A DNA stretch of 63,508 nucleotides, counting the filler, from Collodictyon triciliatum (Eukaryota), in assembly GCA_043381765.1 (NCBI GenBank). It is 8 parts of 8 records of this genome, joined end to end, with 100 filler letters (N's around TTAATTAATTAA, not from the genome) between each part and the next. Parts side by side here need not be neighbours in the genome. Positions count along the whole stretch, not along the records: positions 26,253 to 34,870 come from JBHJMP010003355.1; 7 more parts are not named here. One strand, 5' to 3'. Under the pieces are notes generated by a model. The model made no database searches. It was not told where the DNA came from and saw nothing but the letters and a program-made list of their open reading frames with translations. The translations under genes were made by a program, and so were the position numbers. This document shows positions 1-63,508 of the stretch, in pieces. Position 1 is the stretch's first letter. Each line of letters opens with the position of its first letter.

Positions 1-95
<95 letters not shown>

Positions 96-99
96 TAGA

Positions 100-2087
100 C
101 CGTCCGCTTCCACCTTTGAATTCACAGAGTTTGAAGCGAATCGGCGAAGCTTGCTGGATTCTATTTTAATTTTGAGGGGAGTAATAGAGCATAAAGTGTA
201 TTTTCTCCATAAAATGAAAACATATGCATCATCAAGCAATGAATATGGAGAAAAAATGACCAAAAGTTTGCTTTAAACGTGATAAGGCCTACTCGGATAG
301 AAAAAAAAGACGCACAATTGGATATATTTGTATATATTCATACTTCCTGAATACATCTTCAAGATGGAACAATCGGGAGAGAGTGGTTTTCCTGACAGTG
401 TATATCCATCACCCGATAATGCAACCTAAAAGCAAACGCGAGGCAGGGCGCATGTTAGAAATATTCATGTACCAAATAGAAATTACGTGAAGTGAGGCAC
501 ACAATTTGTTGAATAATAAACTATATCCATGCAACCTTCTTTGGAAGAGGCAGACCCATGCAATAAAGCCGTACAAAGTGCTTCTGAGCATAACTACGAA
601 TAGAACGTGGGTCGCGCGTTTTGACATGGGCTTCAATTTTTCGCCAATCACGCCCGTACAGTTCTAACGCCTCTTTGAATGCAACCTCCTCCGATTCCAT
701 CCACGTACCATGATTGAAACCATCATCATCGGATTTCTGATTAATGCCCTCGCTGCTTACTGGGATTACTTTCTTTTCAGCGGAGCCTTTGTTTTCGACC
801 TTGTGGCCGTCATTTTGTTTAGCTTCTTTTGATACGTGTTTCTCATCTGTTTCTATTGCTCCTTCAAGACGAATGGCATCCGCGTCTGCCGTATCTTTTT
901 CTTCTGATGATTTGTGCAGCCTCTTTGAATCCACTTCGGTTGTCTGATTTGAAACATGTGATGTGGTTGACCTTTGCGAACGCTTCCGAGAGGTGCTTGA
1001 TGTAGTAGGTTTTTCTTCACCTATCTCTGGAATTATAACCACATGCGCAGAATCTTCAGTTGTATGAGGCTGAAGAGAGTGTACTTCAAGACCAGTTTTT
1101 GCGGAAGGTTGCTGGATATTCTTTGAGTTTGTTCTAGTGGGTTGTTTAGGGGTAACTTTCTTTTTGGCCTTTCTTTTGGCCTTCTTTTCAGAAGAGTAAT
1201 CTTCGTCATCGTCCTCGGATGCATCAAATTGGTACGCGAAGGATGAGTAAAGATATGGATTCGGTCCTTCCTCGGCAGCCTGGAGTGCTCGAGCTAATAG
1301 TTCGTCTTCACTTAGACCTGGTGGAATGATGAAACAAAATATAAAGGAACTTAGAATCGCTTCAGCATCTCAAAAATTTTTTACTTAAAAGTATAACGAG
1401 CGGATAGAATATTTCTGAGAAAATTATAACATTACTAGCGCTCATTCCACGTGTTTGTTAATGCAGGTGCGATCTATAAGTATGTATATGCGTTGATGAG
1501 CTATGAGTTCCCTATTTTCATAGATCGATGCGTATGGATGCACACGTTAGTTTTAAAACGCAGACAGGACTGATGTGATGTTGAGTAGATGTGATGAAAG
1601 CTGTGATTGGCATTTGATCGAGTATGGTGGTATGGTATGGTCGATTCATCTCTCATATTTCGTATATAGCTTTAATTAGGATGGAAAAAAAATGAAACAT
1701 CCACTTGTGTGGATCTTACATAAAAATCGATGAGAAAAGAATAGCGGGACATATTAGATTATTCATGAAAAAGATGTCTTGGGAATTTGCTTCGGCTTGT
1801 TTTCATACTCCATTGCAGGTCTTCCTAATGCTGTTTATGCATCACGTACCTTTTTTGTCTTGTCTTGTTTCGTCTTTGTTTTCCAATATGCGATCCCCTT
1901 GTCTTTGCACACAATCGCAATATTTGTTAATCAAGCCAGGTGCTAACGAAGGCCTCTGACAAAGGTTTGTCTTCAACTGGAGCGATGCAAGGAGGCTTGA
2001 AGAATCCAAAGGAAACGGATGCGATCTGACGGTTTGTAGTGATGGAGCCGCCAAATCTGCTGGTGGAATCCCTCCGATCTTGGCTAC
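100..2087 (-). CDS. Myb/SANT-domain protein, MYSM1-like; multi-exon, 3' end runs off the window and the true start is not resolved
   Basis: The large exon at about 535-1317 encodes HGTWMESEEVAFKEALELYGRDWRKIEAHVKTRDPRSIRSYAQKHF, a SHAQKYF-class Myb repeat. The next exon (about 344-426) reads VALSGDGYTLSGKPLSPD, resembling the segment that follows the Myb repeat in MYSM1-like proteins. Junctions are GT-AG. The exon at about 1849-2087 is tentative. SWIRM and MPN domains are not seen in the window. Confidence 0.65.
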
Positions 2088-3365
2088 CTATGGCGATGAT
2101 TGGTGAACAAGATTTGAGCATCGATAGCAACACGGGTTGGGAAGATCACATCAGCCGAAGCACACGAATCGTTCTGTTCCTATCGGCTGATGTCGGTCTG
2201 TGCACGTTCTACTCCTTCGCCCAACCATCAAAGGATTTACAGAAAGAAAGAAAACGAAGCATGCTGCAGCAAAGCGCGATTGGTGAGATTTGAATGGAGG
2301 AAGAAGAAAGAAAAAACAGACAGTAGAGAAGAGGAAAGGAACGAAGCACAGGACTAATCCAAAGGTGTGATGAACTCATAAAAAAAAAAGCAGCGATAAA
2401 AAAAAAAAACAACAACCAAGGCTGGATAATAGCGACGCAGGCAACACACAATCAAGTTTTATGCACAGCCTTTGTTTTGGATGAATGGGCAGCCGTGCTG
2501 CGGATTGAGGCGATGCTGACGGCCTTCCATCCTGAACTCTTTCGATTCATTTCTCTCTGGTGCGGCTCCATCGCATTCAGAGTCAAAATCGACACCAGAA
2601 CCAAAAATCAAACAACCAAGCAAAAAATACACAACAGAAAACAAAGCTCGCTGCCAGAACAAATGAAAAAGAAAAAGAGAAAGAGAAAGAGAAAGAGAAA
2701 GAGAAAGAGAAAGAGAAAGAAAAAGAAAAAGAGTTAGGCTTCTACCCCTTTATTACTTTTCGCTTTTCTCCTTCTCCCACATCGTGCCAATCACATCAAT
2801 AGAAGCATTCCTCTTTCTTTATTTCTTTGCTCGTTTATGTTATTCTGTCATCGCAACATTGATTTGATACTCTTTTCCAACCGCTCACAAAAGAGCAGCA
2901 CGGGATCAACAAGCGTGAGAAAAGAGACCTTCTGATCAAGCAGTCTTTTCCATGCACCGTATGATGAGCCTGTGAAATCACATGCGACGGGCTTGAGCGC
3001 AGCAACAGGGCGGCCGAGAGTGCACATGTGTATATGAGCGTTGCAGTCTTTTTTTTTTTCCTTCTACTTTTTTTAATCAGAATCAAGCTGGATAAGTCGC
3101 GAATGCTCCTCGGCGCTGCTGCAGCACGCGATGAACCAGCAACCCTTATATCCTTCATATTTTTTTATCTTTCTTTTCACGCTTCATCCACACCCCAAAT
3201 CCCCCACAGCAAACAGCATGTCGATTTTCCTTCAAGCCTTTTCCGCACAGAAGGTGTACGCTCCACAACCCTCATCAAAGCGCAGATGCAAATCCAGTGG
3301 ATTCCTTATTTTCATGACCTTTGCAAAGTGCTACGTTCACAGCCGATCGAGAACAAACAAACAAA

Positions 3366-3446
<81 letters not shown>

Positions 3447-4075
3447 GCCAGCCTGATCATATTGAGCGATTAGCTATCCGCACGGAGATGATATAGCAAT
3501 TATGAAAATGATGGTTGTGATGATGATTGTGATGTGGTGTTGAAAGAGGCCAATCACAAGCAACTCTGGATTTTACATCATTCCAGTCCCTGCCAATCCC
3601 TGTAAAACCCAAACTCTCTCGAGTCGTCCTCATTTGCTTTGTGGGTGTCGCTCTGAAGGGTCGTTGTTTTTTGGTGACTGCTTGACAGGCGGGAGAATCG
3701 TGAACGCATTCCGGATTGGCACGCGGCCGCCAGTGTGGCGGATTCTGTCCGAGGGCGCTGTGTGGTAGTGAAGCGCTTTGGCTAAATCACAACGTCTGGC
3801 TTTTGCATTTTCCTCCCTTTTTTTTTTTTATTTTATTTATTTTGTGTTTACACGTTTATCTTGCAACAGGCAGGCAAGTGATGCAGGCCAGGCGAGTCTC
3901 TGAGAAGATGATAGTTACCCTTTCTTTTACTGTGGGCAAAGACTCGCCCACTTCCTTAGAGATTATGTGAGCATGTGTGTGCATTTTTGGGCGTGTGGTT
4001 GCTAGCAAATCGTTTTTTTTTTATCTGTTCACGGGACTGAGTCGTCCATCTCCGTGTCATTAACTAGTGGATACA

Positions 4076-8462
<4,387 letters not shown>

Positions 8463-8666
8463 CTGCGTTAGAATAATAGGTCTTTGCTTGTTTTTTTGTT
8501 TTTGTTTTTGTTTTTGTTTTTGTTTTTGTTTTTGTTTTTGTTTTTGTTTTTGTTTTTGTTTTTGTTTTTGTTTTTGTTTTTGTTTTTGTTTTTGTTTTTG
8601 TTTTTTATTTGATGTAAAAGCANNNNNNNNNNNNNNNNNNNNNNNNNNNNNNNNNNNNNNNNNNNN

Positions 8667-8678
8667 TTAATTAATTAA
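8667..8678. other. Artificial six-frame-stop contig linker TTAATTAATTAA between N runs; also at 17478, 26197, 34915, 43631, 51236 and 59948
   Basis: The same 12-mer is embedded in N runs seven times, mostly about 8.7 kb apart. This is consistent with size-sorted scaffolds concatenated into a pseudomolecule. Confidence 0.97.
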
Positions 8679-8722
8679 NNNNNNNNNNNNNNNNNNNNNN
8701 NNNNNNNNNNNNNNNNNNNNNN

Positions 8723-8801
<79 letters not shown>

Positions 8802-9299
8802 TTCCGAAGCTATATGAAATCTCATCAAATATATGTCCTTACGAAGCAAATACAATAATGCAATAAAATGTTTAAAATGGATGAAAATACACATGACAAT
8901 TAATAAAGGTTGATATCGTGCTCTATAGGTGAGTAGCCCTAAATTTCCTTGTAAATGCGAGAAGAAACCTTTTATGTGCTTCCTTTTGTTGATGGGCACT
9001 ATTCGAAGTTGTAGCTATCAAAACACTACTTCGAGATAATCTGTCGATCTCGCGATTATTTTTTTTCCTTTATTCGGTTCACAGTATCAACCTCATCATT
9101 ATAATATTGGCACCCAGGATTTTATAACCAATAATTTGGCATACTCGAAGACGACGAGTTGTATCAATTCATTAAATAAAATAAAATCATATACAGCTTC
9201 AAATATTCAATACCTCCGAGAACTAAAAGAGGAATCTCAAATAACAATCGGATACTCTCAATTGCTATTACATATGGATATTTCATTCCATTTTATGAC

Positions 9300-10900
9300 A
9301 AGCAGCTTAAGTTCTAGTAGTATAATGTGCTTGATTATCGATTATTTTTTACCTCAATAGGTGTTGTTGTCACAAGTAAGCAAGAGATTTTCAGAGGTTG
9401 ATTTTCATCTTCTTTTTTTACGTTCGGATATTGTCGATTAAATTACGGAAAACTATTAAAATATATAAACAGTGATATTTTTTTTGTCAGGCTATCGAAT
9501 GAAAATAGGATAATTGTATAACTTAAAAAGGTACTTACTGTCACATTTACGCTAATACTTGATTCTAAACCAGGCAACCAATCCACAGAACACGAGGTGT
9601 GCTTGTACATTTGAAAGATGGGCATCCAGATTTATAAATCCCAGCAGCGAGCTTTTTATGGAGTATAATTTTAGATATTTGACTAACTAAGGCTATATAT
9701 GAAAAGATAAAAAAAAATAAAGAGGCAGCCAGCCTTAATCAAAAATTAGTAGGCATAAACACTCCGGTAATCCCCTTATTTTATCACTCGACTTTCCTTC
9801 CAATTCAGCGTTAGTGAGATATACATTTTTCAATTCGAAAGAAAAAGGCTTCAAAATAGAGATATTGAATCAAAATTAATGCAAAGATTAATTATAAAAA
9901 TACGAACTGCTTTTAAGGATATGATCTAAAAAAATTGTTGCTCACAAGGAGAGATATAACCCAGATGCAACCAAACAATTATACGGTCAAATAGGAGAGT
10001 TCGCGCATCCATAAACATATGATTTCTTTTCATTAATATGGGCTTTTATCAGATCGTGAACATCAAAGCCATGATGAAAAGGGACGTTATCTGGCTTTAA
10101 TATTCTGCATTTGGATAGGAATTTGTTTTAAAGGTGAGTTTTGGTATATTCATCTATAGCAGGAAGTTGGGAATAAAGTCAAAGCAACATTCAATTTTAA
10201 TTGATAAAGGCATCCAAATTTATATACATGCTTCCTGTGTAAACTCTTTTATGAAACAGAAGATGTATATAAGGTAAGAGTAATCCTAACTTAAGTTACT
10301 TCAAATTTTCTTGACTCTAATCGATAACCTATTTCTCCATGGAATATTTGAGCGTCCAATCATAGATACTATTTCTATTGGTTGGAATATTCAATCATAA
10401 TATTCCATGTCCATATGGAATCTATGATAGTAATATGTTTCTTAGAGTATAAAATCATTCTTGAAAAAACATGCATGACTGTAGTATTAGAAAGGGAAAA
10501 AGCGTTGTGCATTTTAGTGCATAATGTGATTGTATACTTCACGCAATTTTTCGATATGCACTCGCATAATTGAAATCAGATATGGTATATAATATGAGAT
10601 TTTCGGATTCGAGACAATAAAAAATGGAACGTTACCAAACCCCGGGCAAGTTCGAGTAAATTTAGAATAGCACGTTTCGTGGGCAATAAACTATCTAAAG
10701 AGAATTAGATTAAGTATCAAACTCTTAATTGCTGCTGTTTAAGATGTTTGGGTGAAAAATTAGGGTGCATGGTGCCAGATATGCCTTTAAGTTTTGGATT
10801 GAATGGGAGTTAATATACAAGTTGGTGACTTTTCTGGCAACTTTGACCATCTTTTAAACAGACTTGTTGTAAGTCTTGTTTATTTTAGGAAACAAGCAAT
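9300..10900 (-). mobile_element. Possible highly decayed non-LTR retrotransposon fragment (post-RT / C-terminal region)
   Basis: This AT-rich block has no recognisable host gene but carries broken protein-like stretches on the minus strand, such as KMVKVARKVTNLYI, LDSLLPTKRAILNLLEL and IDEYTKTHL*NKFLSKCRILKPDNVPF. They are interrupted by stops and frameshifts, with no splice-joined exon pattern. No diagnostic motif is intact. Confidence 0.25.
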
Positions 10901-11190
10901 TAGTATAATAAAGGAACTAACCTAGGGTGTCATGAAGTTTTTTCCCTTTATTCGATTCAAAGTGCAACGAGGTTAAATAGTTCATGTAGTTATAAAAGCA
11001 TAAGAAAAATTTAAAAAACGAACAGAAACTCCAAACAGAATAACACTGCCATCAAGGTCATCGACCATGAAAATCCTGTGTTTCGTTCAACATAAATGAT
11101 TGCATATGAAAATTCTATTTTATTCAAACAGAATGTTATTTACTATGTTTATAGATACGACTCTTCGATTGCTTTGAACCCAGCACCCTC

Positions 11191-11289
<99 letters not shown>

Positions 11290-11299
11290 NNNNNNNNNN

Positions 11300-11348
<49 letters not shown>

Positions 11349-11695
11349 TATGCAAATACGAGCGAATTTTAAAAATAGGTAGAAATTGACGAAATCTTTC
11401 CTTCTTATTGCGGCCCGGTTCTATCACGAAGAGAAGCACCATGCAGCGAAAAAATGCACAACCCAAACGAATCCCTTGAACATTTCGATAGGCCAACATA
11501 AAGCCGAAAAACCATTTATATAAATTACAATAAAGATGGTATATATTTTACAACCACTCATGAAGGCAAGAAGGGATTTTGTAGCGCAGTTGGCCATCAT
11601 ACCCGCTTGTCATGCGGGAGGGCTTCAGTTGTAACATGGGCAACCTCACTCTTTTTTCAGTATCATCTCGCCGCATCCTTTTTCTTTTTTTCTTA

Positions 11696-11819
11696 CTGGT
11701 TTCTTCTTATTGGTTTCTTCTTATTGGTTTCTTCTTATTGGTTTCTTCTTATTGGTTTCTTCTTATTGGTTTCTTCTTATTGGTTTCTTCTTATTGGTTT
11801 CTTCTTATTGGTTTCTTCT
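11696..11819. repeat. 14-bp tandem minisatellite (GGTTTCTTCTTATT)n, about 9 copies
   Basis: Directly visible near-perfect tandem array. Confidence 0.95.
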
Positions 11820-12187
11820 GTCATTTACCTTCTTGCTTCTGCTCCCGCGTGATTCCATCTTCTCTTTGAAATCCGTGTGTAGAAGTCACTCTAGTTTGAC
11901 CCCTCATGTCCAAACATTCCCTCAATTTTTAGCTTCTATTCAAATTCGCACAACCTCAAATATTATACATATGTACTATTGAATATGCCTGTTCAATCCT
12001 TACATCGCTTTGAAGTAGGCAGCATGCCCATAATCATGCTCGCTTTTGAGTATTATTTCGGGGGTATTGATCTATTTTCGGCATCCGAATCCTTTAACGA
12101 CCAGTATTTACTCAAACAAAATTCGTCGCATCTGATGTACTTATTTCATATTCCCTGTATAAGAAAAATTGATGATGATTGCAGTTT

Positions 12188-12244
12188 ATCTCTTGTGCCT
12201 CCTATTTTGAATCGAATAAAGGAAAAAAATCTCTTGTGACTCCT
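12188..12244 (+). mobile_element. Family A micro-retroposon copy with target-site duplication
   Basis: ATCTCTTGTGCCTCCT - ATTTTGAATCGAATAAAGGAAAAAA - ATCTCTTGTGACTCCT: a 16-bp direct repeat with 1 mismatch. Confidence 0.8.
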
Positions 12245-13462
12245 GACTTAAGTTGTTGCTCTACGTTGATTTGGCTGTAAAATACATATTTGAGAGCTTT
12301 TACGATTTGCACGTATCAACCGTACCCTTACCTTCGAAATATAAAAACATCGGGACTAGAATTAACCGATATTACAAACACAAATCGAAAGTTCATGATG
12401 TTAGTCAGGTTCCAAATGTTGAATGACAGCATTCGTATGTTTTGTGTTATGGGTTGGTGTTAGGGTTTAGCTGGGTTGGGAAAAATTGACGATTTTGTAT
12501 TGTTGCAGTTGTTTGAGTTTTCCCATTATGACATCCAGTAGAACAACAGGATTTAATGCTCTCAGGCTGTTATAATTAATCTCCATATTGCTTTTGTGAG
12601 GTTTGCTATGATGGTTATTCATGTAGTGGAAGTCAGTGATAGTGACAAAAAGAGGAAAGACTATATATCGGCAATAGAATTATACCGTTCTATCGGCTCA
12701 AAGTCCCAGGACAAAGGAATCTTTATGACGCCGCCAATACCGAGAGAATAACCTGATGGTGAATACGGACATAAGGTGATTAAACAAGCGGGATGATCAA
12801 GCAACCTCTACACCAAACCAAACCGTGAGCGGAGTGATTGATGCAATCTGGTAGCTTGAATATTGAAGACTACGAATATTTATTGGAGGCGCTTCAGTTC
12901 ACAAGCACCGATATGCATAAGGGAGCGAGAGTCAAGCATAGGTGTAGATGGACTGGGAGGCGATTTATCAGGCAATTTACCAGTATTTGTTTCGAATCAT
13001 CTCATGTTGTATTTTATGCTCTTTTCCAGCGTTGATTCGTGTGTGTATCTTCTTGTCTCTCATGTTTTTTTTTTGAAGAGTTCTTGAAAGGAGGTTGGCT
13101 CGTTAGCACAACCACCACTGACATAAATTATGCTGTCGAGCCAACCTAACGGATGTTCATGGCAACCAGAATGCGCTCTGCACAATGTGTACTCCACTCG
13201 ACAGGCCTCCTGCCTTCGTGAACACGTGACGACCCCAACCAAGTAAGTATACACAACGGATGTCAGATTGGTTACCTTGCTTCACCTCTTCTCATTGTTT
13301 ATATAGCCCCACATCCTTTTGCATGCTTTGTGTTGCGGGTCCAGAAGTGTCTCCGTAGAAAAGAAACATTCAGCTTCGAGAAAAATCACATTGAATAAAG
13401 AGCAGTGCCAGATAGCATCAATCAAGGGGCTACACATGGTCGAGGCATCAGCCGCTATCATC

Positions 13463-13590
13463 AACCTTGGTGGCATCTTCGGCCACCAAGTAGCGCCCAT
13501 GCAAACGATGGCTAGCGAACCAAAGCCAACATCTTCACCATCCTGCACAAAATTGAAAGGAAGAATAAAAAAAAACCTTGGTGGCATCTT
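13463..13590 (+). mobile_element. Family B short retroposon (SINE/LINE 3' end) with a perfect 17-bp TSD
   Basis: AACCTTGGTGGCATCTT flanks a 94-bp insert ending TCCTGCACAAAATTGAAAGGAAGAATAAAAAAA. Homologous copies begin at 41815 and 62474. Confidence 0.88.
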
Positions 13591-13833
13591 GTTCAAATAC
13601 ATGCTAATATAGGAAAGTGAGAGAATAGACACGGCTCGAGTGGGGTGCCTTGAAATCTCACTGACCTTATATACAAGGTATCCACACTCTTTACTATATC
13701 ACAAATGTATGATAAAAAGGAGAACAGGGGGAAAAAGGGTGCACAAAGGGATGGCAGGCAGTGTGAGCTGTATAAGCTCTTGGAAAGTGACCAGAGGCAA
13801 ATAATAACTGTATTCATATTCTCTCTATCCTAT

Positions 13834-13889
13834 ATAAACATCACAAGCTATTTTTTTCATTTATTCGATTCATAAACATCACGAGCTAT
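13834..13889 (-). mobile_element. Family A micro-retroposon copy with TSD
   Basis: ATAAACATCACAAGCTAT - TTTTTTCATTTATTCGATTC - ATAAACATCACGAGCTAT: an 18-bp direct repeat with 1 mismatch around a 20-bp insert. Confidence 0.8.
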
Positions 13890-13970
13890 ATTCACGAAAA
13901 GGATGGACAAGATGTGTGTAGAGTCACAGATACAGATTGTGCTGTGATTAGTCTGAGAGTGAAACACGCT

Positions 13971-14023
13971 GGAAAGTAGTTGATGTTTTTTTTTCCCCTT
14001 TATTCGAAGGAAACTAGTTTATG
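13971..14023 (-). mobile_element. Family A micro-retroposon copy with a diverged TSD
   Basis: GGAAAGTAGTTGATG - TTTTTTTTTCCCCTTTATTCGAA - GGAAACTAGTTTATG: a 15-bp direct repeat with 2 mismatches. Confidence 0.7.
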
Positions 14024-14499
14024 ATGGCGGACAAGCGCTGGATTCTTTCGGTGGGTAATATGTATGTATTGGAAGTGGTAAATCTAAGGGTGTGTGTGAT
14101 ATTACAGGATTCTTAAGGATATGAGCTATTGACACCTGACACCAGAGGAGAGGAGGTTATTCTCTGTCTTGAACATTTATCCAAGAAAGCGCATTACATA
14201 AGGGTTCCTCATACCCAATGGATTAGTTTTTTACACCGATTGGCCATCAGGACCCCAAGTTCGGCTCAAAAGATAAGCAATAACGCGAAATGGATTCTTG
14301 AAACGGAAAAAACACCAACAATTTCGGATGAGGAGAACAGTTAGAAATGAAGAAAAATGGGGTTTGAAACTCAGCAAAGGAAAACAATGCAAGAATATGG
14401 AGAAGAAAAACAGAATCTTACAAATATCCCCACGAAGATAAACAGTTTATCACTAAATACTTCTTTTTCATCTGCCTGGTCACTGAGACGCTAGGGAAT

Positions 14500-15200
14500 A
14501 ATTGAGAGAAGCATCCAGTTTCATAAAATTGTACCAATTTTTAGGTGGTATGTGGGTCGCTAAATATGAACTTAAAGGAAGTATGGAATCTCTCTCGTTC
14601 TTTGCATCGAGTAAAATCACGAAGCACTACACCATACGCCGAGCATCGGACGGAGTAATCGGCTCCATATTCGAAAAAAAAAAATACCAGGCCTTTCGAC
14701 AAGAATGACATGTGGTGGTATGTTTAAGAAATCTTCGCAGAAGAAATGAGCTTGGTGATTATTTTTTTATTACTTCATCCGATTCAAAGTGGTGTAAGGT
14801 TATGCCATAAAAGGAGCTTGAAGATAAATTCGTTGTGTTGGGATATATCAAAAGCATTTTATCCGTATGATTCAATCTTCTGCATCATATGTCACAGGGC
14901 TGGCTGGCTTCAGATACATCCCATCTTATCGCTGTAGTTTTTAGAATGGTGTTGAAAGCTTGGGATATGTAACTTCAGACATAAAATATATAATCAACAG
15001 GAGATACAGACAAGGAAGTGTAGTCTGTTAAACATGAAAGTAGATGGTTTGCGATTCCTTTCGAAACAACATGGACGCAAGTCCGCAAACACACCAACAT
15101 CAACCATCTCTGTAACGAAATGAAACAATGCTGAAAGGGCGGGGCACATTTAAGATAACTGCAGTAGCTAGTGGAGACACAGGGCTCAAAAGCAAGGCGA
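14500..15200 (+). mobile_element. Decayed non-LTR (LINE-like) reverse transcriptase remnant
   Basis: Remnants of RT motifs appear in the expected order and roughly the expected spacing across frameshifts: YQAFRQ at about 14685 (compare QxGFR), DISKAF at about 14843 (compare DxxKAFD), RQGSVV at about 15008 (compare GxRQGxxLSP) and ITAVASGD at about 15155 (compare LAYADD, degenerate). Confidence 0.5.
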
Positions 15201-15310
15201 GCTATTCATATCGAAAAGAACGAAAGAAAAATAAAAAAAGAAAACGTGGTGCCTGCGGTGCAGAAGAGGAAAGCAAAAGATTCAGCAAAAGAATAAGCAA
15301 AAGGATAAAT

Positions 15311-15383
15311 TGCTCACAGCAGGGATCGAACCTACGACCTTGGCGTTATTAGCACCACGCTCTACCAACTAAGCTATGCGAGC
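15311..15383 (-). tRNA. tRNA-Ile (anticodon AAT)
   Basis: The reverse complement GCTCGCATAGCTTAGTTGGTAGAGCGTGGTGCTAATAACGCCAAGGTCGTAGGTTCGATCCCTGCTGTGAGCA folds as a cloverleaf, with anticodon loop CTAATAA and T-loop GTTCGAT. Confidence 0.96.
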
Positions 15384-16641
15384 TCCTTCGTAGTTTCTGA
15401 TTACGGTTATATGTATATATATCATTAATATCCTCCGCTGCGTAGTTTTCCCTTGTTGTTTTTGCCCCTTAGAACACATCTAATACATATCCTCCAATTT
15501 TCTAATCACATTTTGGACTGATTAAAAATATATAACCATAATATAAAAGCTTCTGGCATCTATTCCTATATCACTGCCCCATACCAAACTTAACAACCAG
15601 CGGCGATGAAGGATGCTCCATTCGGTTTTCTTTTTTATGCTTATTATTAGATTATGTATTTATCTCACCGCTTACATATAATTTTTATTTGGATATGAAA
15701 ACATCAAGAGCCTCAATTTTTTCTTCGATAGCAACCCCAATACAGCAACCCAACCCCGAATCATAATGCCCATTTACTTGCACTCTAAATGCTGGACATT
15801 TCGTTTGTTCGCCGCGACGTTGTATACCACAATTTTATTCAAGTTGATTTAATCATCTTCATCAGAGAAGGAAATGCTGTGATTCCAACCCTGTGTTGCT
15901 TCGCGGGATATCATATATTTTTTATAACCAGCATGAACATATTGCACAAATGATGTACACCATTACGAATACCCAATTATCATATATTCCACCCATGATT
16001 GTGATTTTAGAAAAATAAGAAAATTATGAGAATTTAAGCTCCATCATTATGGTAGAGCTCATCACTTTTGTGTGGAATGAGAGGAAACATCCACCACACT
16101 TTACATTGTCGATTCTGTAATTTTAGACCATGATAAGAATGCCTGCGAACTGAATGACCTTCTACTGCGGAGCGGAAATCTCATATAATTCAGATTTTAA
16201 TGGAAAGGGGTATACACATTAAAATTTAATGCTGATTATTATTTTCAATAGGCAAACTTATCATTTTTACTTATGGAATGCATTCCGCGCGGTGGGACTT
16301 GTTTCGGATAGTCGGTGCAGAGAAAAGTAATTTTTGTTTGTTGACTTAATTATAATGTATTTTACTATTGTATTTGTAGAATTGAATATTTTTGGGGCGT
16401 GGAAAGTAATGCCAGATATAGATGAGGACGATTACATACACCTCATCACAAAATCGGCAGGTGGGAAAGCGGCAAGCTTTGATTGTTTGTGATTGCCAAT
16501 TACCCTTTTTTGGACTTCCTGCTGTGAAAGACTACCAGAACTACAAGTATGGAATATATAATTATGATTATTTTTGCTATAATTGTCAACAAAAACACAT
16601 AAAAAGCAATATTGCATATAAGTTAGATACCATATGATTAA

Positions 16642-17433
<792 letters not shown>

Positions 17434-17693
17434 NNNNNNNNNNNNNNNNNNNNNNNNNNNNNNNNNNNNNNNNNNNNTTAATTAATTAANNNNNNNNNNN
17501 NNNNNNNNNNNNNNNNNNNNNNNNNNNNNNNNNTCTCTTCTCTCTTCTCTCTTCTCTCTTCTCTCTTCTCTCTTCTCTCTTCTCTCTTCTCTCTTCTCTC
17601 TTCTCTCTTCTCTCTTCTCTCTTCTCTCTTTCTTTCGCATCTCTTAAAAGCATACATATCCTCTAGGAAACCCGACCTCTCGAGAGCAGACAT

Positions 17694-18918
17694 ATGCTGA
17701 ATCACGGCGAGATTTTCATAGAGGAAGATTTCCGTGCGGTGCCGTTTCGTGACTGGGGCACAACACATGTTTGCAGTTGGCTGAAGAGTCTGGGAATGTC
17801 TGACGAAACTCAACAGGCTTTTGAAGAGGCGCATGTGGAAGGTGGATTGCTTCAGTTCCTGAGCGACCAGGTTTTGCGCGATGACCTCCAAATCGTGCGC
17901 CCGTACGAGCGAGTCATGATTCTTCGTGAAATCCGGGTCCTGAAGGCTGTGGATGCGGCATATCGCGATGTGGACCGAAGCGATATCCAGGACAGTGAAG
18001 GAACAGGCTCTCGTTCAAGTGTCTCGTACGGAAGCTCCCAACATGCAAAGTGGTTCATTGGCCAGAGAGAAGCTCGATTTGTAAGGTACATTATGTCATT
18101 TCCAATGGTATGAAAGCCACCACGATGTTTGTCGAGATTGAAAGAAAAATTCTTTCTACATCTATGATGATTTTTTTATGAAATAATCTCCTTTTTTTTT
18201 TAAATAATATAAGGAAGAGAAGATGGCTTTCTCCTTTCCTCCTTTGCATCGGGGGCCTGATTCTGGGTGGGTGCTTTTTGGGATTATACGTGACGGGATA
18301 CTGGGATGATTCAAATGTAACATATCCTCTTATGATTGGAACATTTTTGTTTACATCTGGGATATTTGCATATATTCATAAGGCTATGAGACTACAAGAA
18401 ATGCGGGTGGACAAGATTGGGGTTCGTATTCACACAAACACGAATAGATGCGGCCTAGTTTGGTAGTTTGTCAAAGCCTTTGTAAAATGGATTTCGCTAT
18501 ATATTTACCTCTTTTCTTTAACCTTTAGATACGTCTTAGAGGGTACAGTTGGCTTCACCACCGCCAAGTGTTGCTGTACAAAGATCAGATATCACACATC
18601 ACCGCAGAAACAACTTCGGATACTCGTTACGCAATGTCAAGAGGTAAATATCAGCGCATCTCGATTGCTGTTTTCCTGGTTCTTAAGCCAGAAGATGAAA
18701 TTAAAGGTATCCCATCGTACTATCGAAAGCCAAACAACCGAATTCGGCTAATTCTACCTTATGAAGACGAGAGTTATGTAGTAGAAGCATGCCAAAGAAT
18801 TGCATTTATGGTATCTATTCCGTATACAACAAAGACCCCAAACCAAACGTCTTCGTTTACAGACCTGGGGACATCAACAACATGTTCTGTCGAGGATTTT
18901 GGCGCAATAACAGATTAG
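17694..18918 (+). CDS. SAM-domain protein with two predicted transmembrane segments (3 exons)
   Basis: Exon 1 encodes a SAM domain (DWGTTHVCSWLKSLGM...FEEAHVEGGLLQFLSDQVLRDDLQIVRPYERVMILREIRVL). Exon 2 (about 18213-18422) is hydrophobic (GLILGGCFLGLYVTGYW, YPLMIGTFLFTSGIFAYI). Exon 3 runs from about 18529 to the stop at 18918. Confidence 0.75.
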
Positions 18919-19897
18919 ATTATTCATTTACTGGATCCATGTCTGAAAATATTTTAAATTGGTTATTCCCTAATAAAGCCACCAACAATATTGTTATTGT
19001 TTTCAGTGTCTTATTTCCCTGCTTCGAATAGTGTCTTGGATAATTTTTTGTGTGCACCCAATATTTTCAATCTCTAAATAAAAGCATGTCGTAAAACAAA
19101 AGAATTAGAATTTTTAACGCTTTAATTTGACTTCGTAAAATGAAAAAAAAATTAAAAATTAGATAAAATTGGTATCTTATCTCCTTGGTATTGTAATAAA
19201 ATCATACTATTGGTTAACAAGATTACAATTTACCGTTCATGCTTTACATATTGCTGTGCACGTTTGTACAATGTCATTTACACATAAAAAGATATTTCGT
19301 TATGGTGGTTGTTCTTGTATGTGCTGGTGCAACTAGACCTCTTGAAACAAAGTAATTTTTACTCTTCGTGAAATCTCATTCAAAGAAGACGGCTCATACA
19401 CCACAACGCCAGGCTCCATAGCATTCCACACACAAGATGCACAGCCAACCACAGCCAACCTTGAATAACAAAAGAAAATGGCGCTCATGCAGACCAATCT
19501 CATACGACATCCCGTCGCCATTCTTTTTCCGCCTCAAGAACGAACGCTCGTCTAACGGTGCGCAGTCTATGCATCTCTCGTTGGCTATGGCCTACTCCAA
19601 ATTCTTTCGATACAAAATATCGCCGCCACACACCATAAAAAAAAGTCAAAACATCAATAGTGGGGAGAAACACTAGAAATCACCCACACCCCGCTCACCG
19701 CAAGCTGGAGACAAGCACGAACCCCGCAAGTCCTTCTAAATCATCGCTATCTAATTCTTAATATCATCAATAGAGTAGTTATGTGGTAAGAGAAATGTGG
19801 AAAGAGGCCAATTAAGATGCTGAACCTCGCCTTTCCCTTACCATGATTTCACAAGACTTACGCTACAGGACTAAAATCATAATGAAATGCTTTATAG

Positions 19898-22800
19898 GCG
19901 ACTACTTCTCTGCCCAGCTACCAAGTGGCTCCTGTGCAAGCAAAGGCGAGCCCTCAAAACCCAAGGCCAGCCCCATTGCACCCTAACTCCCATCGGCTCT
20001 GTTCTGAACAAAATATTCTGGGTGATTTCCCGCAATCATGCCATTTGTATATTCCAAAAAAGGATGCGCTGTGCTTTTCGCTGAAGCGCATGTTGGAAAA
20101 GTCTTCTTCGGCGAAATCTCAAGCAGCCTGCCAACAATTCTCCAACACAGCGACGGACTTAAATGCGAGCCACCACGCCCATGCAACCAATAGACCCATT
20201 ACAAGGAAGAAAAAAAAAAAAAAGGAGGAAAAAAGAAAGACCTAACTGCTTCTTGCCCTAATAAATGCAAGGTGTTGCACAAACCAAAGAGCAAAGGCAA
20301 CCGTCTGCATGAGCCAGGAGAGCTTCTTTTCAGGACTTACATTCACGTGCGTAGGGCTTCGGGCTGAGGTACAGTACGCACGAGGGAAAAAAATAATAAA
20401 AATTCAGAGACAAAAATGAAGTAAACCATCTCAAAGTAATATTTTTTTATTGTCACTTTTCTTTTTCTGTGACCCCAAAGCATTTATCTTTTGCGTTCAT
20501 TCTTGAGCTGTGTGATGGATAGCGTTCATTTTAGACATGTGGTTTCAGGACTTTTTCACGAATGATTCCTATTCCTAATTTCTGTCCTACTTTTCAAACA
20601 ACAGGTCAGCTCCAAGCTCTCGGAATGTATCAATAAGTATGGAGGGGTCTTTGAAATTAACCATCAGGAGTTAGGAATTGGTGTTGGATATATTGTTGTA
20701 CCCCATCAAATTGAAGCAGCTGAAGTCGTGGTTCTCCAAAGGAAGAGCCCCTTAGCCAATCTAGTTACAACTGATTTTATAGACAGATGCATCATGGTAC
20801 TCTCGGAGTAACTATTTTTCTTCGATGTGTTAAGTCTTACTTATTTGCTCATTTTAACCGTAAATTAATTTGTCATCTTGAAAAGGATAAAGCTCTTCCT
20901 GACATTGAGTCGCATATACTATTCAAGCCAATCGTCGCAAATCCTGCCATGGCAAATGTTATTTTGTCGATATCCCAATATTCTTCTGTGGAGAAACAAG
21001 ATATTGAAGCTGTTGCCAAACTCATGAACGTTAGAATTACGAAGGAGTTTTCTAAGCAGAACACACATTTGGTTTGTGGATCTCCATCAGGCAGTAAATA
21101 CCTTGCGGCCATAAAATGGAAAAAGAATATCATCAGTTCTGAGTGGATTTATGAATGTGCCAAAAAAGTAAAAAAATAAAATAAATCATAATAACAATAA
21201 TAATTAAAGATTAAATCGAAGCATATGTCATTACCATGAACATTTCATCACATCATAAGATTAGGCCTTATATTCTGGTTTACATGCATGATAAAAACAA
21301 ATATTTTGTGTTCTCAAGTGCATCAGAGATTTAATTGTATGTGCAAACTTTATAGGGGACATATCTTGACATAGATTTTTTTGCAGTGAATCGCACGCCA
21401 GAAAAAGACTTCAAAAATGGAAATTCTATCAAAACAAAGGAATTGCAAATGGCAGATGGGGTATATTGCCAAAATAAAGCAAAACCCTCTGGTATACTTT
21501 TTCCTTTTTATTATTAAATACTGTTGGGCTTATTCATGTACATTATCATTAGATATAATCCTATGCCACGAAAAAAAATTCAAAGTAATTAAAGTTGAAC
21601 TTTGCTCTTTGATAGAGACGACATTTTCGATCAAGAAAAATGAAAACAAAACAGAGTTTGTCAATACGAAATATGTATAACACCTAATATACACGACACT
21701 AGCAATGTGAAGTAAAGAGTGATAAAATCAAAAAAAAAAATTAACCCCAGTATCAATATCAGATGTTCGATATTAAATGGATGCAAAATATTCCTTTTCG
21801 AAGAATTGAAAGTAAGCAAGAATCCCTTAAACGGAATTTTTTCTTTTTTACACGATAAAGAATTGCTATGTAACGTACACATACATATATATATATATCA
21901 AGACTTGTTCTTATGAGAAAAACCAACAGAAAGACAAAGTTATATCTCAGATGATAGTCGATATGAGTGGAAAAATTGCTACAAATTTAGACGAAACATG
22001 CTCGCATGTTATAAGAAGTATGTTCGTTGATCATTCAATCTGTAGTCTCTCAATCCTTTTGTTGAAAGAGCGTGTAAGCTAAAGAAACACTAATTTTTGT
22101 ATTTGTTTTTATTTTAGATGTGAATGGAGAAACAGGAGAGCTTGGATTAGGAATGGAGCATCTGAAGATAAGCGATGCGACAGTCTTGTCTCCAAGTTGG
22201 ATCTATGATGTACTCATACTACATGATATTTTAAATATATCTTTTGTATTTTTATGACACTATATGTTTTTATTTTTCGATGTTGCTGCTCGATACTATA
22301 GTCGTAAAAATTGTCATTAAAAGTAAAAACAAAACAGTGCTGGAAATTCTCCAAGAAAATGAACGAAGCGGACTACATCTGGCCAAACAATCCACTATTT
22401 CCAGATAAAATTTCACTACAGTATAATGACGGTAATAATATTAACATTTATTTCATTTCGACATCCAGTTTCCAATCGCACCACATCCCTTCTCAATGGA
22501 TGCTTAAAAATTGAGAATGATATAATTGGCCTTACCATATAAATTATGACCTTATTGCATTGATTGAGTAATCTATTTTCAATTCATTTTCAATATTTAA
22601 ACTCGCATTTATTTTTTCTTTATTTGACATTCTTATTTATCTATCGCAATTTTTTTTAAAAAGAAATAATCATTTTTATAATAAAAATGAATTATATTCA
22701 GAAAACAAGGATAATTTTACAAAGAATACACTGTCGTCATCGAAGATATCCTTCAAGGTTGATAGATTAACAGAAGGGCAAACAAGATTGATATCCTCTC

Positions 22801-24337
22801 TCAAGTTGAAGGTATGCAAACACGCCCAAACTCTTAGAATATGACACGACATAAAAAGGAGATGCATACATTTAGCCTTCTTTGAAATAGCTATCGTGAT
22901 TTAATGTTGCATATCCTTCATTGCATTTTCTTTTCTTTTCTTTTCTTTTCTTTTCTTTTCTTTTCTTTTCTTTTCTTTTCTTTTCTTTTCTTTTCTTTTC
23001 TTTTCTTTTCTTTTCTTTTCTTTTCAAAAAACTAAGTTCTACTTGATTTCTGTAGACCCCTCAATTTTCAAGAGTGATTCCTGCAAATCTTGTGGTAACG
23101 ACATCCCTTTTACTCACATGCTTCTTTACATATATACTACTCATCTTTTTTCTTTCGCACATTATCGGAGAGAGGAAACGACATGAAAGGCAAATATGCA
23201 ACCTTTGTAATACCTTATGGATGATATAACAAACCGGCTGTATGTGAATCGGCATGTGACTACAGCGCAAGACCTAACCCCTTGTGGAACACAGCCCATT
23301 CTCGAGACCTCTTTTGGACCGCCCACCCGCGCAACACTGTCCAAAGCTTCGTCGCTAGTGGCGATGGAGGACCGAGCAGCGTGCGCATCTGAAGGCACCA
23401 CGGAGCCAGGCCCATCGCAAGACGTCGTGTACCGGGACGAAAGCACACTGATGGAGAAGGAGCAGTTTATCGAAAGGCTGCGCCAAAGCTGCCCCCAGGA
23501 GCCCACGGGCCAGAAGCAACGCCGGTCGCTGGGCGACATACTCAGGGAGGCGGCCGCCCTCCAGGGCAGGACCCACGCGGCAGACGCGGTAGACAGTGCC
23601 GCCGTAGTGCCCGGGGCCACTCGGGGGAAGAGGCCTCTCGGCATCAGCACAGCCCAGCCTGCCTCGCCTCGCAGGCCGTCTCCCGATGCTGTGGTTGTAC
23701 GGGCGGGTTTCAACACTCCAGCGGCGGGCGCAGGAGCAACAGCGTGTGCAGAGGGCCACCCCACCAGGCAGGCCGGAAGGACCCCCGTCCCTGTTGCCAG
23801 CGTGGAGCAGCCGCTGTCTCCCCTCAAGCGGGCCAGACAGAACGGCCATCGCATGGTCATCTCTGGATTTTCGAGTAGCGAGAAGTCGCAGTTGGTGGAA
23901 GGTATGCGATTTGTCTATCCCATTCATGCACGCTTGGTTGGCCTTTGTTCTGAGTGTGAGTGTGAGTGTGAGTGAGCACCGTTCTGGAATTTCAACAGTC
24001 TCTCTTCTTTACTTTTTTATTTACGCTTTCTTTGTTCTAAGGTAAACTTTGGTCCTTGTGCGTGTATTCTCATCCTCATACCTTTCATTTGTGATGTAGC
24101 TGCCATGAAGCTTGGTGCCGAGCTGTTCGAAGACGAAAATTTCAACCCAGAGTGGACGCACATCGTGTGCTCTGTCCCGAAACGCAGCCCAAAATACATG
24201 GCCGGGCTCGCATCAGGGAAGTGGTATGATCAAATCCCTTTGCCTCATGGATTTTTTTTTATGCTCTCAAAGTTGAGCGATTGGAAATTTTTCCTGCTGC
24301 TGTCCACTACCTTCTTAAAATAACCTCCACAGCCTGC

Positions 24338-24372
<35 letters not shown>

Positions 24373-25178
24373 NNNNNNNNNNNNNNNNNNNNNNNNNNNN
24401 NNGACTCATTATCATCGCATTATATGTTAGGCTTATGCGTAAAGAGTTTGTTCTGGACTCGTTAAAGGCTGGCCACTTTTTGAACGAGGAAAAATACGAA
24501 TGGGCTGAGGAGCATGTATCGACAAAGCAGTCGAATTCTGGTCTGTCTTTCACAATTACTACCGCTATTCACAGTACCATCAGAAGTTTGCGGGATAACA
24601 AAACTCGACAATAGTTTGATAATCATTACTACTCTTTAGAAACCAAGCTACTTGCTGGAGGGGCCAGTCGGTGGCGGATGCTACTTGCCGCGCGACGGTT
24701 GATGCATGGGGTTAGCATCAGGGGCCCGTTCGAGGGTTGGCGCGTGATTTTGCACATTGACGCAGAAAAGAGGGGAGGTATCCAAGCCATTCTTGAATCC
24801 GGTGGGGCTGAAGTGGTTAATTGCAAGCCGCCTTACAAATATATCCAAGTATAGCGTTTATATATAATGCGACTCATCTCATCTCATCTCATCTCATCTC
24901 ATCTCATCTCATCTCATCTCATCTCATCTCATCTCATCTCATCTCATCTTACCTTTCAGGGAATCACGCACATATTTTTGGTCTATGCAAAGGAGGCAGA
25001 AAAGGACGCTCGAAACGCCATGCGCTCTGTTCTGGATGCTGGCATCACATGCCTGAAATGCAACTACATCATGGACTATCTGGTGCATGGGATTTATCAG
25101 CCGGAATGTGCAGCAGGCCAGCTCCCAAAGTTTGACACAGCCCTGTACAGAGCCTTCGTCCAGCCGAGCGGCGTGTGA
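19898..25178 (+). CDS. TOPBP1: TopBP1/Cut5/Dpb11-like multi-BRCT protein; multi-exon, start not resolved
   Basis: Five BRCT-like units are visible: FFSGLTFTCVG...VTTDFIDRC; VILSISQYSSVEKQDIEAVAKLM...NTHLVCGSPSGSKYLAAIKW...SEWIYEC; a central unit (ILNGCKIF...VLSPSWIYD); and a C-terminal pair (MVISGFSSSEK...WTHIVCSVPKRSPKYMAGLASGKW; GPFEGWRVILH...ILESGGAEV...NYIMDYL). The arrangement resembles TopBP1 BRCT4-8. Confidence 0.72.
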
Positions 25179-25370
25179 ATCTGTTCTGTTGCCATATGTA
25201 GCATACATCTGCAGAAACCGCAGACCATCGATGCCACCTTCTGCCTTTTGCCTCTTCCCCCACGAAAGCTCCCATCTGGTTGGCAACAGGGAGGGGGTTG
25301 CGCCGTCCTGTAAAACGGAATGCACCATGCAATATACATCAGTTTGTGCTGCACCAAGTGCTTCTTTCTT

Positions 25371-25411
<41 letters not shown>

Positions 25412-26252
25412 CATGGTTTGGTGTCCTCTCATCGCCGCCTCATGTTCTACCGATACGAAGGGAAGGAGAGGACGGGGGGAGAGCACGAGACAAAGCGCAG
25501 CGGCCTTGTGGCTCTGGTCTCAAAGAAGGAAGGAGAAACAACCACCATCGCGCCTCCATATGTGGAAAAGGCCGCAAGGCTGCACCCACGGCTCGGTTGG
25601 TGCAGAGGAAGAAAGACACGAACCGCTGTGGGATAGCCGATTGGTGCTATGGGCAATTGGAAGATTCAAATGTTCAAACACCACGTCTGCGAGGGTGCCA
25701 CTGCAGCAGGGGGGATTTCGGCGGGTGCGAAGGGAAGGAGGTCTGGGTTTGGCTGCGAGGAGGAGATTTCGGGTCCCGCAGGCCACCAGACACGGCCAAT
25801 GCAGACGCCCGCACGGCACATGCGGATAGGGTCTGGGCCGGCCATTATCGCCTGCGATGCGGAGGGGAGAGTTTCTCTGCTTTCCGGCCACGGCGGACAC
25901 GCCGATCGGCCATTCGCCCCTCTCTTTCGTCCGCCGGGCTCCCCGCGAAGACAAAGAAGGCTGTCCGTGCCGATCCTCAAGCTAGGCCGCGAAAGACACG
26001 AACGCGCACAGCCGCGCAACCCCTCATGCCTACCCTTCTGCCCGCCTCTTTCTTTATCTCTTCTTCTTCTTCTTCTTCTTCTTCTTCTTCTTCTTCTTCT
26101 TCTTCTTCTTCTTCTTCTTCTTCTTCTTCTTCTTCTTCTTCTTCTTCTTCTTNNNNNNNNNNNNNNNNNNNNNNNNNNNNNNNNNNNNNNNNNNNNTTAA
26201 TTAATTAANNNNNNNNNNNNNNNNNNNNNNNNNNNNNNNNNNNNNNNNNNNN

Positions 26253-26480
26253 TAAAAAACACATAAAAAAACACATAAAAAACACATAAAAAAACACATA
26301 AAAAAACACATAAAAAAACACATAAAAAAACACATAAAAAAACACATAAAAAAACACATAAAAACACATAAAAACACATAAAAAACACATAAAAAACACA
26401 TAAAAAACACATAAAAAACACATAAAAAACACATAAAAACACATAAAAAACATATAAAAACACCTAAAAGCACATAAACA
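26253..26480. repeat. A-rich minisatellite of about 11 bp, (AAAAAACACAT)n
   Basis: Directly visible tandem array at the scaffold start, with slight variation in A-run length. Confidence 0.95.
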
Positions 26481-26661
26481 CATGAAAAAGATAAATCTCT
26501 AACCAAAACCTCGAGCATAATTCAAATGGAAACAAACGAAAGTGATCGACAACCCATAGCAGACAGGAAGTAAAAAGGAGGCAAGCCAGCAAAGCAGAAC
26601 AAGGAATAAAAAGATAAAAAAAAAGCCCTCCAGTAAGCCGGCAAGCAAAGTGATGTTGGAG

Positions 26662-28326
26662 AAGCCAACCCGTTCAGCACACACAAACCTCCCGGTCCTA
26701 CAAGGTCATGAAAATCCAATACCCATATCTCACAACGAATACTTATTCAAAATACTGATCGTCGGACCCTCGGGCTCTGGGAAATCGTCATTTGTTCGTC
26801 GACTCGTTTTCAATCAGTTCACAGAAAACTCTTTGGCGACAATATCCACCCCACATGAAGATAATTATATCAAACATTTAGTATTTTCTAATCATGGGAA
26901 AAAAAAGCGATAATAATTAAGTGAATGCAAATGATGATAATAGACAAATACATAAAACATTAAAATAAACAGCCAATGTGAATTTTTTCTCGAAATCCTC
27001 CAAAGTGAATCCTACATTTAAAAGAATGAAAAGAAAAGAGTTCTTTAACGCACACAAATCGGGGTAGACTATGCTTTGAAAGTGATTAAATGGGATGAAG
27101 ATACGGTGGTGCGGCTTCAAATGTGGGATATAGCTGGTCAAGACAGGAATCAGACTTTATCAAGAGTATTTCAAACCACATTAATACGATGATGTAGCTA
27201 TAAGTTTAAATAAATGACAAATGCCTACACTTAAAAAAGACAATTATTCACTCACGATGGATTGTTTATCATGAATTCATATCCAGACATTCTACAAAGA
27301 GGCAGTTGGTGCTTTTATTGCTTTCGACTTATCTCGTCCTGAAACACTTACCGAGACACTGTCGTGGAAAAGTGCACTGGATGAAATTGCGCAAGAAATG
27401 GGGGTGTACAAAATACCAACTATACTGCTCATTACAAAGGTAATAGTGTAGAAGAATGTGCCAATCATCATTTGATTGTAAGCATTACGGAATGGACACA
27501 TATAAATAATTTATAATTTCTACCGCAGCTTGTAAGATGCACTTTTTTGTCTCGGGTTATTTATATAGATTGATGCTGCGTCTGAAGGAAGCAGAAGAAT
27601 TCTCCAGGATATGGATATGATTATATCGAGTCATAAATTCACGACATGGTGGGTTGTGGTACCTCTTGACACTTTTTTTTTTAAAAAAAAAAATATTCAA
27701 GGAGAACCCCCATGGAGTTTTCTGAATAATTTAGTATGCATTCTGTAAATATGCTATACATCTTACAGCCTGTTTATACTTGAGGAATATCTACCAAATT
27801 CCAAAGCTGTCTCATTCTTATTAAAAAAAATTAATCAAGCTCTTCTTTTAAACATTTGGATAGTTTATATAGATAAGACTGCCGGATGTACTTGTTTTGT
27901 TTTGTCTTTGTCTTTGTCTTTGTCTTTGTCTTTGTCTTTGTCTTTGTCTTTGTCTTTGTCTTTGTCTTTGTCTTTGTCTTTGTCTTTGTCTTTTCCTTTT
28001 TCTTTGTCTTTGTTCTGCTTTTTTCTGTTTTGTTTTGTTTTCTTTTTTTTATTCATTAAAGATACTATATCCACATTTAACTAAATCTCGCATCGCTTTG
28101 AATCGAATAAAGGAAAAAAACAACTAAATCTCGCATTGAAATTCCATTAACTAGGATTGGTATCTCATCAAAGGATTCGAAAAACGTTGAAGAAGCAGTT
28201 CGCGCCATGATTGATTCCGTGATAACTTACGTCAAGGTCTCAGGGAGAGCCTCGCAAGTAACAGAAACGGTCAACGATACCATATGTTTACCATCCACCC
28301 AACCCGCAAGTCGAAAATGTTGTTAG
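26662..28326 (+). CDS. RAB32: Rab32/38/29-family small GTPase (5 exons; first intron U12-type AT-AA)
   Basis: Motifs EYLFKILIVGPSGSGKSS, AT/IGVDYALKVIKWDEDTVVRLQMWDIAGQ (WDIAGQ is the Rab32/38/29 hallmark), FYKEAVGAFIAFD, LLITK/ID and C-terminal RKCC*. Exons are at about 26662-26841, 27058-27165, 27288-27438, 27569-27648 and 28155-28326. Confidence 0.88.
28079..28136 (+). mobile_element. Family A micro-retroposon with a perfect 15-bp TSD, in the last Rab32 intron
   Basis: AACTAAATCTCGCAT - CGCTTTGAATCGAATAAAGGAAAAAAAC - AACTAAATCTCGCAT. Confidence 0.88.
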
Positions 28327-28727
28327 ATTGCAGCTACAAAATCCGTTCTTCCAGTCCCACCCCCCTTTCCCCTCCTCCTTTTCATTCACCTCGATAAATC
28401 CAATTCAGTTGCACGCAAAAGCTCACCTCAAAGAAAACCAAATGAATCCGGGGATTCTAGGTGGCATTTTTAACAAATCAGCTTTTCTTGTCTGTTTTGT
28501 TTGTTTTTTCATAAAAAAAAATAAATAAAATGAATAATTAATCCAAGATAAATAATTTTGTTCTCTGTATTCGCGTCGTTGGCGGACGAATCGTATGATC
28601 TCAAGAAAGTCCCGATCTCAGGGTCACATGTTGGCAGATAACAAAGAAGTTGTATGGGTCAGAACGAAGCCTTCTAACAAAGCTGGCCATATTAGGAAAA
28701 ACAGAAAGCAACAGCGAAGGAGGAGCA

Positions 28728-30455
28728 ATGACGGAGTTACCGGCGTCTGAATTCAAGAATGCTGCCAAAGAACGAACCGAATCTTACGAGAGCCTGATAG
28801 AGCAAGTTGACTTTTTTTTTNNNNNNNNNNNNNNNNNNNNNNNNNNNNNNNNNNNNNNNNNNNNNNNNNNNNNNNNNNNNNNNNNNNNNNNNNNNNNNNN
28901 NNNNNNNNNNNNNNNNNNNNNNNNNNNNNNNNNNNNNNNNNNNNNNNNNNNNNNNNNNNNNNNNNNNNNNNNNNNNNNNNNNNNNNNNNNNNNNNNNNNN
29001 NNNNNNNNNNNNNNNNNNNNNNNNNNNNNNNNNNNNNNNNNNNNNNNNNNNNNNNNNNNNNNNNNNNNNNNNNNNNNNNNNNNNNNNNNNNNNNNNNNNN
29101 NNNNNNNNNNNNNNNNNNNNNNNNNNNNNNNNTACATACATACATACATACATACATACATACATACATACATACATACATAGATTCGTGATGAGCGTTC
29201 GATACCCATGAAGTTGCTCCACGAGCAAGAGAGGCAAGCACAACTGTACATGACTGAATGGAAGAGGAAGTTGTCTACAACCAACCATAGGCTCAATCCA
29301 GTCACTGTGAATGTTCGTGTACTTCACTTATCAGAAATCAATTTCGAATCTATAGGATTCATCAGTAATGGTCCCAGGAGCATCAAAATTCCATTGAATG
29401 GACTCCCAACAATGATTCCCGCTGGGTTGGTGAATGTTGAGTGCAGGGATTGGATCTTTAAAGGATTCTTTCCTATTAACCGCAATCTGGTGACCATTCC
29501 CGAAAAAGTTCCAAAGAAAGCATCTGAAGGCAGCCAAAAGATGCCACAGGAAGCAAATGTAGTCGTCACAGATGTTGGAAAGGAAGGTTGCGGGGATTTA
29601 TTGTTCCGTAGGCCGTGGGGACTGGCAATTCACCCAATAACTGGTGATGTGTTTGTTGCTGACCAGTGGAATGGCCGGCTGTGCGTATTATCGTCTGATT
29701 TGGAGTGGATAACAAGCGCGGGATCCACTGGGTCCGGGGTGCAGCAAATGGACTGTCCTTGTGGTATTGCTGTATCTTTGAATGGGGTGATTTCTGTTGT
29801 GGATTATTCGAACCGACGCGTGCAACAATGGAAAGCAACAAATATATGTTCAACAAATGGCAGGGCTGGATCTGTTTTAATTCAGCATACTCGGTCTATC
29901 AAGGAGAATCTGTCCAATCCAGTTTGTGGTGCTGTAGACTTGGACGGTGTTTTCTATTTTACAAATATAGGAATGAAACAAGTGCCATACTTTAGTGAGA
30001 CTGGAGAGTATCTTGGTTCTCTCTCTCAACCATCCCCAATTGTCCTTTTGAATAGTAAGCCTGAAACCAACCAACCTACAGGCCATGAGATGGAAGACTT
30101 TATGCAAAATGAGCTGAGAGATTGTCCCTACTCTATCTGTGTGGATGACTTGTCGCGAGTTCTTGTGTTATGGCGCGGTGGTAGTCTCGTTCATGCCTAT
30201 TCCGCGGAAACAAAACAGTATCTCGGCTCTTACGTTGTGCAAAAATCTTCCTCTGGATATCCTACATATCTGACCCGCAGTTCTAATGAAGGGTTTGCTA
30301 TCAGTGATGAGAAAAAGAATGAAATTTTCTTTTATTCTTCCCATGGAAATCTCCTCTACTCTGTAATCGCAAAAACTCCTATTGGGATGGCCTTTGGTCC
30401 CTCTGGCTCATTATATCTGAATGAATGCAACGAACATCGCGTCATCAAAATGTAA
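28728..30455 (+). CDS. Coiled-coil plus NHL-repeat (beta-propeller) protein
   Basis: Exon 1 encodes MTELPASEFK...LIEQ. Exon 2, from 29184, has NHL repeats (FRRPWGLAIHPITGDVFVADQWNGRL, MDCPCGIAVSLNGVISVVDYSNRRVQ, TPIGMAFGPSGSLYLNECNEHRVIKM). An N gap lies in the intron, so extra exons are possible. Confidence 0.85.

Positions 30456-63508: not shown

What the first reader, a model, noticed from the sequence alone, without database searches (positions are those of the whole stretch)
26842..27057. Non-canonical AT-AA minor-spliceosome intron required to build the Rab32 switch I motif
Seen: exon 1 ends ...SLAT and exon 2 starts IGVDYALK. The join that restores the conserved TIGVD motif removes ATATCCAC...TTCTTTAACGCACACAA. 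This has a U12-like 5' site and a U12-like branch sequence close to the 3' end, but it terminates in AA. The two AC dinucleotides just upstream (ending 27053 and 27055) give out-of-frame products, and the nearest GT/AG sites would delete switch I residues. Established: RTATCC 5' sites with TCCTTAAC-like branch points define U12 introns, and AT-AA termini are rare variants. Inference: this organism retains a minor spliceosome, and AC versus AA acceptor choice could gate productive Rab32 mRNA.
Basis: partly seen in the sequence, partly recalled or inferred. Interest (0 to 1): 0.72.

Follow-up and report, generated by a model that had tools for sequence, protein, structure and literature searches.

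The report
AT-AA minor-type intron in Rab32-like gene
A 216-base intron with unusual AT...AA ends in a Rab32-like GTPase gene is removed from the transcript exactly as proposed, and it looks like a minor-spliceosome (U12-type) intron, which is a rare but already well-described kind.

Summary
Window 26842-27057 (216 nt) begins ATATCCACC and ends TTCTTTAACGCACACAA.

- **RNA support:** one cDNA-like contig from public run X1 matches exon 1 and exon 2 with no substitutions and skips exactly 216 nt. The cut can be placed in four registers, one of which is AT..AA.
- **Protein support:** the join is seamless. Pfam Ras profile position 31 is the last residue of exon 1 and position 32 is the first residue of exon 2. 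Exons 2 and 3 match Rab38/Rab32 best among solved structures.
- **U12-type features:** the intron has the U12 core donor ATATCC. It has an 8/9 branch-site match that places the branch A at -10. It has no pyrimidine tract, unlike the three GT-AG introns of the same gene.

The best reading is an A-type (AT-AN) U12-type intron.

That the organism has a minor spliceosome is inferred only. No genome is held, and no minor snRNA lies in the window. The proposed "AC versus AA gating" has no evidence.

AT-AA is the commonest non-canonical minor-intron subtype (PMC10639083), so this is a new member of a known kind and of modest interest.

The parts
26653..26841 (+). Exon 1 of the Rab32-like gene. It runs from the ATG to ...SLAT (63 codons) and carries the P-loop GPSGSGKS.
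   Evidence: Translation. Pfam Ras profile positions 1-31 match residues 33-63. The X1 contig covers it and at least 116 nt of 5' UTR.
26842..27057 (+). Intron 1: 216 nt, phase 0, AT..AA termini, read as U12-type (A-type, AT-AN).
   Evidence: Skipped exactly by one X1 contig.
26842..26850 (+). Donor ATATCCACC. The first six bases match the U12 core RTATCC. Positions +7 to +9 are ACC instead of the consensus TTT.
   Evidence: The consensus is as quoted in the Physarum preprint.
27041..27049 (+). Branch-site motif TTCTTTAAC, an 8/9 match to TTCCTTRAC. The presumed branch A at 27048 is position -10 from the intron end.
   Evidence: The exact 9-mer occurs only twice in the window on both strands.
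27056..27057 (+). 3' terminal dinucleotide AA. AC dinucleotides end at 27053 and 27055, and an AT ends at 27059; using any of these would shift the frame.
27058..27165 (+). Exon 2 (36 codons): IGVDYALK... through switch II WDIAGQD.
   Evidence: Pfam Ras profile starts at position 32 at residue 1. Best solved-structure matches are Rab38 at 1.4e-11 and Rab32 at 4.7e-11; the next family is Ypt1 at 3.9e-5. The X1 contig ends its match at 27165.
27166..27286 (+). Intron 2, GT..AG, 121 nt.
   Evidence: Residue numbering in Rab32 runs on from exon 2 to exon 3. The junction itself was not seen in RNA.
27287..27439 (+). Exon 3 (51 codons).
   Evidence: Best solved-structure matches are Rab32 at 2.8e-8 and Rab38 at 6e-6; the next is RhoE at 0.048.
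27440..27568 (+). Intron 3, GT..AG, 129 nt, with a pyrimidine tract.
   Evidence: Inferred from the reading frame.
27569..27648 (+). Exon 4 (80 nt).
   Evidence: Open frame. The donor at 27649 is used in the X2 contig.
27649..28154 (+). Intron 4, GT..AG, 506 nt, in the inferred productive form. It holds a (TTGTCT)n array at 27892-28013 and a duplicated 15-mer.
   Evidence: The frame needed to read the SSK (G5-like) motif and the C-terminal CC. The only RNA joint seen (X2) uses the AG at 28172-28173 instead.
28155..28326 (+). Exon 5, ending ...SRKCC followed by TAG. The spliced product is 233 residues.
   Evidence: There is a weak match to the C-terminal end of Rab27B (E 0.9).

Best explanation
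Intron 1 of a divergent Rab32/38-family GTPase gene is a U12-type (minor-spliceosome) intron of the A-type, AT-AN class with AT-AA termini.

Proposed mechanism, by analogy with characterised U12-type introns:
1. U11, and later U6atac, recognise the ATATCC donor.
2. U12 pairs with TTCTTTAAC. The one departure from the consensus (C to T) would still pair with U12 as a G-U wobble.
3. The branch A lies at 27048.
4. The 3' cut is chosen mainly by distance from the branch site, with a relaxed terminal dinucleotide. It falls after the AA at 27057, 9 nt downstream. The two AC dinucleotides are only 5 and 7 nt from the branch A.

Removal is precise, in phase 0, and joins ...SLAT to IGVD..., which restores switch I.

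Shown here: the exact removal of 216 nt in RNA, the motifs, and the seamless protein join. Inferred: the AT..AA register among four equivalent cuts, the branch point, and the dependence on minor snRNPs.
For: - **RNA.** One contig of run X1 joins 26840/41 to 27057/58 and skips 216 nt. It has 0 substitutions over 390 aligned bases.
- **Protein join.** Pfam Ras profile position 31 falls on the last residue of exon 1 and position 32 on the first residue of exon 2. In Rab38 chain 6s5h_A, exon 1 residues 26-61 match residues 5-40 and exon 2 residue 1 matches residue 43, so the numbering runs on without a gap.
- **Donor.** ATATCC matches the U12 core. It has A at +1 and T, C, C at +4 to +6, where the GT-AG introns seen here read GTAAGA, GTAAGC and GTAATA. 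The window's U1 gene has a normal 5' end, ATACTTACTTGG.
- **Branch site.** It is an 8/9 match ending 8 nt before the intron end, which puts the A at -10.
  - In Physarum, the branch A of confident U12-type introns lies in the range -12 to -10.
- **No pyrimidine tract.** The pyrimidine fraction at -25..-5 is 0.43, against 0.62, 0.71 and 0.57 in introns 2-4.
- **Chance.** The joint expectation of both motifs at a given site is about 6e-7.
- **Precedent.**
  - AT-AA accounts for 823 conserved minor introns in animals (1.117%) and 690 in plants (2.958%) (PMC10639083, Table S1).
  - AT-AN introns are treated as an established minor class in PMC8280824 (passages).
Against: - Donor positions +7 to +9 are ACC, not TTT, so only 6 of the 9 extended donor positions match.
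- The branch A sits 9 nt from the 3' end, shorter than the reported optimum of 11-13 nt.
- No minor snRNA or minor-specific protein was found. The genome could not be searched, and the window holds none.
- The RNA support is a single contig of modest depth. It comes from a run whose 'RNA' label is a guess, and it leaves four cut registers open.
- The same 9-mer also sits 6 nt before the AG of an apparently ordinary GT-AG intron at 18514-18522. The branch-site motif alone is therefore not specific in this genome.
- The intron is in phase 0. From recall, not checked here, this is the less common phase for minor introns.
Confidence: 0.78

Rival explanations
1. A real intron with non-canonical ends that is removed by the major spliceosome, or by some lineage-specific non-conventional route. 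In this reading the ATATCC and TTCTTTAAC motifs are coincidental.
For: - The organism is unidentified and its minor spliceosome is unverified.
- Donor positions +7 to +9 do not match the consensus.
- A TTAAC-type motif also lies close to the 3' end of two GT-AG introns: 18514-18522, and TCCATTAAC at 28143-28151.
Against: - A donor starting with AT and reading ATATCC pairs poorly with the normal U1 5' end encoded in the window. From recall, major-type AT-AC introns read ATAAGT.
- There is no pyrimidine tract.
- The intron with 10 nt of each flank folds no better than shuffles (-28.1 kcal/mol, z = +0.39). There is therefore no end-pairing structure of the kind recalled for euglenid non-conventional introns.
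- The joint chance of the two motifs is about 6e-7.
Confidence: 0.1
2. An artefact. The possibilities are reverse-transcriptase template switching, a mis-assembled contig, or a canonical AT-AC intron hidden by a 2-base error at 27056-27057 in the genome assembly.
For: - Only one contig of one run shows the joint.
- There is a 3-base microhomology (AAT) at the joint.
- No DNA read covers the intron's 3' end.
Against: - The best 12-mer similarity between the donor and acceptor regions is 0.5, far below the 0.916 cut-off used for RT artefacts in the Physarum preprint.
- The joint restores a conserved protein residue for residue. The same contig also ends its match at the next predicted exon end, 27165.
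- The mRNA reads ...ACA then ATC... with no extra A. An AT-AC reading therefore needs two spurious A bases in the assembly.
Confidence: 0.06
3. DNA-level elimination: an internal eliminated sequence removed from a somatic genome, rather than RNA splicing.
For: The tool could not say whether the joined form also exists in DNA runs (table 5b not given). The run's RNA label is a guess.
Against: - The ends are not TA-bounded.
- The gene's other interruptions are ordinary GT..AG introns.
- TAG serves as the gene's stop codon.
- The window has long introns and long intergenic stretches. From recall, this is unlike ciliate somatic DNA.
Confidence: 0.02

Closest known systems
A-type (AT-AN) U12-type introns, AT-AA subtype, of animals and plants (PMC10639083 Table S1; PMC8280824)
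   Same: An ATATCC donor, a TTCCTTRAC-like branch site about 10 nt from the 3' end, no pyrimidine tract, and AT-AA termini. AT-AA is the commonest non-canonical minor-intron class: 823 animal and 690 plant conserved introns.
   Different: The extended donor reads ACC instead of TTT at +7 to +9. The host is an unidentified eukaryote whose minor snRNAs were not seen. It is not known whether the intron position is shared with other Rab32 genes.
Non-canonical U12-type introns of Physarum polycephalum, first noticed in GTPase genes (preprint 10.1101/2020.10.12.336362; passages read)
   Same: A small-GTPase host gene. [quoted passage not shown] The branch A lies at -10 to -12.
   Different: - The Physarum branch motif is TTTGA, matched by a changed U12 snRNA. 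Here the motif is TTTAA.
- My scans of the window gave no clear sign of extra U12-type introns. RTATCY sites number 131 on both strands, which by my own arithmetic (not a tool result) is roughly what base composition predicts. The Physarum-style motif scan was too noisy to decide.
- An ATATCCTT at 22746 lies inside an open exon.
Major-spliceosome (U2-type) AT-AC introns
   Same: They begin with AT and end with a dinucleotide other than AG.
   Different: From recall, these keep the major-type donor (ATAAGT-like) and a pyrimidine tract. This intron has ATATCC and no tract.
Human RAB32 / RAB38 / RAB29 (solved structures 6ff8, 5oec, 4cym, 6s5h, 6hdu, 6hh2)
   Same: Exons 2 and 3 match Rab38 and Rab32 best, by 3 to 6 orders of magnitude over other small GTPases. 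The gene has a WDIAGQ-type switch II and a C-terminal CC.
   Different: - Exon 1 is divergent. The P-loop is GPSGSGKS, and among solved structures exon 1 matches Rab11A, Rab1 and Rab38 about equally.
- No close relative of exon 1 appears among 1.84 billion cluster representatives.
- The G4 motif reads TKID where, from recall, Rab proteins read NKxD.

Membership tests
U12-type (minor) intron | 5' splice site /RTATCC(TTT) | tested here: met
   ATATCC at 26842-26847 matches the 6-nt core. Positions +7 to +9 are ACC, so 6 of 9 extended positions match.
U12-type (minor) intron | Branch-site sequence TTCCTTRAC close to the 3' end (optimum 11-13 nt; PMC3584512) | tested here: met
   TTCTTTAAC at 27041-27049 is an 8/9 match. 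The branch A at 27048 lies 9 nt before the last intron base, at position -10, which is slightly short of the optimum.
U12-type (minor) intron | No distinct polypyrimidine tract | tested here: met
   The pyrimidine fraction at -25..-5 is 0.43, against 0.62, 0.71 and 0.57 in the gene's GT-AG introns.
U12-type (minor) intron | Termini AT-AC or GT-AG, or a documented variant (AT-AN) | tested here: met
   AT-AA is a documented variant. The RNA joint allows four registers, and AT..AA is the only one with a donor motif.
U12-type (minor) intron | Actually excised from RNA at these sites | tested here: met
   One contig of run X1 skips exactly 216 nt. It is a single contig, and the run's RNA label is a guess.
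U12-type (minor) intron | The organism encodes U11, U12, U4atac and U6atac and the minor-specific proteins, and splicing depends on them | not testable with these tools
   No whole genome is held. Within the 63.5-kb window only U1 and two tRNAs reach gathering scores, and no minor snRNA appears up to E = 5.
Rab32/Rab38 subfamily of Rab GTPases | Best similarity is to Rab32/38 rather than to other Rabs | tested here: met
   - Exon 2: Rab38 1.4e-11, Rab32 4.7e-11, Rab7L1 9e-9, next Ypt1 3.9e-5.
- Exon 3: Rab32 2.8e-8, Rab38 6e-6, next RhoE 0.048.
- Exon 1 is not discriminating.
Rab32/Rab38 subfamily of Rab GTPases | Canonical GTPase motifs (P-loop GxxxxGK[ST], DxxGQ, NKxD, SAK) and a C-terminal prenylation motif (motif patterns recalled) | tested here: inconclusive
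   Present: P-loop GPSGSGKS, DIAGQ, and a C-terminal CC. Changed: G4 reads TKID and G5 reads SSK. This is a divergent member.
Major-type AT-AC intron | Major-type donor (ATAAGT-like, recalled) and a pyrimidine tract | tested here: not met
   The donor is ATATCC and there is no tract.
Euglenid-type non-conventional intron | Stable pairing that brings the intron ends together (recalled) | tested here: not met
   The fold of 26832-27067 gives -28.1 kcal/mol and z = +0.39, with 127 of 200 shuffles folding at least as well.

The most novel reading that the evidence does not exclude
The genome may carry more relaxed A-type minor introns than usual, some interlaced with major introns.

- The only other copy of TTCTTTAAC in the window (18514-18522) is also preceded by ATATCC, at 18322. 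It also has an in-frame 3' end exactly 8 nt after the motif (AT at 18529-18530). This candidate AT-AT intron would enclose an ordinary GT-AG intron whose AG lies 2 nt upstream, giving a nested, 'twintron'-like arrangement.
- The one RNA joint seen for Rab32 intron 4 uses a frame-shifting acceptor.

Together these leave open that error-prone or regulated 3' site choice, minor-type included, tunes the productive mRNA of several genes in an as yet uncatalogued lineage.
Probability: 0.1. Interest if true: 0.55.

Novelty: new member of a known kind. Interest (0 to 1): 0.25.

Why it matters
- **Annotation.** Gene finders restricted to GT-AG or GC-AG introns will truncate or mis-join this Rab32-like gene at switch I. 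Neither word-index search (exon 1, exon 3) found a matching protein model, whether for that reason or because this genome's proteins are not in the collection.
- **Minor spliceosome.** A well-formed RTATCC intron is indirect evidence that this unidentified eukaryote keeps a minor spliceosome. The window also encodes IFT46, an ARID/BAF250-type protein and H2A.Z. That matters only if the lineage has not yet been surveyed.
- **Biology.** It adds one more example to a class already counted in the hundreds (AT-AA minor introns). It does not open a new question by itself.

Tried and rejected
1. **Whole-genome search for U12 (RF00007).** No genome is held. U11, U4atac and U6atac were therefore not tried genome-wide.
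2. **Rfam on the window.** At gathering scores and at E up to 5 there was no minor snRNA. The sub-threshold miRNA, snoRNA and RNase P rows fall well below their gathering scores and were ignored.
3. **Relatives of the gene.**
   - Word-index searches with exon 1 and exon 3 ('longer') found nothing.
   - The full HMMER scan with exon 1 gave 45 hits at E up to 0.001. The top-scoring hits are long multi-domain P-loop proteins at 27-33% identity, and no hit looks like an orthologue.
   - The junction could therefore not be confirmed in a relative.
4. **Metagenome scan.** Exon 1 gave 21 loci that mostly match the P-loop region (about residues 20-60) and none reaches the exon end. They were not used.
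5. **Identity of the organism.**
   - The Atlas look-up of the Sel1 ORF returned bacterial Sel1 clusters only.
   - H2A.Z exon 2 is 96% identical to an unnamed EukProt transcript and 90% or less to everything else.
   - The lineage remains unknown.
6. **Physarum-like excess of U12 introns.**
   - RTATCY sites number 67 on the + strand and 64 on the - strand.
   - Scans requiring a branch motif and open frames gave mostly noise.
   - ATATCCTT at 22746 is inside an open exon.
   - The ATATCT...TTTCTTAAC pair at 36167-36397 lies in AT-rich, apparently non-coding DNA.
7. **Other checks on the intron.**
   - The RT-artefact test was negative: 12-mer similarity 0.5.
   - The end-pairing fold test was negative.
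8. **Runs X3 and X4.** Nothing from X3 was laid. X4 was laid only on a short repeat at 28087-28124 and on 27631-27693. Neither says anything about the gene.
9. The third query (27288-27440) was one base out of frame, so its 'no family' result means nothing; one search repeats it in frame. The gap in the pattern was mis-set; one search is the corrected pattern.
10. **Earlier findings of this scan.** There was nothing for this genome or this sequence. One unrelated note on a known human U12 intron did not change my reading.

Full report
**1. What is in the sequence**

The window is eukaryotic nuclear DNA.
- It has GT-AG introns, a U1 snRNA gene at 13089-13250 (-) and two tRNA genes.
- It encodes a polyubiquitin, and genes with Myb, SAM, BRCT, NHL, Sel1, LRR, histone H2A.Z, ARID/BAF250, IFT46 and DnaJ domains.

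At 26653-26841 an open frame starts with ATG and ends ...SLAT. The next 216 bases (26842-27057) begin ATATCCACC and end GTTCTTTAACGCACACAA. From 27058 the same frame reads IGVDYALK....

**2. Is the piece really removed?**

Yes, as far as one contig can show. I laid four public runs on 26560-28420.
- One 426-nt contig of run X1 (depth 4.9) lies on 26560-26840 and then on 27057-27165. It has no substitutions and one extra A in a poly-A run, and it skips 216 nt.
- Three bases fit either side of the joint. Four cut registers (AA..CA, AT..AA, TA..AA, AT..AT) therefore give the same mRNA.
I take these to be the start of exon 3, but did not see them.
- The run's RNA label is a guess by the tool. A contig with a precise in-frame deletion that also ends at the next exon boundary is best explained as cDNA.

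**3. Is the join biologically right?**

- The Pfam Ras profile matches exon 1 up to profile position 31 at its last residue, and matches exon 2 from position 32 at its first residue.
- Against solved structures, exon 2 matches Rab38 (1.4e-11), Rab32 (4.7e-11) and Rab7L1, far ahead of Ypt1 (3.9e-5). Its first residue is residue 43 of chain 6s5h_A, while exon 1 residues 26-61 match residues 5-40 of the same chain.
- Exon 3 matches Rab32 (2.8e-8) and Rab38, and little else.
- Using the AC dinucleotides that end at 27053 or 27055, or the AT that ends at 27059, gives stops after residues 74, 66 and 72. The only in-frame GT-AG pairs nearby delete 18 or more residues.

The spliced gene has five exons and encodes 233 residues ending in CC. 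It is a divergent member of the family:
- the P-loop is GPSGSGKS;
- G4 reads TKID and G5 reads SSK;
- exon 1 has no close relative among 1.84 billion cluster representatives.

**4. What kind of intron is it?**

- The donor ATATCC is the core of the U12-type 5' site. The consensus is [G/A]TATCCTT, as quoted in the Physarum preprint.
- TTCTTTAAC matches the branch consensus TTCCTT[G/A]AC at 8 of 9 positions. It ends 8 nt before the intron end, which places the second A of TTAAC at -10. My inference is that the one mismatch, C to T, would still pair with the G of U12 as a G-U wobble.
- The last 25 nt are purine-rich. The pyrimidine fraction is 0.43, against 0.57-0.71 in the gene's three GT-AG introns.
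- The other introns I could read in the window have ordinary major-type donors: GTAAGA in H2A.Z, GTAAGC in DnaJ, and GTAAGG and GTTCGT in the SAM-domain gene. The window's U1 has a normal 5' end.
- In the window, ATATCC occurs 49 times and a branch match of 8/9 or better occurs 19 times in 121,047 positions. Finding both at the ends of an RNA-supported intron is not chance (about 6e-7).
- The joint does not look like a template-switching artefact. The best 12-mer similarity between the two ends is 0.5, against the 0.916 cut-off used.
- The intron has no special fold (z = +0.39).

Points against:
- +7 to +9 of the donor are ACC rather than TTT;
- the distance from branch site to 3' site is a little short of the 11-13 nt optimum (PMC3584512, passages);
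- the same 9-mer also sits 6 nt before the AG of a GT-AG intron at 18514-18522.

**5. What could not be tested**

No genome is held for this window, so the presence of U11, U12, U4atac, U6atac and the minor-specific proteins is unknown. The window itself holds none.

I could not name the organism.
- H2A.Z exon 2 is 96% identical to an unnamed EukProt transcript and 90% or less to all else.
- One contig of a freshwater metatranscriptome run (X2) matches exons 4 and 5 without mismatch.

I could not compare intron positions in other Rab32 genes.

**6. The 'gating' idea**

Only the productive joint is seen, and contigs drop rare variants. This neither shows nor excludes use of the AC sites.

Known rules give a simpler account. 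U12-type 3' sites are chosen largely by distance from the branch site and tolerate a varied last base. The two AC sites are 5 and 7 nt from the branch A, and the AA is 9 nt from it. The review read also says that U12-type 3' site selection is error-prone. Some non-productive AC joints would therefore be unsurprising without being regulatory.

**7. Comparison with what is known**

- AT-AA is the commonest non-canonical terminus of conserved minor introns in animals (823 introns, 1.117%) and in plants (690, 2.958%) (PMC10639083: passages and supplementary Table S1).
[quoted passage not shown] - AT-AN introns are treated as an established 'A-type' class in PMC8280824 (passages).
- This window is not obviously Physarum-like. 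The branch motif here is TTTAA, not TTTGA, and my scans found no clear sign of further U12-type introns.

**8. Verdict**

It is a new instance of a known, catalogued kind. Its practical value is for annotation, and as indirect evidence of minor splicing in an unidentified eukaryote. Interest 0.25.

Noticed in passing
window 27649-28173: The only RNA joint seen for intron 4 comes from one 153-nt contig of metatranscriptome run X2 (0 mismatches, depth 3.1). It uses the AG at 28172-28173, not the AG at 28153-28154 that keeps the conserved frame. The 19-nt difference shifts the frame and gives a stop at codon 188, which removes the G5-like motif and the C-terminal CC. A TCCATTAAC motif lies only 3 nt before the productive AG, which may disfavour that AG.
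   Followed up: partly
window 18322-18532: The only other TTCTTTAAC in the window (18514-18522) is also preceded by ATATCC, at 18322, 186 nt upstream. It has an in-frame AT exactly 8 nt after the motif (18529-18530), and an out-of-frame AC at 18531-18532. This candidate minor-type intron would enclose an ordinary GT-AG intron (about 18424-18528) in a SAM-domain/membrane protein gene.

The pattern ATATCC-N(180-210)-TTCTTTAAC occurs twice against 0.02 expected, but I chose the spacing after seeing the first case. Both the open frame and a weak Acyl_transf_3 match run through the region. No RNA data were available.
   Followed up: partly
window 13089-13250 (-): A U1 snRNA gene (76.7 bits, full length). 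Its 5' end reads ATACTTACTTGG, that is T where, from recall, the usual U1 has the second C of ACCTG.
   Followed up: partly
window 28079-28136: A 15-mer is duplicated 43 nt apart inside intron 4. The stretch 28087-28127 is covered by many short, deep contigs in runs of two different coded organisms (X1 and X4; word depth about 45-48). This suggests a dispersed, transcribed or high-copy repeat.
   Followed up: partly
window 23000-26200, 33000-34500, 46000-48100, 51200-53000: GC-rich blocks (up to about 55% GC in 2-kb bins) lie between AT-rich stretches of 21-35% GC. ORFs are open in several frames on both strands of these blocks. The H2A.Z gene (47481-47950, -) lies in one of them. Neighbouring genes thus differ strongly in composition.
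   Followed up: no
window 26253-26478 and 27892-28013: There is a long microsatellite array just upstream of the Rab32-like gene (period 12 in the TRF output with an 11-base consensus unit, about 20 copies). A second lies inside its intron 4 (TTGTCT, about 21 copies). Many further arrays and N-gaps break other genes, for example IFT46.
   Followed up: no
window 26653-28326: The Rab32-like protein has TKID where, from recall, the guanine-specificity motif is NKxD, and SSK where it is SAK. Its N-terminal 63 residues have no close relative in the searches made. It may be a fast-evolving or functionally altered paralogue.
   Followed up: partly
window 16900-17481: A polyubiquitin gene with at least three head-to-tail monomers is cut by an assembly gap. 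The monomers join directly (...RLRGG then MQIF...) with no inserted residue.
   Followed up: no

What the first reader, a model, noticed from the sequence alone, without database searches (positions are those of the whole stretch)
28079..28136. Family A: ultra-short (about 20-45 bp) poly(A)-tailed inserts with long target-site duplications on independent scaffolds
Seen: the motif ...CGCTTTGAATCGAATAAAGG(A)n recurs in both orientations at about 9059, 10938, 12204, 13852, 13986, 28094 and 42825, on three scaffolds. Four copies have 15-18 bp flanking direct repeats with 0-2 mismatches, two have shorter or weaker ones, and one has none that I can see. All share the 3' end (AATAAA-like signal plus A-tail) and differ in 5' extent. 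Established: a variable 5' end, A-tail and variable-length TSD are the signature of target-primed reverse transcription by non-LTR elements. Inference: a LINE/SINE system here leaves mostly abortive inserts barely longer than their own TSD. Different TSD divergence suggests activity over a long period. Inserts this small are easily missed by repeat finders, and seven in 63 kb would imply a high genome-wide number. An RNA-templated patch at staggered breaks is an alternative reading.
Basis: partly seen in the sequence, partly recalled or inferred. Interest (0 to 1): 0.8.

Follow-up and report, generated by a model that had tools for sequence, protein, structure and literature searches.

The report
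Ultra-short LINE tail stubs
These tiny A-tailed inserts are the last 10 to 45 bases of an L1-like jumping gene, pasted thousands of times into this eukaryote's genome by its normal mechanism; the one unusual thing is that so many stop at almost the same base, about 18 from the end.

Summary
Confirmed. The insert at 28079-28136 is 20 nt of element plus an 8-nt A-tail between perfect 15-bp duplications. The motif is the 3' end of an L1/Tx1-like LINE (APE, RT, zf-RVT) in the same genome. The 17-mer has 2028 exact hits, reversed control 0. Of 100 copies not selected for 5' extent, 94 are under 60 nt and 71 of these have TSDs (swap control mean 0.36); 62 of 100 end 16-20 nt from the tail. Genome-wide counts suggest about 26-32% of copies of 17 nt or more reach 28 nt. 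The nick site is T|A; 5' microhomology is at chance level. A SINE-like repeat shares 17 of the last 18 nt but stops there less often (38/94 vs 37/55). Best reading: TPRT that fails early, most often at the foot of a weak 3'-UTR hairpin; a pre-cut RNA template is the main rival. The scan found this family before on other pieces of this genome (23 notes). Known process, unusually extreme and stereotyped.

The parts
28079..28093 (+). Left copy of the 15-bp target-site duplication
   Evidence: Identical to 28122-28136
28094..28113 (+). Last 20 nt of the LINE-A 3' UTR, holding AATAAA just before the tail
   Evidence: Same terminus as RT-bearing loci L051, L052, L056, L068; variant with G at position 19 as in L140
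28114..28121 (+). Short A-tail (7 A and one C)
28122..28136 (+). Right copy of the TSD
12188..12244 (+). Stub: about 17-19 nt of element plus tail, 16-bp TSD with 1 mismatch
   Evidence: a contig of run X2 spans it in the filled state
13834..13892 (-). Stub: 14-16 nt of element plus tail, TSD 21 bp with 2 mismatches counting the A-run
13971..14023 (-). Stub: about 12 nt of element, GGGG, A-tail, 15-bp TSD with 2 mismatches
10930..10991 (-). Stub: about 32 nt of element, weak 10-bp TSD
   Evidence: (L041); a contig of run X1 covers it in the filled state
42818..42874 (-). Stub: about 27 nt of element, weak 10-bp TSD
9059..9083 (-). Degenerate stub, no TSD found

Best explanation
Each insert is a dead-on-arrival copy of the 3' tip of an L1/Tx1-like LINE (LINE-A). 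Shown: the ORF2 has APE endonuclease, RT and zf-RVT domains, a 3' UTR of about 95 nt, and ends in this motif plus about 8 A. Inferred from the products and from known L1 TPRT: the endonuclease nicks at T|A, 1-3 T at the nick prime on the A-tail, about 8 A and a short piece of 3' UTR are copied, the second strand is cut 15-18 bp away, and the cDNA is joined without needing microhomology. Inferred and least certain: the first roughly 45 nt are a fragile phase in which synthesis often ends, and the commonest end (16-19 nt) is where the RT meets the foot of a small hairpin in the LINE-A 3' UTR. Identity as LINE tips about 0.95; the stop mechanism about 0.55. The stubs have no function shown; each carries an AATAAA.
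For: Parent: 4 RT loci end in the motif in sense orientation; APE, RT, zf-RVT; best solved relative human L1 ORF2p, E 2e-32, against R2 at 3e-19. Nested 5' ends from 9 nt to over 1.7 kb. TSD 15-18 bp in 55 of 71; 6 of 29 longer copies examined had a TSD, 13-18 bp (the 15 rows at about 700-730 nt end at an alignment break, not a true 5' end). Nick: T at -1 in 40 of 51 (background 0.38, P 6e-9), A/T at -2 in 48 of 51 (P 4e-6). Stop hazard per nt: 0.23 at 16-19, 0.01-0.02 below, 0.04-0.09 at 20-45, 0 of 6 at 46-85 (97 copies). The stop does not move with tail length (rho 0.003, n 58), so it is set by sequence, not by total distance. RNAalifold on 47 long copies gives one hairpin, pairing positions 39-33 with 18-24, whose 3' foot is base 18; 96% of cells pair and the one polymorphic site keeps U-A or U-G. 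The SINE-like repeat has the same tail but other sequence upstream and stops by 22 nt less often: 38 of 94 vs 37 of 55, Fisher P 0.002. Both G-run classes show the peak: 33 of 63 and 22 of 34.
Against: The hairpin is weak: -2.8 kcal/mol, no pair with a change on both sides, no excess over column shuffles, z -1.46 for the 24-nt piece and -0.33 for the last 45 nt, pair probabilities 0.2-0.4. I noticed it after seeing the peak. SINE-type copies also pile up at exactly 18 (25 of 63 rows); by my rough estimate only about 10-12 of the 112 genome-wide hits would be mutated LINE-type stubs, so part of the peak does not need the LINE hairpin. Human ORF2p is highly processive, and the authors favour host cleavage of RNA or intermediates over polymerase failure (PMC10830420, passages). 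No RNA or biochemical data. The 100-copy sample comes from the first contigs and undercounts long copies (6% there; 15-19% genome-wide).
Confidence: 0.55

Rival explanations
1. Pre-cut template: host decay (5'-to-3' exonuclease stopped by bound ORF2p or poly(A)-binding protein, or an endonucleolytic cut) leaves a 3' fragment of about 18 nt plus tail in a still active RNP, which is copied to its end. The stubs would be complete copies of a small RNA.
For: No microhomology above chance (mean 0.95 vs 0.75-0.78, P 0.14-0.18, n 39) and 1-2 extra nucleotides in 11 of 53 clean junctions, as expected for run-off. The peak coincides with the 18 nt shared by LINE-A and the SINE-like repeat. SINE-type copies also show 25 of 63 rows at 18. 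PMC10830420 favours host cleavage as the cause of truncation (passages).
Against: 56 of 94 SINE-type copies pass 22 nt although they have the same tail. Stops also occur at 9-15 and 20-45 nt, so no single footprint. LINE-C, with another tail, gives short copies spread over 15-63 nt with no sharp peak (31 copies).
Confidence: 0.3
2. Filter only: truncation is ordinary, and long copies are purged by selection or collapsed in a fragmented assembly, leaving the short ones.
For: 14,576 contigs; 3 of the 6 long copies in the sample run off a contig end; genome-wide counts give more long copies than the sample.
Against: A filter on length cannot make a 5- to 10-fold hazard peak in a 4-nt window between 15 and 20 nt, nor thousands of copies under 28 nt in absolute number.
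Confidence: 0.06
3. An independent 18-nt micro-SINE with a fixed 5' end, mobilised in trans.
For: 51 of 100 copies begin at 17-19 nt.
Against: The sequence is colinear with the LINE-A end and longer copies extend base by base into it; 18 nt leaves no room for an internal promoter; host flank abuts the 5' end directly, so no master locus is co-copied.
Confidence: 0.05
4. Endonuclease-independent RNA patch at pre-existing staggered breaks.
For: No microhomology requirement at the 5' junction.
Against: Narrow TSD of 15-18 bp, T|A nick preference, and the element's own tail in every copy. A de novo scan for TSD-insert-A-run structures gave 124 vs 24 reversed; 94 fell in the LINE-A/SINE or LINE-C classes, and zero-length inserts were 10 in both sets.
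Confidence: 0.04

Closest known systems
5'-truncated insertions of L1-clade LINEs made by target-primed reverse transcription (human L1 as reference)
   Same: APE-RT-zf-RVT parent, A-tail, TSD within the 6-20 bp range given in PMC3514663 (passages), T|A nick (the L1 consensus itself is recalled), nested 5' ends.
   Different: Length and uniformity. Tumour L1 inserts called severely truncated average 585 bp (PMC3514663) and most new LINE inserts are a few hundred bp (PMC10830420); here about 70% of copies of 17 nt or more hold under 28 nt, with a 4-nt peak. Tail about 8 A. Microhomology at chance level; ZfL2-2 is reported with about 50% microhomology and 40% extra nucleotides (PMC2666801, passages), which was not chance-corrected in the passage I saw.
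Stringent-type L1-clade SINE/LINE pairs (maize ZmSINE2/3 with LINE1-1_ZM; the green-algal L1-clade pair), PMC3472496
   Same: [quoted passage not shown]
   Different: The shared stretch is only about 18 nt (about 50 nt in the monocot case) and forms no stable hairpin by itself (MFE 0); no compensatory changes found here.
SINEs
   Same: Non-coding, A-tailed, TSD-flanked, mobilised by LINE proteins.
   Different: The stubs have no head or promoter and no sign of being re-copied; they are products, not elements.

Membership tests
5'-truncated non-LTR (TPRT) insertion | Colinear with the 3' end of an RT-coding non-LTR element | tested here: met
5'-truncated non-LTR (TPRT) insertion | A-tail and variable-length TSD above chance | tested here: met
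   71 of 94 vs swap mean 0.36; TSD 9-22 bp, mode 17. The tail was part of the search pattern.
5'-truncated non-LTR (TPRT) insertion | Empty site in another individual | tested here: inconclusive
   Four runs laid at low depth; no joint listed; pieces at 10938 and 12204 are filled
L1/Tx1 clade LINE (parent) | ORF2 with N-terminal APE, RT and C-terminal zinc-binding domain | tested here: met
   PF03372 in L082, PF00078, PF13966 in L091 and four others; domains seen in different broken copies linked by 86-92% DNA identity
L1/Tx1 clade LINE (parent) | RT groups with L1/Tx1 in a phylogeny | tested here: inconclusive
   No tree built. Best solved match human L1 ORF2p; named hits include LINE-1-like and Tx1 labels at 27-36% identity
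L1/Tx1 clade LINE (parent) | ORF1 and an intact, active full-length copy | tested here: inconclusive
   L082 has broken upstream frames with no meaningful Pfam match; no intact copy among those fetched
SINE (the stubs themselves) | Pol III promoter head and fixed full length | tested here: not met
   Inserts hold only 9-45 nt of LINE tail; TSD abuts the 5' end
tRNA-derived SINE (the partner repeat, e.g. L255, L265) | About 290 nt, dispersed, A-tail, TSDs, LINE-derived tail | tested here: met
   Copies share about 290 nt; TSDs clear on truncated copies, weak on full-length ones
tRNA-derived SINE (the partner repeat, e.g. L255, L265) | tRNA-derived head with A and B boxes | tested here: inconclusive
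   Two 11-mers match the recalled A- and B-box consensus at 10 of 11 by eye; Rfam found no tRNA match in L250
Stringent-type LINE | Conserved 3' stem-loop required for RT recognition | not testable with these tools
   Needs a retrotransposition assay; predicted hairpin weak, no compensatory pairs

The most novel reading that the evidence does not exclude
This L1 lineage has a defined checkpoint about 18 nt into cDNA synthesis, set by the 3'-terminal RNA element that it shares with its SINE. Either the RT must be released from that element to go on, or the host trims LINE RNA back to it, so that most retrotransposition events are turned into harmless 26-bp scars. The genome would then be a natural record, thousands of events deep and at single-base resolution, of the step that decides LINE 5' truncation.
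Probability: 0.3. Interest if true: 0.72.

Novelty: new variant of a known kind. Interest (0 to 1): 0.48.

Why it matters
Why LINE insertions are 5'-truncated is described as not well understood (PMC10830420). A family in which over half of sampled events end within 4 nt gives a sharp, testable read-out: RNA structure, protein footprint or host nuclease. In practice, thousands of 15-50 bp inserts with 15-18 bp duplications look like small indels and fall below usual repeat-annotation lengths (inference), so LINE activity in such genomes may be undercounted. The mechanism class itself is ordinary.

Tried and rejected
Terminal 18-mer as a self-contained hairpin: MFE 0 kcal/mol, z 0.78; rejected. 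Fixed total distance from the priming site: element length does not correlate with tail length; rejected, with the caveat that tails slip after insertion. Microhomology-driven stop: at chance level; an apparent excess in longer copies depends on how classes are drawn, so it is not claimed. Full-length micro-element of about 32 nt starting at TTAACC: only 15 genome hits, two extend further; rejected. LINE-C as source of the motif: it has a different 3' end. Family B as a second LINE: the 1.7-kb homologies belong to a host repeat on the other strand, and no ORF2 match belongs to the shared 290 nt. Link of the position-21 allele to G-run length: P 0.09; not shown. Expression: no RNA holder listed. 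Empty sites: no joint in four low-depth runs, uninformative. Metagenome scan for the 28-mer: 1 locus, L339, a long LINE-A end. Rfam finds nothing at the inserts. Host lineage was not determined. Paper searches (listings only unless stated) showed no title or abstract opening that describes a LINE family dominated by sub-30-nt stubs; subscription journals, Repbase and Dfam were not searched and no supplements were read, so a prior description is not excluded.

Full report
Observation. The window is eight scaffolds joined by spacers from a eukaryote (U1 snRNA, tRNAs, polyubiquitin); the lineage was not determined. At 28079-28136 a perfect 15-bp repeat encloses 20 nt of motif and an 8-nt A-tail. 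The other six copies are as described: three more with 15-21 bp repeats and 1-2 mismatches, two with 10-bp repeats, one with none. The 17-mer matches 7 times at up to 2 mismatches against 0.02 expected. In the 75.4-Mb genome it has 2028 exact hits, control 0.

Parent element. PF00078 gave 135 matches in the genome, 150 of 170 candidates scored. Of the 30 loci returned, four (L051, L052, L056, L068) end in the motif downstream of the RT in sense orientation. Open frames of this family carry APE (L082), RT and zf-RVT (L091 and four others); the copies are 86-92% alike. The stop codon lies about 95 nt before the tail. The RT is closest to human L1 ORF2p among solved structures (E 2e-32; R2 3e-19), and database relatives are 27-36% identical, some labelled LINE-1-like or Tx1. 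No tree was built and no intact copy was seen. At least 40 copies cover 660 nt or more of the 3' end (40 of 1171 candidates scored).

Length distribution. I searched a 9-nt core plus tail (2076 hits, control 18) and examined the first 100 listed, which are unselected for 5' extent. 94 hold under 60 nt of element; 62 end at 16-20 nt and 51 at 17-19. 71 of the 94 have a TSD (swap control mean 0.36, max 2 in 50 swaps), 55 of 71 being 15-18 bp; median inserted length is 26 bp. With 3 SINE-type rows dropped, the stop hazard per nucleotide is 0.024 (9-12), 0.011 (13-15), 0.229 (16-19), 0.050 (20-25), 0.094 (26-33), 0.042 (34-45) and 0 of 6 (46-85). This sample comes from the first contigs and undercounts long copies. 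Genome-wide exact counts are 2028 (17 nt or more), 428 (28 or more) and 250 (46 or more). Assuming 96-98% per-base identity, that is 2,900-4,100 copies of 17 nt or more, 26-32% reaching 28 nt and 15-19% reaching 46 nt. Collapse of long copies in a fragmented assembly would raise the long share further. A de novo scan of all held sequence found 124 TSD-insert-A-run structures against 24 in reversed sequence; the shortest family member was 9 nt and zero-length inserts were no more common than in the control.

Junctions. In 51 clean sites (2 more did not start with A) the base before the duplication is T in 40 (background 0.38, P 6e-9) and the one before that A or T in 48 (P 4e-6); the duplication begins with 1-3 A in 48. 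This fits an L1-type endonuclease (consensus recalled) and priming by very few T. At the 5' junction of 53 clean cases, 39 have zero or more overlapping bases (mean 0.95 against 0.75-0.78 simulated, P 0.14-0.18), 11 have 1-2 extra bases, and 3 reflect diverged element sequence. So no microhomology requirement is detectable at this sample size. TSD mismatches range from 0 to 3, and both the GG and the longer-G-run classes show the peak (33 of 63, 22 of 34), so it persisted over time.

Why 18? Three observations bear on it. First, the stop does not move with tail length. Second, consensus folding of 47 long copies gives one hairpin pairing positions 39-33 with 18-24, so its 3' foot is the modal stop. 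Support is thin: -2.8 kcal/mol, no double-sided change, no excess over column shuffles, z -1.46, pair probabilities 0.2-0.4, and it was seen after the peak. The 18-mer alone does not fold. Third, a repeat of about 290 nt with an A/B-box-like head (boxes recalled and matched by eye; Rfam silent) ends in 17 of the same 18 nt but differs upstream. Its 18-mer has 112 hits. Of the first 100 listed, 31 were already known to reach 27 nt (one search list), 63 were examined and 6 were not fetched; 38 of 94 stop by 22 nt against 37 of 55 LINE-type copies at equal stringency (P 0.002). But 25 of the 63 stop at exactly 18, more than mutated LINE stubs should supply by a rough estimate, so the shared tail may itself set part of the peak. 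A second L1-like family (LINE-C, RT 74% identical; 962 core hits) also leaves short copies, spread over 15-63 nt without a sharp peak (31 copies). Very early ending is therefore general in this genome; the sharp peak is mostly particular to LINE-A.

Mechanism. Shown: identity as LINE tips, TSDs, nick preference, the peak. Inferred: TPRT with a fragile first phase of about 45 nt, ending most often at the hairpin foot (0.55). Main rival: a host-trimmed 3' RNA fragment copied to its end (0.3), which suits the lack of microhomology and the view in PMC10830420 (passages) that ORF2p is processive and host cleavage is the likelier cause. PMC10830416 (passages) shows human ORF2p binding a template stem-loop beside a 15-nt single-stranded tract and splaying the stem base, so a hairpin about 18 nt upstream of a short tail is a plausible anchor; applying this here is inference. 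PMC2666801 (passages) shows that NHEJ factors shorten LINE inserts, so host repair may finish either route.

Other individuals. Seven runs hold 0.05-0.12 of the words of 8800-15200; none is on record as RNA. Four runs were laid: short contigs with few differences cover the 10938 and 12204 stubs in the filled state, loose ends run on into LINE-A and LINE-C sequence, and no empty-site joint is listed. Depth is too low to conclude, and these runs may not be independent of the assembly's source.

Comparison and novelty. It works like, and is, 5'-truncated L1-clade TPRT. It differs in scale: tumour L1 inserts called severely truncated average 585 bp (PMC3514663, passages). An L1-clade LINE sharing its tail with a SINE is uncommon but known (PMC3472496, part 1 of 3 read). 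Eight paper searches listed nothing on a family dominated by sub-30-nt stubs, within the limits of that library; supplements were not read. The scan has noted this family on many other pieces of this genome; those notes match the reading I had already entered and are not independent support. New here are the genome-wide counts, the hazard profile, the junction null test and the SINE comparison. Verdict: real, a new variant of a known kind, interest 0.48.

Noticed in passing
window 13463-13590 (+); also 62472-62554, 41811-41846, 19782-19944: Copies of a second L1-like family (LINE-C). The first has about 87 nt of element, an A-tail and a perfect 17-bp TSD. 962 exact core hits genome-wide; short copies spread over 15-63 nt.
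   Followed up: partly
L255:1396-1687, L265, L256, L094:8369-8655 (not in the window): SINE-like repeat of about 290 nt with A/B-box-like head that shares 17 of the last 18 nt with LINE-A; 112 exact hits of its 18-mer. No look-alike in earlier notes by sequence.
   Followed up: partly
L250, L251, L257, L258, L262, L274 (about 1.4 kb upstream of the SINE): A dispersed 82-85% identical repeat with broken frames on the opposite strand carries the SINE at one position, so the SINE copy was probably amplified with it. A short peptide motif reminded me of Fanzor/TnpB (recalled); Pfam found nothing meaningful.
   Followed up: partly
L264, L266, L267, L268, L272: A second larger repeat (86-88% alike over 1.7 kb) holds both a LINE-C end and a SINE variant.
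   Followed up: no
L076, L085, L095: LINE-A copies lie beside related LRR-coding stretches in three loci (72-75% alike), perhaps a duplicated block.
   Followed up: no
window 13089-13250 (-), 15311-15383 (-), 34453-34525 (-): U1 snRNA, tRNA-Ile and tRNA-Thr genes; U1 lies among the stubs, no link shown.
   Followed up: no
   Followed up: no
L037, L224, L296: Nested events: a stub inside the TSD of another (L037, L224) and a LINE-C end directly after a SINE tail (L296).
   Followed up: no
L046 (G000:C929): Ty3/gypsy-type LTR retrotransposon frame of at least 1161 aa without stops.
   Followed up: no
window 16642-17433 (+): Polyubiquitin with directly joined monomers, cut by the scaffold end.
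   Followed up: no
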